From positions 270,566 through 334,565 of the forward strand of contig CAZNZL010000001.1 of assembly GCA_964577565.1 (NCBI GenBank): a stretch of 64,000 bases of DNA. The letters are read 5' to 3'. Source of the DNA: an uncultured Candidatus Saccharibacteria bacterium (lineage in GTDB: Bacteria; Patescibacteriota; Saccharimonadia; Saccharimonadales; JAGQNJ01). The stretch's first letter is position 1. The number at the start of each line of letters is the position of its first letter. Made by a program: the position numbers and the translations under genes. This document shows positions 1 through 64,000 of this stretch, piece by piece. The notes below the pieces were generated by a model that saw nothing but the letters and a program-made list of their open reading frames with translations, was not told the origin of the DNA and made no database searches.

Positions 1-438
1 GTTTACTGCATCCATTTGTTTTATTCGGCGTCTGCGCCGTTCAACATTTTCAAACGGTGTCTTAAGCCAAGTATCAATAATGTTCCGTGCTTTGTCAAAA
101 TGTAATTCTTTAGCGGGCAAACACAGAACATTTGCGTCATCATCGTTACGAGAAACGCGCGCCTGTTCATTACTCCATACCAAACTCGCACGTATGCCTT
201 TAAAACGATTAGCCGTCATGCAAATACCCTGTCCGCTACCACATAGTAAAATACCGACACTGTCGGGCGTAGACAAAACACTGGTGGCAACCTTTGCGGC
301 ATGGATCGGATAATCATCGCCTGGGTCGAACTCGTCGCCGCTTACATCAGTAACATCATGGCCACCTTGACGCAAATAAGATTCTATCTGCTCTTTAAGT
401 TGGTAACCATTATGGTCTGCCCCAATAAATATGTTCAT
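1..438 (-). CDS. rpiB: ribose-5-phosphate isomerase B (RpiB/LacAB family), C-terminus runs off window edge
   Basis: Own translation from ATG at 436-438 (minus): MNIFIGADHNGYQLKEQIESYLRQGGHDV...GILLCGSGQGICMTANRFKGIRASLV... No stop before position 1. The ATGA overlaps the stop of the upstream ORF. Absent from the ORF track because it is open at the edge. Confidence 0.85.
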   Translation of the reverse strand, partial: MNIFIGADHNGYQLKEQIESYLRQGGHDVTDVSGDEFDPGDDYPIHAAKVATSVLSTPDSVGILLCGSGQGICMTANRFKGIRASLVWSNEQARVSRNDDDANVLCLPAKELHFDKARNIIDTWLKTPFENVERRRRRIKQMDAVN

Positions 439-677
439 TTCTTAAATTCCCAGTAAAATGCACTGGCAATAAGCGGTATCCAACCCAAAAACCCATACAA
501 CACTACAAAACTAGCAATTACATTGACGACACCAATAATAGTATCTGTGTCCTTAAAAATCGACCTCATTATGAGTTGGAGCGCAATCGCCACCGGTATA
601 GCTGCAACCCATGTGATAAGTATGACAAAAAAAACTTTCCGTGCGTGGGCTTCTTGATGCTGTTTTTTTGTAGTCAT
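435..677 (-). CDS. small membrane protein, hypothetical
   Basis: 80-aa ORF with two hydrophobic helices. It sits between gap and rpiB and its stop overlaps the rpiB start. Confidence 0.5.
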   Translation of the reverse strand: MTTKKQHQEAHARKVFFVILITWVAAIPVAIALQLIMRSIFKDTDTIIGVVNVIASFVVLYGFLGWIPLIASAFYWEFKK

Positions 678-686
678 TGTTTACTC

Positions 687-1700
687 CTATTGATGCAATT
701 GTTTACCAATATCCGCAACTACTTCTACTAATCGATTACTATAACCCCATTCGTTGTCGTACCAAATAACTACTTTAACAAGATTGCCAGCCACAACATT
801 AGTTAGCAGCAAATCAATGATGCCGGAATGGCTATTGCCAATAAAATCACTACTTACCAACGGTTCATCACTGACATCAAGAACGCCTTGGTAAAATGGC
901 TCGGTGACAGCCTTCTTAAAGACATCGTTAATCTCGTCTTTAGTAACATTCTTTTTTAGCACCATTGTTACATCACTTAACGAAACCACCGGCGTTGGTA
1001 CCCGTACACTCATGCCATCAAATTTATTTTTAAGCTGTGGAACAGTAAGCGTAACAGCAATTGCCGCACCGGTAGTGGTTGGCACAATGTTTTCAGCAGC
1101 TGCTCGTGACTCGCGCATATCTTTCGCTGGACCATCTTGAAGCGCTTGGCTTGCCGTATAGCTATGAACGGTTGTGAGCATGGCTTTTTCAACTCCGAAT
1201 GCTTCATCCATAATTGACATAACAGCTGCTAACGAATTTGTAGTACAGCTTGCATTACTTATTACATCAGTAGACTTTTCTAGCTTTTCGTCATTGGCAC
1301 CCAGCACAATCGTGTCTGCATCTGGGCTTTTGGTCGGACCAGAGATTACCACACGCTTTGCGCCTGCTTTTATATGCATACGCGCATCTTCACTTTTAGT
1401 AAACCTACCTGTTGACTCTATTACAACATCTACGCCCAGTTCTTTCCATGGTAGGCTTTTTGGGTCCTTTTCGGCCGTAACAGGGATTTTATACCCTTCA
1501 ACAATGAGATTGCGTTCATCAGAGGACACCGTTTTATCGTAGGCGCCGTAGTTTGAATCATGTTTCAAAAGGTACGCTAGTGTATCAGTGTTGGTTAGGT
1601 CGTTGATAGCAACAATATCAATGTCAGACCGGTCAAAGGCAATTTTAAAAGCGTTGCGGCCAATGCGCCCAAACCCGTTAATCGCTACTTTTGTTTTCAT
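687..1700 (-). CDS. gap: glyceraldehyde-3-phosphate dehydrogenase
   Basis: N-terminal INGFGRIGR Rossmann motif, catalytic SCTTN, and WYDNEWGYS near the C-terminus. Confidence 0.95.
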   Translation of the reverse strand: MKTKVAINGFGRIGRNAFKIAFDRSDIDIVAINDLTNTDTLAYLLKHDSNYGAYDKTVSSDERNLIVEGYKIPVTAEKDPKSLPWKELGVDVVIESTGRFTKSEDARMHIKAGAKRVVISGPTKSPDADTIVLGANDEKLEKSTDVISNASCTTNSLAAVMSIMDEAFGVEKAMLTTVHSYTASQALQDGPAKDMRESRAAAENIVPTTTGAAIAVTLTVPQLKNKFDGMSVRVPTPVVSLSDVTMVLKKNVTKDEINDVFKKAVTEPFYQGVLDVSDEPLVSSDFIGNSHSGIIDLLLTNVVAGNLVKVVIWYDNEWGYSNRLVEVVADIGKQLHQ

Positions 1701-1822
1701 CCCGCTAGAAGTCCCCCTTTTTAAGAATTAATATGTTTATTACCATTACTGCTCTCCATACCTACTTCTAATGGGACTCATGTTTTACCCTCGCTTACGT
1801 TAAGGGTATTGTAGCATAAGCA

Positions 1823-2401
1823 CTACGGTCTTTCATTCTTAATTCTACTCAACTCTAAATGTAACTGATTGAATAGTTCGTTTGGCGTAGCATTATCAGA
1901 TGAAAGTAAAATATGAACCTTCTCTACCAAGTCTAAGCCATCATCATTAAGGCGCATATCTCTTTCGGCGGTACTCATATCGGGCGATCGTCTTGTAATC
2001 CGCTCTAATCGGATAGAATACGAACACGTTAATAAGACAGCCAGACAATTTTGTTTAAAATTTGCAGGAGCAATAAGTGCTTCGTCGCGGAGCATCGCAT
2101 TATTGCCCGAATATACTACGGTCTTACCGGTATTATGCACGGTCTCAAAGCCATACCGCTCAATTCCATGCACAAGTTGACGAGACCAATATATATTTAT
2201 CTTGCCGTTTTTTACTAAAGTATCGAACTCTTGTGCACTAACGTGATTATTTTCTCCTAAATCATCATTCTGACGAGAAGGCCGCGTTATATACCGCATC
2301 GGTACGATATATTCATTTTTTTGTTTCCGAAACTCATTTACTAACGATGTTTTGCCTGTAGCCGAAGAGCCAATAATAACAATGACTTTATGCGATTTCA
2401 T
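1823..2401 (-). CDS. P-loop kinase, guanylate kinase / PhnN (ribose 1,5-bisphosphokinase)-like
   Basis: Walker A GSSATGKTS, then RYITRPSR..GENNHVSAQEF...YWSR...YGF, which resembles the Gmk/PhnN family layout. Confidence 0.55.
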   Translation of the reverse strand: MKSHKVIVIIGSSATGKTSLVNEFRKQKNEYIVPMRYITRPSRQNDDLGENNHVSAQEFDTLVKNGKINIYWSRQLVHGIERYGFETVHNTGKTVVYSGNNAMLRDEALIAPANFKQNCLAVLLTCSYSIRLERITRRSPDMSTAERDMRLNDDGLDLVEKVHILLSSDNATPNELFNQLHLELSRIKNERP

Positions 2402-2404
2402 TAA

Positions 2405-2935
2405 TTATTGCTGTGTCCAGCGGGTTTGGCACTCCTTAATGGTTGCTTTTGCGTCGTCAACGCTGCCCCAACCTTGAACATTTGTGGTGCCAGGTTTTTT
2501 CAAATCTTTATAGTGATTAAAGTGATGTTCGACTTGCTTTTTCCACTGTTCGCTTACATCATCAAGCGACTGAATGGTATCGCCCCAATGCCGATCATCG
2601 CTTGGCACTACGACAATTTTATGATCCATCTCGCCATCGTCTTCAAAATTCATAACACCAATGACGCGTCCCTCAATGACCACACCAGTTGGTATCTCGT
2701 CATCACACAGAATCAACACGTCAAGTTCGTCGCCGTCTTCATCGAGCGTTTGCGGAATAAAGCCATAATTGCAAGGTTTTGCAAAAATACCTGGTTCAAC
2801 TCGATCAAGCACAAAAATTTTGCGCTTGCGATCCCATTCTACTTTTAATTTTGACCCACGCGGTATTTCATTAACCACATTAATAACGCCGTTTTCGACG
2901 TCGCCGGCATCAAGTAGTTGATTATAGTCAGACAC
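2405..2935 (-). CDS. ppa: inorganic pyrophosphatase (family I)
   Basis: EIPRGSKLKVEWD, YGFIPQTLDEDGDELDVLIL and HKIVVVP motifs typical of soluble PPase. Confidence 0.93.
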   Translation of the reverse strand: MSDYNQLLDAGDVENGVINVVNEIPRGSKLKVEWDRKRKIFVLDRVEPGIFAKPCNYGFIPQTLDEDGDELDVLILCDDEIPTGVVIEGRVIGVMNFEDDGEMDHKIVVVPSDDRHWGDTIQSLDDVSEQWKKQVEHHFNHYKDLKKPGTTNVQGWGSVDDAKATIKECQTRWTQQ

Positions 2936-3060
2936 TTCTTACTCCTTGTCATCTTATAGTGTAAACTAGAAGTAATTGTATCATGAATCCCGTTAGACTT
3001 AACGGAGTAACAAGATTATACTTTGATTGAACTAAACATGGAAAACAAAAGTCTATCGGG

Positions 3061-3732
3061 ATGAAAGTAATCGGACATCGTGGCGCTGGCGGTCTAGCCC
3101 TTGAAAACACACTCGAAAGTATTAAAGCGGGTGTTAGTGCTGGTTCAGATCTTATAGAAATTGATGTTCGTATGACCAAAGATCGAAAGCTCGTCTTATG
3201 CCACGAGGCAAACCTAAAAAAAGCGTACGGCGTTGACTTAACCATTGCGCACCATACCCTTAAAGAGCTGCGCATTCCATGCCCACATTTAGTTACACTT
3301 GATGAGGCGTTGCAGCACATACCAAACGGAGCTATCCTTGATATCAAAGAGTTTATTCAGCCAGAACGAATCTTTAAAATCACCAGCCAATTTCCTAACC
3401 TTGATATTCGTTTTGCATCGTTTAATCATCACGTACTTAAAGCAATCAAGAAACATTCGCCGACAGCTTTTTGTTACGCGCTTGAACACCACAGCCCGTT
3501 CGACATTATTAATAGCGCCAGCAAGCTCAAGGCTGATGGCATTGGCATTCACTATGCTATTTTAAACCCCTTAACGTACTTTTTAGCACGGCGCAAGAAT
3601 TTAAGCATATACGTGTATTGGCTCGATAGTGAATGGATTGCTCGCCTCTACAGCATGTTATATAAAGATATAGATATTTGTACCGATTATCCGCAGCTGA
3701 TGACTAAAGTTAGAGACAACCATGAGGGCTAA
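3061..3732 (+). CDS. glycerophosphodiester phosphodiesterase family protein
   Basis: N-terminal IGHRGAGGLALENTLESI...IEIDVRMTKDRKLVLCHE is the GDPD signature. Confidence 0.85.
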   Translation: MKVIGHRGAGGLALENTLESIKAGVSAGSDLIEIDVRMTKDRKLVLCHEANLKKAYGVDLTIAHHTLKELRIPCPHLVTLDEALQHIPNGAILDIKEFIQPERIFKITSQFPNLDIRFASFNHHVLKAIKKHSPTAFCYALEHHSPFDIINSASKLKADGIGIHYAILNPLTYFLARRKNLSIYVYWLDSEWIARLYSMLYKDIDICTDYPQLMTKVRDNHEG

Positions 3733-4420
3733 GTTAAAACGCATCGAACAGCTTGCTCCAAACATAAAGACGTTTTGGTTTAGGCCTGAAAAGCCCGTCA
3801 ATAATGTACCAGGGCAATTTACCGAGCTTTACTTGCCACACGATAACCCTGATGCTCGTGGCCAAAGGCGTTGGTTTACCGTTTTTTCATCGCCAACTGA
3901 AGAGCTCATGGCCATAACTACCAAATTTTCAAATCCAAGCTCTACCTACATGACAGCGCTGCAAGCCTTGAAACCTGGCACCACCCTACACTTTGCCGAG
4001 CCAATGGGTGATTTTATCCTACCCAAAGACAAAACATTGCCGCTTGTCTTCATTGCGGCTGGGATTGGCATCACCCCATTTCGAAGCATTACAAAATGGC
4101 TCTCAGACACGGGCGAACAGCGCAACATAACGCTCATATATGCCGAGTCAACGCCTGATAAATTTATCGAGACAGGCCTCTTTAACGCTCGCCTTACACA
4201 CACCCATTGTGTTGTGTCGCAGCCGACTGCAGACTGGTCAGGGCTCAAGGGTCGTCTTTCAGCCGACCTCATCCTCTCATTAGCAAAACCACAAACCCAA
4301 ACGCTTTTTTATTTGTCTGGGCCAGAAATTTTAGTAGAGAAGTTAACCAACGATTTACGCCAAACAGTACCGCCGCACCATGTTATTACCGATTTCTTTC
4401 CTGGCTACGCAGAAATATAA
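3722..4420 (+). CDS. FAD/NAD(P)-binding oxidoreductase (ferredoxin-NADP reductase-like)
   Basis: RRWFTVFSSP (RxYS-type FAD motif), GIGITPF NAD-binding motif and a C-terminal LSGP motif. Overlaps the upstream gene by 11 nt. Confidence 0.75.
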   Translation: MRAKLKRIEQLAPNIKTFWFRPEKPVNNVPGQFTELYLPHDNPDARGQRRWFTVFSSPTEELMAITTKFSNPSSTYMTALQALKPGTTLHFAEPMGDFILPKDKTLPLVFIAAGIGITPFRSITKWLSDTGEQRNITLIYAESTPDKFIETGLFNARLTHTHCVVSQPTADWSGLKGRLSADLILSLAKPQTQTLFYLSGPEILVEKLTNDLRQTVPPHHVITDFFPGYAEI

Positions 4421-4604
4421 TTTTCACACTACACGTGAAAACGCTATATATAGCGTACCTACACCATATATAGCGTGGTTTACTAATCCTGTACTGCACA
4501 CCCCTACTGAAGCATCTACCCTTGATTCTAACTTTCTTAAGAATGTTAGAATATGACAAAACGTATGATGTCACTTTTTGTTATGAGGCGGCCAAGAAAA
4601 TTAG

Positions 4605-5528
4605 TTATTTTTCTTCCAAATATTCGCGGATGCGCAAAGCCGCGGTGGCACCTTCGCCAACTGCGCTGGCAATTTGCATAGTAGCGCCGCTGCGTACATC
4701 ACCGGCCGCAAACACACCCTTCATATTCGTATGTAAATGTTCGTCGGTTTTAATAAGACCAACCTCGTCTAGTTCTAGGGCACCGTTCAAAAAACCCGTG
4801 TTTGGCAGTAAGCCCACAAATACAAACACGCCGTCGGTCGGAAACTCTACCTTTTTACCATTCTTTGTACCAATAACTTTCGTAACGTTGCCGTCCTCGC
4901 CAACGATTTCATCAGTTGTCGTACCGAGATGTATAGTGATTTTGTCGTTTTTCTCAAGTTCTTTAACTAACACATCAGAAGCCCTAAATTTACTCCGAAC
5001 CAACATGTCGATGTGGCTCGCAAATTTAGTTAAAAAGAGTGCTTCTTGAGCAGCCGAGTTGCCACCACCAACCACCACCAGGCGCTTGTCACGATAAAAG
5101 GCACCGTCGCAAGTTGCACAATAGTGTACGCCGCGCGCGTAAAATTCTGCCTCGCCCGGCACGCCAATTTTCTTATAATCACTACCGGTTGCAATTAAGA
5201 CGGCTTTAGCAAAAAGTGGACCATCAGTTGTTTCGACTTTTTTTGTGCCATCATTTTCTACACTAATGCTTAATACTTCGCCCACACGAATATCGGCGCC
5301 AAAACGCTCAGCCTGTTGCCGCAAGTCTTCAGCTAAATCCAACCCCGCTAACCCCTTTGGAAAGCCAGGGTAATTATCTACCCAGTCGGTTATCGCAGCC
5401 AAACCACCAATAACACCTTTTTCATATAAAACGGTGTCTATGTCTTCTCTAGTCGTGTATATTGCCGCGCTCAAAGCAGCTGGCCCAGCGCCCACCATTA
5501 TTACATCGTGTGTTTCTTTATCCGCCAT
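4605..5528 (-). CDS. trxB: thioredoxin-disulfide reductase
   Basis: GAGPAA FAD motif, redox-active CATCDG, GGGNSA NADPH motif. I prefer the start at 5528 (MADKETHD) because it follows GGAAGGAA. The ORF track extends to 5567. Confidence 0.92.
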   Translation of the reverse strand: MADKETHDVIMVGAGPAALSAAIYTTREDIDTVLYEKGVIGGLAAITDWVDNYPGFPKGLAGLDLAEDLRQQAERFGADIRVGEVLSISVENDGTKKVETTDGPLFAKAVLIATGSDYKKIGVPGEAEFYARGVHYCATCDGAFYRDKRLVVVGGGNSAAQEALFLTKFASHIDMLVRSKFRASDVLVKELEKNDKITIHLGTTTDEIVGEDGNVTKVIGTKNGKKVEFPTDGVFVFVGLLPNTGFLNGALELDEVGLIKTDEHLHTNMKGVFAAGDVRSGATMQIASAVGEGATAALRIREYLEEK

Positions 5529-5713
5529 AGTTCCTTCCAATTTATTATGCAGTTTCACCCAAGCCAATGCAAACGGGGATTTATCATTTCTTAGTAAGGT
5601 TTACAGTGATGCGGTGCAAGGAAAAATTGAGTACCGTTGTGAATCGTATTTGCTATACGATGAACAAGGCACGGAGATTGTGACATAGCACCGCACGCTG
5701 TAAAACTTACGAT

Positions 5714-5962
5714 TTACGCCAAAGCAGGAGCAAGCTTGGCTAAATTGTAGCCTACAACCACCTCTTTACTATCGTCTTCTTTAGTAACAACCGTAACGGG
5801 CACCGTTAAAGCACCGCTTAGCTCAAGCGCTTCTTTTTGGCGGGCTGGTTCTTGATCAAGGTTTACTTCTTCGTAATTTTGCCCCTTAGCGGTAAGAAAC
5901 CTCTTGACCATAGAACAATACCCACAAGTATTAGTCGTATAAATTGTAATGTTTTTTGCCAT
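5714..5962 (-). CDS. glutaredoxin-like / NrdH-like small redoxin
   Basis: 82 aa with the CGYC active site in a thioredoxin-fold context (ITIYTTNTCGYCSMVKRFL). Confidence 0.85.
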   Translation of the reverse strand: MAKNITIYTTNTCGYCSMVKRFLTAKGQNYEEVNLDQEPARQKEALELSGALTVPVTVVTKEDDSKEVVVGYNLAKLAPALA

Positions 5963-6131
5963 AGTTACCCTCCTTTGGCGACCATCACACGCTTCTTGTA
6001 CCTCACAAAACCAAGAAGTTACCCTTATGGTATGTGGTCTTTTTATGACTTTTTATTTGAATTTTTTGGGTCCATATTCATTATATATAGCGCTTACGAT
6101 TAAATCAAGACGCTATATGTTGTGTTTTTTG

Positions 6132-6668
6132 CTATTTTACCTCTTGTAGTTCAATATCAAACACGAGGTCAGCATTAGCAGGAATATCTTCAGACGGTGA
6201 TTGCTCGCCGTAGGCTTTCGCAGCTGGTATAATCAAGCGTCGTTTGCCGCCTTCTTTCATCCCGGGTACGCCTTCTTTCCAACCGGCAATAACTTGGTCA
6301 AGCGAAAACTCTGGTGGTTCGCCCCCCAATGAGCTTTGAAAGATTGTACCGTCTTTCGCCAATGCACCGGTATAATGTGCGACCACAGTTGACGACGCAG
6401 TGGCTTCTTTACCGCTGCCAACTTGAATATCTTCAATTTTAAGTTCTGCTACGTTTTCTACGGGTGTAAAGTTGTCTAGTTTTTTACCTCTCAATGGATC
6501 CTCCTGTGGTGTATCTTGTTGCTGTTGAGCAGTGTCTGTGCTTTTATTTTTGGCTTCCTTATTTTCTTGGTACATTTGCCAGATAACAAAACCACTAAAA
6601 CCTACCGTGGTGATAGTAAACAGTATTGCCAAGCTGAGGGCAAACGCACGTTGCGTTGATTTTGCCAT
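6132..6668 (-). CDS. FKBP-type peptidyl-prolyl cis-trans isomerase, N-terminally membrane anchored
   Basis: C-terminal FKBP domain (VAHYTG...DGTIFQSS...VIAGWKEGVPGMKEGGKRRLIIP...LVFDIELQEV) after one TM helix. Confidence 0.9.
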   Translation of the reverse strand: MAKSTQRAFALSLAILFTITTVGFSGFVIWQMYQENKEAKNKSTDTAQQQQDTPQEDPLRGKKLDNFTPVENVAELKIEDIQVGSGKEATASSTVVAHYTGALAKDGTIFQSSLGGEPPEFSLDQVIAGWKEGVPGMKEGGKRRLIIPAAKAYGEQSPSEDIPANADLVFDIELQEVK

Positions 6669-6755
6669 GTAACTCCCCTTTATTAATCTCGTATATAAAG
6701 TATATCGTACCGCTATAGTATTTCATTGCGATTTGAGCAGTAATTTTTACGTCAG

Positions 6756-8522
6756 TTAGGCTTTAATCTCAAATTGGCGGAGTTTCTTTTGCGTTGTTTC
6801 GGTCTTACCGCTTTGCAGTTTTAATAATTGAGCGTAGATGCCTTTTGTGCGAGCTAATTGCCGTGGCGAGCCCATTTCATCTACTGTGCCGTTTTTTAGC
6901 GTAACAATTTGATCAACATTTTGAATCGTACTAAGCCGGTGAGCAATGATTAGGGTTGTACGGCCGTGCATGAGCCGCTCGAGCGCGTCTTGAACCATAT
7001 GCTCACTTTTACTGTCTAAACTACTGGTTGCTTCGTCTAAAATTAAGATCGGCGCATCTTTTAAGAGAGCCCGGGCAATGGCAATGCGCTGTTTTTGCCC
7101 ACCACTTAGTTTAAGGCCGCGTTCGCCAATTTCTGTATCGTAACCTTTTTCAAATTTGCTAATAAACTCGTGTGCATTCGCGGCTTTAGCGGCGTTAATA
7201 ATATCTGCTTCATTGGCGCTTGGTTGAGCATACGCAATGTTTTCTTTTATGGTGCCGCTAAATAATGCCGGCTCTTGAAAGACAACACCAATGTTGGCGC
7301 GTAAGCTTGCTTGTGTTACTCCAGCAATATCTTGTTTGTCAATCATGATGGTGCCGGCTTGCGGCTCATACAACCGCATCAGCAGATTAGTGATGGTAGT
7401 TTTGCCTTCGCCGCTCTCCCCAACGAGCGCTACCTTCGAGTCAGGTTTGATAACAAAGCTCATGTTGTTTAAGACCTTGGTGTCATCATATGCAAAGCTT
7501 ACGTTTTCAAAGCGAATTTCACCTTTACGAACGCGCAGTTTTTTAGCTTGTGGCTTGTCAGATATACTAGGCACTGTTTCCATGACCGCAAAATAATCTT
7601 TACTGTCAGAAATCGCACGTTGTGTATTGTCCACCAAAAAGCTAATGGTAAAGATAGGAATACGAATCTGCATGGCATACAGAATAAGCGTAACTGCTTG
7701 CCCGGGTGTAAATTGACCGTGATAGGCTTGGTAAAAAATAAGTGCATACACTGCCAAAAATATAACATTGAGTATAAATCGACGCTGTATATCGCGCGTA
7801 TGCCATAGTTTTGATTGGGGTCGCGTTATTCCAATCATTTTTAAAAAGTATTTATCTAAGAAGTTGAGCTCGCGCTTTTCTTGATTAAAACTTTTTACAA
7901 CCTTTATTTGCCCAATACTTTCCGTAAAACGACCACTTGCGATATCCCAGTTGTGATTATACTTGGCTTGGTAGTCCATCCATTTACCACTCGTTTTAAT
8001 CGTCATGAGTATATAAATTGGGTACAACAGAAAAAGTAGAATCGCGATCTGCCAGCTAAAGTACGCGATAATTGCCAGCGCAAAAATAGTACTAAAGACA
8101 AACTGTAAAAAGTTATTGCTCCACATTTGCATAAAGCTACCTAACTGGCCGATAGAGCGATTCAAGCGATTGATAATTTTGCCTGATAGCTCAGTGTCAA
8201 AGTATTGCTGCGGCAAACTTAAAATATGCTCGTAATAACGAACGCTCAAAATACGCTGTAGTTTGGTGGACATCAAATCGCCCCAATAGCCTGAGATATT
8301 TGAAACCATGGTAACACCAAAATCCAGCACAAAAATACCAACTGCAATCCATAACAGTGTCGATAAATTGCCGCTGCCTTCGCGAAGCAGGTCAATGGCT
8401 CGACCAGAGAGCAACGGAGTGAGCAAGCCCATAATGGCAATTAAAATACTAAATAAACTTATGCCGAGGTAGTACCGCCACAAACTAGACGTAAATCGTA
8501 AAATCTTCCAGATATGCTTCAT
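6756..8522 (-). CDS. ABC exporter, fused permease/ATPase (MsbA-like)
   Basis: Six-TM N-terminal half, Walker A GESGEGKTT, signature LSGGQKQR, Walker B ILILDEATS. Confidence 0.9.
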   Translation of the reverse strand: MKHIWKILRFTSSLWRYYLGISLFSILIAIMGLLTPLLSGRAIDLLREGSGNLSTLLWIAVGIFVLDFGVTMVSNISGYWGDLMSTKLQRILSVRYYEHILSLPQQYFDTELSGKIINRLNRSIGQLGSFMQMWSNNFLQFVFSTIFALAIIAYFSWQIAILLFLLYPIYILMTIKTSGKWMDYQAKYNHNWDIASGRFTESIGQIKVVKSFNQEKRELNFLDKYFLKMIGITRPQSKLWHTRDIQRRFILNVIFLAVYALIFYQAYHGQFTPGQAVTLILYAMQIRIPIFTISFLVDNTQRAISDSKDYFAVMETVPSISDKPQAKKLRVRKGEIRFENVSFAYDDTKVLNNMSFVIKPDSKVALVGESGEGKTTITNLLMRLYEPQAGTIMIDKQDIAGVTQASLRANIGVVFQEPALFSGTIKENIAYAQPSANEADIINAAKAANAHEFISKFEKGYDTEIGERGLKLSGGQKQRIAIARALLKDAPILILDEATSSLDSKSEHMVQDALERLMHGRTTLIIAHRLSTIQNVDQIVTLKNGTVDEMGSPRQLARTKGIYAQLLKLQSGKTETTQKKLRQFEIKA

Positions 8523-8608
8523 TTATTTTAAGTATAAACTATGCGTTTACTTATGATAGAAAAAAGTGACAAGTGTAGATATGAAAAAGGAGGGTTTATT
8601 GACGGAGT

Positions 8609-8674
8609 AAAAAATTGATGAAGGGTGCCGCAAAGCTTTGACGACTTCTCGACCTTACGGCACCCCTCTATCAA
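8609..8674 (-). terminator. putative intrinsic terminator after the mini-ORF
   Basis: Minus strand: TTGAT..GGGTGCCG-(27 nt)-CGGCACCC..ATCAA, immediately followed by TTTTTT (8609-8614). The large loop makes it atypical. Confidence 0.45.
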
Positions 8675-8800
8675 TCACCGCTTCTCGCCGGATCCCCCGC
8701 AACTGCGACAGGTCGAGCCCTTGCTTGTGGCATTCCAAAAGCTGTGCTCACGTCCGGTGCCCTTGCAGCTTTCGCATTTCTCGCGGTTTGCCAATTTCAT
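8675..8800 (-). CDS. 41-aa zinc-ribbon mini-protein with two DnaJ-type CxxCxGxG motifs (cargo of E3)
   Basis: Own translation: MKLANREKCESCKGTGREHSFWNATSKGSTCRSCGGSGEKR*. Preceded by AAGGGGGTG and followed directly by a hairpin plus U6. Below the size cutoff of the ORF track. Confidence 0.5.
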   Translation of the reverse strand: MKLANREKCESCKGTGREHSFWNATSKGSTCRSCGGSGEKR

Positions 8801-8928
8801 CACCCCCTTACCTGAGTCTCGGTCAAAATAGAATTAAGAATATGGTGCAATCTAGCAAACGCGAAGTAGTCTTCGATCTACACTTGTCAATGTGCGCATA
8901 TGGGAGCAAGCTCAACCATAGCTTCAAC

Positions 8929-8957
8929 ACTATATAATATTTTTAATTACTTTGCAA
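8929..8957 (-). promoter_or_regulatory. sigma70-like promoter of module E3
   Basis: TTGCAA, 17 nt spacer, TATAGT on the minus strand. Confidence 0.5.
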
Positions 8958-9082
8958 TACTCTGCTCTAACAACACATAAGTATTTATGTACTCTATAGA
9001 GAAGAGACAGATGTATGATTATGAAGCGGAAAGAAAGGAGGAGCAAAAAGCTCAAACTCTAACTAACTCTCGACGCATGTCT

Positions 9083-9328
9083 CTAATAGGCCTTCGGAGG
9101 TCCCGCCGATATGCAGCAATGAGCGCAGCACGGCACATGGCGGGACCCCCGGGCGCGGAGCTGGTTTCTGGGTTTGCCAAACCAACTCGGCGAAGGGTGA
9201 CTTCCGAATCCCCGGGGAGAGGGAGGGGGGACCGGAAGTCGCCCGAAATGGCACAACATATGCATATTCGCCTTGCAGCGATTACACACGTTGTGCACGT
9301 AACTGAGAGTAACCCAACGATTTAGCAA
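9083..9328 (-). CDS. doubtful 81-aa Cys-rich ORF inside the E4 cargo (TTG start)
   Basis: Contains CNRCKA, encoded by the same GCTGCAAGG 9-mer as CESCKG in the E3 mini-protein, and a later CAHC. The rest is Pro/Ser/Arg-rich low complexity with no ATG start, so it may be a decayed or non-coding reading frame. Confidence 0.2.
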   Translation of the reverse strand: MLNRWVTLSYVHNVCNRCKANMHMLCHFGRLPVPPPSPRGFGSHPSPSWFGKPRNQLRARGSRHVPCCAHCCISAGPPKAY

Positions 9329-9669
9329 CCATTCCCCAGCTGGTAGCTTGGATTGCTAGGTCACCCTCAGATCTCGTAAGCTCGTCGGAACGTTGGCATT
9401 TCACCAAGTTCAACGCACACCCCCTGGAGCACGTCCAACTATCGCTAGAAGACGATCGAACTTACGTGAAGAGTTTTCATGTGTTTTACCACAAACGCAT
9501 CCTGAGTATGTCTACCAAGAACACTTAACTCTCCAAGCCTATGTCATTAGACAATGACGTTAATTTACTTGTAGCAAATAAACTAGCATCATTGCCTAAC
9601 GAAAACTTGTTTCATACATCTGTCAAAGATCAACTCAGGAATCGTTGCCGACTCAACCGAGTAATAAAT

Positions 9670-9698
9670 AATATACACTTTTAACAAAATAAAGTCAA
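9670..9698 (-). promoter_or_regulatory. sigma70-like promoter of module E4
   Basis: TTGACT, 17 nt spacer, TATATT on the minus strand. Confidence 0.5.
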
Positions 9699-9700
9699 TG

Positions 9701-12253
9701 CTAAATTCTGACTGCGCCGAGATGATCTTTAGCGGCAGCGGCAATTTGATCAAGTAGTTTATTAACTTCTTCAGTTACCAGTGTGCGCTGCGGGTGCGTC
9801 AAGCTAAGGCGCAACGATATGTGTTTGGTGTTGGTGGCTGTATTTTTTTGGTATATATCTAGCGGTGTTACTGTAGTGTTATAACCATGCGCTTTTTGGG
9901 CATCAGATAAAACTGCATCAACCACGGTGCGTAGGCTTGCATAATTGGTATCAACTTTTACTTTAAAACTAATGTCTTGTTGCGTATGCGGAAAGCGCGC
10001 CAGCTGCCGGTACATGTTTTTAGAGCCATAGGCTTCAAGCATTTGTATATCTAACTCAAAACCGGCGGTAAACTCAGGTAGTTTCAAATTCTTTTTAATA
10101 GTTGATTTAATTTCCCCCACTATACCAAGCAGCTTGCCATGCTCTGTTTTAATATAAGCAGTTCTGCCCCGCTCAAATGGCATTAACACCTGTTTGCCGG
10201 TATCAAGTTTTGGATCGTGACTAGTAGACGGCTCAAACACCAAATTATTAAAACCTAAACGCCCCATAAACGCCTCTATATATGCCCGCGCCTGGTAATA
10301 TGGGCTACCGCTATATGCTTTTGCTGCTTTGTTATCGGCCGCAAACACCAAGGCAAGGCGCTCTTCTTCTATGGGCAGGCCGTCTTCATGCGTATTGCTT
10401 TTATCGTGTGTCTTGTTAATTTCATATAGCGCAAACTCGCTGTGCCCAGCTTTTATATTAGGGTGAACTTTTTCGAGTAAACTTGGTAGCAAACTCAACC
10501 GATAATATTGAAGATCAGGGCTCAGCGCATTACTAAGCTGGTAGGCTAACGTTTTGTCTTGCCCAACCGCTTCAAGCAAGCGCTCATGCACAAAACTATA
10601 GGTTAAAACCTCGTTTGCACCGGCTGCGCTTAAAATTTGCCTAATTTTTTGCTTTATTTGCAGCAACCGGTTAGCTGTAGCGGGCTTAATGTTGCGACTT
10701 GGCAGCTCAACCGGCAAATTATCGTAGCCGTGCAACCGGCCGACTTCTTCAACCACGTCTTCGGCAATTTGAATATCAGTCCGCCAAAACGGTGATAAAA
10801 CCGTCAGCGCATTCTTTTTGCCCACATCAACACCAAATTCGACATTAGTAAGCAGCTTTTTAATGTGCGCCTCGGTTACGTTACTGCCCAGGCGCTCGTT
10901 AATAAACGCCGGCGTAATATCAACCTCTCGGTCATTCCAGCTGTCGTCCGCCACGTTAATGTCGTCACAATCAACAAAATCATGAACCTCACCTGCAACA
11001 TGACCACGTGCCAGTTTTTGCACCCAGGCAATCGCATACGCTAATACGCGCTTGTTTTGCAATGGGCTTTGGCCTTTATTAAAACGGGTTACGGCATCGG
11101 TAAATAAGCCATGTGCCATACTGGTGCGCCGAATAGAGTACATATCAAACGTCGCACATTCTAAAACGATGTTTTTAGTATTAAAATCAACCTCGGTCTC
11201 ACGGCCACCCATAACACCACCCACACCAATCAATTTTTTGGCGCTGGCTATCATAATTGCATCATGGTGCGGAGCTATTTCTTTGTCGTTTAGTAGGGTA
11301 AGTTTTTCATTTTTTTTGGGCTTTCTAACGACGATTGTGGCATGCGTAGCATTATCAAGCGAGACAAGTTTGTCGTAATCATAGGCATGCATCGGTTGCG
11401 CGGTCAGTGTCATGACAAAATTAGTAATATCAACAATGTTATTAATTGGCTTAATGCCAACTCGTGATAAAAAGCTTTGAATCATCACCGGCGACTTACT
11501 AACAGTCACACCACTCATTGGCACAGCCATAAAACGTGGCACCAGGTCTGCTAACTCGTTTTTTACCTCTAGTAAGAGCTTTTTGTCAGCGGTGATTTTA
11601 AAAGCATCGAGTGACTCTAAATACCATTCGGGCGATTTAAATTTGTGGTTTTGAATTCCGGCTATCTCGCGAGCAACACCTAATTGACCAAAACAATCAG
11701 GGCGATGGGTAAACATCTTGTTTTCAATATCAATAATGTAATCGTCTAGTTTGTAAACATCCTTAAACAACTCGCCTGGGTCAGCTGGCTTGTCTAATAT
11801 TAAAATGCCCTCGTGGTCATCATTAATGGCCAGCTCTTTGCCGCTTGCCAGCATGCCATTGCTGGTTACGCCGCGTAACTCTCGCGCTTCAAGCGTAAAC
11901 TGTTCGATATCAAACGTACTTGGCACAACCGCGCCAGGCGGGATCCACGCCACAGTAATGCCTTTGCGCACATTTGGCGCGCCGCAAACAACCTGCACAT
12001 AGCCGTTTTCATCACGCGCTACGTTTTTTACTTTCTTGCCATCATCAATTTTGCAAACACTCAGTTTGTCGGCATTAGGGTGTTTCTCGCAACTCACCAC
12101 CTTGGCAACCACAATTCCTTCGTAACGTTCGCCAAGATTTACAACTTCTTCAACCTCGCCAAGCTGGGCGCCAATTTTAGCCACCAACTCATCAACGCTT
12201 AGCTTAACGTCAGTAAATTCTTTAATCCAATTCAAACTAATCTTCATTTTCAA
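9701..12253 (-). CDS. pheT: phenylalanine--tRNA ligase beta subunit
   Basis: 850 aa with the N-terminal tRNA-binding domain, B3/4, B5 and C-terminal anticodon-binding-like domains. Typical MKISLNWIKEF start. Confidence 0.95.
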   Translation of the reverse strand: MKMKISLNWIKEFTDVKLSVDELVAKIGAQLGEVEEVVNLGERYEGIVVAKVVSCEKHPNADKLSVCKIDDGKKVKNVARDENGYVQVVCGAPNVRKGITVAWIPPGAVVPSTFDIEQFTLEARELRGVTSNGMLASGKELAINDDHEGILILDKPADPGELFKDVYKLDDYIIDIENKMFTHRPDCFGQLGVAREIAGIQNHKFKSPEWYLESLDAFKITADKKLLLEVKNELADLVPRFMAVPMSGVTVSKSPVMIQSFLSRVGIKPINNIVDITNFVMTLTAQPMHAYDYDKLVSLDNATHATIVVRKPKKNEKLTLLNDKEIAPHHDAIMIASAKKLIGVGGVMGGRETEVDFNTKNIVLECATFDMYSIRRTSMAHGLFTDAVTRFNKGQSPLQNKRVLAYAIAWVQKLARGHVAGEVHDFVDCDDINVADDSWNDREVDITPAFINERLGSNVTEAHIKKLLTNVEFGVDVGKKNALTVLSPFWRTDIQIAEDVVEEVGRLHGYDNLPVELPSRNIKPATANRLLQIKQKIRQILSAAGANEVLTYSFVHERLLEAVGQDKTLAYQLSNALSPDLQYYRLSLLPSLLEKVHPNIKAGHSEFALYEINKTHDKSNTHEDGLPIEEERLALVFAADNKAAKAYSGSPYYQARAYIEAFMGRLGFNNLVFEPSTSHDPKLDTGKQVLMPFERGRTAYIKTEHGKLLGIVGEIKSTIKKNLKLPEFTAGFELDIQMLEAYGSKNMYRQLARFPHTQQDISFKVKVDTNYASLRTVVDAVLSDAQKAHGYNTTVTPLDIYQKNTATNTKHISLRLSLTHPQRTLVTEEVNKLLDQIAAAAKDHLGAVRI

Positions 12254-12626
12254 TAACCTTCTTCAGCTTCTCTAAAACTTGCTGTGATACAGTGTCATCG
12301 AGTTCACCACTTTCTACCCATTCATAATACTCAAACTCAGTTTTATCATCACCTACCGGATAAAATGTATAACGAACATGATAATCACTATTCTGTCTGG
12401 CTAGGGTAAAAGTTTTGTTTTTTTCAAACTCAACAAGTACGTACTCGTTCCACGTTCCGTTACTATCTTTATTCTTGTAAATCGTACCCTTTTTACTTGG
12501 CCATTCGCTGGTAACTTCTTCGGCTATTCCGTCAATCCATTTTGGAGTATTTTTTGGGTCAAGTGTAAAATCAAACACCTCCTTAATGGGCCGATTAATT
12601 TCTATAGTAAGCCTCTTACCTTTCAT
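12237..12626 (-). CDS. SRPBCC-superfamily (polyketide cyclase/START-like) protein
   Basis: 129 aa with an IEINRPIKEVFDF...W pattern typical of SRPBCC. Overlaps the pheT start. Confidence 0.55.
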   Translation of the reverse strand: MKGKRLTIEINRPIKEVFDFTLDPKNTPKWIDGIAEEVTSEWPSKKGTIYKNKDSNGTWNEYVLVEFEKNKTFTLARQNSDYHVRYTFYPVGDDKTEFEYYEWVESGELDDTVSQQVLEKLKKVIENED

Positions 12627-13261
12627 TTCAGCAGCTCCTCGATTTTTGGCTTGATGATCTGATACATTAGCTCATGTCCTTCTTCATTTGGATGCAAACC
12701 GTCAGGCAGCAAATCCCCTCCGCTGACTAACTGCTTTTTAAATTCATCAAAAACCGGAATAAATGGAATTCCTAATTCACTCGCTACATTAGCCATAGCT
12801 TGTTCGTATGCTTTAATGTCATCGTTTCTATAATAAAACTCACCCCAAGATACAGGATTTGTACGTGCATCATCGCAAGCAGAAAATCCAACAAATATAA
12901 GCTGTGAGGTGCGGTCTTTTAGAGCCTGTGCGATAGACTTTAGGTTATTTTTGTAATCTTCAATTGATACGTTGTTGTTTTTAGGCATCCGGGCAGAGTC
13001 ATTAATCCCAATCTGAACGACAACAGTCGGTTGCATTGGGTGGTGCGGCCTCGTACGCACATCAACTTCATTAACAATTCTGGCAAGTATATCTGATGAT
13101 GTATCAGCTGATATTCCGAGATTAAATATTGTGGGCTCGTCGTTGTTTTTAAGATCTTGATATTGTTTACTGTCAAAAAACATGCGCAACCTATCAACCC
13201 AACCATGTTCGACTGCCCAGTACCCCTGTGTAATACTGTCACCAAATATCAAAACTCTCAT
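12623..13261 (-). CDS. SGNH/GDSL hydrolase
   Basis: Block I FGDSITQG, block III GINDS, block V DGLHPN. Confidence 0.85.
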   Translation of the reverse strand: MRVLIFGDSITQGYWAVEHGWVDRLRMFFDSKQYQDLKNNDEPTIFNLGISADTSSDILARIVNEVDVRTRPHHPMQPTVVVQIGINDSARMPKNNNVSIEDYKNNLKSIAQALKDRTSQLIFVGFSACDDARTNPVSWGEFYYRNDDIKAYEQAMANVASELGIPFIPVFDEFKKQLVSGGDLLPDGLHPNEEGHELMYQIIKPKIEELLK

Positions 13262-13569
13262 TTAGAATCCCCTTTACCAAGAATCCTTGTTTCGAGTTCG
13301 TTCATAGCTGCCATAAATGATTCGCTTGGATCTTTACCGATTGACTTGTACAACATTAAAACTGACCACATGATATCGTTGATTTCATGCTCAGTTCGCC
13401 TATCTACATCTTCTTTATGCCTAAGACCCTCCTTTGCCATAACAAGCTTCATTAAATCACCTACATCGCCGACCAAGCCCTCAGCGTACTCACGCAGACC
13501 CCAGCCACCATTAGGTCGATATAGGCTATCGATAGTATCGGCGCGTTGTTGCATGTCTTGAAGACTCAT
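13258..13569 (-). CDS. MazG-like nucleotide pyrophosphohydrolase domain protein
   Basis: 103 aa. The EYAEGLVGDVGDLMKLV...EHEINDIMWSVLMLY pattern resembles small MazG/NTP-PPase proteins. Confidence 0.65.
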   Translation of the reverse strand: MSLQDMQQRADTIDSLYRPNGGWGLREYAEGLVGDVGDLMKLVMAKEGLRHKEDVDRRTEHEINDIMWSVLMLYKSIGKDPSESFMAAMNELETRILGKGDSK

Positions 13570-13841
13570 TTAATCTCCTCTAGAAGTGAAATTACTTGAT
13601 ATCCATATTTCTCAATTTCTTGCTGCCGCCAAAATTCTAGGTCTTTTGTTTTCACCACTGAGCCGACTCTCTTTGTTATTGAGCGGCCGGTTAAATTGCC
13701 ATTTTCATCTACCTCGTTCAGAACAAGCGCGTCTCCTGGTTCACAATCCCAATCAGCTAATCGTAATTCAAACGTCTTTTCACCTGACTGAACTTTTTCA
13801 AAATACTTTGTGAGAATTTTCTTTTCTATAACCTTGCTCAT
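13566..13841 (-). CDS. ASCH / DUF3850-like small protein
   Basis: 91 aa. FEKVQSGEKTFELRLADWDCEPGD resembles the ASCH-fold DUF3850 N-terminus. Confidence 0.55.
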   Translation of the reverse strand: MSKVIEKKILTKYFEKVQSGEKTFELRLADWDCEPGDALVLNEVDENGNLTGRSITKRVGSVVKTKDLEFWRQQEIEKYGYQVISLLEEIK

Positions 13842-14251
13842 GCGAACTCCCGTGTTTCAAAGATAGGGTTTTCTGCAGTATAGTCAGTAAATCTAAGCCA
13901 GACGGGCGTAATCTCAAAATAGGTTTGACCTTCTTGAGCTTTAAACTTCATCGCTCCTGGTACCTTCGTAAAATGTGTATCAAGACGATCTTTAGTTGGG
14001 CTAACTTCTTGTGCGGTACCTTCAAGTTGAACTGTTTTAGCACCCTCAAAGCCAACCACTAAAGCAATATTTGGGCGGTCAATCATATTCTGGTATTTAC
14101 GTGAGTTTTTGTTCGTCCCTATCAAAATCACAAACTGATCATTGTGAGAGAACCCAACAGTTGCGGCTTGCGGCGTTCCAACTGAATTAACTGTAGCTAA
14201 AACACAAGTCTGATGCTGATTCAAAAATTCACTTGCCCGCCGTAAACTCAT
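13838..14251 (-). CDS. pyridoxamine 5'-phosphate oxidase-family FMN-binding protein
   Basis: Split-barrel pattern (CVLATVNSVGTPQAATVGF...IALVVGF). Confidence 0.65.
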   Translation of the reverse strand: MSLRRASEFLNQHQTCVLATVNSVGTPQAATVGFSHNDQFVILIGTNKNSRKYQNMIDRPNIALVVGFEGAKTVQLEGTAQEVSPTKDRLDTHFTKVPGAMKFKAQEGQTYFEITPVWLRFTDYTAENPIFETREFA

Positions 14252-14736
14252 TTCTTACCCCATGTAAGTTCATGCTTTTGGTTTTTTTCGAGCCCAAATT
14301 TACCAAAAATGGCCCACTTAGTAGGAGTTACTTTGTACATTCCCTTATTATCTTTGTCTTTTAGCATCTCTATTAACTCTTCGTTGTCTCGACTGAGTCG
14401 ATTGCAATATAAATCAATCTGTTCTTGGGTGGGATCTTCAAGCTTAACTGCTTCACCTTCAAAATATATACCGTTTGGTGCTTCTTCTAAGGAATGTTGT
14501 TTTACTATATTGCCAGCAACGTGTGGGTTGTCAGCTATCTCTTGGCAGTGTCGTGTTGAGTGTAAAGAAACGAAGTATAGGTTCAAGTCATCGTCATAAC
14601 CAAAGTGAACTTCGCACACCCAGGGTTTATTATCTCGCACAGTCGCCAACGACATATGAACCGTTTTATCAATATACTCTCTAATAATTTGCTCTACGTC
14701 TATATTCATTTGATTCCCCCTTGCATTTTCTTCCAC
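14248..14736 (-). CDS. pyridoxamine 5'-phosphate oxidase-family protein (second copy)
   Basis: VHMSLATVRDNKPWVCEVHFGYDDDLNLYFVS is a typical PNPOx-like N-terminus. Confidence 0.65.
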   Translation of the reverse strand: MEENARGNQMNIDVEQIIREYIDKTVHMSLATVRDNKPWVCEVHFGYDDDLNLYFVSLHSTRHCQEIADNPHVAGNIVKQHSLEEAPNGIYFEGEAVKLEDPTQEQIDLYCNRLSRDNEELIEMLKDKDNKGMYKVTPTKWAIFGKFGLEKNQKHELTWGKK

Positions 14737-15140
14737 ACATCATATTTTTTTAGCCATAATTTCATGTCTTTATCTTCATATTCTTTAATAGCCTTTGAGC
14801 ACTTTTCTAGCTCTTTACTAATAGAATCTTCAAGCCGATCCATAACCACTAATACTTCGGGGTCTAGCTCGATCATGCCTTGCTTGCCGGCAAATCTATA
14901 CATTGTGCGTGCACCAAGCAGACTCTTGTTTGCATATACCCAATCAAACTCGGCTGCTTGCTGTCTTACCCCTGCACCTACCGCCTGTCCCACATAAAAT
15001 ATAAAGTCATTCATTGAATTCTGTAGTTTTCTGGCTGTAGTTAACTTTTCATCATAGGAAAATTGATCTAATAAATCATAGATTTGTTCGGCAAGCTTGT
15101 TCGCTTCAACCCAAATTTTATTTTTATCTAATTTACTCAT
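14706..15140 (-). CDS. four-helix-bundle protein (23S rRNA intervening-sequence-protein-like)
   Basis: 144 aa, helical. W..A..LAEQIYDLLDQF...ARKLQNS resembles that family. Weak call. Confidence 0.4.
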   Translation of the reverse strand: MSKLDKNKIWVEANKLAEQIYDLLDQFSYDEKLTTARKLQNSMNDFIFYVGQAVGAGVRQQAAEFDWVYANKSLLGARTMYRFAGKQGMIELDPEVLVVMDRLEDSISKELEKCSKAIKEYEDKDMKLWLKKYDVWKKMQGGIK

Positions 15141-16123
15141 TTGAATTGCCTCAAAAAGTCTAATTTACCTGATTCAAAGTGCCGCACGTCTTCGATGCCA
15201 TATTTCATCATCACTAACCGATCAATACCAAAGCCCCACGCAAAGCCAGTATATTCTGCCGGGTCAATGCCGCCCATTTTTAGTACATTGGGGTGAATCA
15301 TGCCGCAACCAAGCAATTCTATCCAATCACGACCTGGCCGTTTTATCGCATATTCAAAGCTCGGCTCAGTGAACGGAAAGTAAAATGGCTGGGTGCGAAC
15401 CTGCAATTCTTCTTGAAAATACTCTTCTAAAAACGTCTTTAATGTTGCTATTAAATGGCCGGTATTAATGCCTTTGTCAACATAGATGCCTTCTAATTGA
15501 TAAAACGTGTGCTCGTGCGTGGCGTCAACGTCTTCGTTTCTAAACACGCGGCCAGGTATCACCATCTGGATAGGAGGCTTGCGGCTACGCAACACCCGGT
15601 TCTGCATAGTGCTAGTGTGGGCCGGTGCAATTAAACCCTCGGTGGTCATGAAGGTGTCGTAATCATCACGTGCCGGATGGCCCTCAGGAAAGTTCAAAGC
15701 CTCAAACATGTGATAGTCATCGTCTAACTGGCGTGACTCAACCGCTTCAAAACCCATACGAGCAAAAATATCGAGCACCGTCTCAATCTCTTTCATGAGT
15801 GGGTGGGTGCTGCCGTGATTGCTCGCCAGCAACCGCGGTTTTTTATCTTCAGGGGTGTTTATGTCAAACGGTGCAGTTACATCAATTGGTTCTAGGGCTT
15901 CAGCTTCAGATTGGTGCGCCTTAACTTGTTTTTCTAAGTAAGCTTTTAACTGGTTAATTTCTTTACCAAAGCTGGCTCGATCTTTTGGGTCTAACAGCGG
16001 TATCTCTGCATACAGCGCCCTAAGTTCAGGGGCACGCAATATAGATGCTTTGTCATCAAGCTCTGCAAGGCGTTTTTCCAGCTTGCCGGCAACAACCGCA
16101 ATTTTCTTATTTTGATACGTCAT
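15137..16123 (-). CDS. pheS: phenylalanine--tRNA ligase alpha subunit
   Basis: Class II motifs: HPARD, FRNE (motif 2 region), GFAWGFGIDRL (motif 3). Confidence 0.95.
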   Translation of the reverse strand: MTYQNKKIAVVAGKLEKRLAELDDKASILRAPELRALYAEIPLLDPKDRASFGKEINQLKAYLEKQVKAHQSEAEALEPIDVTAPFDINTPEDKKPRLLASNHGSTHPLMKEIETVLDIFARMGFEAVESRQLDDDYHMFEALNFPEGHPARDDYDTFMTTEGLIAPAHTSTMQNRVLRSRKPPIQMVIPGRVFRNEDVDATHEHTFYQLEGIYVDKGINTGHLIATLKTFLEEYFQEELQVRTQPFYFPFTEPSFEYAIKRPGRDWIELLGCGMIHPNVLKMGGIDPAEYTGFAWGFGIDRLVMMKYGIEDVRHFESGKLDFLRQFK

Positions 16124-16178
16124 TGTTGCATATTATACCATTGTTGCCCCTGAAATTAAGACGTATAATGAAGCCACT

Positions 16179-16550
16179 ATGGCAAGCGTCACAACGGAAG
16201 AAATTATGGAAACGTTGAAAGATTTGATGCAAATGACATCAGACGGTTTCTTGCGCCTAGAGAACAGGATGGATAGTCTCGAGGGTCAAATGAGCGAACT
16301 GCAAGAAACTGTTTCTACTCACTCAATTGAATTGAAGCGCATTAATGACCGTCTTGAATCTCTTGAAGAGAAGTTGGATATGCACAACAATGATATTAAA
16401 GACATCCTGATCATACTTGATAAACTAACAAAAAAAGTTGATCTTAGTGAAGAAGAGCGTAAGCTTGCAGCAGCAACCCTACAGCATCTTCTTGAATGGG
16501 CACATGCCGTGGCAAAGAAGATTAATGTTCCGCTAAAACCGGTATCATAA
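16179..16550 (+). CDS. coiled-coil hypothetical protein
   Basis: 123-aa ORF with heptad-like Leu/Glu repeats. No recognised family. Confidence 0.45.
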   Translation: MASVTTEEIMETLKDLMQMTSDGFLRLENRMDSLEGQMSELQETVSTHSIELKRINDRLESLEEKLDMHNNDIKDILIILDKLTKKVDLSEEERKLAAATLQHLLEWAHAVAKKINVPLKPVS

Positions 16551-17048
16551 ATGGCGCAGTTTAGTTTTGATGTAGTAAGCGAATACGACAAGGCAGAGAT
16601 GAATAACGTCTTTGACCAAACGCAGCGCGAAATTACTAATCGGTACGATTTTAAAGGAACTCCAGCTGCCGTCGAATGGCTAAACGATGCTAAAACCGGC
16701 TTTAAGATATCTGGCAATAGCGATTACCAAATTGATGCCATTCTAGATATTATTCGTAAAAAACTGGCCGCACGTAATCAAGATCAAAAAGTTTTAGACG
16801 TATCAAAAGAGCCGAACACAAGTAACCTTAAAACTTCAAAAGAGGTTCCATTCTTACAAGGGCTCGATAAAGACAAAGCCAAAAAGATCACCACCCTCCT
16901 GCGCGACAAATTACCAAAGCTTAAAACGCAGATTCAGGGTGAGGTCGTTCGCCTAACCAGCAATAGCAAAGATGACCTCCAAGCAGCGATGCAGCTACTA
17001 CGTGCAGCTGACTTTGACTTTCCGCTTAACTTTACTAACTTTCGTTAA
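16551..17048 (+). CDS. yajQ: YajQ-family nucleotide-binding protein (UPF0234)
   Basis: SFDVVSEYDKAEMNNVFDQTQREITNRYDFKG is the characteristic YajQ N-terminus. Confidence 0.85.
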   Translation: MAQFSFDVVSEYDKAEMNNVFDQTQREITNRYDFKGTPAAVEWLNDAKTGFKISGNSDYQIDAILDIIRKKLAARNQDQKVLDVSKEPNTSNLKTSKEVPFLQGLDKDKAKKITTLLRDKLPKLKTQIQGEVVRLTSNSKDDLQAAMQLLRAADFDFPLNFTNFR

Positions 17049-24260: not shown

Positions 24261-24560
24261 CTACCATACGCTTGTATCATCAATTACTTCTGACCGGTGT
24301 GCACCGCCACTATTCCTGATAGTTACACGGGAACCCGTTGTAATAGTAGCATTTGTTAGAAAGCCCCGATGTTCTTCACCACCGATATTCATTGTCATCA
24401 ATAAACGCTCTCGGCCACCGCGCTCAACTACCGCTACACCACCTAGCTTAATTGCTGAGTGTCCAGCGTACAAATGAACCAATTGCTGGCGATTGGCAAT
24501 GTCTACTAATGCTTCATGGCTTACTACTTCTTTGGGTTCTATCTGTCCTTCTGGCGGCAT
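24261..24560 (-). CDS. hypothetical protein (99 aa)
   Basis: Start at 24560 follows AAGGAG. The longer ORF-track version lacks an RBS. Confidence 0.45.
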   Translation of the reverse strand: MPPEGQIEPKEVVSHEALVDIANRQQLVHLYAGHSAIKLGGVAVVERGGRERLLMTMNIGGEEHRGFLTNATITTGSRVTIRNSGGAHRSEVIDDTSVW

Positions 24561-24616
24561 ACTGTACTCCTTAATTAGCCTGAGATTAACAACTCCGGTC
24601 AGAGGAGTCAAGCAAA

Positions 24617-25693
24617 TTACAGGTCGTCAAGGTTGGGCTTATCAAGTAGTAGCGGATCAACGTTAGCGCTTTTATCGGCAATTTTAACGATGTCTTTATC
24701 GATTTTTTTAAGCTCTTTGTGGGCAGAATTGTAGTGGTTTACAGTGGTGCCAAGGCTCGATCCAAGCTTTTGCATATACGTCTCATACACTTGAATATGC
24801 CGGCCAAGTTCTCCAACGCGTTTTTGAATATCAATTGCCTGTTCTTCTATTTGCAGGCTGCGTAAACCTTGTAACACGGTTTGCAAATACGCCATAAAGC
24901 TGGTTGGGCTCACGATAATGACGTGCTTTTCAGCAAAAGCGTATTCAATAAGATCACGCGAGTTAGTAGCTGTAGTACCAACTTTATTAATGAGCAAATC
25001 ATAATACAGCGATTCGCTCGGAATAAACATAAAGGCAAAATCCATGGTGTTTTCACGCGGACGAATATACTTGCTGGTTTCATCAATGCGGTTTTTAAGA
25101 TCAATTTTAAACTTCTTCACCACCGCTTCTTTGGCGGTTTTATCTTTTTCTTCAATAATGCGATTGTAATTTTCGAGGCTAAACTTGCTGTCTATTGGCA
25201 AAATCTTATTTTTATCAAGAAAAATCACCGCATCGACAGTCTCGCCGTCTTTAAAGCGGTATTGCATAGCAAAACGGCCAGGCGGCATAACGTTTTCTAA
25301 TACTGTTTGCAAATAGTATTCACCGACTACGCCGCGTTGTTTGGGGTTTTGTAAGACGTTTTGCAGGGTTTTAAGCTCGGTGGCAATGTCGCCAACTTGG
25401 CGGTTGGTACGGTCAAGTTCGGTTAGTTTTTGCGTGACATCTCGTATAATTTTGGCGCTGGCCTCGTACTGGCGGGCCATGGCTTCTTGGGTTTTGTCAA
25501 GCCGAGCCGTCATGTGGTCTTTTAGACCATCATTCACCTTTTGTACCGCTTCATTTAAGGTGACGATATCTTGTTTAAGCAGTTGTGTTGTTGATTCTTC
25601 TTTTAGCTCTTTTATTTTTTGAGTCATAACAAAAAGAGTTGCGCCAAAACCTAAAAGTAACACTGCTATCACCGCCACCATTGTTCCATCCAT
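24617..25693 (-). CDS. rmuC: DNA recombination protein RmuC
   Basis: N-terminal TM helix plus coiled coil, then a C-terminal RmuC nuclease-like domain (PDAVIFL...LPIDSKF...FMFIPSE). Confidence 0.88.
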   Translation of the reverse strand: MDGTMVAVIAVLLLGFGATLFVMTQKIKELKEESTTQLLKQDIVTLNEAVQKVNDGLKDHMTARLDKTQEAMARQYEASAKIIRDVTQKLTELDRTNRQVGDIATELKTLQNVLQNPKQRGVVGEYYLQTVLENVMPPGRFAMQYRFKDGETVDAVIFLDKNKILPIDSKFSLENYNRIIEEKDKTAKEAVVKKFKIDLKNRIDETSKYIRPRENTMDFAFMFIPSESLYYDLLINKVGTTATNSRDLIEYAFAEKHVIIVSPTSFMAYLQTVLQGLRSLQIEEQAIDIQKRVGELGRHIQVYETYMQKLGSSLGTTVNHYNSAHKELKKIDKDIVKIADKSANVDPLLLDKPNLDDL

Positions 25694-25719
25694 GTTATCT
25701 ATTGTAATAGAGTATTCAG

Positions 25720-26547
25720 CTAATGGCTACTGTCGCCGTGGTTATCAAGATGAACCTCATGAGTATCTTCAGAATGTTCGTGCCCCGTTTCTATGTACGC
25801 ATGAGCAACGCTGGTGACCGCGCCCACTACCAACACACCCAGTACCAACAAGGCAGCCTGGATGTCAAAGACACGTTTTTTATCACGACTTTCATGAATA
25901 GCAGGAATAATGTCACTAGCCGCAATGTATAGCAAAAAGCCAGCGCTCAACCCCAACAATACGCCAAGCGGCAGTTTATCGTCGCTCCCAATCGCGTAGG
26001 TCAACACCGCAAACACTACCGTAGCCACCGCGCTTAACAAATTGACGAGTAACACGCTTCGGCGACGCAGGCCTTTTGACAACAACAAACCAAAATCACC
26101 AATTTCTTGGGGTATTTCGTGGGCTGCAACCGCAATGGTAGTAACAATGCCAGTTGGTACGCTGATTAAAAATGATGCAGCTATAGCTACACCATCTAGG
26201 GCGTTATGCATGGTATCACCCACGACAATTAACCAGGCATCTGGATCGTGACTTTTTTTGTCGTCTTCATGATGGTGATGAAACCACTGCAGAAAGCCTT
26301 CTGCCAAAAAAAATACAACCATACCAATAAGGGCAGCCAACAACACCGTACCGGCATCACTTTGCTCTATACCTTCATGTAATAAATCAAGAAAGACAGC
26401 CGCCAAAAGAGCCCCGCCGGCAAAGGGTGTTGCGTACAGCGCCAGCGATTTTGCTGTTTTGTTACTTTTAAGCAGTAATAAGCCGCCAATTAACGAAAAT
26501 AGGCCCCCTAACAATGAAAAAAGGAGTACATACGAGAATGTCGACAT
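25720..26547 (-). CDS. ZIP-family metal (zinc) transporter
   Basis: Multi-TM protein with a His-rich loop (WFHHHHEDD), HNALDG and HEIPQEIGDF motifs. Confidence 0.88.
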   Translation of the reverse strand: MSTFSYVLLFSLLGGLFSLIGGLLLLKSNKTAKSLALYATPFAGGALLAAVFLDLLHEGIEQSDAGTVLLAALIGMVVFFLAEGFLQWFHHHHEDDKKSHDPDAWLIVVGDTMHNALDGVAIAASFLISVPTGIVTTIAVAAHEIPQEIGDFGLLLSKGLRRRSVLLVNLLSAVATVVFAVLTYAIGSDDKLPLGVLLGLSAGFLLYIAASDIIPAIHESRDKKRVFDIQAALLVLGVLVVGAVTSVAHAYIETGHEHSEDTHEVHLDNHGDSSH

Positions 26548-26688
26548 ACTATAAGCCTAACGCAATCACGGCGGCAAGGCAAAGAAAGCACCATACAACA
26601 TGAGACCCCGGCTACTGCGCCAGGGTCGATGGGAAGCCTCACACTTCCTACCTTAAGCATAAGCCTCCTCGTGCTTTTTCGCAATGTA

Positions 26689-27300
26689 TTATTTAACGGA
26701 CAAATATTTTAAATCTGATCGTATGAGCAAAGGCACCATCGCCCCTAGCAGCACACCGCCCACAATATCTAACGGGGCGTGCACGCCAAGAATAATTCTG
26801 GTAATACCTACCGCTAGCACCATCACAACAAGCCACGGCCTATATTGTTTTGCTACATATGGCCATAACGTTACCGCAATCGCTGTTACCACTGCCGCGT
26901 GGCCCGATGGGTAGCCATAACTAACAACACCACCTTCGCGTGCTAAGACTTCTGTCCACAGCCCTGCTGGACGAGGCCGCATAATAAGCTCTTTTAGCAG
27001 CCACGCTAGTAAATAAGCGCCCATTCCATTAAACAGCAGACGCCAACCAAGCTTTTTCTGGCCTAAAATAAACGTCACTGCCGCCATACTATATAACGCT
27101 GCCGTACTGCCAAAGTGGGTGATATTAATAACGATAACATCAAGACTTTCAGGTACCCGATGCAGCGCCCGAAAGATGGTTTGCTCAAACCCAAGCATTA
27201 GTTGGCTTTTAGCCAGCCACGTTACGCCAGCAAATAACATTAACAGTAGTAATAACCACTGTACAATATGGTTTTTACGTGCCGTAGCGGCTTTTGTCAT
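26689..27300 (-). CDS. PAP2-family phosphatase (undecaprenyl-diphosphatase-like)
   Basis: KxxxxxxRP, PSGH and SRxxxxxH motifs (LIMRPRP, YPSGHA, TRIILGVH). Confidence 0.8.
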   Translation of the reverse strand: MTKAATARKNHIVQWLLLLLMLFAGVTWLAKSQLMLGFEQTIFRALHRVPESLDVIVINITHFGSTAALYSMAAVTFILGQKKLGWRLLFNGMGAYLLAWLLKELIMRPRPAGLWTEVLAREGGVVSYGYPSGHAAVVTAIAVTLWPYVAKQYRPWLVVMVLAVGITRIILGVHAPLDIVGGVLLGAMVPLLIRSDLKYLSVK

Positions 27301-27315
27301 ACGTCTATAATACCG

Positions 27316-27885
27316 CTAATGCTTGGGGAGTGAAACATATGGATTGCTGGTTATAAAAAACCGCCACAGCCGATGCGTGTCCCGACTAATACCAACACGG
27401 GTAGTAGCGGTTATATCTAGCTTGGTAGCATCTTTAGGCGGTAATAACTGCAACGGCGGCTGGCTTAAATCATGGCCATACAGGCGCTTATCAATTGCCA
27501 TAGCTTGGCACAATTTAGCTGGACCGTTGGTAAGATTAGCTTTGCTTTGAATGTTTCTTAGGGTGTGCATAATCTCTATACCTTCAAGGGGCTCAACTGC
27601 CCGTATAAGCACACCGCTGCCATGACCCTGCTTGCCCGTAACCACATTCACGCAGTAGTGCATGCCATACGTAAAATAAATATATGCATGCCCCGGTTCA
27701 CCAAACATGGCTTTGGTTCTTGGTGTCATACCCCGATAGCTATGACTAGCCGCATCAGATTGATCATACGCTTCTGTTTCTACGATCATACCCGAAAGCT
27801 GTACGCCCTTAAAGGTTCGTACCAGCCGCCAGCCTAACAGCTGAGGTGCCACCACATCTGCTGGTTGTGAAAGTAAGCGAATCAT
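27316..27885 (-). CDS. DNA-3-methyladenine glycosylase (MPG/AAG family)
   Basis: IVETEAY...DAASHSYRG.T.RT..MFG.PGHAYIYF.YGMH.C.NVV pattern. Confidence 0.9.
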   Translation of the reverse strand: MIRLLSQPADVVAPQLLGWRLVRTFKGVQLSGMIVETEAYDQSDAASHSYRGMTPRTKAMFGEPGHAYIYFTYGMHYCVNVVTGKQGHGSGVLIRAVEPLEGIEIMHTLRNIQSKANLTNGPAKLCQAMAIDKRLYGHDLSQPPLQLLPPKDATKLDITATTRVGISRDTHRLWRFFITSNPYVSLPKH

Positions 27886-27887
27886 AA

Positions 27888-28832
27888 TTGAATACTAGCA
27901 CGCAATTATCTACACTAGTACTCATGGATACCGCCGCAATAGAAATAACCGGCCTGAGCAAACGCTACACGGCTCATGGGGCATATGCACTGAACGACCT
28001 GACTCTTACCGTCAAACAGGCAGAGGTATACGGTTTTCTGGGCCCTAATGGCGCTGGTAAATCGACCACCATTCGCACACTTTTAAATTTTATTCAACCA
28101 ACAGAAGGGTCAGCAAAAATATTAGGACACGACATTGTCAAAGACGCCGTTAAAATTCGACGACGTTTAGGCTATTTATCGGGCGACTTTAAAGCTTACG
28201 AGAAAATGACTGGCCAGCAGTTTTTAGATTATATGGCCAACTTACAACCACTAAAGCGCAAAGTAGCCATAAAAGAACTGGCCAAAATCTTTAATGCCGA
28301 TTTACGCAAACGTATTAGCGATCTGTCTAAGGGTAACAGGCAAAAGATTGGCATTATTCAAGCGTGCATGCACGAACCAGACATACTCATTTTAGACGAG
28401 CCGACCGATGGACTTGACCCCCTTATGCAAGAGGCGTTTTATGACTTGGTAGACCGCCTAAAAGCTAAAGGCACTACCTTTTTTGTCAGCAGCCATAATT
28501 TGGCAGAGGTTAAAAAAATGTGTGACCGCGTAGGTATTATTCGTGATGGTAAGCTTGTTAGCGAAAACATCATCGCCGATATGGCACTAGAAGCCTCACA
28601 AACGTTTGAAGTCGCATTTAACAATAAAGTTTCTTTGTCGGATATTCGCGGCATAGCTAATGTTAAAAAGGTTTTGAGCCGTAACGGTTTATTTGAGATC
28701 CACGTCACAGGCGGTTTTGAGCCCCTCCTAAAGTTTTTGTCAGGACAGCACATTACACACCTCACCACTAAAGAGCTAAACCTTGAAGAAAAATTCATGC
28801 GCTATTACGGCAACGGAGATAAAAATGTATAA
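27888..28832 (+). CDS. ABC transporter ATP-binding protein
   Basis: Walker A GPNGAGKST, signature LSKGNRQK, Walker B ILILDEPT. The true start may be the internal MDTAAIEITG. Confidence 0.9.
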   Translation: MNTSTQLSTLVLMDTAAIEITGLSKRYTAHGAYALNDLTLTVKQAEVYGFLGPNGAGKSTTIRTLLNFIQPTEGSAKILGHDIVKDAVKIRRRLGYLSGDFKAYEKMTGQQFLDYMANLQPLKRKVAIKELAKIFNADLRKRISDLSKGNRQKIGIIQACMHEPDILILDEPTDGLDPLMQEAFYDLVDRLKAKGTTFFVSSHNLAEVKKMCDRVGIIRDGKLVSENIIADMALEASQTFEVAFNNKVSLSDIRGIANVKKVLSRNGLFEIHVTGGFEPLLKFLSGQHITHLTTKELNLEEKFMRYYGNGDKNV

Positions 28833-29622
28833 CATTGTCAGGTGGGAATTGTGGCAACGACGCTGGAGCATTATGTGGTGGACCATTGGCATAGTTGCGT
28901 TTATTGCCCTGAACCTATTGTTTTATCCATCGTTCAGAGACCAATCACAGCAACTCGAACAAGCTTTTTCTGATATTCCAGATTCCGCTATGGCCCTTCT
29001 GTCCGACACTGGTGATTTTATGTCACCCGTTGGTTATCTGAGCAGCCAAATCTTTTACCTTATGTTACCGATGCTACTTGGTATTTTGGCTATTTCGCTT
29101 GGATCATCACTGCTCGGCAAAGAAGAAAAAGAAGGCACTATTGAACTGCTTTTGAGTCGCCCCATTTCTCGTACGCAGCTTTTATTTTCTAAAGCTTTGG
29201 CCGGCATAAGTATTACTTTACTCGTTGGCCTGATTGCTGCGCTCGTAACATCGGTGCTTGCCAAACTAGTGAAGCTTGAGGCCAGTACAACCGGTATTGT
29301 CTTAGCTACGGTTGTGTGCTGGATGATGGCAGTGTCGTTTGGGGCAGTAGCATTTGTTATTTCATCTTTGGGTAAGGCTCGCATTGCGAGTGTTGGTATT
29401 GCTACGCTGTACGCCCTTGGAGGCTACATTATTGCGTCGCTAATAAACGTGGCCGAATGGCTGCGATGGCCAGCTAAAGCGTTTCCGTTTAACTACTATC
29501 ACCCGGCCATCATTATGCAATCGAATTATAATTGGGCAAATAGCGGCTTTTTTGTGGCAGTCATAGTACTAGCCGGCATCATTGCCTGGCTGGTGTTTAA
29601 CCGACGCGATATTACGTCTTAA
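28825..29622 (+). CDS. ABC-2 type transporter permease
   Basis: Six predicted TM helices. ATG at 28825 overlaps the ATPase stop, and the ORF-track start at 28783 is inside the ATPase gene. Confidence 0.7.
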   Translation: MYNIVRWELWQRRWSIMWWTIGIVAFIALNLLFYPSFRDQSQQLEQAFSDIPDSAMALLSDTGDFMSPVGYLSSQIFYLMLPMLLGILAISLGSSLLGKEEKEGTIELLLSRPISRTQLLFSKALAGISITLLVGLIAALVTSVLAKLVKLEASTTGIVLATVVCWMMAVSFGAVAFVISSLGKARIASVGIATLYALGGYIIASLINVAEWLRWPAKAFPFNYYHPAIIMQSNYNWANSGFFVAVIVLAGIIAWLVFNRRDITS

Positions 29623-30137
29623 AGCGCCACGTCAGTAACCAACATAATAATAGCAAGCGCTACCACCGTGGCGTTCTCAATGATGGTAACGGTTGAATAA
29701 CGAAGTTGAATAATCGTACCCAGGTACGAAAGCCGTACCTGCCCACGGGCAGAAACAAGCTTTACCATTCCCCACAAGCCAGAAAAGCTCACGGTTACCA
29801 CTACGATGTCACGAAGCAACGGGCTTAAACCAGTTATGTACCACATGCCCAAAAAGGCCTGTAGCAGCGGATAGATATACTTATAAGGAGTGAACCGTTT
29901 TGCAATGAGATCATAAAGCGGAAAGACTCGCAAGAAAACTTCTATGCCAATCAGTTTAAAACCTGCAAACATAATCAAAAAGCCGCCAAGAAACCAGCGA
30001 ATCCACTCTTGCCCATTAAAACCGTTCAACGTCCCCATCAACGTCGCGGCAATAGCCAGAAAAACAAGAACGCCTGCAAATTTCATGCGTTCTTTTGAAG
30101 TAGTTTGGGCTTGTACAACTAACCGACTGCTCATCAA
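29619..30137 (-). CDS. integral membrane protein, hypothetical
   Basis: 172 aa with 4-5 hydrophobic helices. Confidence 0.5.
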   Translation of the reverse strand: MMSSRLVVQAQTTSKERMKFAGVLVFLAIAATLMGTLNGFNGQEWIRWFLGGFLIMFAGFKLIGIEVFLRVFPLYDLIAKRFTPYKYIYPLLQAFLGMWYITGLSPLLRDIVVVTVSFSGLWGMVKLVSARGQVRLSYLGTIIQLRYSTVTIIENATVVALAIIMLVTDVAL

Positions 30138-30213
30138 TCTAGTTTATTGTACGCCAGTAAAAGCATAATTACTATTATTGACTTTTATGTTTTTGTCGGG
30201 CTAAAAACTGTGA

Positions 30214-31371
30214 TTAACGTAATTTGGTGCTAATTTTTTGATCTGGTTTTGGCAAACGGTGCATTGCATCATTTATCACCATGCCCGTACCAACAATATG
30301 AGCCGCAAGGAGCGCAAAAAAGCCAATTAGCGGTACAAAGTACAGCAGCAACAAAACGCTACCGCCCAGCAACGCTATCAAAATGGGGCTTTTGCTATCT
30401 TTAAGCATTACGCGCCCCAACGCATAACCGGCATAAGGGCCGCTTAGCATGGCGATTACACACCATAAAAGCGTGACCAGTATTGCAAGCGGTATCCCTA
30501 CAATTGATATTATCAATAAAATAATGAGCACTGGCACAACTAAACCAGCTAAAAACCCAATGCCAATTACTTTACCCGGTTGGCGCAATAAACGGGTTGA
30601 TGCATCATGCAGTACTTGGGGAATCAACACCGCAAGCGCCAAGATTACTAACAACAACGCCACGAATATATATAGTATAGTCATAAACGTAAACGCCAAG
30701 GGTGCGTAACGAGGTTTGGTCTCAGTCTTTGGCGGATTATTGCGCTTTATGCCGCTTGCAATCTCGGCACCTTCATTTACGGTTGGCTCATGAGCGCTGG
30801 TAAATTCAACCGCACCGCCCACACGTGCATTGCTTGTCAGTGTAAGGTTGTCTATATTGCCCTTGACATTACGCCCAACACGGTTATTAATGTAGCCAGC
30901 CGTCGCCCCTAACGCAACATCTCTACCCACGATGCCGTCAATGGTTGCCGTTTGAGTTCCGCCCAACAAGTCCCTTTCAATACGGCTTGAGCCTTCTGCG
31001 GTAAAGCTCTGCGATGCTACCGTTAAACTACCCTGTACATGCCCGCCAAGCGTTACGTTCTGGCCTGCCACCCGAACACTGCCCTCAACCGTACCGGCGA
31101 TTCGTACATTCTGCCCGGCGCAGAAAATATCACCCCGCACCGTTCCGTTAATAGTTACATTTTGGGCTGCGCAGTACACATCGCCGTTAACATCTCCGGC
31201 TATATCAACGCTATTACCTGCTGCAAACAACATACTGTCTACTTGTTCATCCGCGCTAATTGAAACCGTATTACCCGACCGTACAACCTGAGCTTGGGCA
31301 ACCCCCACCAAACCCAATACCATTACACTAATAAACGCCACCCCCAACGCTAGTAGCTTATACCGTTTCAT
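30214..31371 (-). CDS. bactofilin-like (polymer-forming cytoskeletal) repeat protein with C-terminal membrane domain
   Basis: Signal/TM helix, then repeated G.V.G.V...GQNV beta-helix-like units, then about 5 TM helices. Confidence 0.6.
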   Translation of the reverse strand: MKRYKLLALGVAFISVMVLGLVGVAQAQVVRSGNTVSISADEQVDSMLFAAGNSVDIAGDVNGDVYCAAQNVTINGTVRGDIFCAGQNVRIAGTVEGSVRVAGQNVTLGGHVQGSLTVASQSFTAEGSSRIERDLLGGTQTATIDGIVGRDVALGATAGYINNRVGRNVKGNIDNLTLTSNARVGGAVEFTSAHEPTVNEGAEIASGIKRNNPPKTETKPRYAPLAFTFMTILYIFVALLLVILALAVLIPQVLHDASTRLLRQPGKVIGIGFLAGLVVPVLIILLIISIVGIPLAILVTLLWCVIAMLSGPYAGYALGRVMLKDSKSPILIALLGGSVLLLLYFVPLIGFFALLAAHIVGTGMVINDAMHRLPKPDQKISTKLR

Positions 31372-31433
31372 TGCTAACTCCCCTTTAATACCTACCAGTA
31401 TACACCGCTCTGAAGCAGAGTATACTACTATTT

Positions 31434-32618
31434 ATGGACGAAAATACACCGCTTGCCGATACATTGCGACCACAAACACTCAAAGATGTAGTTGGGCAAT
31501 CGCATTTGTTGAACGAGGGTGAGATTTTACACGAAATTATTACTCATAAGCGCCCGGTTTCACTTATTTTATGGGGGCCTCCCGGCAGCGGCAAAACAAC
31601 ACTCGCGCGCATTATTGCCAAAGAGACTGAGGCAGATTATATAGAGCTGTCAGCGGTGACTGCTGGGCTTGCCGATGTGCGGCAAGTCATTAAGCGCGCT
31701 GAAGAAAATCAGCGTCTTGGTATGCAAACCCTATTATTTGTAGACGAAATTCATCGTTTTAATAAGGCACAGCAAGACGCCTTTTTACCCCATGTTGAGA
31801 GCGGCCTTATAACCTTAATAGGTGCCACAACAGAGAACCCGAGTTTTGAGGTTATAACACCGTTGCTTTCACGAAGCCGCGTTTTAGTACTAGAGCCACA
31901 TGCAAAAACAGATATTGTATCAATTCTAAAACGGGCTTTAAAGCACCTAAAAGCTACCAACCGCGTTGACAAAAAAGCACTCGATTACCTGGCAGAACTG
32001 TCTGGTGGTGATGCGCGGGTAGCCCTTGGCAATCTAGAGCTTGCGCTTGAACTGGCAGATGGCAAGGTTACCATTGAGACCGTTAAAACCGCTGCTCAGC
32101 GCCGTTTGCCGGGTTATGATAAACAAGGCGAGTATCATTACAATCTTATTAGTGCCTTCATAAAAAGCATGCGGGGCAGCCAGCCTGACGCAACCCTATA
32201 CTATCTCGCTCGCATGCTCGACGCGGGTGAAGACCCAAAGTTTATTGCCCGCCGGATGGTCATTTTTGCCAGCGAAGATGTGGGCATGGCGGCACCGGCC
32301 GCCCTGAATCAAGCAATTAGTACCTTTCAGGCGGTTGAAAGAATCGGTATGCCCGAATGTTCGTATAATTTGTATCAGTGCGCTTTGGTGCTAGCCAAAT
32401 CACCAAAGTCACGCGTGGTTGCAGACGCCATGCAAAAAGCTATGAGAGCAGCCAAAGACTATCCCAACGCAGCCGTTCCGTTGCATCTGCGTAACGCACC
32501 CACAAAATTAATGAAAGACTTAGGCTATCAAAAAGATTATGAATGGAAGGCTGATTTTAAACACAACGAGGGCTTTTTACCCCCAGAACTACATGATTTA
32601 AAAATTGTTAAAGATTAA
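31434..32618 (+). CDS. rarA: replication-associated recombination protein A (AAA+ ATPase)
   Basis: [15 protein letters not shown], Walker [10 protein letters not shown], Walker [18 protein letters not shown] and a MgsA C-terminal domain. Confidence 0.92.
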
Positions 32619-33541
32619 AGCCATTTTAGTTTTTTGAATATATAAACCACAAGCCCGGTAATGACCGAGATCGTCAGCAGTATTTCCCAAAACGCAAACG
32701 GACTACTGTCATTTGGTAGGGTAACGTTCATGCCATATAAACTTGCAATAATCGTTGGTACTGCCATAAAAATGCCAATACTAGTAAGACGTTTAAAGAT
32801 ACGGTTTAGGTTGTTTGCCATAATAGTTGAGTAAGCGTCACGTATATTAGATATGGTTTTTAGGCGTGATTTTATAAGGTCTATCAACTCATTGGTACTT
32901 AATGACAAATCCTCCACTAAATCTTTGTCTTGCTCATACAGTGGCAGAAAGCGCCCATTCAGTAAGTTTCTAAACATAACCGCCTGGGGCTGCAAGGCAG
33001 TTAAATACTCGTTTAAATTTTCTTCAATATCAATAAACTCAATAAAGTATTCGTTTTTAATATCTGATTTGCTTAGTTTACTTCTAAGGCTTAGGAGCAG
33101 CTTATTGACGCTGTACATATTGCGCTCATAAGAAAAATTAATGGCGGCCAAAATTTGTAACAGTGTTTTAGTTTTTTGGGTGGTCGCAACTGGTTCAATG
33201 CCGCTTGTAAGACGTTCCAGCACGGTGCTTTTTATGCGTGTAATTGTAAATATGTGACTTTTTGTATAAATGATTAAAAGCGGCTCGGTAGCAATATCGC
33301 GGCCCTGCGGATAACAATAGCGCGAAAATATATACGTATCACCGCCCTCTTGCTCAATTCGGGGAGTTTCATAAATGTCAGTAGCGTCAACTAGTAAGTC
33401 TTCATCAAGATTATACGTTGACGCTAAGGTTTGCAGTTCTTCTTCGGTTGGCTCGACGACATTAACCCATGTGCCGGCCTTGCTTTTTTCAAGCCGTTGA
33501 ATAGCCGGATTATGGTTGGTACTATATAAAATTTCAATCAT
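32615..33541 (-). CDS. corA: magnesium/cobalt transporter CorA
   Basis: C-terminal two TM helices with the YGMNV signature. Confidence 0.85.
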   Translation of the reverse strand: MIEILYSTNHNPAIQRLEKSKAGTWVNVVEPTEEELQTLASTYNLDEDLLVDATDIYETPRIEQEGGDTYIFSRYCYPQGRDIATEPLLIIYTKSHIFTITRIKSTVLERLTSGIEPVATTQKTKTLLQILAAINFSYERNMYSVNKLLLSLRSKLSKSDIKNEYFIEFIDIEENLNEYLTALQPQAVMFRNLLNGRFLPLYEQDKDLVEDLSLSTNELIDLIKSRLKTISNIRDAYSTIMANNLNRIFKRLTSIGIFMAVPTIIASLYGMNVTLPNDSSPFAFWEILLTISVITGLVVYIFKKLKWL

Positions 33542-33596
33542 GAAAGTATTTGTTTAGTTTATTTACTTCAAAGTATAACAGAAGTTTTGATAATCC

Positions 33597-33746
33597 CTAT
33601 TGTTCAACCACGCGTTGAGCAACTGCATCAGCGTTTTGATAGGTATATTTCAATTGCTCTAGCGCTGGCATAACAGCAGTTTGAAATAAAATAACAGGTG
33701 TAACTAGCATAATGATAATCAATGTAAGCCATGCAGACAAACTCAT
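33597..33746 (-). CDS. possible 49-aa single-TM protein
   Basis: Own translation: MSLSAWLTLIIIMLVTPVILFQTAVMPALEQLKYTYQNADAVAQRVVEQ*. Below the ORF-track cutoff. Confidence 0.3.
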   Translation of the reverse strand: MSLSAWLTLIIIMLVTPVILFQTAVMPALEQLKYTYQNADAVAQRVVEQ

Positions 33747-33852
33747 ACTGCAAACTATATAATATGAAAACCAAAAACAAAATTGCTCAAGCTAAAAATC
33801 ACCACCCCTAGAAAAATTAGGTACTATTTTGTATAATTGGTCGAGTTATTAT

Positions 33853-33926
33853 TGGGGATTAGCCAAGCGGTAAGGCAGTGGGTTCTGGTCCCATGATCGG
33901 GGGTTCGAATCCCTCATCCCCAGCCA
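33853..33926 (+). tRNA. tRNA-Gln (anticodon CUG)
   Basis: Cloverleaf read by hand: acceptor UGGGGAU/AUCCCCA with U1-A72, anticodon loop UU-CUG-GU, T loop GGTTCGAATCC, encoded GCCA end. Confidence 0.9.
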
Positions 33927-33978
33927 CGACTTGCATCAAAGGAGACCTAGATTCCTTTGTTGTAGATCGAGGAATATT

Positions 33979-34689
33979 ATGAGGCTACCAAAGGAAGAAA
34001 AGTACGAACAGTTCGGGAGTGAACTGTCGGTCATAGCACATGAACTTTCGGACTTTACTGATGAAATCTTGAAAAAGATATCTGAGGACGAAGGAGTGGT
34101 AGAAAACGATGAGGACACAATCGTTATGGCTGCCTACATCCTCTTTTATACTATTGATAATTTATATAAAAATGCTGTTGAGCTAGCTGAAAATTCACAA
34201 TTAATCGCTTCAGCTATTCTTTCTCGATCAATAGTTGAAGGGATGGGCAATGTCGCATGGCTAATGGAGCAAGCAGATAACAAGTCTGAAACTTCTAGAC
34301 GAGCAGCAATATTTGAATCGAAGACTAATGAGCTTGATAAGATGATCGATACAGGGACCGGTCGGGTAATTGAAATTCCTGGAAAAATTTCAGAACGAAT
34401 AGCAATTTTTGGTAAGGGCTGGGGATTATTCTATAAGCACCTATGCTCATTTACACATGTTGATACAGCCTATTCTACACATTATTTCCGAGGAGAACTT
34501 AAGGGGGCTATCAACTTATTTATTATGCTGGACCTTATTGCTCTAGCTAACGTTATTTGGAAGCTTGAATCCATACTAAAACTAAACCGAAAGCAGAAGA
34601 ATAATCTTAAAAAAATTAAGAAGAAGCTAATTAAATCTCAGGGCAATCAAAATGATCAGTTGACAAAATATAACCCGTTCATTTTCTAG
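33979..34689 (+). CDS. hypothetical protein (236 aa) on the tRNA-Gln islet, A+T-rich
   Basis: ATG at 33979 follows GAGGAA. Helical protein with a Lys-rich tail and no family recognised with confidence. Confidence 0.5.
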   Translation: MRLPKEEKYEQFGSELSVIAHELSDFTDEILKKISEDEGVVENDEDTIVMAAYILFYTIDNLYKNAVELAENSQLIASAILSRSIVEGMGNVAWLMEQADNKSETSRRAAIFESKTNELDKMIDTGTGRVIEIPGKISERIAIFGKGWGLFYKHLCSFTHVDTAYSTHYFRGELKGAINLFIMLDLIALANVIWKLESILKLNRKQKNNLKKIKKKLIKSQGNQNDQLTKYNPFIF

Positions 34690-34850
34690 TCTAGACCTAG
34701 ACGCTCAGCCATGAAAAGAGCAGTTCTTTTGGGCTGCCTTTTTCATGCCCTGATAGGCTCGAACACCCGACCACAATGATCGGGGTGAGACATGTCACTG
34801 ACATATCGCAAGGGAATCTTCTCTTGAAAAACTAGGTTTTCAAAGATGAA

Positions 34851-34894
34851 GTTCCGGGCCCGCCGGAGGTGGGTCGAGACCTCATCCCCAGCCA
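34851..34894 (+). pseudogene. tRNA 3'-half fragment (duplicate of tRNA-Gln 3' end)
   Basis: GTTCCGGGCCC...GGGTCGAGACCTCATCCCCAGCCA parallels the anticodon loop through 3' end of the intact tRNA-Gln. The last 14 nt (34881-34894) are identical to 33913-33926. Confidence 0.6.
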
Positions 34895-34948
34895 TTTCAA
34901 TTCATATCGATTATCGACTTCTAAGGTAAGTGCAACGTTAGAACCTTA

Positions 34949-35662
34949 TCATAGTTGTGCCTCATAATATTTCTTAAGCAATGCTTTTGCTAATTCATTA
35001 TTAGAGTCAATCACATTTAAACCATGCAAATCCCTACATTGTGCAATAGCTATGGGCAGTTCCGTGCAACCTGCTATCACAGCATTGTGGCCTTGTGATT
35101 TTGCAGATTTCAGCACCTTATCTAGTAACAAACCGGCTTCATTAAGCTTATATGCCATAACAAGGCCAATCGCTTTATCAAGCAATGCTTGTTGCTCTTG
35201 GGTAGATTCTTGAAATGGGACAGCATGTTTATTGAGGTAGCCATGATATAACTTTTGTTGTTTCGAAGTGCTTGAAGTGAGCAACAAATAATCATGCCCT
35301 GCTTGCTTTGCCACTCCTGAAACCGTATCAATCAGATTTACAAACTTTGTTTGTGGTTTTGTTGTTATTTTATCTAGATATGTATGTGCAGTATTACATG
35401 CAATACCAATAACATTACAGCCTTGTGCTTCAAGATACCGTACCATATCTACAATTTCCCTTTCGAATGTCCCGTTAAGAGTGCCGATATTATCTACCCC
35501 CTCAATCCCATGGTTTAACAAAAGCAAATCAGGGTACTCGCTGTCCTCTACAGCGTCATACATTTCAGCAGCATTCTTAAACACCTTAGCCAACACATCT
35601 GAGCCAGCTAATGGACCAATGCCAGAAACAATGCCTATTTTGGAAGGTTGTGCAGTTTTCAT
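34949..35662 (-). CDS. aspartate/glutamate racemase-family protein
   Basis: IGIVSGIGPLAG, CNTAH and GCTELP motifs (the two catalytic Cys regions). Confidence 0.85.
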   Translation of the reverse strand: MKTAQPSKIGIVSGIGPLAGSDVLAKVFKNAAEMYDAVEDSEYPDLLLLNHGIEGVDNIGTLNGTFEREIVDMVRYLEAQGCNVIGIACNTAHTYLDKITTKPQTKFVNLIDTVSGVAKQAGHDYLLLTSSTSKQQKLYHGYLNKHAVPFQESTQEQQALLDKAIGLVMAYKLNEAGLLLDKVLKSAKSQGHNAVIAGCTELPIAIAQCRDLHGLNVIDSNNELAKALLKKYYEAQL

Positions 35663-35919
35663 ACGTGCACCTCTTCGAAAATAGTGGGCTCCCTGTTATC
35701 AAGGCTATGCAGAATATTTTTATAGCTTGCCAATTTTGGCACTACTAGTTTACCAAGTACAATTGTTCGTTGAGCCTGTTGTTTACTATAGGTTTCTGGC
35801 AGAATTATTTGGTCTTCGCCTAACTTAGTCTTTTCAACCGGTAACATGTAGTCTAAAAAGACACAGGTGGGATTAAACGACGTAATATCAGAGTCGACGA
35901 AGATAGCCGAGGCGTACAC
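35659..35919 (-). CDS. hypothetical protein (GTG start)
   Basis: 86-aa ORF whose stop overlaps the racemase start. No motif recognised. Confidence 0.3.
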   Translation of the reverse strand: MYASAIFVDSDITSFNPTCVFLDYMLPVEKTKLGEDQIILPETYSKQQAQRTIVLGKLVVPKLASYKNILHSLDNREPTIFEEVHV

Positions 35920-36028
35920 CGCCTACGGATAAAGCACCTTTCTTTAACTTAACTAAGCCATCTTTAACAAGCTCACTCATCTTTTGAGAAGCAAGTTCTG
36001 CGAGCGCAGCTTCAACAATAGTTTTCAT
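35888..36028 (-). CDS. possible 46-aa ORF
   Basis: Own translation: MKTIVEAALAELASQKMSELVKDGLVKLKKGALSVGGVRLGYLRRL*. Preceded by AAGGAA and overlaps the next ORF by 32 nt in another frame. Confidence 0.3.
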   Translation of the reverse strand: MKTIVEAALAELASQKMSELVKDGLVKLKKGALSVGGVRLGYLRRL

Positions 36029-36050
36029 CTTAATTCCTTAACAATTAATA

Positions 36051-36072
36051 AGCCCCTAAAGGTATAGGGGCT
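36051..36072 (-). terminator. possible intrinsic terminator hairpin
   Basis: AGCCCCTA-(6 nt)-TAGGGGCT, an 8-bp stem, followed on the minus strand by the U-rich TATTAATTGTT. Confidence 0.35.
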
Positions 36073-36457
36073 GTTAAGGCTTATATTATTTGTTACAACT
36101 TCAAGAACAGCCCCCGATAATACGGTAGCTGCGTCGACGGATTTCGACTGGTACGAAGTTATATTTCTTCATAATTTAATATGATTACACAATATTAATT
36201 AATTTGCAAATGTTCTAGCTTTAAATGATCAGAATTAAGGATCTAATCTGGTATAGAATACTCAATCACAATGTTGTGCTAAGCTTAAACTATGAAAAAA
36301 GCAATGCCATATTTCGGGCTGACACTTTCCTTGGTACTCGTTCTCATAGCTTGAAAACCAATCAGTTTTATCTCGTCTGGATTGGATTTGCATTTTATCT
36401 TTAACTAAAATTCCGCAAGATTCAAAAAAGTAGCCATGTACCCTACGTTAGCGCTTT

Positions 36458-36847
36458 TTACGTAGGTTTATTAATCTCAACCGCTTCGGCGATTAGCTCT
36501 TTGAGGGCAGTTTCATTTACGTTATCATCCTCACGAAACTCAATAGCCCGGTCTTTAGCGCTTTTCAAGCGGGCATTAAAAAGCTTGTTTGGGTCAGATA
36601 ACAACGTACCCTTGAAGAAGATTAGTTTAATGTTATCTTTCCAGGTCTCGGCAATACAAATTATACCGTTATGACTCCATACCGGAAGGCCCTCTGGCCG
36701 AGATGCCGTCTTCCATTTTACCTCTTCTATTATTTCAGGGTCAGCTTGCTTGATCACGGTGCGTAAACTCGATAATATCTTAGCCTTCCAGCCGCCGTAG
36801 CCCTTAATAATTTCATCGATTTGCTGAGAAGCTGTTTTTTCATTCAT
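36458..36847 (-). CDS. DUF1801 (YdhG-like) domain protein
   Basis: 129 aa. The pattern around EVKW...P.W..NG resembles YdhG/DUF1801. Confidence 0.6.
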   Translation of the reverse strand: MNEKTASQQIDEIIKGYGGWKAKILSSLRTVIKQADPEIIEEVKWKTASRPEGLPVWSHNGIICIAETWKDNIKLIFFKGTLLSDPNKLFNARLKSAKDRAIEFREDDNVNETALKELIAEAVEINKPT

Positions 36848-36910
36848 GACAATTATCCTTTTTAAGCGTTTGAGTGGTATGCAGGTTGTTGTACGTTTAT
36901 GACCATGACC

Positions 36911-37336
36911 TTAAGACGCAAAAGCCTTTTTAGAATCTTGATATGATTTTTTAATAATCTTTTCAAGCACGTCTAAATTAACATCAGCTAATTTATTAAT
37001 ATACAAACAGCCCTTACTGGTTTTATGCTTACCTAAATTTTGCAATAAGTCTGTGAAGTCAGTGAAGCCGGTCATCACATACAGCGTTAGGTTCTGCTTG
37101 CGCGGCGAGAAGGCAACCAGCGGCCAATCGCCCTCTTGCCTGCTGCGCTCTGACTTATAATGATACTGACCAAAACCAACCATACTACTACCCCACATTT
37201 TAGGCGCTTCTTTAGTAGCCCTTTTGTACATTTCTAGTAGTGTGAAGCTATCTTTTCGCTTTGTATCATCTTCAACACTATTGATAAAATCTTCTGCACT
37301 GGCATCGTTTACTCTAGTTTTTATCGCATTACCCAT
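36911..37336 (-). CDS. DUF1801 domain protein
   Basis: 141 aa. VGFGQYHYKSERSRQEGDWPLVAFSPRKQNLTLY is typical of DUF1801. Confidence 0.65.
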   Translation of the reverse strand: MGNAIKTRVNDASAEDFINSVEDDTKRKDSFTLLEMYKRATKEAPKMWGSSMVGFGQYHYKSERSRQEGDWPLVAFSPRKQNLTLYVMTGFTDFTDLLQNLGKHKTSKGCLYINKLADVNLDVLEKIIKKSYQDSKKAFAS

Positions 37337-37386
37337 ACACTTATTCTACACCATTAGCCCCTTCAGTACTTCAGTACCAGGAAGAG

Positions 37387-37737
37387 TCAGTCCCGCAAGA
37401 TTTTGTCCAGCGGCTTGCCTTTGGCCAGCTCATCAATCAGCTTGTCAAGATAACGAATCTCTTGCATGAGAGGTTCTTTAATATCTTCTACCCGTATACC
37501 ACAAATAATGCCTGTAATTTGCTTTCGAGCAGGATTTAAGTGTGGTGCCTTAGCAAAAAAAGCTTCAAGGTTTGTTTGCTGTTTAAGTAACGCCTGCAGA
37601 TCATCATGAGAATAGCCTGTAAGCCAAGCAATAATCTTGTCAACCTCTGCTTTTGTGCGGCCTTTTTTCTGCACTTTTTGTAAGTAAAGGGGGTAGATAG
37701 TGGCGAACGGCATGGTATATAGACGATGTTGTTTCAT
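37387..37737 (-). CDS. DUF2200-family protein
   Basis: MKQHRLYTMPFATIYPLYLQKVQKKGRTKAEVDKIIAWLTGY matches my memory of the DUF2200 N-terminus. Confidence 0.65.
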   Translation of the reverse strand: MKQHRLYTMPFATIYPLYLQKVQKKGRTKAEVDKIIAWLTGYSHDDLQALLKQQTNLEAFFAKAPHLNPARKQITGIICGIRVEDIKEPLMQEIRYLDKLIDELAKGKPLDKILRD

Positions 37738-37739
37738 AA

Positions 37740-38018
37740 TTATTCACTTACATGATTTGTAAACCAACTCCGGAATAGTTGACGCCCTATTTTAATTTTT
37801 TCGTGCAAAACACCTGGGGTAATCATTCTGTCAACCGCAAGTATAAACCGCTCTAGTTTTGATCCGGCTGCGTGATCATAAACCGGTGATGGGTATTCGT
37901 CATCTTTTTCTCTGTAAATTTGATCCCCCTCATCCTCAAACGGCATAGCCCCAATTGGTTTTATTTTTGATTGGGCGTCTTTATGTATTTGAGTTGGCTG
38001 TTCCAGTGTCTCTCCCAT
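37740..38018 (-). CDS. hypothetical protein
   Basis: 92-aa ORF, tightly packed with its neighbours. Confidence 0.45.
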   Translation of the reverse strand: MGETLEQPTQIHKDAQSKIKPIGAMPFEDEGDQIYREKDDEYPSPVYDHAAGSKLERFILAVDRMITPGVLHEKIKIGRQLFRSWFTNHVSE

Positions 38019-38162
38019 ATAACAATAGTATATCTTGATATTTACAGGAGTAAAATCTATTGCCGGAATTCAGCTTAGTTCATATATAAGTATGCTAATA
38101 TCGTTCCGCCGGACAACGGATTGTACTGTTGTTTATTTTATAAAAGCTAAATTGAGGAGCCA

Positions 38163-38411
38163 CTATTTATTATAGTTAGCAACTCTATCTGCTCGCTCTT
38201 TAGCCTTGTTCATAATTTTGTTTAGCTCGTGAATGACCTGGGTTTTTCGGGTTTTTGCCCATTCAAATTCATACGATAAAATCAACAAGCCCAACAAACT
38301 CATTAATAAGCCAGGGCCAGGCAGAGGAATTAAGATAATACCTACGACAATGAGCGGAAAGCCTGCCGCTCCTACAATAACTCTTTTGGCAATAGCTCGT
38401 CTACGCTTCAT
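38163..38411 (-). CDS. PGPGW-motif small membrane protein
   Basis: IPLPGPGLLMSLLGLLILSYEFEWAK contains the PGPG(W/L) motif in a two-TM protein. Confidence 0.65.
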   Translation of the reverse strand: MKRRRAIAKRVIVGAAGFPLIVVGIILIPLPGPGLLMSLLGLLILSYEFEWAKTRKTQVIHELNKIMNKAKERADRVANYNK

Positions 38412-38707
38412 GGTGCGCCTTCTGGTCTCGGTATGTCCCCGCTTTCATCTGCTGCTTGACCAGGTAAATCAACCCCAGCAGCCCCTTCAATACCCTTTTG
38501 ATAATGCTCTCCCGGATCAATATTGGTATCTGCCACTTGATGGGTTTCATCAATCCGATCTTGGGCGCCACTGGGCGGCGAAAACGGCGTGCCGTAATCT
38601 TGTGGCAATTTGGTGCCAAGATTCGACTCATGCTGTTCATCCCGTTCATCATTGTGCTGGTCGTTGACATTTTGCTGGTCATCAACTTGATTGTTATCCG
38701 TGTCCAT
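38408..38707 (-). CDS. acidic low-complexity hypothetical protein (99 aa)
   Basis: Start at 38707 follows AAGGAG. The product is rich in D/E/Q/N. Several overlapping alternative frames exist. Confidence 0.4.
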   Translation of the reverse strand: MDTDNNQVDDQQNVNDQHNDERDEQHESNLGTKLPQDYGTPFSPPSGAQDRIDETHQVADTNIDPGEHYQKGIEGAAGVDLPGQAADESGDIPRPEGAP

Positions 38708-38776
38708 AACAAACTCCTTATACAACCTTACTGTAGAGTTCAAACATGCAGATTTCAGTGAGATAAATTACAACAA

Positions 38777-39571
38777 CTATTCAGATTTTTGACCGGTTAA
38801 CAATGCAGCTACCTCAGCAGGAGAAGCCGGGAAGGCCAGCGCAAATAAAACATGATTAACGGTGTCGTCGTAAAAATCAAATGCTCCCTGAATATTGTCC
38901 ATAATTGCCATGGCAACTTTAAGGTCAAGTGAGCGCTGTACCTGGTCTGCAAATAATTCGGGTTTAACAATTTCTGCAACACTTTGTTGAAGTGCTAATG
39001 CATCTGTAAAGTGCTGCAAACTAATCCCAACTGCATAGCGCAAACTATTTAACCGCAAAATTTCGGAATCGCCCATTCTGGCTATTGAACTAGTTATATC
39101 AGCTTCATTTTCCGGATCAATTTGTTCGGCTATCTGAAATAACGCTTCCTTATCATGAAGTATTTCTTGAATATCAAATCGGCGCAAATCATTATCGTTA
39201 GATTGTATAGGGAATGTTTTCCATCCAATCAGCCCTCGGGCTACACCTGCTCCGATCAGCAACTTGGCGATATCGCCGCTTGATGTATGACTACGCTCGG
39301 CTAGATCTTCTGCTGCGCTCAGAATAGATTCAGGCTCAAGGGTAACGACAAAACCATTTACTCTGCTGGTGTAACTTATGGTAGGTATAATAGCACCTTT
39401 TTCTCTCGCTGAGTTTTCTTCAAAATTAGGATGTATGAATCCATAAAATCGCTCGCGCTCATCATCGTCATCGAAATAAAAACGACCTAAAGTACCCTTC
39501 ATCGAGTCGAAGTAACGGAGCAATTGGTGCTGAATAAATTCGGCTTCTGGAGAACCACTTTCAACAGACAT
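38777..39571 (-). CDS. hypothetical protein
   Basis: 264-aa ORF with no recognised motif. Confidence 0.5.
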   Translation of the reverse strand: MSVESGSPEAEFIQHQLLRYFDSMKGTLGRFYFDDDDERERFYGFIHPNFEENSAREKGAIIPTISYTSRVNGFVVTLEPESILSAAEDLAERSHTSSGDIAKLLIGAGVARGLIGWKTFPIQSNDNDLRRFDIQEILHDKEALFQIAEQIDPENEADITSSIARMGDSEILRLNSLRYAVGISLQHFTDALALQQSVAEIVKPELFADQVQRSLDLKVAMAIMDNIQGAFDFYDDTVNHVLFALAFPASPAEVAALLTGQKSE

Positions 39572-39600
39572 TACTATATTATATAATAGTTGTATGTTTA

Positions 39601-40248
39601 TTACAATGTTTTGGAGTTATTGTGGCGCCAATTGGCGATTTCGGCGTGATTGCCGCTTAAAAGCACCGGTGGAACCTTCATGCCTTTGTAATCTTCTGGC
39701 CGGGTATATTGAGGATACTCAAGCGTCTTACCGTCACTAAAACTTTCTATGGCTGCCGACGTTTCTCCGCCCAGTACCCCGGGTAATAATCGTACAACAC
39801 TATCAATCAACACCATTGCCGGAAGTTCACCACCTGTTAAAACATAATCACCAATTGATAGCTGCCGGTCAACTAAAGCCGTAATTCGCTCATCATAGCC
39901 TTCATAGCGAGCGCAAATAATAATCATACCGCGTTCAGATTCTGCAATTTCTTGTACAATAGGTTGCGCTAAACGCTCTCCGCGCGGGGTCATCAAATAA
40001 ACATACGCATTCGTATCAACCTGCTTAGCCGCTTCAACTGCAGCAAAGAGCGGCTCAGGCCGCAGCAACATACCGTCACCACCGCCATACGGTACATCAT
40101 CAACCTGCTTTCGCGGCCCCAGCCCAAAGTCACGTAAATTTACATGATGAAACGATACTATTTTTTTGTCTTGGGCTTTATACAGCATGCTGGTATTCAG
40201 CACGCCGTCAAACATCTCCGGGAAAAGTGAGATGATTTGAATCTTCAT
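39601..40248 (-). CDS. trmD: tRNA (guanine37-N1)-methyltransferase
   Basis: IISLFPEMF, YGGGDGM and GRYEGYDER-like (ARYEGYDERI) motifs. Confidence 0.93.
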   Translation of the reverse strand: MKIQIISLFPEMFDGVLNTSMLYKAQDKKIVSFHHVNLRDFGLGPRKQVDDVPYGGGDGMLLRPEPLFAAVEAAKQVDTNAYVYLMTPRGERLAQPIVQEIAESERGMIIICARYEGYDERITALVDRQLSIGDYVLTGGELPAMVLIDSVVRLLPGVLGGETSAAIESFSDGKTLEYPQYTRPEDYKGMKVPPVLLSGNHAEIANWRHNNSKTL

Positions 40249-40257
40249 AGTCTTGTC

Positions 40258-40665
40258 TTAAATGTCGAGATCGTCAAGCTCTTCAAGCTCGCGACGGGTC
40301 TTTTCTGCACGTGAACTTTCTTCCGTTGACTCATCTGCTGCATCGTCAGTGTCGTCAGAAGTTGACGTGTCATCTGCCGGCTCGGCAGCTGTGTTGTCAT
40401 CAGACGTTTGAGGAGCTTCACCATTATCTACAATTTTGAGGTTATAGCGCGCATCATTTTTTGTTCCGAGTGCTCGCAAAAGCGTACGAAGCGCTTGTGC
40501 TCCGGCACCACGTTTACCAATAACACGACCAAGATCTTGTGGGTCAACCGTAAGTTCTAATAAAACACCACGCTCATCAATTTTACGGGTAACCTGAACG
40601 GCGTCGGGATTGCTAACGACAGATTTTACAATAAATTCTACGAATTGCTGGTCAATAGTACTCAT
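40258..40665 (-). CDS. KH-domain RNA-binding protein (KhpA/YlqC-like) with acidic tail
   Basis: LGRVIGKRGAGAQALRTLL contains the GxxG KH motif. Located in the conserved position between rpsP and trmD. Confidence 0.8.
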   Translation of the reverse strand: MSTIDQQFVEFIVKSVVSNPDAVQVTRKIDERGVLLELTVDPQDLGRVIGKRGAGAQALRTLLRALGTKNDARYNLKIVDNGEAPQTSDDNTAAEPADDTSTSDDTDDAADESTEESSRAEKTRRELEELDDLDI

Positions 40666-40723
40666 TTCAACGATTCCTTCCTTTTCTGACTTACCGTTTT
40701 ATTATAGCAAAGACGGCGAGTGG

Positions 40724-41158
40724 CTATTCTTTGACATCTTCAGCCGGCTGTTCGGCTGGTTCTTCTGCTGGTTTTTCTGCAGACGCTTCAGCTTCAGCCT
40801 CGGCAGGTGCCTCGCCTTGAGGAGCTTCTTGAGGAGTCTCTTCTTTGGGCTGGTTTTTACGTAGTTTTTCGGGGTTTCGCGTTACACGGCTTTGTTCGGT
40901 TGGCTCATGTACCCATGCTGGCATGGCGACACCTTCTTTTTTTAACAGTGAAATCACCCGATCTGATGGTTGGGCGCCGTTTTTAAGATAAAATTCTGCC
41001 TGGTCTTTTTTTATGACCAAATCTTTGGTGTGCGGATTGTAATGCCCAAGGCGCGCCACTACACGGCCGCTCGTAGGTGTTAAACGAGAATCTTGAACAA
41101 CCATACGATATTGCGCATGGCCCTTGCGTCCTGTTCGTTGTAAACGAATAGCTAACAT
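40724..41158 (-). CDS. rpsP: 30S ribosomal protein S16 with E/A/P-rich C-terminal extension
   Basis: MLAIRLQRTGRKGHAQYRMVVQDSR is a typical S16 N-terminus. Confidence 0.93.
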   Translation of the reverse strand: MLAIRLQRTGRKGHAQYRMVVQDSRLTPTSGRVVARLGHYNPHTKDLVIKKDQAEFYLKNGAQPSDRVISLLKKEGVAMPAWVHEPTEQSRVTRNPEKLRKNQPKEETPQEAPQGEAPAEAEAEASAEKPAEEPAEQPAEDVKE

Positions 41159-41253
41159 AAACTTTTGATTGGCTCTCTTTCTTCCTATGTAGAATTATTT
41201 AGTTAAGCGTCCGATATATTTTACAGATAACCGCCTCTGTTGTCAACCAGTAC

Positions 41254-41949
41254 CTATGTATAAAACTTTAAAGCGTTTTGGGCGGCTTGCTGTTGGGCGG
41301 CTTGTTTACTTGGCCCAATACCCTCACCCCGTAAGTTTTCGCCCACAAAAACACCTACCGTAAAGGTTTTGTCGTGATCAGGACCTTCTTCACTTAATAC
41401 TTTATATACCGGTGTAAAACCCTCTTTACTTTGAGCTCTTTCTTGTAAGTGTGATTTTGGATCCATCCACGACCCGCTGGTAAGAATCTCTTCAAATGTA
41501 ATCAGCAGCGTTTTTTCTATAAAGTTTTTAGCGACATCATAGCCTTGGTCGAGATACAGCGCGCCAATGACTGCCTCGTAACAGTTGGCCAAAATTTGTG
41601 CACGCGCTCGTTCGGTGCCGCGTCGTTCACCCCGGCTCAATCGCAGCAACGGTTCAAACTCATTGTTCTTTGCTGCATCACTAATGCTTTCGGTTCGCAC
41701 CAACGCACTGCGCCAGTTCGTTAAAATGCCTTCTGGTTCATCAAAATTGGCGTACAAATACTCGGTTACAACCAATTCAAGCACGGCATCGCCCAAAAAC
41801 TCTAAGCGTTCATTATGCTCTTTGGTGGTTTTGCGATGTTCGTTCACATACGACCGGTGTGTAAACGCCGTCACAAGTAGTTCGATATTGTTAAATGTTA
41901 CACCTAATTTATTTTTGGCAAATTCTTTAAATTTAGTTGTGTCTTGCAT
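41254..41949 (-). CDS. rnc: ribonuclease III
   Basis: RNase III signature ERLEFLGDAVL plus a C-terminal dsRBD. Confidence 0.93.
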   Translation of the reverse strand: MQDTTKFKEFAKNKLGVTFNNIELLVTAFTHRSYVNEHRKTTKEHNERLEFLGDAVLELVVTEYLYANFDEPEGILTNWRSALVRTESISDAAKNNEFEPLLRLSRGERRGTERARAQILANCYEAVIGALYLDQGYDVAKNFIEKTLLITFEEILTSGSWMDPKSHLQERAQSKEGFTPVYKVLSEEGPDHDKTFTVGVFVGENLRGEGIGPSKQAAQQQAAQNALKFYT

Positions 41950-41952
41950 TCT

Positions 41953-42444
41953 TTAGGCAGCCTTACGAATTCGGTTTAGTCCAAGTAATATAATCTTTTC
42001 AATATCTTCATACTCTATTTTATCGAGAGCCTCTTGGGCTGAAAACCACTTTATACCATTCATCCAATCTTCTGGCTTTAACGCATCGGTATCACCTTGC
42101 GCTTCAACTAAAAAGATATCAGTCGTCATTAACACCAAGCTGTGCTGGCGACGATACCGAAAATTAATTTTGCCAAGCCAGTTAAGTACGCGTAGCTTTT
42201 GTAGTCCCGTTTCTTCTTTGATTTCTCGCGCGGCAGTATCTTTTGCTGCTTCGCCCTCTTCAATATGGCCCTTTGGTATTGTCCAGCGATCTTTGGCATC
42301 TTGAATAAGCAGTATCTCAACATCTTTGGCCTTTTTACGATACACAATACCGCCAGCCGTCGGTTCACGTAAAACCTCTTTAATCACTGGCTTGCGTCGT
42401 GTTACAAATTTCTTAAAACCCTGAATTGGTTTAGGTCGTTTCAT
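41953..42444 (-). CDS. NUDIX hydrolase
   Basis: Nudix box GHIEEGEAAKDTAAREIKEETG. Confidence 0.85.
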   Translation of the reverse strand: MKRPKPIQGFKKFVTRRKPVIKEVLREPTAGGIVYRKKAKDVEILLIQDAKDRWTIPKGHIEEGEAAKDTAAREIKEETGLQKLRVLNWLGKINFRYRRQHSLVLMTTDIFLVEAQGDTDALKPEDWMNGIKWFSAQEALDKIEYEDIEKIILLGLNRIRKAA

Positions 42445-42446
42445 GA

Positions 42447-42914
42447 TTATTTCTCCTTGGGGGTTGGTGGCGCCGGCAGTTTACCCTCTTCTTTTTGCTT
42501 GATAAGCGTACCGAGTACGCCGTTTACAAACTTTGAAGAGTTTTCGCCGCCAAAAGATTTGGCAAGTTCTACTGCCTCGTTGATGGCTACTTTTGATGGC
42601 ACAGCGGCTTCTGTAAACAATAGTTCGTAACCACCAATGCGCAATATAATATGGTCCATCCGTGCAATTTGATCAAGTGGCCAATCGGGTGCGATTGGCT
42701 GCAAGACGTCGTCAAGATATTTCTCTTGCTGGTCTACGCCAATTACTAACGCACGAATAAATTCAACATCATCAACCGTCTTGCTGTACCGCTCGATATT
42801 GCGTTCTAAAACGACATCGAGTTGAAGGGTTTTGTCGTTGCAGTCACGGCGAAAATCCTGTTCGTACAGGGTTTGAAGTGCAATGATTCGCCCTAGGTGA
42901 CGATTCGAAGCCAT
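42447..42914 (-). CDS. nusB: transcription antitermination factor NusB
   Basis: MASNRHLGRIIALQTLYEQDF... The ORF-track N-terminal extension to 43043 is unlikely to be real. Confidence 0.85.
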   Translation of the reverse strand: MASNRHLGRIIALQTLYEQDFRRDCNDKTLQLDVVLERNIERYSKTVDDVEFIRALVIGVDQQEKYLDDVLQPIAPDWPLDQIARMDHIILRIGGYELLFTEAAVPSKVAINEAVELAKSFGGENSSKFVNGVLGTLIKQKEEGKLPAPPTPKEK

Positions 42915-43152
42915 AACTACGCACCACCCTTCATAAAATTGAACAAAGTCCAATTTTTTGTAGTGTTCTTGGCACATACCACAATTTTTTGCTGCGATAC
43001 TCCCTCTTCGTACCAGACGTACGATTTGGTCTGATTCTCGCAAATAAATTGCGTTCTGTGCTCAAGTGCGTGAGTCATGGAAGCCATATTGTTAAATATC
43101 CTCTTTTTGAACATTGGCAGTATTTCTAGTATACCGCGTTTTGCGATCGCCT

Positions 43153-43308
43153 TCAGGCGGTTTTGGCAGCTTTTTTGCCAGACTCCCGGCGGGTTGTGTA
43201 AGCCTTGACCGGAGATTTCGCGTTAACAGCACGTGCAAGCTTCACAACCAAATGACTGCGTCGATTACCAGTGCGTCGGGGCGTTGTTCGTTTTTTGGGT
43301 TTTCCCAT
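43153..43308 (-). CDS. rpmF: 50S ribosomal protein L32
   Basis: Own translation: MGKPKKRTTPRRTGNRRSHLVVKLARAVNAKSPVKAYTTRRESGKKAAKTA*. Below the ORF-track cutoff. Confidence 0.85.
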   Translation of the reverse strand: MGKPKKRTTPRRTGNRRSHLVVKLARAVNAKSPVKAYTTRRESGKKAAKTA

Positions 43309-43400
43309 AAAAAGCGCTCTTCTCCTTGATATTTGTTAGTAGATCGCATCTATTATAGCAAAAAATCATCATTTTCTCAAGTATTTGTTATTATAAGTAG

Positions 43401-43837
43401 ATGAGTCAGCCTGTTGTGCTTGTGGGTTGCGAGGCATACATTACTCGTAACGATAAACTTTTACTCGGAAAAAGAGGGAATGTTTACGGTAAGGGTACAT
43501 GGGCACTCCCGGGGGGCATCTTGAATTCTTAGAACGTGCCGATGAATGCTTAGCACGAGAACTCCTTGAAGAAATGAATATAGTCGTACCGACACATAAT
43601 ATGAAACTTTTAGCCTTAACTGATGACCTGCAAGCAAAAAATAATCTGCACTACATCCATATTACTTTTGAAGTTGATATAAAAGACGCCAAACCTATAG
43701 TCAACGAGCCTGATGCATGTGATGAGTGGCGCTGGTTTGATTTAGATAAAATCCCAAGCAATATTTTTCCGCCGCATAAAAAAGTTTTTAAAACTATTGC
43801 TAGTAAAGTTACCTATAAAGTCAAAGTTCAGTTTTAG
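43401..43837 (+). pseudogene. NUDIX hydrolase interrupted by a frameshift in a G6 run
   Basis: Frame 1 (ATG 43401) reads ...GKGTWALPGG and then stops at 43530. The Nudix box continues in the next frame (GGHLEFLERADECLARELLEEMN, ORF 43499..43837). One extra G in the run 43511-43516 restores WALPGGHLEF. Confidence 0.7.
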
Positions 43838-44573
43838 CGACACGGATCCTCTTAAGTAGCTGTTCGCCCAGCACTCGGTTGCGTGGATCAGGCTCGGCAA
43901 CTCTTTTTGTTATATTAATAATCTCTTGAGCCGTAGTTCTTACTCCCTCTGCTTTATTGTTGATCCATGCAAGGGCATTGCCCTGACTTAAAGACCATTC
44001 AAGGCTAAGCTCAGCCTCAGCAACACGCTTTTTTGTTTCTTCAAGACCCGTTAACTCCATGCGCTTACGAACACGCTGCCACCACTCCTCGCTTGATGCA
44101 ACTACAGCAAACTCAGTCCGTTCCTCAAAGGGAAGCCTTCTAAATTGTTCTACAGATGATGAAAGTATGTCGAGCATTGGGTAGCGCGCTTCGTAATCAG
44201 GCAATCGTGATCCATATATAGACTTAGTGGTCGGATGAACGGCAAATTGCACTAAATCACGACTCCACACTTCATCGACAATACCAGTAACATGTTCGAC
44301 ATCGTGTGGAATAAACTCGTAAAACTCATCACTCTCACCTGGACGTCTTTCTCGTGTTGTAAAGCCAGTACTAGCTTGAAAATCTGCGTCAAGTTGAGAA
44401 ATAGCCCCCATAACTGTAGTTTTACCCACCGCTATCGGACCGATCACCAAAATAGCGTGCTTAGCATTCCTTAATTCTTCAGCAACCCGTTCGTTGGGAA
44501 CATAGTCTGATTCTTGTGACCGCAGATACGCAACATGCCCTTCTAGTTCTGTATGTGCTTCAACTAACTGCAT
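43821..44573 (-). CDS. P-loop protein with guanylate-kinase-like core
   Basis: Walker A GPIAVGKTT and GFTTRERRPGESDEFYEF (Gmk-like TTRxxRxGE). Confidence 0.5.
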   Translation of the reverse strand: MQLVEAHTELEGHVAYLRSQESDYVPNERVAEELRNAKHAILVIGPIAVGKTTVMGAISQLDADFQASTGFTTRERRPGESDEFYEFIPHDVEHVTGIVDEVWSRDLVQFAVHPTTKSIYGSRLPDYEARYPMLDILSSSVEQFRRLPFEERTEFAVVASSEEWWQRVRKRMELTGLEETKKRVAEAELSLEWSLSQGNALAWINNKAEGVRTTAQEIINITKRVAEPDPRNRVLGEQLLKRIRVAKTEL

Positions 44574-44624
44574 TGACTCTCGCTTTGGCTCACTATTTTA
44601 TAATTTGGTAAATAATTTGCAACA

Positions 44625-47495
44625 TCACACAACAAAATTAATTAGCTTATTGGGAACGTAAATCACCTTTTTTGGTTGATTGTTTAGGTAACTTGCAACT
44701 TTGTCATCGGCCTTTGCGGCTTGCTCAATATCTTCTTGCGAACTGTCTATAGGCAGTTGAATGTTGGCACGAACTTTACCATTAACTTGCACAACTATGG
44801 TCACCTTTTGGCTCATTAAGTATGCGTCATCGTGCACCGGCCAGTCGCTTGTATGAACAGACGATGTATTGCCTAAATCATGCCATAATTCTTCAGCAAT
44901 ATGAGGGGCAAATGGCGCTAGTAACTTTAGCAAGGTTTCAGTCGTTGCGTGCCATTCTTTGGCAGTAAAGCCATCTTTAGCTTTGATTTTATACAGCGTA
45001 TTTACGTATTCCATAAGGCTAGCAATCGCTGTGTTGAAGCCCAGCACTTCAAGATCTTTGCTCACTTTAGCGATTGTTTGATGCGTTATAGTCATGAGCT
45101 CATGATTGTTGGTACTGTTTTTTGCGTCAGCCGCAATATACTCTTGCACAAGCGTCCACACCCGCTGCAAGAACCGAAACGTTCCGCCTATACCTTCAAC
45201 ACTCCAGTTTGCGGACTGGTTCCAGGGGCCAATAAAGAGCTCCATAAGCCGTATTGAGTCGGCTCCGTACCCTTGGTCAATTAAACCATCGGGCTCTATA
45301 GTGTTACCCTTGCTTTTACTCATTTTGAGACCATCTGGCGCCAAAATCATACCCTGGTTACGCAGCGTTGTGAATGGTTCAGTGAAGTTTACTAACCCTT
45401 CATCATACATAACCTTAGTCCAAAAACGAGCATATAACAGGTGCATCACCGCGTGTTCAGCCCCGCCAATGTAGTCGTCCACAGGCAACCAAAAGGCTGC
45501 CTTTTCTTTACTGAACGCCTGTGTGTCATTATGCGGGTCTGCAAAGCGCAAGAAATACCAGCTGCTACAGGCAAAGCCGTCCATGGTGTCGGTCTCGCGT
45601 TCGGCCGGTCCACTGCACGTTGGACACGTTGTGTTTACAAACTCTTGTACATTCGCAAGCGGACTGCGGCCATCACCACTCGGCTCAAATTTGGAAAGCT
45701 CTGGTAACTCAACAGGCAGCTGATCCTCGGGCACCGGTACAATGCCACATTTCTGACAGTGAATGATCGGAATTGGTGCACCCCAATAACGTTGACGACT
45801 AATAAGCCAGTCACGCATCTTGTAATTTACCTTCTCTTCGCCCACGCTTTTTTTAGATAAATCTGCCACGATTTTGTCACGCGCCTCGCTCGAACTCATA
45901 CCATTATACGTTCCAGAATTTGTCATCACCCCTTCGCCATGAAAACACTTACCGTTAATGAATTTATCAAATGCGTATCGATGTAGCGGCTCAATTATTT
46001 CTTTATCACCAACTGCTTGAGATACCCATTCAACTGTAAAATTACCCTTTTCTGAGTCGTCAAGCTTCTGTTCTTGTTGAGCTTCAGACTTTAAGCGAAG
46101 TTTCACAAATCTTGCTTTAATCTCGTGAGTTTCGTCTTTTGAAAACGCATAATATTTGTAATGAAATGTTTCGTCACCGACCTCTTCTACCTCAAGATCT
46201 GTATAGCCAGTTTCTTCGATTACCTCACGCAATGCTGTCATCTCAGGAGACTCACTAGCTTCAGCAGTTCCACCAACAAACAAGCGACCGCCTTTTTTGC
46301 CCCAGTTTATTGTGAGGAGTTCGTTTCTGTCATTGGTAACGAGTGCAACTATTTTGTCTTTTTTTAGATCGGCTGTCTTGTCCTGTGCATCCTCACGAAC
46401 AGCCTCCGGATCGACAACATGTACAACCGGTAGGTCAAATTTTTTGGCAAATTCATGGTCACGCTCATCATGAGCAGGGACGGCCATAATAGCACCAGTG
46501 CCGTAGCCCATCAGTACGTAGTCGGCAATCCAGATAGGAATTTTTTTATCGGTAGCAGGATTAATGGCATATGCGCCAGTAAAAACACCAGTTTTTTCAC
46601 GCTCCGTTTCTTGGCGTTCTATGTCACTTTTGCTTTGTGCCTGTTTGATGTAGTCTTTGATGGCTTGCTTTTGATTACTTGTTGTAATTTTGTCTACTAG
46701 CGGATGTTCGGGGGCCAACACCATAAAGGTCGCGCCAAATAACGTATCTGGTCGAGTCGTAAACACTTTGAGCACATCGCCACTACCATCAATCTTAAAG
46801 TCAATTTCAGCACCCTTACTTTTACCGATCCAGTTGCGCTGCATCGACTTAATTGCTTCAGACCAATCAAGATTATCAAGATCAGCTAATAAACGCTCGG
46901 CATAGTCGGTTATCTTAAAGAACCATTGTTTCAGGGCTTTCTTTTCAACATCGTTACCGCAGCGCCAGCATTTGCCGGCTTCTACTTGCTCGTTTGCCAG
47001 CACCGTTTTATCAACCGGACACCACCACTGTAAGCTTTCTTGCTGATACGCTAAACCTTTTTTATATAGCAACAAAAAGAACCATTGCGTCCATTTGTAA
47101 TAATCTGGGTCAGTACTGTCGATCTCGCGCGACCAATCATAACCAAACCCCATTTGCATAAGCTGCTGTTTAAAACGCGCGGTGTTTTCATCAATCGCCT
47201 TGCGGGGCGTTATGCCGGTTTTCAAGGCATAATTCTCTGCTGGCAGACCAAATGCATCCCAACCCATTGGATGTAACACGTTATATCCGCGCATGCGGTT
47301 AAAGCGGGCGGTGGCATCACCAATGGTATAGTTGCGCACGTGACCAACATGCATGGCTGCGCCGCTGGGGTACGGGAAATATTCTAAGATGTATCTTTTT
47401 GGCTTATCTGAATCTTCACGTGCATGGTGAATACCGGCCGCTTCCCATTTTTCTTGCCATTTGGGTTCAATTTCTTTTGGATTATATCGTTTCAT
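44625..47495 (-). CDS. leuS: leucine--tRNA ligase with an inserted Nudix-like domain
   Basis: HVGH (HIGH), TTRPDT and GTGAIMAVPAHDERD (CP1 editing domain), KMSKS. About aa 362-520 is extra relative to my memory of E. coli LeuRS and contains a perfect Nudix box. Confidence 0.95.
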   Translation of the reverse strand: MKRYNPKEIEPKWQEKWEAAGIHHAREDSDKPKRYILEYFPYPSGAAMHVGHVRNYTIGDATARFNRMRGYNVLHPMGWDAFGLPAENYALKTGITPRKAIDENTARFKQQLMQMGFGYDWSREIDSTDPDYYKWTQWFFLLLYKKGLAYQQESLQWWCPVDKTVLANEQVEAGKCWRCGNDVEKKALKQWFFKITDYAERLLADLDNLDWSEAIKSMQRNWIGKSKGAEIDFKIDGSGDVLKVFTTRPDTLFGATFMVLAPEHPLVDKITTSNQKQAIKDYIKQAQSKSDIERQETEREKTGVFTGAYAINPATDKKIPIWIADYVLMGYGTGAIMAVPAHDERDHEFAKKFDLPVVHVVDPEAVREDAQDKTADLKKDKIVALVTNDRNELLTINWGKKGGRLFVGGTAEASESPEMTALREVIEETGYTDLEVEEVGDETFHYKYYAFSKDETHEIKARFVKLRLKSEAQQEQKLDDSEKGNFTVEWVSQAVGDKEIIEPLHRYAFDKFINGKCFHGEGVMTNSGTYNGMSSSEARDKIVADLSKKSVGEEKVNYKMRDWLISRQRYWGAPIPIIHCQKCGIVPVPEDQLPVELPELSKFEPSGDGRSPLANVQEFVNTTCPTCSGPAERETDTMDGFACSSWYFLRFADPHNDTQAFSKEKAAFWLPVDDYIGGAEHAVMHLLYARFWTKVMYDEGLVNFTEPFTTLRNQGMILAPDGLKMSKSKGNTIEPDGLIDQGYGADSIRLMELFIGPWNQSANWSVEGIGGTFRFLQRVWTLVQEYIAADAKNSTNNHELMTITHQTIAKVSKDLEVLGFNTAIASLMEYVNTLYKIKAKDGFTAKEWHATTETLLKLLAPFAPHIAEELWHDLGNTSSVHTSDWPVHDDAYLMSQKVTIVVQVNGKVRANIQLPIDSSQEDIEQAAKADDKVASYLNNQPKKVIYVPNKLINFVV

Positions 47496-47622
47496 CCGGA
47501 TAGAATACTCGCCTTCTTTAATGAGTTGTTATTTACATTTGAATAGTTTAGAAACCCGTTTAAATTCTACTGGGATTCATCAGGGGTAATTATACCATCT
47601 TAACAGATAGAGCGGTAGATCA

Positions 47623-48549
47623 TTAGAGCTGGGTTAGATGAGTTGAAGCTAACGGATGAGTACCGTGCAACAATTCATTATGCAGCTTACCAAGTCTGTC
47701 GGTTACCGGACCACCTTGACCATCGCCTATCATTCGGGCGTCAATTTCTTTAACTGAGGCCACAAAAGCCGAAGTTCCACAAATAAATACTTCGTCTGCA
47801 ACGTATAGCTCTGTTAAATCAACGGTACGCTGCTCTAGCTTATAGCCTTCTTGTTCAGCCAGCTCAATAATCGTTTTTCGGTTGATGCCTTCAAGCAAAT
47901 CACTAGTTGTGTCGGGCGTAATGATACAGCCATTTTTAACTAAAAAGATATTAGCGGCTGAAAGCTCGCAGACATGACCAAATGAATCCAAAAATATACA
48001 GTCATCGTAGCCGCTATCAATAGCGTCTTGCTTAGCCAGTACAGAGTTAACGTAAGCACCATTGACTTTTGCTCGTGCCGGAATAGCATCATCGGGCACT
48101 CGTCGCCATACGCTCGTTTTAAGCCGAGCGCCATCCCGCGGCACAATTGCGTTAGCGGGGTAAATAAATATACTGAGCGTTGTTTTTAATCCTCGTGATC
48201 GAGTACCGGGAACTAGCTCGTTGACATGCACCGATGCCCTGACAAAGACATCGCTTTGTACATCATTGTTGCTAATTAACTCCTTGACGGCTTGTTCAAA
48301 TTTAATGAAATCCCACTGCTTCTCAAAATCATCAATGCCAATAATCTTAGACGATTCGCTTAACCGATTAAAATGATCTTTAAGGCGAAATGCCGCTAAC
48401 CCCTGAGGGGTTTTATTTACCGCAAAAACGGTGTACACGCTCAATCCATACAGTACAGCCGAGGAGGCAATACTTAAATTTGCTTCATTAAACGGAATTA
48501 GTTTATCACCAAAGTAAACCTTGGCTGTCTGAAAATTAAATTCACTCAT
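47623..48549 (-). CDS. class IV aminotransferase (branched-chain or D-amino-acid aminotransferase)
   Basis: Fold-type IV pattern (NANLSIASSAVLYG..., ...EGINRKTII...). Lies next to ddl/murF. Confidence 0.8.
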   Translation of the reverse strand: MSEFNFQTAKVYFGDKLIPFNEANLSIASSAVLYGLSVYTVFAVNKTPQGLAAFRLKDHFNRLSESSKIIGIDDFEKQWDFIKFEQAVKELISNNDVQSDVFVRASVHVNELVPGTRSRGLKTTLSIFIYPANAIVPRDGARLKTSVWRRVPDDAIPARAKVNGAYVNSVLAKQDAIDSGYDDCIFLDSFGHVCELSAANIFLVKNGCIITPDTTSDLLEGINRKTIIELAEQEGYKLEQRTVDLTELYVADEVFICGTSAFVASVKEIDARMIGDGQGGPVTDRLGKLHNELLHGTHPLASTHLTQL

Positions 48550-48557
48550 AAGACCAA

Positions 48558-49535
48558 TTATACTCCGTGGCGTCGTAAACCGGCCGCAATTATTAAGTCA
48601 AGCATTTCACTAAAAGATATCCCCGCTGCCTGAGCTTGTTGCGGCAGTATACTTGTTTCTGTCATGCCGGGAAGCGTGTTAATCTCTATGACAACAATTT
48701 CATTATCTTGAATAATCATATCGGTACGTGAATATCCTTCGCAACCAATCGTGTCATGCACCCGCAAGGCTATTGTTTGTATTTTTGAAACGACTGTTTC
48801 GGGTAAGTTTGGCGGTGTAATCTCGTCGGCTGCGCCCTTAGTGTACTTGGCATCGTAGTCAAAAAAGTCCGATTCTAGAGGAATCAACTCTGTTGGTGGT
48901 AAAGCGTGGAGCACACCCTTTTCATCCTCAATGACTCCGACAGACACTTCATTTCCTGTAATATATTCTTGAATAAGAACCTTATCATCTGCTTGCAGCG
49001 CCAATTGCATCGCTGGTACGAGCTGTGTCGCATCTGTAACTTTAGCAACACCAAAACTGGAGCCTTGTGCAACTGGCTTAACAATCACCGGTAAAGAGAA
49101 ACCCTCAAGTATTGCTGTTATATCTTCTGTAAAGCCATGGGTAAACACTTTTTCGTTAGGTACATTAAAACCAGCTTTTTGTAGTACTTTTGCGGTTTGA
49201 TCTTTGTGCATAGCCAATCGGCTAGCTCCACTCCCTGACCCACTAAAGGGAATATGTCGTTGCTCTAATAATCGTTGAATCGTTCCGTCCTCACCAAACG
49301 TCCCATGGAGCGCAATAAGTATAAAATCAACGTTTTGCTTCAAGTATTCTAGAGCATCATCAAGTGAGTATGTTGTGTTTTTGATTTGCCATTTATTATC
49401 GCGACTGATTTCAACTGCATGGATATCGTACTTAGCTTTATCTAATGCCGTAACAATTGCTTGTCCTGAGTTGAGCGACACATCATGCTCTCGCGATGGT
49501 CCTCCATATACAACTGCAACTTTTTGTTTAGCCAT
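48558..49535 (-). CDS. ddl: D-alanine--D-alanine ligase
   Basis: VVYGGPSREHDVSL N-terminus, ATP-grasp core, EINTLPGMT near the C-terminus. Confidence 0.92.
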   Translation of the reverse strand: MAKQKVAVVYGGPSREHDVSLNSGQAIVTALDKAKYDIHAVEISRDNKWQIKNTTYSLDDALEYLKQNVDFILIALHGTFGEDGTIQRLLEQRHIPFSGSGSGASRLAMHKDQTAKVLQKAGFNVPNEKVFTHGFTEDITAILEGFSLPVIVKPVAQGSSFGVAKVTDATQLVPAMQLALQADDKVLIQEYITGNEVSVGVIEDEKGVLHALPPTELIPLESDFFDYDAKYTKGAADEITPPNLPETVVSKIQTIALRVHDTIGCEGYSRTDMIIQDNEIVVIEINTLPGMTETSILPQQAQAAGISFSEMLDLIIAAGLRRHGV

Positions 49536-50796
49536 GCTTAAAGTTTTTTGCTTTAATTTTTTGCCATGATTTACTCTGTCGTACTAGCTTACTGCTATCT
49601 TTGGGGTCAGCCAGCAATATTTTAACTGCTTCTTCCATATAGACATTGTTTTGCGAGCCCTTAGCTAACACAACCGTCTTGTCTTTTAGTTGTTGCTTTA
49701 CATATGCTCCTAACTCGTAAGGTGAGTTGAAGCGTTTCACCTCACATCCATTAGTCTCAGCGGTAGCCGCAAGATACTTGTTTGCATCAGGGCCAAGGGT
49801 AACGACCAAATCGAGTTTCTTGGGGTCACAGTACTGACCAACTCGTGTATGCTCTGCCTCTGCAAAGTCACCAAGTTCATTCATATTGCCAAGAAGAGCA
49901 ATTTTGTGCTGTGCTTTTTCAGCATATAACACACTAAGCGCAGCAATTGTCGCATCGGGGCTAGCATTATACGTGTCATCAATAATAAGAGAGTTATTAA
50001 CACCCGCAAGGCGCTTCATTCTGCCGGATACGGGCGATAGTGTTGTTGAGGCTTGTTTAATTTGCTCTTTACTTAGCCCAATCTTGTCCGCTACCGCTGC
50101 AGCCAACACCAGTGAATAGACCTCGGCTTTCGAGTAAAAACTACCCTCTAGTTTCAGCCACTGAGAGCCATTTTTCTGTAGATTTACCGTTGAATTTTTA
50201 CCCAATTTAATTGTTGTAGCTTGTACATCAGCATCTTTCGTGCCAACGGTTACGATTGGCTTAGTAACGCTCTCCGTAAACCGAGCATCAGTAAGATCAC
50301 TGTTAATAATAAGCTTGTCAGAAAAGCCCTGGACCGATAATTCTTCTGCTGCAACGGCATCAATCGAGTCAAACGACTCCATATGTTCAGGCGCGATAGC
50401 GGTAACCACAGCAATATTAACGTTAAGATACTTACGAAACCCTGCAATTTGCCCTGGCCCGTCGGTGCCAAGCTCAACTACCACTACTTCATATGGGTAA
50501 CGCCTATGCAACCTAACCTCATTTGTAATTACTATATGTAACCAGGCAATAGGGTTAAGGATATTTGGCATACTGCGCCCAAAAAAGACTAAAGGCACAG
50601 AGACATGGTCATTATAATTGCCCTCTTGCCACTGAACTTTTTTACCCGCCGAAAGCATGCGAGCTATGGCAAATTTGGTACTCGTTTTACCTATACTGCC
50701 AACCACGGCAACAACTGTAAAATCGTTTTTTGCCCTCAACCGCCGGACTTGCCAACCAAGTATTGCAACTAATAAAGCTTTAAGACGTTTCTTCAT
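49528..50796 (-). CDS. murF: UDP-N-acetylmuramoyl-tripeptide--D-alanyl-D-alanine ligase
   Basis: Mur ligase P-loop VGSIGKTST, DDTYNASP motif, overlaps the ddl start. Confidence 0.85.
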   Translation of the reverse strand: MKKRLKALLVAILGWQVRRLRAKNDFTVVAVVGSIGKTSTKFAIARMLSAGKKVQWQEGNYNDHVSVPLVFFGRSMPNILNPIAWLHIVITNEVRLHRRYPYEVVVVELGTDGPGQIAGFRKYLNVNIAVVTAIAPEHMESFDSIDAVAAEELSVQGFSDKLIINSDLTDARFTESVTKPIVTVGTKDADVQATTIKLGKNSTVNLQKNGSQWLKLEGSFYSKAEVYSLVLAAAVADKIGLSKEQIKQASTTLSPVSGRMKRLAGVNNSLIIDDTYNASPDATIAALSVLYAEKAQHKIALLGNMNELGDFAEAEHTRVGQYCDPKKLDLVVTLGPDANKYLAATAETNGCEVKRFNSPYELGAYVKQQLKDKTVVLAKGSQNNVYMEEAVKILLADPKDSSKLVRQSKSWQKIKAKNFKHG

Positions 50797-50798
50797 AA

Positions 50799-51704
50799 TT
50801 ATTGGCTTGTATTTAATACTTCTTGTAACTTAGCTTCTAGTTCTTGCCGGCTTATGGGACTTTGTGGCAACTCAACAGGACGATTAATACCGTAAGCGGC
50901 GTATTCTTCGCTTCTATTTTGGTCTACATATTCAAGCTTTGTGAGGCTTCGGCTTAAGACATCGGTTGTAAGTTTAACACTAATAGCTGGTGCGTCATTA
51001 TAGGCTTTGGGGTCAAGCCCGCTGGTTAGTTCTAGCCCGAGCATTTTGTCATATTGTTTTATTAACTCAATATATTTTTTGGTGTTAAGCTTGGCCGGAT
51101 ATACATATACCGAGCGCCCGTTTTGCTTTGTACGCTCTACGTTTTTATAATTTACTTCATACATGTTGTCGCCTACAATTTTTGCAAGCAACTCGGCACG
51201 CTTTTCTGCGGGCAAATATCCAAATAATACTGCACCAAATACAGCCTCGGTAAAGACATTTTCATTACTTTGATGAGTAGCTTGCTTTCCCCATACATTT
51301 ATTAATGATGAAAAATCGGGGTTTGGTTTGTTGTTTTGAGCCGGAATTTCAATATCGGTATAGCGTACGTAATTATTGGTAGTATCGCCGATGGTTTGTG
51401 TGGCAATTTTTGTGTTACCCGTATCGCTCTGCTGACTAATGGTAGTGCGTACATCTACGTAGGTATGTGCACCAAAATAGGCTTGAGAAACCTGCTCTAA
51501 TGAACCCGTTTGATCTTCTTGTTTGACTGTTTTTGTTACACCCGGTGTACTCAAACTATTACTAAGCATTGCCCTAAAGACAGTTTTGGGGCTTGTATAA
51601 ACAACTACCCACCAAAGCCAAATTAAACCTAGTAGTAAACAGATGCCGACAATAACACTCGTCTTAATGTATACAAGCTTTGTTTCGCTATCGATTTTTG
51701 CCAC
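50799..51704 (-). CDS. membrane-anchored hypothetical protein
   Basis: 301 aa with one N-terminal TM helix. No motif recognised. Confidence 0.5.
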   Translation of the reverse strand: MAKIDSETKLVYIKTSVIVGICLLLGLIWLWWVVVYTSPKTVFRAMLSNSLSTPGVTKTVKQEDQTGSLEQVSQAYFGAHTYVDVRTTISQQSDTGNTKIATQTIGDTTNNYVRYTDIEIPAQNNKPNPDFSSLINVWGKQATHQSNENVFTEAVFGAVLFGYLPAEKRAELLAKIVGDNMYEVNYKNVERTKQNGRSVYVYPAKLNTKKYIELIKQYDKMLGLELTSGLDPKAYNDAPAISVKLTTDVLSRSLTKLEYVDQNRSEEYAAYGINRPVELPQSPISRQELEAKLQEVLNTSQ

Positions 51705-51777
51705 ACATTAATTGTAGCAAGAAAGCTGTCCCACCTGGTCAATAAAGACAAAGTATTGTAAAATCTTTCTGTTAATT

Positions 51778-51854
51778 GGGGTGTTAGCTCAGTTGGCTAG
51801 AGCGTTTGCCTGGCAGGCAAAAGGTCACCGGTTCGAGCCCGGTACACTCCACCA
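51778..51854 (+). tRNA. tRNA-Ala (anticodon GGC)
   Basis: Acceptor GGGGUGU/ACACUCC with the G3-U70 Ala identity pair, anticodon loop CU-GGC-AG, GGTTCGAGCCC T arm, encoded ACCA. Confidence 0.9.
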
Positions 51855-51908
51855 AACTGAATTCTAAAGTCTCCGTGTATGGAGGCTTTTTAGGTTATAC
51901 TTTACATA

Positions 51909-53174
51909 ATGAAACGCCCTATAGCTGGCACACTTATTATTGCTTCCGTTGCCTTAATGCCTGTCGTTTTATGGAGTTTATTTGGGTGGCGTGACATTAC
52001 GTGGGATGTAATCGCTCGTTGGGCAGGCTTAATTGGCCTATCCCTGCTCTCGGTTAATGTGATTCTAAGCGCTCGGCTTAAAATTTTGGGTAAATTATTT
52101 CATGGCCTTGATAGGATGTATCGTGTACATCACATAATTGGCTGCTTAACGCTTCTAGCCCTTTTGTTACATTCAAATATTCTTATTCTATTACATACGA
52201 ATATATCGGTGCGGGCTGGTTATCTCTTCTTAACTGACACGAGTGACCTTGGGCTTATTGCTGGCCGGTTTGGTTTATTGCTGCTCATAAGCGCCATGAT
52301 CGTTGTGCTGTATTTTAAAGTAAAGTATCAATGGTTTATTACTGCGCAACGTGTCATGGGAGCAGTGGTATTTGTCGGCGGTTATCATGCTCTGTTCGTT
52401 AACGGTAGTGATATACGGCGAATTACACCTTTATTTATATATATGCTGGCATTGGGCGGTACCGCTGCGGCGATTTACCTTTACCGATCAGTGTTTCATC
52501 GCTCACTGCAACGTCCTTACGATTACGTCATCGAGTCGGTCAACGTAAAAGAACTCGTTACTATCGTAACCCTAAAACCACTGAGTAACCCCTTGCAACA
52601 CTACGCTGGTCAATTTGCATTCGTTCGTTTTGACAGCAAGGCAGTTCCCAGTGAACAGCACCCGTTCACTATTAGCTCAGGTTCTTCAAGCGACCATCTT
52701 ATCTTCAGTATCAAGAATGTTGGGGACTACACTGGCCAAGTCACTCGCCTTAAACCTGGTGACCAGGCTCGTGTTGACGGCCCGTATGGCCAATTTTCGG
52801 CTACTAAAATAGGTGGCGAACATCAGACCTGGGTAGCAGGTGGCATTGGCATTACACCTTTTTTATCCATGGCTCGCAGTAACCTTAATGGCATTAAAAT
52901 TGACCTTTATTATTCTGTTAAACAACAATCTGAAGCTATTTTTTTGGCCGAGCTTGAAAAAATCGCCGCAAAAAATCCTTTGTTCCGAGTTTTTCCCATA
53001 TATACTGATAAAGACGGTTTTTTAACGGCTAAGGCTATCAAGCAAAAAACCGGTTTTGGTCACGAGATATTACTCTGCGGCCCACCGCCCATGATGAAAA
53101 GTCTTGAAAAACAGCTTAATGCCATGGGTATTAAAAAAGCTAATATTCATTACGAGGAGTTCTCTCTATCATGA
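51909..53174 (+). CDS. ferric-reductase-like transmembrane domain fused to an FAD/NAD(P)-binding domain (NOX/FRE-like)
   Basis: Six TM helices with spaced His residues (HHIIG..., LLHS), then HPFTISS (FAD), GGIGITPF (NAD) and CGPPPM. Confidence 0.8.
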   Translation: MKRPIAGTLIIASVALMPVVLWSLFGWRDITWDVIARWAGLIGLSLLSVNVILSARLKILGKLFHGLDRMYRVHHIIGCLTLLALLLHSNILILLHTNISVRAGYLFLTDTSDLGLIAGRFGLLLLISAMIVVLYFKVKYQWFITAQRVMGAVVFVGGYHALFVNGSDIRRITPLFIYMLALGGTAAAIYLYRSVFHRSLQRPYDYVIESVNVKELVTIVTLKPLSNPLQHYAGQFAFVRFDSKAVPSEQHPFTISSGSSSDHLIFSIKNVGDYTGQVTRLKPGDQARVDGPYGQFSATKIGGEHQTWVAGGIGITPFLSMARSNLNGIKIDLYYSVKQQSEAIFLAELEKIAAKNPLFRVFPIYTDKDGFLTAKAIKQKTGFGHEILLCGPPPMMKSLEKQLNAMGIKKANIHYEEFSLS

Positions 53175-53584
53175 AAAAAATCGTTTTAATTGCGATCATT
53201 ATAACTACTGTAATCGCCGGTAGTGTACTGATTGGAGGTTATCTCGCTGGCAAAGATAAATCTACAAACCAAACAACCCCTACTACTCCATCAGAACAAC
53301 CTGGGCCACAAACTGAAACAACTCAAAACCAAACTCAAACATACACCGTAGATGAGGTAGAGCGACATAATAGCCACGATGATTGCTGGATCATAATTGA
53401 CAATAACGTATACAACGTGACTAATTTCTTAGATGAACATCCTGGTGGTTCAGACCGTATAAGACCGTACTGTGGTGAAGATGCAACCCAAGCCTTTAAT
53501 ACGCAAGGTGGCGAGGGTAGCCACTCATCAACCGCACGCAACCTTCGTGAGCAATACCTCATTGGCAGCCTTAGCGCCAATTAA
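53171..53584 (+). CDS. membrane-anchored cytochrome b5-like heme-binding protein
   Basis: HNSHDDCWIIIDNNVYNVTNFLDEHPGG is the cytochrome b5 signature. Its start overlaps the stop of the NOX-like gene. Confidence 0.8.
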   Translation: MKKIVLIAIIITTVIAGSVLIGGYLAGKDKSTNQTTPTTPSEQPGPQTETTQNQTQTYTVDEVERHNSHDDCWIIIDNNVYNVTNFLDEHPGGSDRIRPYCGEDATQAFNTQGGEGSHSSTARNLREQYLIGSLSAN

Positions 53585-53585
53585 G

Positions 53586-53798
53586 CTAACTATCTTCGTC
53601 GGGTTGAGCCTGTAACGTATTACGGTGCGCAATCAATGAACGATACGTAATTACCTCGGGTGAATCAGGATCTTCATATGGTATACCCGTTTTTTCATAC
53701 ATTTCAATCAGCGCTTCTGTGCGACTGAGCAGGTCGGTTTCTGTTATTTCAGGCTGGAATTCACCGTTTTCAGGTGGAGAAGGAGAAGTACTATCCAT
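53586..53798 (-). CDS. small acidic hypothetical protein
   Basis: 70-aa ORF with no motif. Confidence 0.35.
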   Translation of the reverse strand: MDSTSPSPPENGEFQPEITETDLLSRTEALIEMYEKTGIPYEDPDSPEVITYRSLIAHRNTLQAQPDEDS

Positions 53799-53813
53799 AA
53801 CTCAGTCTAGCAT

Positions 53814-53846
53814 AAAAACAGCCCGGGTAAACCAAGGCTGTTTTTT
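53814..53846. terminator. bidirectional hairpin flanked by A5 and T6 runs
   Basis: AAAAACAGCC-(12 nt)-GGCTGTTTTTT: a 7-bp stem with U-runs available on both strands. Confidence 0.45.
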
Positions 53847-54158
53847 CGTGCGTGCCCTCGTCAGATTAAGTTGGTGACCATACCTATAATTTGACAATCA
53901 AGTAGTCAAATTATGCCATGGCCACATTCTTTGCTTCCTTTTCCTAGCCCATCTTACGATAAGCTGGGAGCCCTAAGAAACGGGTGGGCACAAACCAAAA
54001 CAAAATATAAAAGAAGGTGGCATATGCCAGCTTCTTTTATATTTCGTGCGTGCCCACCCGGCGGCGGGTGGTTTTTGGTAAAGTGTTTGTTTCACGCGCC
54101 GCGTTATATCGACGCACGAATCACTTATGTTTATAATACTTATGTTTTATTAAGTCAA

Positions 54159-54803
54159 CTATTCGTCATATAATTTCTGCAAAGTTTTGAATGAATCTTC
54201 ATAAATATCCAAAATCTGTTGTGGTGGTTGCACCTTAAGTCGCGACTTCATTTTTTCACGCTGGCGATGCGCCCATTGTGCCACATCGTGCTTGGTGTGA
54301 ATATTCATTTTACGAGCATACTTTGCGCGGTGCTGATGGTGCGTCCAGGTTGTAGATGCTTTATCAAGTACAAACACCGTGGATGCCTCTGAAGTATCAA
54401 GTTTTTCATATTTGTATAAAGCATCTTTGATTTCTGGGTAGCTAGCAAATAACTTGTCAAACTGTTTTAATGCCTCTTTTTCTTTTGCTTGCTTACACTT
54501 ATGTTGTTCTGCGGTGTAATGAAGCGTAACTTCATCGCCTGTAATAATTTCTAGTAAGTCATGACATAGTGCAAAAAGTATCACTAAATTGGCATCGAGC
54601 TCGGGACATTCCGATACCACAATATGATACGCAATAAGTGCTAGTGAGAAGCTGTGGTGAGAATCTGGCTCATTATCATGATTAGGCAGCATTGTTGCTC
54701 GCTTTATAATGCCCATCTCGGCTAAAAGATCTGATAGTTTAATTATTTCTGTTATATTCATCTCTCTTGCTACCTTGTTGAGTAAATTTATGTCTATGAA
54801 CAC
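54159..54803 (-). CDS. HD-domain phosphohydrolase (YfbR-like)
   Basis: H...HSFSLALIA...CHDLLEIITGD (an HD motif pattern). Confidence 0.7.
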   Translation of the reverse strand: MFIDINLLNKVAREMNITEIIKLSDLLAEMGIIKRATMLPNHDNEPDSHHSFSLALIAYHIVVSECPELDANLVILFALCHDLLEIITGDEVTLHYTAEQHKCKQAKEKEALKQFDKLFASYPEIKDALYKYEKLDTSEASTVFVLDKASTTWTHHQHRAKYARKMNIHTKHDVAQWAHRQREKMKSRLKVQPPQQILDIYEDSFKTLQKLYDE

Positions 54804-54808
54804 AGGAT

Positions 54809-57755
<2,947 letters not shown>

Positions 57756-57756
<1 letters not shown>

Positions 57757-58634
57757 TATACGGTATCTCCCATTGCTTGCAGACGCTTTATACGGTCATC
57801 AATAGGCGGGTGGGTACTAAACAAACTTGCCAAGCTGGCCTTTTTTAGTGGATTGGCAAAAAAGAGGTGCGCCGTTGAAGAGTTTTGGCGCTTCATTACA
57901 CTGCCGTGATCACGGATTTTTGCAAGTGCGCTGGCCAAACCATCAGGATAACGTGTTGTGAGGGCTCCGGTAGCGTCAGCTAAATACTCACGTTTTCTTG
58001 AAATCGCCATTTGAATTAAGGCCGCCAGAAAAGGTGCCAATATAGCGGCAACTAGCCCGAGTACAGCCACCATCTGACCCATACTGCTATCATCATCATT
58101 ATCACGAAAAAAGCTAGCGCGTAACATAATATCAGATAATAACCCCACTACTGCCACCATGGCAAAAGCAATCATCGTAACCCTAATATCATAATTTTTA
58201 ACGTGGCCAAGCTCATGCGCCATTACTCCTTCAAGCTCGTTATCGTTCATGATATCGAGCAAACCGGTTGTAGCCGCAACCGAAGCATGTTTTGGATCAC
58301 GACCGGTTGCAAAGGCATTAGGCGCTGGATCATTCATAATATACACCTTCGGCATCGGTAAACCTTCTGTAATCGCAAGGTTTTCAACAATACGATACAA
58401 GCGCGGGTTATCACGTTTCTGAATAGGTCGAGCCCCGTTAACCGACAACGCAAGGCGCGCACTAGTAAAGTAGCTTATTGCAATATAGATAAGCGCACCA
58501 ATCAAAACATAAACCGTAATGTACTGGTTACCCATATACTGACCAAACAACCAACCAAGGCTGGCAACTAATAGTACAAATAGACCCATAATCAAAATGG
58601 TCTTTCGTTTATTAGACGCTATTTGGCTATACAT
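57756..58634 (-). CDS. htpX: zinc metalloprotease HtpX
   Basis: HELGHV zinc motif in a four-TM M48 peptidase layout. Confidence 0.9.
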
Positions 58635-58656
58635 TTAGGCGCCCCGCAACTTTCAA

Positions 58657-59217
58657 TTACGCTTCAAAGGATACATCGGTTGGTTTTTCAATAGTAACTC
58701 GTTCGGCTTCTTCAACTTCGTAAAAGTCACGATCTTTAAAATTAAACATTTTGGCTAGAATGTTTGTAGGAAATACCTGGGTTTTACCGTTATAATCACG
58801 TACCGCGCCGTTATAAAAACGACGGGCTGCCTGAATTTTGTCTTCTGTATCAACCAGTTCATCTTGTAGTTGCTTAAAGTTCTCGTTAGCCTTTAAGTCT
58901 GGGTAGGCTTCGGCAACGGCAAATAAGCTTTTTAGCGCCCCTTCAAACATATTGTCTGCTTTGGCAGTTTCTTGAACCCCCTGAGCGTTCATAACAGCAG
59001 TACGGGCTTTGGTGACTTCTTCAAACACTTTTTTTTCGTGCTTTGCGTAACCCTTAACCGTATTAACAAGGTTTGGTATCAAATCGCTCCGGCGTTTTAA
59101 TTGGACAGTGATATCGCTCCATGCCTCATCAACCCGCAGTTTAGCACGGATTAATCCATTGTAGATAAGCACAATAAGTACAATTAAAATTGCAACTATT
59201 ATTAACGCTATTACCAT
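58657..59217 (-). CDS. lemA: LemA-family protein
   Basis: N-terminal TM helix, YNGLIRAK...W.DI.VQLKRR.DLIPNLV is typical of LemA. Confidence 0.9.
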
Positions 59218-59318
59218 TGCCCAACTCCTTATTTACTAGCTATATTATAACCCAGGCGGCTCTTAAAAACAGCAAAAATTACATTATCTGTTATATACTA
59301 TTGGTGGTATTCGTAAAC

Positions 59319-60980
59319 ATGAAAAATAAAAAACTCGTACTTGTTGCCATAGCTGCAGTCTCGGTTCTTAGCTGTGTAAGCATGCGCTTCTTGCAACATC
59401 ACCCGACAAATCCTACCCAGCCTACCCCGCCTGAATTAAGCCATCCTACAACGAACAACGCTGTAGCGCCACATATTGCACAAACTGCCACCGTAACAGC
59501 CAGTCCGAACAGCAAACCAATAATTAACAAAGATAAACATAACTCAACCTTATTAAAAAGCGCACCCTATGCTTTGAATCTACCCTATTACCTACTAGAA
59601 ACTGTAACCGATCCGCTGTATAACCAAAATTGGGCTCATACCCAAGTCCAGGCTGAAAGAGGTTGGGATTTAAGCACTGGTGCGAGCGCTGTTACGGTTG
59701 CGGTTATAGACAGTGGTTTTGTGCTTGATCATGAAGATCTAATAGATAGGTGGTATCAAAATATTCAAGAACAAGGCGTAACTCAAGCTGGTGATATTTG
59801 CTGGACGGGCGTGTCAGAAGCTAAACAAACGAATAATTGCGACGACGATGAAAACGGCTATGTAGATGATTGGCAAGGTTATGATTTTTTTAACGCCGAC
59901 AACGACCCAACCGCCGGCCACGACAACCCGAATGGTTCTGGGGTGTTTCACGGCACGATGGTTGCAGGTGTTATTGCAGCCACAGCCAATAATAACGCTG
60001 GCTCTGCCGGAATCGACCAACAAGCTAACGTCATGCCGCTTCAAGTTTTTAATGACGACGGCGAAGCTTATACTACCGATGTAGTCGCAGCTATCGAGTA
60101 CGCCACACTTAATGGCGCTCGTGTGATAAATCTTAGCTTGGGCACAAATGCCCTTGACCCTTTATTGTTAACTGCTATTCAAAATGCACGCGCAGAAGGG
60201 GTGACAGTTGTGGCCGCTAGCGGCAACTGTGCCACCAATGATCAGGTATTTTGTAACAACTTAACTGCGCCAGGACGTATGACGTATCCGGCAATTCATT
60301 CTGAAGTTATTGCGGTTGGCGCAACAAACCTGGCAGGTAACCGAGCATCATTTTCAAGCTATGGTTCCGAGCTAGACCTCGTGGCACCGGGTCAGTCTGT
60401 TGGCCCCTTGCCCACGTATAGTATTAGTAATCCGACATCAAGTTACGCAAATGCGAGCGGTACCTCTTTTGCTGCTCCGTTAGTAAGCGGTATTACTACG
60501 CTTTTATATGCACTACACCCCGACATAACGCCTGATGAGGCTGAATTTATACTAACCGAAAGCACAGATAAACTAAGCGGCATGTCGAATGAGCCGTTTT
60601 TAACCACCTATGGTTTTGGCCGAGTCAACGCCCACAAAGCTACCCTACTTGCACAAGCGCTGACTTCAAACACCGAACTCGTTGATAGTACATTGACCAA
60701 CCACTCACCAACCGCAAACATGTTTTGGCGAACAAGCGACGAATTTGTAGCAAATGATGAATGGATTTTAATAGGCTGTAAGGTAGTTGTTCCCGATGAA
60801 TGCTGGGCAAGTGCTCAAAAGTCGTCTCAGATTATACCGTTTGGACGAAGCCGACCCGGCAAAGCAGATGAAATACAGTATATTTTTATACCAGGCAGCG
60901 ACCTCCCTACAGGTAGCATAAATCTCAGTACTCACAACAAACATTTTGCAACAGGCCTTACCACACTAACAAAACAATAA
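59319..60980 (+). CDS. secreted subtilisin-like serine protease (peptidase S8)
   Basis: Catalytic triad blocks VAVIDSG (Asp), HGTMVAG (His), GTSFAAP (Ser). I prefer the start at MKNKKLVLVAIAAV (signal peptide). Confidence 0.88.
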   Translation: MKNKKLVLVAIAAVSVLSCVSMRFLQHHPTNPTQPTPPELSHPTTNNAVAPHIAQTATVTASPNSKPIINKDKHNSTLLKSAPYALNLPYYLLETVTDPLYNQNWAHTQVQAERGWDLSTGASAVTVAVIDSGFVLDHEDLIDRWYQNIQEQGVTQAGDICWTGVSEAKQTNNCDDDENGYVDDWQGYDFFNADNDPTAGHDNPNGSGVFHGTMVAGVIAATANNNAGSAGIDQQANVMPLQVFNDDGEAYTTDVVAAIEYATLNGARVINLSLGTNALDPLLLTAIQNARAEGVTVVAASGNCATNDQVFCNNLTAPGRMTYPAIHSEVIAVGATNLAGNRASFSSYGSELDLVAPGQSVGPLPTYSISNPTSSYANASGTSFAAPLVSGITTLLYALHPDITPDEAEFILTESTDKLSGMSNEPFLTTYGFGRVNAHKATLLAQALTSNTELVDSTLTNHSPTANMFWRTSDEFVANDEWILIGCKVVVPDECWASAQKSSQIIPFGRSRPGKADEIQYIFIPGSDLPTGSINLSTHNKHFATGLTTLTKQ

Positions 60981-60981
60981 A

Positions 60982-61067
60982 TGGTGGGCGGAGAGGGACT
61001 CGAACCCTCACGGCTATAAGCCACGTGATTTTAAGTCACGACTGTCTACCAGTTCCAGCATCCGCCC
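60982..61067 (-). tRNA. tRNA-Leu (anticodon UAA)
   Basis: Minus strand: GGGCGGA...CU-UAA-AA anticodon loop, long variable arm, GGTTCGAGTCC T arm, encoded ACCA. Confidence 0.9.
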
Positions 61068-61141
61068 TGGAGGCACGGACGGGATTCGCACCCGTGTACA
61101 GGGTTTTGCAGACCCTTGCCTAACTCCTCGGCCACCGCGCC
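61068..61141 (-). tRNA. tRNA-Cys (anticodon GCA)
   Basis: Minus strand: GGCGCGG...CU-GCA-AA anticodon loop, T arm GGTGCGAATCC, U73 discriminator, encoded CCA. Confidence 0.9.
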
Positions 61142-61280
61142 ATTAGTATATACTCTGTTATTCTATCAAAAAAACGGTAAAAGTGATGAATTTTGTAAGG
61201 TTTTTGTTTGGATAAAAAATACGAACCACCGATACATTTAGCTGTTAGCATTAAAACCGCTATAATATAGCAAAGCCAAT

Positions 61281-62993
61281 ATGAAGAACATCAAGCGTAA
61301 AATACGATCAGCAGTTAAGCTGGCTACAAAATTACCAGCCAAACCATTACATCGTCTTGTGTGGTTTATTCTTGTTTTTGGGGTAGTAGGTGGCACTGTA
61401 TTATTACTCCGCTCTGAAGCAGCCATTCTTTACGCCCCTAACCCGCCACACGCGGCTACTTGTGTAGAAAATTTACCGAGTAAAACGGTTGTAAGGCCAG
61501 GCGAAACATTTACGGCACGCGTTCGCATTCGTAACACTGGTAGTTCAACATTCAGTAAAAATTTTGGTGTAGCGTTATGGGAATACAGAGACGGAGGAAA
61601 CATATGGAATGCATCTGGTACGAGCTTAGGTAGCGACGTAGGACCCGGCGGTACAGCCACATTTAACTTAACCGTTAGAGCCCCTTCGCAACCCGGTAAC
61701 TATTCATTTAATTGGGGCGTCGGTATCGCCTTGAATGGCTATATAAGAAACCCCTGTACGGGCCGCTCTATACTCGTAACCCACCCACCTTCAGTATCAC
61801 TAACAGCTAATAATCAAACAGGTACCCTTAATCTGCTACGCGGTAATGGTCTAACGCTTAATTGGTCGGTTGCCAACAACCCCTCTAACTGTGTCGCCTC
61901 GGGTAGTTGGAGTGGCGGTAAGCCAGCCTCTGGCAGTGAGAACAGAACAGGCGACACAAATACTACGGGTACAAAAACCTACACGCTCGCTTGCGCTAAC
62001 GGGGCTGGATCTGATAGTGCCACCAGAACCGTTAATGTCAGCAGCCCCCCGTCATCACCGCGGCCGTCTTCTCCAAGCAGGCCTTCATCTCCATCTGGTG
62101 GCAGTACACCGAGCACACCCAGCGCTCCATCATCGCCATCTGAGCAGCCAGCTGCGCCAGTACCACCACCCACTCCTACATCTTTTAGCGCTACTGTCGA
62201 AGATGGTGTTGCGGTTCAGCTTACCTGGGACAAACCAAATTATTCCGGAATATTAAGAGGCTATGAACTCGAGCGCTCAACCGATAATCAAAACTGGCAA
62301 GCGCTCGGCTCAGATTTGATAACCGATGAATCTGTTACAGATTCTACGACTCAGTTCCAGACCACCTATTTCTATCGCATTCGTGCTATTGACCAAAGCG
62401 GTGAGAAGTCAGGCTATGCCGCTACTGAGGTTACCACGCCGCCTTTCGTGCCCAATACAGCCGCCGAAGGAACTACTTTTAACAGCGATGATGGACTTAT
62501 TTCTGTGTTTGTCCCGGGTGATGCACTGACAGAAGAGGCGTCGTGCTCTTTGCAAGGCAACTATGATGTTATACCACCATCTGAAAAAGACTTTGTAACC
62601 CTGGCCGGCCCGTTAGAAATGCTTTGTAAAACCGCTGCCGGTAATAAGATTACCCAGTTCAATAAACCGCTTCAGGTAACTGTTAGCGCGCCTAATGACA
62701 ATTATGGCGCTTTCGCGTACTTTGTCATGACCGAACAACAAGAGTGGCAAAAAATAGAAGGTGATTTTAACGATGGTAGAGGATCCTTCTCGCTTGAAAA
62801 TGCCACTATTTTTGCCGTACTTGGCAAGAAAAAGTCTATGCCGCTGTTCATAAAAGTTATGATCTTTTTAGTCGTCATTGGTGGTGTGGCGTTCGGTGGC
62901 CTACTGGCCGTTAATTTTTATGGCCGTTGGCGTCAAGCTAAAGCAATAGAAGAACGCAACGAAAACTATCACCGTCAAGAATTAGGCTTGTAG
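61281..62993 (+). CDS. cell-surface protein: Ig-like/NBR1-like N-domain, Pro/Ser linker, FN3-like domain, C-terminal TM anchor
   Basis: N-terminal signal/TM helix, SSPPSSPRPSSPSRPSSPSGGSTPSTPSAPSSPS linker, an FN3-like block (WDKPNYSGILRGYELERS...YFYRIRAID), and a hydrophobic helix near the C-terminus. Confidence 0.6.
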   Translation: MKNIKRKIRSAVKLATKLPAKPLHRLVWFILVFGVVGGTVLLLRSEAAILYAPNPPHAATCVENLPSKTVVRPGETFTARVRIRNTGSSTFSKNFGVALWEYRDGGNIWNASGTSLGSDVGPGGTATFNLTVRAPSQPGNYSFNWGVGIALNGYIRNPCTGRSILVTHPPSVSLTANNQTGTLNLLRGNGLTLNWSVANNPSNCVASGSWSGGKPASGSENRTGDTNTTGTKTYTLACANGAGSDSATRTVNVSSPPSSPRPSSPSRPSSPSGGSTPSTPSAPSSPSEQPAAPVPPPTPTSFSATVEDGVAVQLTWDKPNYSGILRGYELERSTDNQNWQALGSDLITDESVTDSTTQFQTTYFYRIRAIDQSGEKSGYAATEVTTPPFVPNTAAEGTTFNSDDGLISVFVPGDALTEEASCSLQGNYDVIPPSEKDFVTLAGPLEMLCKTAAGNKITQFNKPLQVTVSAPNDNYGAFAYFVMTEQQEWQKIEGDFNDGRGSFSLENATIFAVLGKKKSMPLFIKVMIFLVVIGGVAFGGLLAVNFYGRWRQAKAIEERNENYHRQELGL

Positions 62994-63047
62994 TTTTTAG
63001 GTAAATATTTTACTTACTTTTTTGTTAGATTCGTGTAGTTTTTAGCT

Positions 63048-63338
63048 ATGAGCCTAGAAGAAAGCTTGGAAAACATTGATAGCGAGAGATTATTCGAAGT
63101 GTATTTTAGTAAGGTTCCTATACCGGGTGAAAAATCCAGGCGGTTTGAGCCAGAAGTATTCATGAGGCTAAACGAGTTAGAGTCATTTGAAGGTTTGCAT
63201 CAACATTTAAAAGATGTTGGCATATGGCTGTTAGCTTTAATAGAAACGGGTGAAATCACCGAACATGAAGCGGCCTTCTATTGGATCGGCTCATATACAA
63301 CAGTTGCCGGGCTGGTTGATTATGCTAGGCAGGCGTGA
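63048..63338 (+). CDS. hypothetical protein
   Basis: 96-aa ORF with no motif. Confidence 0.4.
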   Translation: MSLEESLENIDSERLFEVYFSKVPIPGEKSRRFEPEVFMRLNELESFEGLHQHLKDVGIWLLALIETGEITEHEAAFYWIGSYTTVAGLVDYARQA

Positions 63339-63339
63339 C

Positions 63340-63642
63340 CTAACTGCCCGCAAAGGGTGAGCCAAAGACGCCAACAGCAAGCTCTGCCCAAACGAGCATA
63401 AATATGCCGAGTACAAACAACATATAAAACAGCCTTTTGTGCTTGTCGACGTTTTGATTGATTTGACTAAGCGCAAAACCAGTACTAAAAAGCAGCACAC
63501 CCATAATAATAAAATCGTACAGATCCCAGTTTACTTCACTCGTAAATTGCATCGCTATCAGTGGAATCATGAGTAACACTGTAGTTCCAGCTGCTACCGC
63601 TTTGATATTGCCTTTTTGAGATGCTTTTTGCTTTTCTTTCAT
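63340..63642 (-). CDS. small membrane protein, hypothetical
   Basis: 100 aa with three hydrophobic helices. Immediately downstream of the HTH gene. Confidence 0.5.
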   Translation of the reverse strand: MKEKQKASQKGNIKAVAAGTTVLLMIPLIAMQFTSEVNWDLYDFIIMGVLLFSTGFALSQINQNVDKHKRLFYMLFVLGIFMLVWAELAVGVFGSPFAGS

Positions 63643-63644
63643 AA

Positions 63645-63866
63645 TTATTCCCCTTCATTAGATTCGCTACGATATTCTAAAATATCACCCGGTTGGCAGT
63701 TTAAGGCCTCGCAAATTTTTTCTAACGTAGAGAAACGAATTGCTTTAGCTTTGCCATTTTTCAAAATCGAAAGATTTGCCATGGTGATACCAACCTTTTC
63801 TGTCAGCTCGGTTACGCTCATCTTACGCTTAGCAAGCATCACATCTAGATTAACTACAATAGCCAT
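63645..63866 (-). CDS. XRE/Cro-C1 family helix-turn-helix regulator (YozG-like)
   Basis: LDVMLAKRKMSVTELTEKVGITMANLSILKNGKAKAIRFSTLEKICEALNCQPGDILEY. Confidence 0.85.
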   Translation of the reverse strand: MAIVVNLDVMLAKRKMSVTELTEKVGITMANLSILKNGKAKAIRFSTLEKICEALNCQPGDILEYRSESNEGE

Positions 63867-63876
63867 GCGATTGCTC

Positions 63877-64000
63877 CTAAACTGTCAAATCATTCTCTGA
63901 TTTTAATGAAGCGGCGCTTGCTATAAGATCCTGCAACACACCAGCAAATATACCCACTGCTATTGGTAGCATGGTCCATAGTCCGCCAAAAATTATCAAT
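63877..64000 (-). CDS. C-terminal end of a membrane protein (DUF2975-like), partial at window edge
   Basis: Own translation: ...LIIFGGLWTMLPIAVGIFAGVLQDLIASAASLKSENDLTV*. A DUF2975 gene followed by a small HTH regulator is a common gene pair. Confidence 0.4.
   Translation of the reverse strand, partial: LIIFGGLWTMLPIAVGIFAGVLQDLIASAASLKSENDLTV

Follow-up and report, generated by a model that had tools for sequence, protein, structure and literature searches.

A putative hammerhead-less member of a single-gene cassette family at the pheT/ABC-exporter junction of Saccharibacteria

In a 64,000-nt stretch of a Saccharibacteria genome (hereafter the window), the minus strand between pheT and an ABC exporter gene holds a module, E3, that is probably an autonomous accessory mini-gene, enclosed in an RNA framework that would give its transcript defined, protected ends. 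The framework recurs in a family of hammerhead-tailed single-gene cassettes that is widespread in Saccharibacteria and apparently undescribed; we found no published description of hammerhead cassettes with such a promoter, leader and bracket. E3 itself has no ribozyme; what places it, putatively, in the family is the combination of its architectural features, together with chains of sequence homology.

The role of bacterial hammerhead ribozymes is still largely unknown. In bacterial prophages, clustered hammerheads flank single genes or short gene blocks, and a 2011 survey proposed, as a suggestion only, that long phage transcripts are thereby processed into single-gene mRNAs (Perreault et al, 2011; PMC3088659). 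Most RAGATH motifs are also still without an assigned function (PMC11061315). The E3 locus leads to a recurrent, well-delimited hammerhead context open to direct test: a chromosomal, promoter-driven, single-gene cassette, of which natural ribozyme-less variants (E3, E2 and the loci L002 and L104) and natural tandem arrays (L096 and L099) exist. In Saccharibacteria, epibionts with reduced genomes, the cassettes further point to a store of accessory proteins, most of them orphans.

Results

Promoter, leader and closing helix of E3

The E3 locus comprises the following features, listed in the direction of transcription:

8929-8957, minus strand: predicted sigma-70-type promoter, TTGCAA (8957-8952), 17 nt, TATAGT (8934-8929)
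near 8922, minus strand: predicted E3 transcription start, placed from the promoter match
8920-8899, minus strand: bulged leader hairpin at the 5' end of the transcript, UAUGG-UU-GAG-CUUG-CUC-CCAUA
8891-8883, minus strand: AUUGACAAG box
8889-8876, minus strand: 5' arm of the long-range stem, UGACAAGUGUAGAU, whose first bases are the family-wide UGACA(A)G box
8875-8804, minus strand: 5' UTR, ending in the Shine-Dalgarno sequence UAAGGGGGU (8810-8802)
8800-8675, minus strand: small-protein ORF, MKLANREKCESCKGTGREHSFWNATSKGSTCRSCGGSGEKR, 39-41 codons, stop codon 8677-8675
8668-8620, minus strand: G+C-rich 3'-UTR hairpin from fold prediction, GAGGGGUGCCG...CGGCACCCUUC
8580-8567, minus strand: 3' arm of the long-range stem, AUCUACACUUGUCA, complement of the 5' arm
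6756-8522, minus strand: ABC exporter gene, starting 44 nt downstream of E3 (8566-8523 between)

The promoter, the hairpin and the AUUGACAAG box had been named in the first-pass annotation, and all are present at these minus-strand positions. By consensus match, the region contains three promoter-like sites against 2.7 expected, which places the E3 promoter, taken alone, at chance level. Together with the leader (8960-8880), it aligns at 64% identity with its counterpart at L104, a locus in a second Saccharibacteria genome. The leader hairpin is present both in the sequence and in minimum-free-energy folds. Above the lower stem (UAUGG/CCAUA) come a UU bulge of 2 nt in the 5' strand, an upper stem (GAG/CUC) and a CUUG loop. 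This is the form seen throughout the family, namely a lower stem of 5-7 bp, a 5'-side 2-nt bulge and an upper stem starting G-A-G/C. Counting the G-C extension at 8922-8921, 6 nt lie between the -10 hexamer and the first paired base. This spacing agrees with a transcript starting at the leader hairpin; in most cassettes, the -10 box and the hairpin are 4-7 nt apart.

The 5' arm follows 8 nt past the hairpin. As the annotation had described, the two arms form a perfect inverted repeat (14/14 bp) around a 295-nt core, and they are of the family type, with a 5' arm starting UGACA(A)G and a complementary 3' arm ending C(U)UGUCA. An inverted repeat of at least 14 bp at 150-1000 nt spacing occurred in 2 of 1000 shuffles of 8400-9000. 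The core had also been called G+C-rich; this is true of positions 8681-8740 (36/60), but the whole core (8581-8875) reaches only 50%, compared with 43.8% for the window.

Directly after the 3' arm, where the hammerhead members carry UAUUCGCUC and the ribozyme, E3 has C-U6-C (U run 8565-8560). No type III hammerhead follows the arm, and CUUUUUUC stands there instead; neither a CUGANGA...GAAA core nor an Rfam hammerhead match (E up to 10) occurs in 8400-9800. Inspection by eye for a decayed hammerhead downstream of E3 or E2 gave vague hairpins only, with no core. E3 was therefore classified as a peripheral, hammerhead-less variant and not as a full member, the hammerhead being the most diagnostic part of the family.

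A terminator scan found no intrinsic terminator in 8300-9900. The 3'-UTR hairpin was rejected as a canonical one, given its 27-nt loop and the 5-nt gap before its U6 (8614-8609), as was the U6 at 8565-8560, which is preceded only by the long-range helix. Comparable G+C-rich hairpins are also found 3' of the ORFs in the L096 cassettes. With only a U6 after the closing helix and no canonical terminator, the E3 transcript probably ends inefficiently or reads into the exporter.

A conserved small ORF in E3 for a predicted cysteine-rich protein

The core was described in the first-pass annotation as non-coding-looking, which proved wrong: it contains a conserved small ORF and the 3'-UTR hairpin. 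In keeping with the family definition, one ORF behind a Shine-Dalgarno sequence, followed by such a hairpin, lies between the arms. Standard gene callers overlook the cassette genes or put them on the wrong strand; in both E3 and the complete cassette H1, they placed an antisense ORF. The E3 ORF could also start with GTG (8803) or TTG (8794); from the TTG, a 39-aa product results, which gives the best alignment with the homologue.

Among 1.84 billion representative proteins, an exhaustive HMMER search returned a single match, the 41-aa protein P0002 (E = 2.3e-5), which is 54% identical to the E3 peptide over the matched stretch. Its gene lies in L104 between pheT/DUF2207 and an orthologous ABC exporter, behind a promoter and leader homologous to those of E3, and the E3 Shine-Dalgarno region aligns with AAGGAGGUGA upstream of it. 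Different codons are used at 10 of the 19 identical residues, and the nucleotide differences are distributed 14/17/26 over the three codon positions; this substitution pattern looks protein-coding.

The predicted E3 protein has four cysteines and two exact CxxCxGxG motifs about 22 residues apart, both conserved in P0002. It scores 20.4 bits (E = 6.4e-4) against Pfam DnaJ_CXXCXGXG (PF00684), under the curated cutoff of 32.7 bits; with the motifs visible and conserved in P0002 and the score below the cutoff, we regard the peptide as resembling this family and not as a scored member. The motifs recall the CxxCxGxG zinc-binding modules known from Anti-TRAP and from DnaJ, whose cysteine-rich domain (1EXK) is the solved structure that matches best by sequence (E = 0.044, below threshold). 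Unlike DnaJ, the E3 product would stand alone at about 40 residues, with two motifs rather than four and no J domain. Judged by these motifs, it is predicted to be a zinc-ribbon-like, putatively zinc-binding protein of about 40 residues.

Word-indexed homology searches gave nothing for the E3 peptide or the H1 ORF and only a self-match for the H2 ORF, and none of the three proteins matched PADLOC. Against PHROG, the H1 and H2 proteins had no match and the E3 peptide only weak ones, to PHROGs of unknown function. A tblastn search of the peptide against phage genomes gave only matches at E = 0.8, and its AlphaFold2 model was uninformative (pLDDT 56).

Sister modules in the window

Three further modules in the window share the E3 framework, two of them with a hammerhead:

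9006-9698, minus strand: E2, hammerhead-less sister cassette with the same promoter, leader and bracket
22096-22999, minus strand: H1, complete cassette with promoter, leader, 11-bp bracket and a 160-aa orphan ORF
22148-22097, minus strand: type III hammerhead of H1, intact core
21185-22079, minus strand: H2, complete cassette with promoter, leader, 16-nt bracket (94% complementary) and a 179-aa orphan ORF
21236-21186, minus strand: type III hammerhead of H2, intact core

The first-pass comparison of E3 with these modules holds for the ordered framework, since promoter, hairpin, UGACA(A)G arm and long-range complement are common to all four. It needs two minor corrections on the conserved boxes: GGUUGAG is exact in E3 and E2 only, H1 and H2 carrying GUGUUGAG, and H2 has UUAACA in place of UUGACA. 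The H1 and H2 hammerheads are predicted ribozymes, scoring 28.9 bits against Rfam RF00008, under its gathering score of 48.5; their predicted cleavage sites, UUCGCUC|C, are at about 22142 (H1) and 21230 (H2). Transcripts would start at about 22963 in H1, 22044 in H2 and 9663 in E2. The H1 protein is not related to that of H2. E2 departs from the single-ORF pattern of the family; its 593-nt core contains no ORF and has a very strong predicted structure (z = -12.75). No protein is common to E2 and its counterpart at L002, and their alignment is limited to the framework ends. A G+C-rich island at 61.9-62.2 kb beside a GGTTGAG match was rejected as a cassette, as it lies within a surface-protein ORF.

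E3 and E2 correspond to no known RNA family, as the annotation had concluded for E3. At gathering scores, Rfam 15 yields four tRNAs only in the whole window, and at E up to 10 the interval 8400-9800 gives only chance-level miRNA and snoRNA matches and no family for E3 or E2. RNase P RNA, tmRNA, SRP RNA and riboswitch identities for E3 were rejected for want of an Rfam 15 match.

A family of hammerhead-tailed single-gene cassettes

A metagenome scan identified 62 loci with the hammerhead pattern, most of them also with the conserved 3' arm, and the full layout was traced at 30 loci, of which two are duplicates, giving about 28 distinct cassettes. Its elements are, in order, a promoter, a bulged 5' hairpin, a UGACAAGCAGAC arm, one ORF, the complementary arm and a type III hammerhead. 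In most cassettes the hammerhead begins 1-2 nt past the 3' arm, and cleavage is predicted about 9 nt beyond that arm; a bulged leader hairpin is predicted in nearly all. The leader-hairpin stems are paired in 98% of alignment cells, with changes on both sides in 6/8 pairs; for the stems overall the figures are 97% and 14/20, against about 38% paired when partners are slid, and these covariation counts lean towards pairing because the stem alignment was built by searching for complementarity.

The ORFs are diverse, mostly orphan and unrelated between cassettes. The cargo has coding-type G+C by codon position, and that of one cassette resembles the anti-Thoeris protein Tad4. Four cassettes stand in tandem in each of the arrays L096 and L099, and H1 and H2 form a tandem pair in the window. 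The cassettes sit among chromosomal housekeeping genes of Saccharibacteria relatives, and no integrase, reverse transcriptase or transposase is among the 25 commonest of about 100 Pfam families matched near them. A phage or prophage origin was rejected in view of these housekeeping flanks and of two pattern scans of viral contigs, which gave either zero matches or 83 chance matches without a partner arm. Downstream neighbours are convergent in 25 cases and co-oriented in 14; the idea that the hammerhead replaces a terminator to keep downstream host genes transcribed was set aside on this count. Sequestration of the Shine-Dalgarno sequence by the pyrimidine-rich stretch preceding the 3' arm, a specific form of the proposed stability and insulation role, was likewise rejected as a feature common to the family (mean z = -0.15, 29 cassettes).

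Relatives of E3 and E2 are carried at L002 and L104, and all four are peripheral, hammerhead-less members. The proposal that E3 is a third member of a cassette family is thus borne out as regards the framework, which recurs in the roughly 28 metagenome cassettes and at both of these loci, and has to be qualified for the missing hammerhead. Copies in related genomes exist, contrary to the outcome that the first-pass annotation had named as speaking against its reading. Its assumption of a CPR genome also proved right, the genome being one of Saccharibacteria.

The leader covariance model that the annotation suggested left E3, taken alone, short of significance. We built models of the leader plus 5' arm from hand-registered alignments of hairpins with trimmed apical loops. 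A model from 15 metagenome cassettes scored E3 at 6.2 bits (E = 4.4), H1 at 16.5 bits (E = 0.004) and the L002 relative of E2 at 13.3 bits (E = 0.008). With a model that left E3 out, E3 reached 11.3 bits (E = 0.29) and was the best non-training match in the window. When the leaders were aligned untrimmed with MAFFT, no consensus structure emerged, and a sequence-only HMM made from that alignment placed E3 at E = 0.45.

Could E3 resemble the cassettes by chance, an A+T-rich site that looks like a promoter coinciding with a short hairpin and an inverted repeat, and could its ORF be a spurious one in G+C-rich sequence? The short motifs are weak singly, as the chance rate of promoter-like sites illustrates, the two covariance-model E-values for E3 are 0.29 and 4.4, and the Pfam match stays under its cutoff. 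Against this, the 14-bp repeat, rare in shuffles, starts exactly at the family UGACAAG box; a search of 715 kb for the strict hairpin pattern gave bracketed matches at the four window modules and L002 only, four others being unbracketed; the E3 leader leads the non-training matches of the leave-one-out model; and L104 has both a homologous leader and a homologous ORF. We strongly disfavour coincidence and consider it extremely improbable.

The insertion site and the ABC exporter

In 14 relatives, pheT abuts the exporter gene directly (-4 to +38 nt) and the E3/E2-type insertion is absent. From this comparison, E3, E2 and their L002/L104 relatives appear to be insertions at the pheT/ABC-exporter junction; L002 keeps a cassette at this site without the peptide. 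The 588-aa exporter combines ABC_membrane and ABC_tran domains and lacks a peptidase domain, and neither a promoter nor a Shine-Dalgarno sequence is obvious for its gene alone. The L104 ortholog shares 65% aa identity and occupies the same position relative to the peptide gene, the L104 cassette lying about 140 nt upstream of it. E3 is possibly co-transcribed with the exporter.

This arrangement invites a reading in which E3 controls the exporter in cis, as a leader or regulatory RNA (a structured 5' UTR, an attenuator or a riboswitch-like element), possibly including a leader peptide. E3 is co-oriented with the exporter, whose start codon comes 44 nt past the 3' arm with no canonical terminator between; the L104 peptide cassette also precedes the orthologous exporter at short distance, and the exporter gene lacks obvious initiation signals of its own. 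The 14 relatives, however, have the exporter directly behind pheT with no such element, and elsewhere the framework encloses unrelated genes at unrelated loci, mostly beside a convergent gene. The amino-acid sequence of the peptide is conserved, although a simple attenuator leader peptide would not require this, and no Rfam family matches. We therefore judge a cis-regulatory role for the exporter unlikely.

If, alternatively, the linkage to the exporter were the point of the locus, the cysteine-rich peptide might be secreted, for instance as a RiPP precursor or bacteriocin, or might act as a partner of the exporter. The peptide gene does adjoin orthologous exporters in two genomes, and the product is small with four cysteines. 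Yet the exporter has no peptidase domain and is conserved in relatives without the peptide, the L002 cassette occupies the site without it, and the peptide shows no recognizable leader or double-glycine motif; its cysteines lie in CxxCxGxG zinc-knuckle motifs, as in the DnaJ cysteine-rich domain. The odds of this explanation are slim.

Since the locus is polymorphic for the insertion, we also considered a MITE-like non-autonomous DNA element, in which the arms would be terminal inverted repeats recognized by a transposase and RNA structure would be irrelevant. The cassettes are indeed scattered in intergenic DNA, and the arm sequence (TGACAAGCAGAC / GTCTGCTTGTCA) is conserved across many of them. 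However, the promoter and leader, which are conserved, precede the 5' arm and the hammerhead follows the 3' arm, and the arms of divergent members change on both sides and yet stay complementary, which points to selection for pairing and not for a protein-binding sequence. Furthermore, no target-site duplication was seen flanking the E3 arms, no transposase or integrase is enriched near the cassettes and no cassette was found in viral contigs. A MITE-like origin is accordingly very unlikely.

Discussion

The explanation that we favour, with the reservations given above, is that of an autonomous accessory mini-gene between pheT and the exporter. We infer the role of the framework in defining and protecting the ends of accessory mRNAs from its architecture. 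The 5' hairpin would protect the start of the transcript, and the closing helix would keep its two ends in contact. The 3' end of complete members would arise through self-cleavage by the hammerhead, with a 2',3'-cyclic phosphate as the result, and not through termination. Inserted accessory genes may thereby be expressed stably and in insulation from their surroundings, and E3 would be a peripheral member that lacks or has lost the ribozyme. Should this model of end protection be true, the framework would amount to a naturally occurring design for expression that is both stable and insulated.

The cassettes resemble the hammerhead clusters of prophages in bracketing individual genes of varying identity, the L096 and L099 arrays and the H1-H2 pair in particular. 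They differ in that each has its own promoter, a conserved bulged 5' hairpin and a conserved closing helix, and in that they occur among housekeeping genes and not by integrases or in prophages. E3 differs further in having no hammerhead.

Phage morons and integron gene cassettes are modular units with one accessory gene. Like them, the Saccharibacteria cassettes place single, mostly orphan genes of differing base composition between resident genes; each has its own promoter, as morons do, and diverse cargo between conserved flanks, as integron arrays do. Unlike morons, however, they have a 3' end that is not terminator-based, and unlike integrons they show no attC site, integrase or common array promoter. 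A further difference is that the conserved flanks of the cassettes are covarying RNA structures.

Stem-loops at the 5' end stabilize mRNAs such as that of ompA, through its 5' UTR, and ribozymes serve as synthetic insulators in RiboJ. As in the ompA 5' UTR, the cassette hairpin stands at, or within a few nt of, the predicted transcription start; as in RiboJ, a self-cleaving ribozyme (predicted here) sets one end of the transcript, but at the 3' and not the 5' end. Neither is known to have a counterpart to the long-range closing helix of the cassettes.

More speculatively, Saccharibacteria may keep a pool of exchangeable accessory genes as "ribozyme-capped" mRNA cassettes, with hairpin, helix and hammerhead forming a dedicated system of RNA processing and recognition that goes beyond stabilization. 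We think this improbable. Under such a scheme, the framework could be a handle for a specific RNA-binding protein, or for mobility or export at the RNA level, and read-through products of tandem arrays, with their 5'-OH and 2',3'-cyclic phosphate ends, could circularize. E3 and E2 would then be ribozyme-less derivatives fixed at the pheT/ABC-exporter junction.

RAGATH-10 (Rfam RF03147, threshold 41.2 bits) is an 82-nt three-stem element that includes the Shine-Dalgarno sequence and corresponds to neither the leader hairpin nor the bracket. It has no match in E3 at E up to 10 and a weak one in H1 (25.7 bits). In the 5' UTRs of the L070 and L103 cassettes it scores above threshold (54.3 and 45.5 bits, respectively), so that one piece of the cassette family is already catalogued as a hammerhead-associated motif.

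The E3 module contains a conserved small gene

E3 (8567-8957, minus strand) lies upstream of an ABC exporter gene (6756..8522, minus strand). The first-pass annotation had described it as a non-coding-looking member of a cassette family, and every feature on which that description drew is present on the minus strand (first four lines below), as is a G+C count of 36/60 in 8681-8740.

Features of E3
8957-8952 / 8934-8929 (-), promoter, TTGCAA, 17 nt, TATAGT (sequence, promoter scan)
8920-8899 (-), hairpin UAUGG-UU-GAG-CUUG-CUC-CCAUA (sequence and predicted fold)
8891-8883 (-), AUUGACAAG box (sequence)
8889-8876 with 8580-8567 (-), long-range stem, a perfect 14-bp inverted repeat enclosing 295 nt
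8810-8802 (-), Shine-Dalgarno sequence UAAGGGGGU, upstream of the E3 ORF
8800-8675 (-), E3 ORF, product MKLANREKCESCKGTGREHSFWNATSKGSTCRSCGGSGEKR, two exact CxxCxGxG motifs
8668-8620 (-), long G+C-rich hairpin, 3' of the ORF

In 1000 shuffles of the region, an inverted repeat this long and so spaced turned up twice; the promoter match by itself occurs at chance rate, and the complete RNA has a somewhat better predicted fold than its shuffles (z = -3.9). Rfam assigns no family to the interval, in agreement with the earlier view that RNase P RNA, tmRNA, SRP RNA and riboswitches do not fit.

The cassette framework of that description stands, and its non-coding core does not: the "G+C-rich core" is a gene, holding an ORF with a conserved homologue. 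A word-based search with the peptide gave no match, and HMMER, run exhaustively against 1.84 billion representative proteins, returned a sole relative, a 41-aa protein with 54% identity over the matched stretch (E = 2.3e-5). This protein is encoded at L104, a locus in another member of the Saccharibacteria (assembly GCA_038316995.1), between pheT/DUF2207 and an ABC exporter gene orthologous to that in the window (65% amino acid identity), and its gene is preceded by a promoter and leader that can be aligned to the counterparts in E3 and in E2, the neighboring sister cassette. Because 10 of the 19 identical residues are encoded by different codons, and differences between the two ORFs are distributed 14/17/26 over the codon positions, we conclude that the E3 ORF is probably under protein-level selection. 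Alignment with the homologue suggests that the true start may be the TTG at 8794, yielding 39 aa. The peptide weakly resembles DnaJ-type zinc knuckles, and its structure is predicted with low confidence.

A 99-aa gene-caller ORF antisense to the E3 ORF is without coding-type composition, and at L104 the equivalent strand has no called gene. In the public gene calls (Logan contigs), the ORF annotated is the antisense one, both at E3 (8638-8937, plus strand) and at the hammerhead cassette H1 (22320-22805, plus strand); at both, the strand passed over carries a promoter, a Shine-Dalgarno sequence, and coding-type composition. Owing to this mis-call, the H1 protein is absent from the protein database.

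E2 and E3 occupy the pheT-exporter junction

In 14 Saccharibacteria relatives, the distance from the pheT end to the exporter start codon is -4 to +38 nt; in the window this gap measures 1178 nt and is occupied by E2 and E3, the latter being an insertion. The locus with the closest pheT (L002, 64% identity) has a 690-nt gap with an E2-like cassette, and L104 carries one cassette, a long structured region followed by the peptide ORF.

E2 (9006-9698, minus strand) has an E3-type promoter and leader (the bulged 5' hairpin) and a 13-bp bracket, the long-range closing helix, around a 593-nt core without a convincing ORF. This core is predicted to form long, near-perfect G+C-rich hairpins arranged in a fan (z = -12.75), and the L002 cassette at the same locus (4056-4617, plus strand) folds comparably strongly (z = -11.8). 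The two framework ends of these cassettes can be aligned; their interiors cannot.

A widespread family of hammerhead cassettes

The window derives from a Saccharibacteria genome, and its modules H1 (22096-22999) and H2 (21185-22079), both on the minus strand, each terminate with a type III hammerhead whose core is intact and carry one orphan ORF with clear coding periodicity (G+C by codon position, 0.61/0.36/0.73 and 0.67/0.37/0.68, respectively). The two hammerheads (22148-22097 and 21236-21186, minus strand) are nearly identical, type III, and each below the Rfam gathering score. The cassettes are adjacent, with mutually unrelated ORFs of 160 and 179 aa, whose third-position G+C is about 0.7 versus 0.43-0.53 in host genes (n = 4 checked).

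Scanning metagenome contigs for this hammerhead variant yielded 62 loci, most with ..GUCUGCUUGUCA-UA-UUCGCUC before the ribozyme. In 30 of the 62 (about 28 distinct cassettes), a complementary UGACAAGCAGAC occurs 450-1150 nt upstream, and before it come a promoter and a hairpin that carries a 2-nt bulge on its 5' side. In most cassettes, 4-7 nt separate this hairpin from the -10 hexamer (6 nt in E3), which puts it right at the start of the predicted transcript. In a hand-registered alignment of 21 cassettes, which leans towards pairing since the arms had been found by complementarity search, 97% of stem cells are paired and 14 of 20 pairs are changed on both sides, compared with about 38% pairing in slid controls. 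Such covariation, together with conserved cassette parts outside the arms, disfavors the interpretation of the arms as terminal inverted repeats of a transposon.

The cargo ORFs (80-317 aa) are mutually unrelated and mostly lack Pfam matches; the only ones obtained were to Tad4 (8e-19), to DUF2807, and, weakly and below its cutoff, to Rce1-like. Tad4 is used by phages to inhibit type I Thoeris defence; the matching cargo (L103, about 1185-1975, plus strand) belongs to a cassette in chromosomal context. Cassettes sit among housekeeping genes; of about 100 families matched in the flanks, the 25 most frequent include no integrase, transposase, or reverse transcriptase. Several cassette contigs encode proteins 58-78% identical to window proteins, and no cassette was found in the viral contigs searched.

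Tandem arrays of four cassettes each occur at L096 (1260-3950, plus strand) and L099 (1500-3300, minus strand). Every array cassette has its own promoter, small ORF, and G+C-rich hairpin 3' of the ORF, and leader and bracket sequences differ (e.g., UAGGUAGUA/UACUACCUA); the arrays constitute a second subfamily built on this design. One subfamily (L060, L068, L080, L081, L094, L103) shares a 3'-UTR element, ..CCUAGGUUCACGG-N4-CCGUGAUGUUUUCCUUAACCCUAU, just before GUCUGCUUGUCA and about 45 nt upstream of the 3' arm, so that the conserved framework reaches past the arm in these members.

E3 as a probable peripheral member lacking the ribozyme

E3 has all architectural features of the family except the hammerhead: its 3' arm is followed by CUUUUUUC, with no ribozyme in that place. 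Across 715 kb, the strict hairpin pattern is accompanied by a matching bracket only at the four window modules and L002. Covariance models of the leader, a check proposed in the first-pass annotation, are less decisive. In one built from metagenome cassettes only, H1 had the top score (16.5 bits, E = 0.004), H2 came next, and the E2-like leader of L002 reached 13.3 bits (E = 0.008), with E3 at only 6.2 bits (E = 4.4). A model including the nearer relatives of E3, but not E3 itself, gave E3 11.3 bits (E = 0.29), the top non-training match in the window. Membership rests on the leader, the arm box, and the exactly placed 14-bp partner taken together, and on chains of homology: the leader and ORF of L104 connect to those of E3, the L104 leader in turn to E2, and E2 to the corresponding cassette in L002. 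We thus file E3 as a putative peripheral, hammerhead-less variant.

A scan for canonical terminators at E3 found none and, as a ribozyme is also missing, read-through into the exporter is plausible. This keeps alive the reading of E3 as a leader of the exporter gene, which we consider unlikely. We regard E3 as a small, real gene inside a variant, lacking the ribozyme, of this widespread family of cassettes.

Elsewhere in the window, 61876-62225 was rejected as a cassette: this G+C-rich island beside a GGTTGAG match is part of a plus-strand ORF of 570 aa that has an Ig-like domain, and reads there like a low-complexity linker.

Relation to known motifs and a possible role of the framework

The Rfam motif RAGATH-10 passes its threshold in two cassettes, where it falls in the 5' UTR, and gives a weak match in H1:

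L070 5388-5466 (-), RAGATH-10 (Rfam)
L103 1186-1264 (+), RAGATH-10 (Rfam)
window 22777-22848 (-), RAGATH-10 (Rfam)

It is located downstream of the 5' arm and ahead of the start codon, with the Shine-Dalgarno sequence within its 3' strand. RAGATH-10, previously listed as a motif associated with hammerheads and without an assigned function (PMC11061315), thus represents an already catalogued fragment of the cassette family, and gains a defined genetic context. Hammerheads flanking single genes are a known pattern (PMC3088659), to which the Saccharibacteria cassettes add a new, conserved promoter/leader/closing-helix architecture; we found no published link between hammerheads and Saccharibacteria or Patescibacteria.

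The architecture and its conservation are established; from this architecture, we infer that the framework may be an RNA-level device for producing mRNA with defined, protected ends. A stem-loop would form the 5' end of the transcript, the helix would tie the 5' UTR to the 3' UTR, and in full members the 3' end would arise by hammerhead cleavage, predicted about 9 nt past the helix, instead of termination. A test of whether the 3' tract sequesters the Shine-Dalgarno sequence gave no support. Among L042-L103, the hammerhead is followed by the 3' end of a convergent gene in 25 cases (many within 1-60 nt) versus the start of a co-oriented gene in 14, which suggests that cassettes preferentially reside in convergent intergenic spacers; with downstream genes mostly convergent, the idea that the ribozyme permits non-polar read-through into the host genes downstream was not supported either. 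Read-through from H1 into H2 would, upon putative hammerhead cleavage, release an RNA with 5'-OH and 2',3'-cyclic phosphate ends that is circularisable in principle.

Follow-up and report, generated by a model that had tools for sequence, protein, structure and literature searches.

In the leader of rRNA operons (rrn), the elements boxB, boxA and boxC follow one another in this order, which holds for Escherichia coli; boxC lies within the helix that joins leader and trailer, and a tethering model describes the system (PMC10250234). The E. coli consensus of boxA is GYTCTTTAANA (PMC5725501). boxA also precedes CRISPR arrays, which are long untranslated transcripts (PMC7665894).

We analysed a stretch of 64,000 nucleotides of DNA (the window) from a member of the Saccharibacteria (TM7) and describe a locus, E4, that occupies the ~700 bases 3' of pheT. 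Our main reading, to which we assign a probability of about 0.55 as a whole, is that E4 is a self-contained, very tightly folded non-coding RNA gene of ~650 nt with an rRNA-operon-like arrangement, in which a boxB-like hairpin and a boxA-like motif precede a leader–trailer helix (P1) that would close and stabilise the RNA with the help of Nus factors. The hairpin, the motif and the 5' arm of P1 would correspond, in that order, to boxB, boxA and boxC.

The genomes of Saccharibacteria, like those of other CPR bacteria, are tiny and densely packed with coding sequence. In TM7x, no small RNAs had been validated as of a 2022 preprint. For both reasons, a non-coding gene of 650 nt is unexpected here. 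The locus is laid out as follows.

12253..9701, minus strand: pheT, with five Pfam PheT domains
9670..9698, minus strand: sigma-70-type promoter of E4, from the sequence and a promoter scan
9633..9662, minus strand: leader hairpin in the boxB-like position, from the minimum free energy (MFE) and centroid folds and covariance model R1
9620..9631, minus strand: boxA-like motif GAUCUUUGACAG, from alignment A4 (family consensus GYACUUUGACAG)
9612..9624, minus strand: 5' arm of P1 (leader strand of the closing helix), GACAGAUGUAUGA, from the 13-bp complement
9544..9602, minus strand: H1, a 27-bp A+U-rich hairpin with 5 G-U pairs, directly 3' of the P1 5' arm in the fold
9086..9542, minus strand: P2, enclosing the G+C-rich variable core (9542-9535 pairs with 9093-9086 in the fold)
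9534-9468, minus strand: three-way junction of the core, from the fold
9466-9375, minus strand: branched domain of the core, from the fold
9370-9303, 9298-9250, 9244-9195, 9192-9154 and 9151-9095, minus strand: long hairpins of the core, from the fold
9019..9081, minus strand: 3' domain common to E4-like RNAs, from blocks in alignment A3 and an nhmmer match to locus L002
9081-9069, minus strand: small hairpin plus GUCGAG, in the 3' domain
9056-9041, minus strand: GUUUGAGC-UUUUU-GCUC hairpin, in the 3' domain
9040-9019, minus strand: C/U-rich, G-poor tail CUCCUUUCUUUCCGCUUCAUAA, in the 3' domain
9006..9018, minus strand: 3' arm of P1 (trailer strand), UCAUACAUCUGUC, from the 13-bp complement
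8961..9005, minus strand: 17-bp trailer hairpin from the fold, starting with the family trailer motif, here UCUUCUCUAUAG

Every feature that the original prediction had listed for E4 is present at its position, on the minus strand. The promoter, proposed as TTGACT-N17-TATATT, begins 2 nt past the pheT stop codon; its -35 element TTGACT (9698-9693) and -10 element TATATT (9675-9670) are separated by 17 nt, and a promoter scan recovered it independently with 10/12 matches. Transcription is predicted to start at ~9663, which is the foot of the leader hairpin, and the modules described below keep a constant spacing between a -10-like GTATAnT box and this hairpin (alignment A1).

The leader that had been read as ACUCGG-UUGAGU-...-CCUGAGU folds as a hairpin (9662-9633) in both the MFE and the centroid structure. 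Its sequence, ACUCGG-UU-GAGUCG-GCAA-CGAUUC-CUGAGU, forms a lower stem (ACUCGG/CUGAGU), a UU bulge, an upper stem (GAGUCG/CGAUUC) and a GCAA tetraloop, and it scores 52.5 bits against covariance model R1 (E 4e-12). Alternative pairing of the 5' half of the leader with the trailer is not significant (p = 0.08). The boxA-like motif, written as GAUCUUUG-ACAG, is short and single-stranded and follows the hairpin; its last five nucleotides are the conserved base of P1. The closing bracket pairs 9624-9612 with 9018-9006, as predicted, in 13 perfect base pairs with an ensemble pair probability of 0.89-1.0; the repeat is unique within the window, and about 590 nt of densely paired, G+C-rich RNA separates its arms.

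The 701-nt minus-strand RNA folds with -296 kcal/mol, compared with -208 +/- 6.6 for dinucleotide shuffles (z = -13.3), whereas the plus strand of the same region reaches only -217 kcal/mol (z = -5.9). For the E4 module alone, the values are -279 kcal/mol versus -209 for its complement, with z = -14.1 against shuffles; 226 pairs engage 73% of its bases, so the dense pairing ascribed to E4 exceeds chance. G-U pairs within the module number 33 on the minus strand and 10 on the plus strand. The strand had been considered unassignable; because fold energy and G-U content are both asymmetric, it can be assigned, and E4 lies on the minus strand, as does pheT. The confinement of the 33 G-U pairs to one strand also indicates selection on RNA pairing. 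All of the local stems reported for the core exist, but two of those described as perfect are not: GGGTGACTTCCG/CGGAAGTCGCCC has one non-Watson–Crick position and GAACGTTGG/CCAAGTTC has one bulge. Since the core has no alignable homologue, its predicted hairpins are supported by thermodynamics and G-U asymmetry rather than by covariation.

E4 is non-coding. Its ORFs are Pro/Arg/Ser-rich, as had been noted, and contain no Pfam domain. The 112-aa ORF on the plus strand has no homologue, and a search of 1.84 billion proteins with the 81-aa ORF on the minus strand returned three weak multi-stretch matches, which we read as low-complexity. Rfam 15 reports only four tRNAs in the whole window at the gathering threshold; at E <= 10, the interval 8400-9900 yields only spurious microRNA and snoRNA matches. 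The families covered include OLE, GOLLD, ROOL, HEARO, raiA, RNase P, tmRNA, 6S, group I and II introns, Y RNA and riboswitches, and E4 was identified with no known family in the Rfam check that had been suggested. ARAGORN finds no tmRNA, and E4 contains neither a tRNA nor the hammerhead core CUGANGA ... GAAA with its three stems. Loci L001, L002 and L003 have no Rfam match at E <= 1, and across 15 related loci Rfam finds only tRNAs and tRNA-like elements; the sub-threshold hammerheads are limited to two modules outside E4 (E1 and E2). Neither the window nor the loci contain a match to SSU, LSU or 5S rRNA. A group I intron within a tRNA gene was considered on the basis of PMC13011429, and no intron model matches.

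In the nearest relatives, L001 and L002, the corresponding site is occupied by an E4-like RNA that shows compensatory changes. A scaffold common to the window, L001, L002 and L003 consists of P1, H1, the 3' G+C hairpin, GUCGAG, the UUGAG hairpin and the C/U-rich tail, while the inner hairpins turn over quickly and the E4 core cannot be aligned with the other three. H1 is found in all three relatives with compensatory changes, and in most non-coding modules the position after P1 is taken by a single hairpin of 50-97 nt. Among 117 predicted pairs compared between L001 and L002, 19 are changed on both sides, ~21 on one side and 1 is broken, so that 39/40 changed pairs remain paired. Substitutions between the two are spread over positions modulo 3 as 67/51/63 (p = 0.32), without codon periodicity, and 11/15 indels are not multiples of 3 (4/15 are). 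Across the non-coding modules the tail averages 39% C and 10% G. This C-rich, G-poor stretch before the 3' arm of P1 resembles a Rho loading site, which is awkward with antitermination.

These data bear on the second half of the original prediction, which had left open whether E4 is a large structured RNA or a gene that has decayed. The structured RNA is supported; the decayed gene is not, since the ORFs have no homologues and the relatives lack a codon-periodic frame. In its explicit form, the decay explanation holds that E4 was once a coding module like E1 or E3 and that its core is drifting pseudogene sequence. Sister modules of the same framework do carry ORFs, E4 has a Shine–Dalgarno (SD)-like AGGGGGUG with UUG as well as a motif of the UGGGGAUGG type, which recall the E3 ribosome-binding site, the tail could be a leftover anti-SD partner, and the core is unalignable between genomes. 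However, a z-score of -14 with 73% pairing lies far beyond that of coding modules (-4.4 to -6.5), the G-U pairs are restricted to one strand, searches with the two long ORFs gave no homologue, the L001/L002 helices are kept in the pattern of changes given above with no codon signal, and ~14 further modules are equally ORF-free and hyper-structured. We regard decay as very improbable.

A search of metagenomes for closer relatives by way of pheT found none above 60% identity. Identical entries for pheT, queried with either of two starts, or for the E3 mini-protein are not on record; for the ABC transporter gene and for the E2 protein, the exact look-ups yielded nothing but contigs of 2-3 kb.

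The idea of a framework that encloses a cargo is supported and holds across genomes. A search of this window together with 160 pheT loci of related Saccharibacteria places the framework at 22-24 sites, where leader, motif and bracket recur; both helices covary strongly. The framework consists of its own promoter, a 5'-terminal UU-bulged hairpin, GYACUUUGACAG, a closing helix of 11-16 bp and a trailer hairpin. Model R1 has 22 matches at E < 0.01 in this set, and the closing helix stands in exact register with GACAG in 23/24 candidates examined. Over 22 sequences, 88.6% of leader hairpin cells pair (70% when shuffled), with double changes in 9/11 pairs and one conserved G-U. For P1, 91.6% of cells pair (67% shuffled, 25-47% in slid controls), with double changes in 12/14 pairs, statistics that are not fully independent because the modules were partly found or delimited via their closing stems. 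In GYACUUUGACAG (alignment A4), U, U, A and A are invariant and G, C, C and G nearly so; a second motif, CnUYUYCCARAG, follows P1 on its 3' side in 23 modules. The leader-bearing strand folds better in 22/23 modules, and non-coding modules have shuffle z-scores of -9 to -16. Besides hyper-structured RNAs such as E4, the cargos comprise Cys-rich mini-ORFs, orphan proteins with a hammerhead, and tRNA-like elements, which in L019, L038, L056 and L069 directly follow the closing stem. The window itself holds three sister modules:

8567..8957, minus strand: sister module E3, with promoter (8957-8929), leader hairpin and GCACAUUGACAAG
8889-8876 with 8580-8567, minus strand: closing helix P1 of E3
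8803/8800..8675, minus strand: E3 cargo, a 41/42-aa CxxCxGxG mini-ORF
22096..23003, minus strand: sister module E1, with promoter, leader and P1 (22922-22909 with 22165-22152)
22769..22287, minus strand: E1 cargo, a 160-aa orphan ORF
22149-22096, minus strand: type III hammerhead of E1 (Hammerhead_3, 28.9 bits, E 0.0015, below the gathering score)
21185..22075, minus strand: sister module E2, with a variant leader that has an extra hairpin, and GUACUUUAACAG
21976-21964 with 21252-21240, minus strand: closing helix P1 of E2
21881..21342, minus strand: E2 cargo, a 179-aa orphan ORF
21237-21185, minus strand: hammerhead of E2, an Rfam match below the gathering score

The hammerhead core CUGAUGA...GAAA is visible in the E1 sequence. 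Since hammerheads take the place of the trailer hairpin in E1 and E2, the framework appears to end in defined 3'-end formation. The E3 mini-protein matches DnaJ_CXXCXGXG of Pfam weakly (E 6e-4), and a protein search with it was uninformative; the E2 protein has no homologue beyond itself in a protein search, and Pfam, PHROGs and PADLOC gave no informative match for the proteins of E1-E3. In these three modules the framework brackets translated cargos, for which protection from Rho is less obviously needed.

No canonical terminator separates E4 from E3 in a terminator scan, and as the trailer hairpin lacks a U-tract, read-through from E4 into E3 is possible. This would suit a giant cis-acting leader that regulates the downstream E3 mini-ORF or the ABC transporter gene, as would the structured region and mini-ORF that share one bracket in L044, L045 and L050 and the many modules that lie just upstream of an ABC transporter gene. 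Yet promoter, leader and closed bracket are present separately for E4 and for E3, the genes downstream vary (other modules precede unrelated genes or sit past the next gene) and no riboswitch or leader family matches; we consider such a role extremely unlikely.

Alternatively, the 13-bp repeats might act on the DNA, as terminal inverted repeats of a non-autonomous mobile element or as the borders of a recombinase-flipped segment. P1 is almost purely Watson–Crick in the per-pair table, with few G-U cells, which a DNA-level constraint would also fit, and perfect inverted repeats that nearly lack G-U surround ~600 bp of cargo that is G+C-rich relative to the genome. Modules are patchy on the pheT tree and always lie at gene junctions, and in genomes without one pheT overlaps or abuts the next gene. 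Against this, the four modules of the window have four different repeats beyond GACAG, with no further copies; there is no target-site duplication, flanks being as similar within as between modules (p = 0.63); and the conserved leader and trailer, being asymmetric, delimit a unit of transcription. Cargos keep one orientation to the promoter in 7/7 coding cases and in 22/23 fold asymmetries, which argues against inversion. No transposase, invertase or recombinase was seen next to modules in a scan that covered a minority of the neighbouring ORFs. Mobility or inversion is very unlikely.

The E4 framework family is best read as Saccharibacteria-specific, and it is apparently an undescribed family of promoter-to-terminator modules, with ends that pair as those of rRNA precursors do; we found no earlier description in the literature. 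Phage records show no DNA similarity to the module. In 2.9 million viral contigs, the framework pattern gave four chance matches, with no closing stem and R1 scores <= 13 bits.

Compared with the rrn leader, E4 and the modules of alignments A2 and A4 have the same succession of a hairpin, a short U-rich single-stranded motif and the 5' strand of a long-range helix. Here, too, hundreds of nucleotides of structured, untranslated RNA precede the closure of the helix; the helix covaries, its base is conserved and the motif resembles boxA GYUCUUUAANA. By contrast, the E4 module encloses no rRNA, the helix has 11-16 bp rather than 25-40 bp, the motif abuts or overlaps the helix instead of lying ~18 nt upstream, and some module cargos are mRNAs. 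By analogy, we infer that GYACUUUGACAG may be a boxA: it agrees with GYTCTTTAANA at ~9/11 positions, the consensus being gamma-proteobacterial and possibly not that of this lineage. Two positions of the E4-family motif depart from the E. coli boxA core, and the motif shares nucleotides with the base of P1. The related loci contain no rRNA, and a TM7 16S signature gave two false matches in viral contigs.

In the mechanism that we propose, the sigma-70-type promoter would start the E4 RNA directly after the pheT stop. NusB/NusE, by analogy with rrn, would attach to the boxA-like motif while the RNA is being made and hold the 5' arm of P1 at the RNA exit of the polymerase, and this tethering would shield the untranslated transcript from Rho. 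P1 would snap shut once its 3' arm emerges; the outcome would be a compact RNA, its ends protected by the 5' hairpin, P1 and the trailer hairpin. RNase III may trim these ends; for a classical site of this enzyme, a helix of 11-16 bp is short. As for the core, we lean towards a scaffold RNA that binds protein or assembles with itself and is diversifying rapidly.

The same RNA gene could be served by a generic stabilising or processing cassette that does without Nus factors. The 5'-terminal hairpin would then block entry of a 5' exonuclease or pyrophosphohydrolase, P1 together with the trailer hairpin would shield the 3' end or offer a site to a nuclease or other protein, and GYACUUUGACAG and CnUYUYCCARAG would bind another, lineage-specific protein. 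Such a cassette fits a leader hairpin at the predicted transcript start, a single framework for both mRNAs and ncRNAs, the replacement of the trailer hairpin by hammerheads in E1 and E2, the second conserved motif 3' of P1, and the putative status of the boxA assignment. It accounts less well for an order of hairpin, U-rich motif and long-range helix arm that is close to that of rrn leaders, and for a motif that is single-stranded and conserved in sequence but not in structure, which a generic stabiliser would not need. We judge this explanation unlikely.

More tentatively, Saccharibacteria may possess a lineage-specific, general-purpose leader–trailer cassette that receives and swaps cargos at genomic hot spots such as the pheT 3' junction. 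Its rRNA-style chassis for transcription and folding would comprise promoter, bulged 5' hairpin, boxA-like motif and closing helix, followed by a terminator or hammerhead, and would carry hypervariable ornate RNAs, Cys-rich mini-proteins, orphan proteins and tRNA mimics. E4-type cargos would then form a novel type of large, structured RNA, the fast-evolving hairpins of which would serve in an arms race, for instance through contacts with the host bacterium or with phages. Should the motif truly be a boxA, Nus-assisted leader–trailer folding would reach beyond rRNA as a reusable platform for further RNAs and for small genes. The core RNAs, if they have a function, would be a new class, amenable to experiments, among the few large bacterial RNAs of unknown function, with a very stable fold and defined ends. 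The module family also provides a simple annotation signature for mini-proteins and RNAs overlooked by gene callers.

Other known systems share parts of this design. Non-rRNA boxA elements (PMC7665894, PMC5725501) set a precedent for an anti-Rho boxA before long untranslated transcripts and for Nus factors beyond rRNA; the CRISPR-type cases differ in that they have no leader–trailer helix and no requirement for a 5' hairpin, and they precede a repeat array instead of a folded RNA or small gene. In bacterial Y RNA (YrlA), the ends likewise pair in a closing stem, and a tRNA-like element occurs in some modules. The module RNAs, however, are five to eight times larger and have no Y RNA match, the three-way junction at the tRNA-like position of E4 is not tRNA-like according to Rfam, and no Ro/Rsr gene was seen among the neighbours scanned.

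In retrozymes, viroid-like RNAs and the engineered Tornado system, a helix joins both ends of the cargo, and, as in retrozyme-type RNAs, the hammerhead of E1 and E2 cuts right 3' of the P1 3' arm. E4 differs in having no ribozyme, and the modules are chromosomal genes with promoters; as no module has a 5' ribozyme, circularisation is not expected.

E4 also resembles OLE, GOLLD, ROOL and raiA, being a stand-alone intergenic gene of ~600 nt with many helices that radiate from multiloops, and some members of the E4 family carry or adjoin tRNA-like elements. No covariance model of these RNAs matches E4 even at E = 1-10. Whereas they have conserved cores, the core of E4 is hypervariable and only its outer scaffold is conserved, and the z-scores of -9 to -16 of the modules reflect long, near-perfect hairpins rather than intricate conserved junctions.

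E4 is located on the minus strand between pheT and the sister module E3. The PheT protein of this Saccharibacteria (TM7, CPR) genome matches only assemblies of Saccharibacteria or Patescibacteria, with identities of up to 72%, and metagenome contigs with up to 60%.

Features of the pheT locus and helix map of E4
12253-9701, minus: pheT, five PheT Pfam domains
9698 to about 8960, minus: E4, after pheT
E4 helix map, minus: H1, a 27-bp A+U-rich hairpin 3' of the closing helix P1
E4 helix map, minus: P2, an 8-bp inner helix enclosing a three-way junction, a branched domain and five long G+C-rich hairpins
E4 helix map, minus: 3' domain, with GUCGAG, a GUUUGAGC...GCUC hairpin and a C/U-rich tail (CUCCUUUCUUUCC...)
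E4 helix map, minus: end, with the 3' arm of P1, then a 17-bp trailer hairpin lacking a U-tract
8803-8675, minus: E3 mini-ORF, 42 aa, CxxCxGxG, in a second short unit after E4
8522-6756, minus: ABC transporter gene, after E3

The promoter described for E4 (TTGACT-N17-TATATT, 2 nt past the pheT stop) is present and is independently recovered by a promoter scan. The leader hairpin is found at 9662-9633, and the 13-bp bracket (9624-9612 with 9018-9006) pairs perfectly and has no second copy in the window. All five local stems reported for the core exist, but two fall short of strict perfection. Folding greatly exceeds chance: the minimum free energy of the 701-nt minus-strand RNA is -296 kcal/mol compared with -208 ± 6.6 kcal/mol for dinucleotide shuffles (z = -13.3), and the partition function gives the pairs of P1, the 13-bp bracket, probabilities of 0.89-1.0. 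For the plus strand the value is only -217 kcal/mol (z = -5.9). On the minus strand, the bracketed module forms 226 pairs, including 33 G-U, as opposed to 197 and 10 on its complement, the two being 70 kcal/mol apart. The original prediction had left the strand unassigned, citing conflicting stem asymmetries. In keeping with that conflict, the stem GGGCGAC.../...GUCACCC points to the plus strand, but it is the exception, and fold energy and G-U counts place E4 on the minus strand.

The three closest module-bearing genomes (L001, L002 and L003) share with E4 the leader, P1, H1, the last G+C hairpin and the 3' domain, and these parts show compensatory changes. The inner part of E4 is not alignable with theirs. 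L001 and L002 can be aligned end to end; among their 117 predicted pairs, 19 are changed on both sides, about 21 on one side in a compatible manner, and one is broken.

The absence of a convincing ORF is borne out. A protein search with the 112-aa plus-strand ORF found no homologue, and Pfam gave no domain. When 1.84 billion proteins were searched exhaustively by HMMER for relatives of the 81-aa ORF, three weak multi-stretch matches to long proteins came up, which we read as low-complexity. The CxxCK patch that this ORF shares with the E3 mini-protein has nothing except itself to support it. Substitutions between L001 and L002 show no codon periodicity (67/51/63 by codon position, p = 0.32), the lengths of 11 among 15 indels are not divisible by three, and stops occur in every frame. 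A structured RNA and a decayed gene had both been considered for E4; the evidence is against a decayed coding module, given how extreme the z-score is, how the G-U pairs keep to one strand and how helices are retained in the E4-like orthologues, and it is the RNA that stands.

Searches for a known RNA family were negative. Rfam 15 at gathering thresholds yields only tRNAs, and at E <= 10 there is no credible match in window positions 8400-9900, nor any at a permissive threshold in L001-L003. ARAGORN did not find a tmRNA. We found no description in the literature of such RNAs in Saccharibacteria or CPR; according to a 2022 preprint, TM7x had no validated small RNAs. E4 is a real, non-coding and extremely structured minus-strand RNA gene without a match among catalogued RNA families.

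Two E4 loops, the G-rich GCUGGGGAA (9340-9332, minus) and the 13-nt C-rich CCUCCCUCUCCCC (9226-9214, minus), could form a loop-loop contact. A comparable UGGGGAUGG motif is conserved in L001 and L002, where its RNAalifold partner is the C/U-rich tail. This C-rich, G-poor and mostly unpaired tail spans 9040-9019 in E4; across 16 non-coding modules it takes up the final 35 nt ahead of the 3' arm and averages 39% C and 10% G, versus 27% and 27% elsewhere. The E4 tail includes CCUCCUUUC, with a likeness to the 3' end of 16S rRNA. It may serve for Rho loading, act like an anti-SD or pair with G-rich loops.

Among the first 80 related genomes, about 20 carry an ORF-free, strongly folding gap of 550-1000 nt directly 3' of pheT; in the others pheT overlaps or abuts the next gene. 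Across 160 related loci (L001-L160), this junction is a variable hot spot, with an overlap or abutment of 0-7 nt in many, modules in some, and unrelated genes in others, such as collagen-like repeat proteins at L003:6621-8810.

When folded, the gaps share an outer design. R1, a covariance model of 49 positions covering the leader hairpin and the motif after it, reaches E < 0.01 at 22 places across the window and the 160 loci. The window itself contributes four of these, namely E4, E3 and two in tandem at about 23000-21185. For 23 of 24 candidates examined, an 11-16 bp complement to the post-motif bases lies 320-930 nt downstream in constant register, always followed by a similar trailer; the chance probability of a perfect 11-mer complement within 3 kb is below 1e-3 per module. 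The base of P1 is conserved (GACAG/CUGUC), and the remainder varies by module with complementarity kept. Pairing in P1 extends to 91.6% of cells (67% shuffled, 25-47% slid) with both-sided changes at 12 of 14 pairs, figures that are not fully independent because closing stems also served to delimit the modules. The leader hairpin pairs at 88.6% versus 70%, with nine of 11 pairs covarying and one conserved G-U. Since a -10-like box lies upstream at a fixed distance, the hairpin is placed at the predicted 5' end of the transcript. The leader-carrying strand outfolds its complement in 22 of 23 modules. E4 lies in a conserved, covarying leader-trailer framework common to modules of the window and related Saccharibacteria.

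The first 12-15 nt past the 3' arm carry the motif CnUYUYCCARAG in 23 modules (E4: 9005-8990). It looks like the leader hairpin's 3' half, shows no significant pairing with the 5' half and was rejected as a target-site duplication. Long, ORF-free and strongly folding gaps after pheT also occur among R1-negative loci (L011:6503-7189, L066:6536-7090, L012-L014, L065 and L074). L011 and L066 have P1-like brackets (AAGGUGUAGGU/ACCUACACCUU and GACAGAUGAAGCUU/AAGCUUCAUCUGUU), the usual trailer and variant leaders, and the family is therefore larger than counted.

The modules are patchily distributed on the pheT tree and always situated at gene junctions. This scatter, together with an almost wholly Watson-Crick closing helix and the overlapping genes of module-free genomes, would suit a DNA-level element. 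Yet the arms differ among all four window modules, neither a target-site duplication nor, in the scanned flanks, a recombinase is present, viral-contig matches are at chance level, and a single orientation holds for every coding cargo and nearly every fold asymmetry. Homologous recombination between conserved flanking genes could equally be the source of the patchiness. A cis-regulatory leader is unlikely, because the downstream genes vary between modules. Elsewhere in the window, 54000-54047 is a near-perfect 48-nt palindrome with two abutting 24-nt arms (92% complementary).

We sorted the cargos of framework modules into four classes.

Cargo classes and their members
Class 1, hyper-structured RNA, no ORF, z = -7 to -16: E4, L001, L002, L003, L063, L017, L033, L018, L069, L056, L073, L114, L122, L019
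Class 2, Cys-rich mini-ORFs: E3 (window 8957-8567, minus), L143:4346-4750, L044:6668-7504, L045:6556-7339, L050:6609-7179
Class 3, orphan proteins, z = -4.6 to -5.7: tandem E1/E2, 23003-21185, minus, G+C-rich ORFs 22769-22287 (160 aa) and 21881-21342 (179 aa)
Class 4, odd tRNA-like elements: L019:6691-6785, L038:3262-3336, L056:6739-6811, L069:8475-8555

The class 2 mini-proteins have 41-65 aa and repeated CxxC(xGxG) motifs. A strong UAAGGAGGUGAUU ribosome-binding site precedes those of L044, L045 and L050, while E3 and L143 have weaker, purine-rich sites. The E3 mini-protein is absent as a called gene from the look-up collection, and a word-based search found no homologue. Directly after the E1 and E2 ORFs, a type III hammerhead (22149-22096 and 21237-21185) replaces the trailer hairpin; both score below the Rfam gathering threshold (28.9 and 23.5 bits) and are therefore overlooked by standard annotation. 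A weak, sub-threshold RAGATH-10 match (22848-22777, minus; 25.7 bits, E 0.046), to whose score the ribosome-binding site contributes, lies in the 5' untranslated region ahead of the E1 ORF. What first defined the RAGATH-10 class was its association with hammerhead and twister ribozymes. The class 4 elements lie inside the bracket, directly 3' of the first long hairpin, and for three of the four the Rfam tRNA score is 49-65 bits. Their oddities are an 8-nt anticodon loop in one, an AUC anticodon in one, and lengths of 95 and 81 nt in two. The three-way junction of E4 (9534-9468) occupies their position and is not tRNA-like.

In rRNA operon leaders, boxC lies within the leader-trailer helix, and NusB/NusE on boxA are thought to keep the leader tethered to the polymerase until the trailer has been made (PMC10250234). 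BoxA also precedes CRISPR arrays, whose transcripts are long and untranslated, and counters Rho there (PMC7665894). The order of elements in the modules (5' hairpin, a short, conserved U-rich motif that is single-stranded, 5' strand of the helix) corresponds to boxB-boxA-boxC, and GYACUUUGACAG, the motif of the family, agrees with the boxA consensus GYUCUUUAANA at about nine of 11 positions, this consensus being of E. coli type and possibly not that of Saccharibacteria. The 5' strand of the module helix can pair only once the entire cargo is transcribed. Order, boxA resemblance and the CRISPR precedent lead us to propose a Nus-assisted mechanism. Nus factors would load on GYACUUUGACAG, shield the untranslated transcript and help P1 to close during transcription; with its 5' hairpin, P1 and trailer hairpin in place, the transcript would then be a compact RNA with protected ends that RNase III might trim. 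Points against this proposal are that the motif and the base of P1 overlap, that this helix is short for RNase III, that the identical framework also carries mRNAs, and that the G-poor, C-rich tail ahead of the 3' arm resembles a Rho loading site. For the mechanism, the main rival, a stabilising cassette without Nus factors, is compatible with most of the same facts. Whereas the rRNA leader-trailer system encloses rRNA and E4 does not, the parallels suggest that the architecture of E4 may work in a similar way, with GYACUUUGACAG as a putative boxA.
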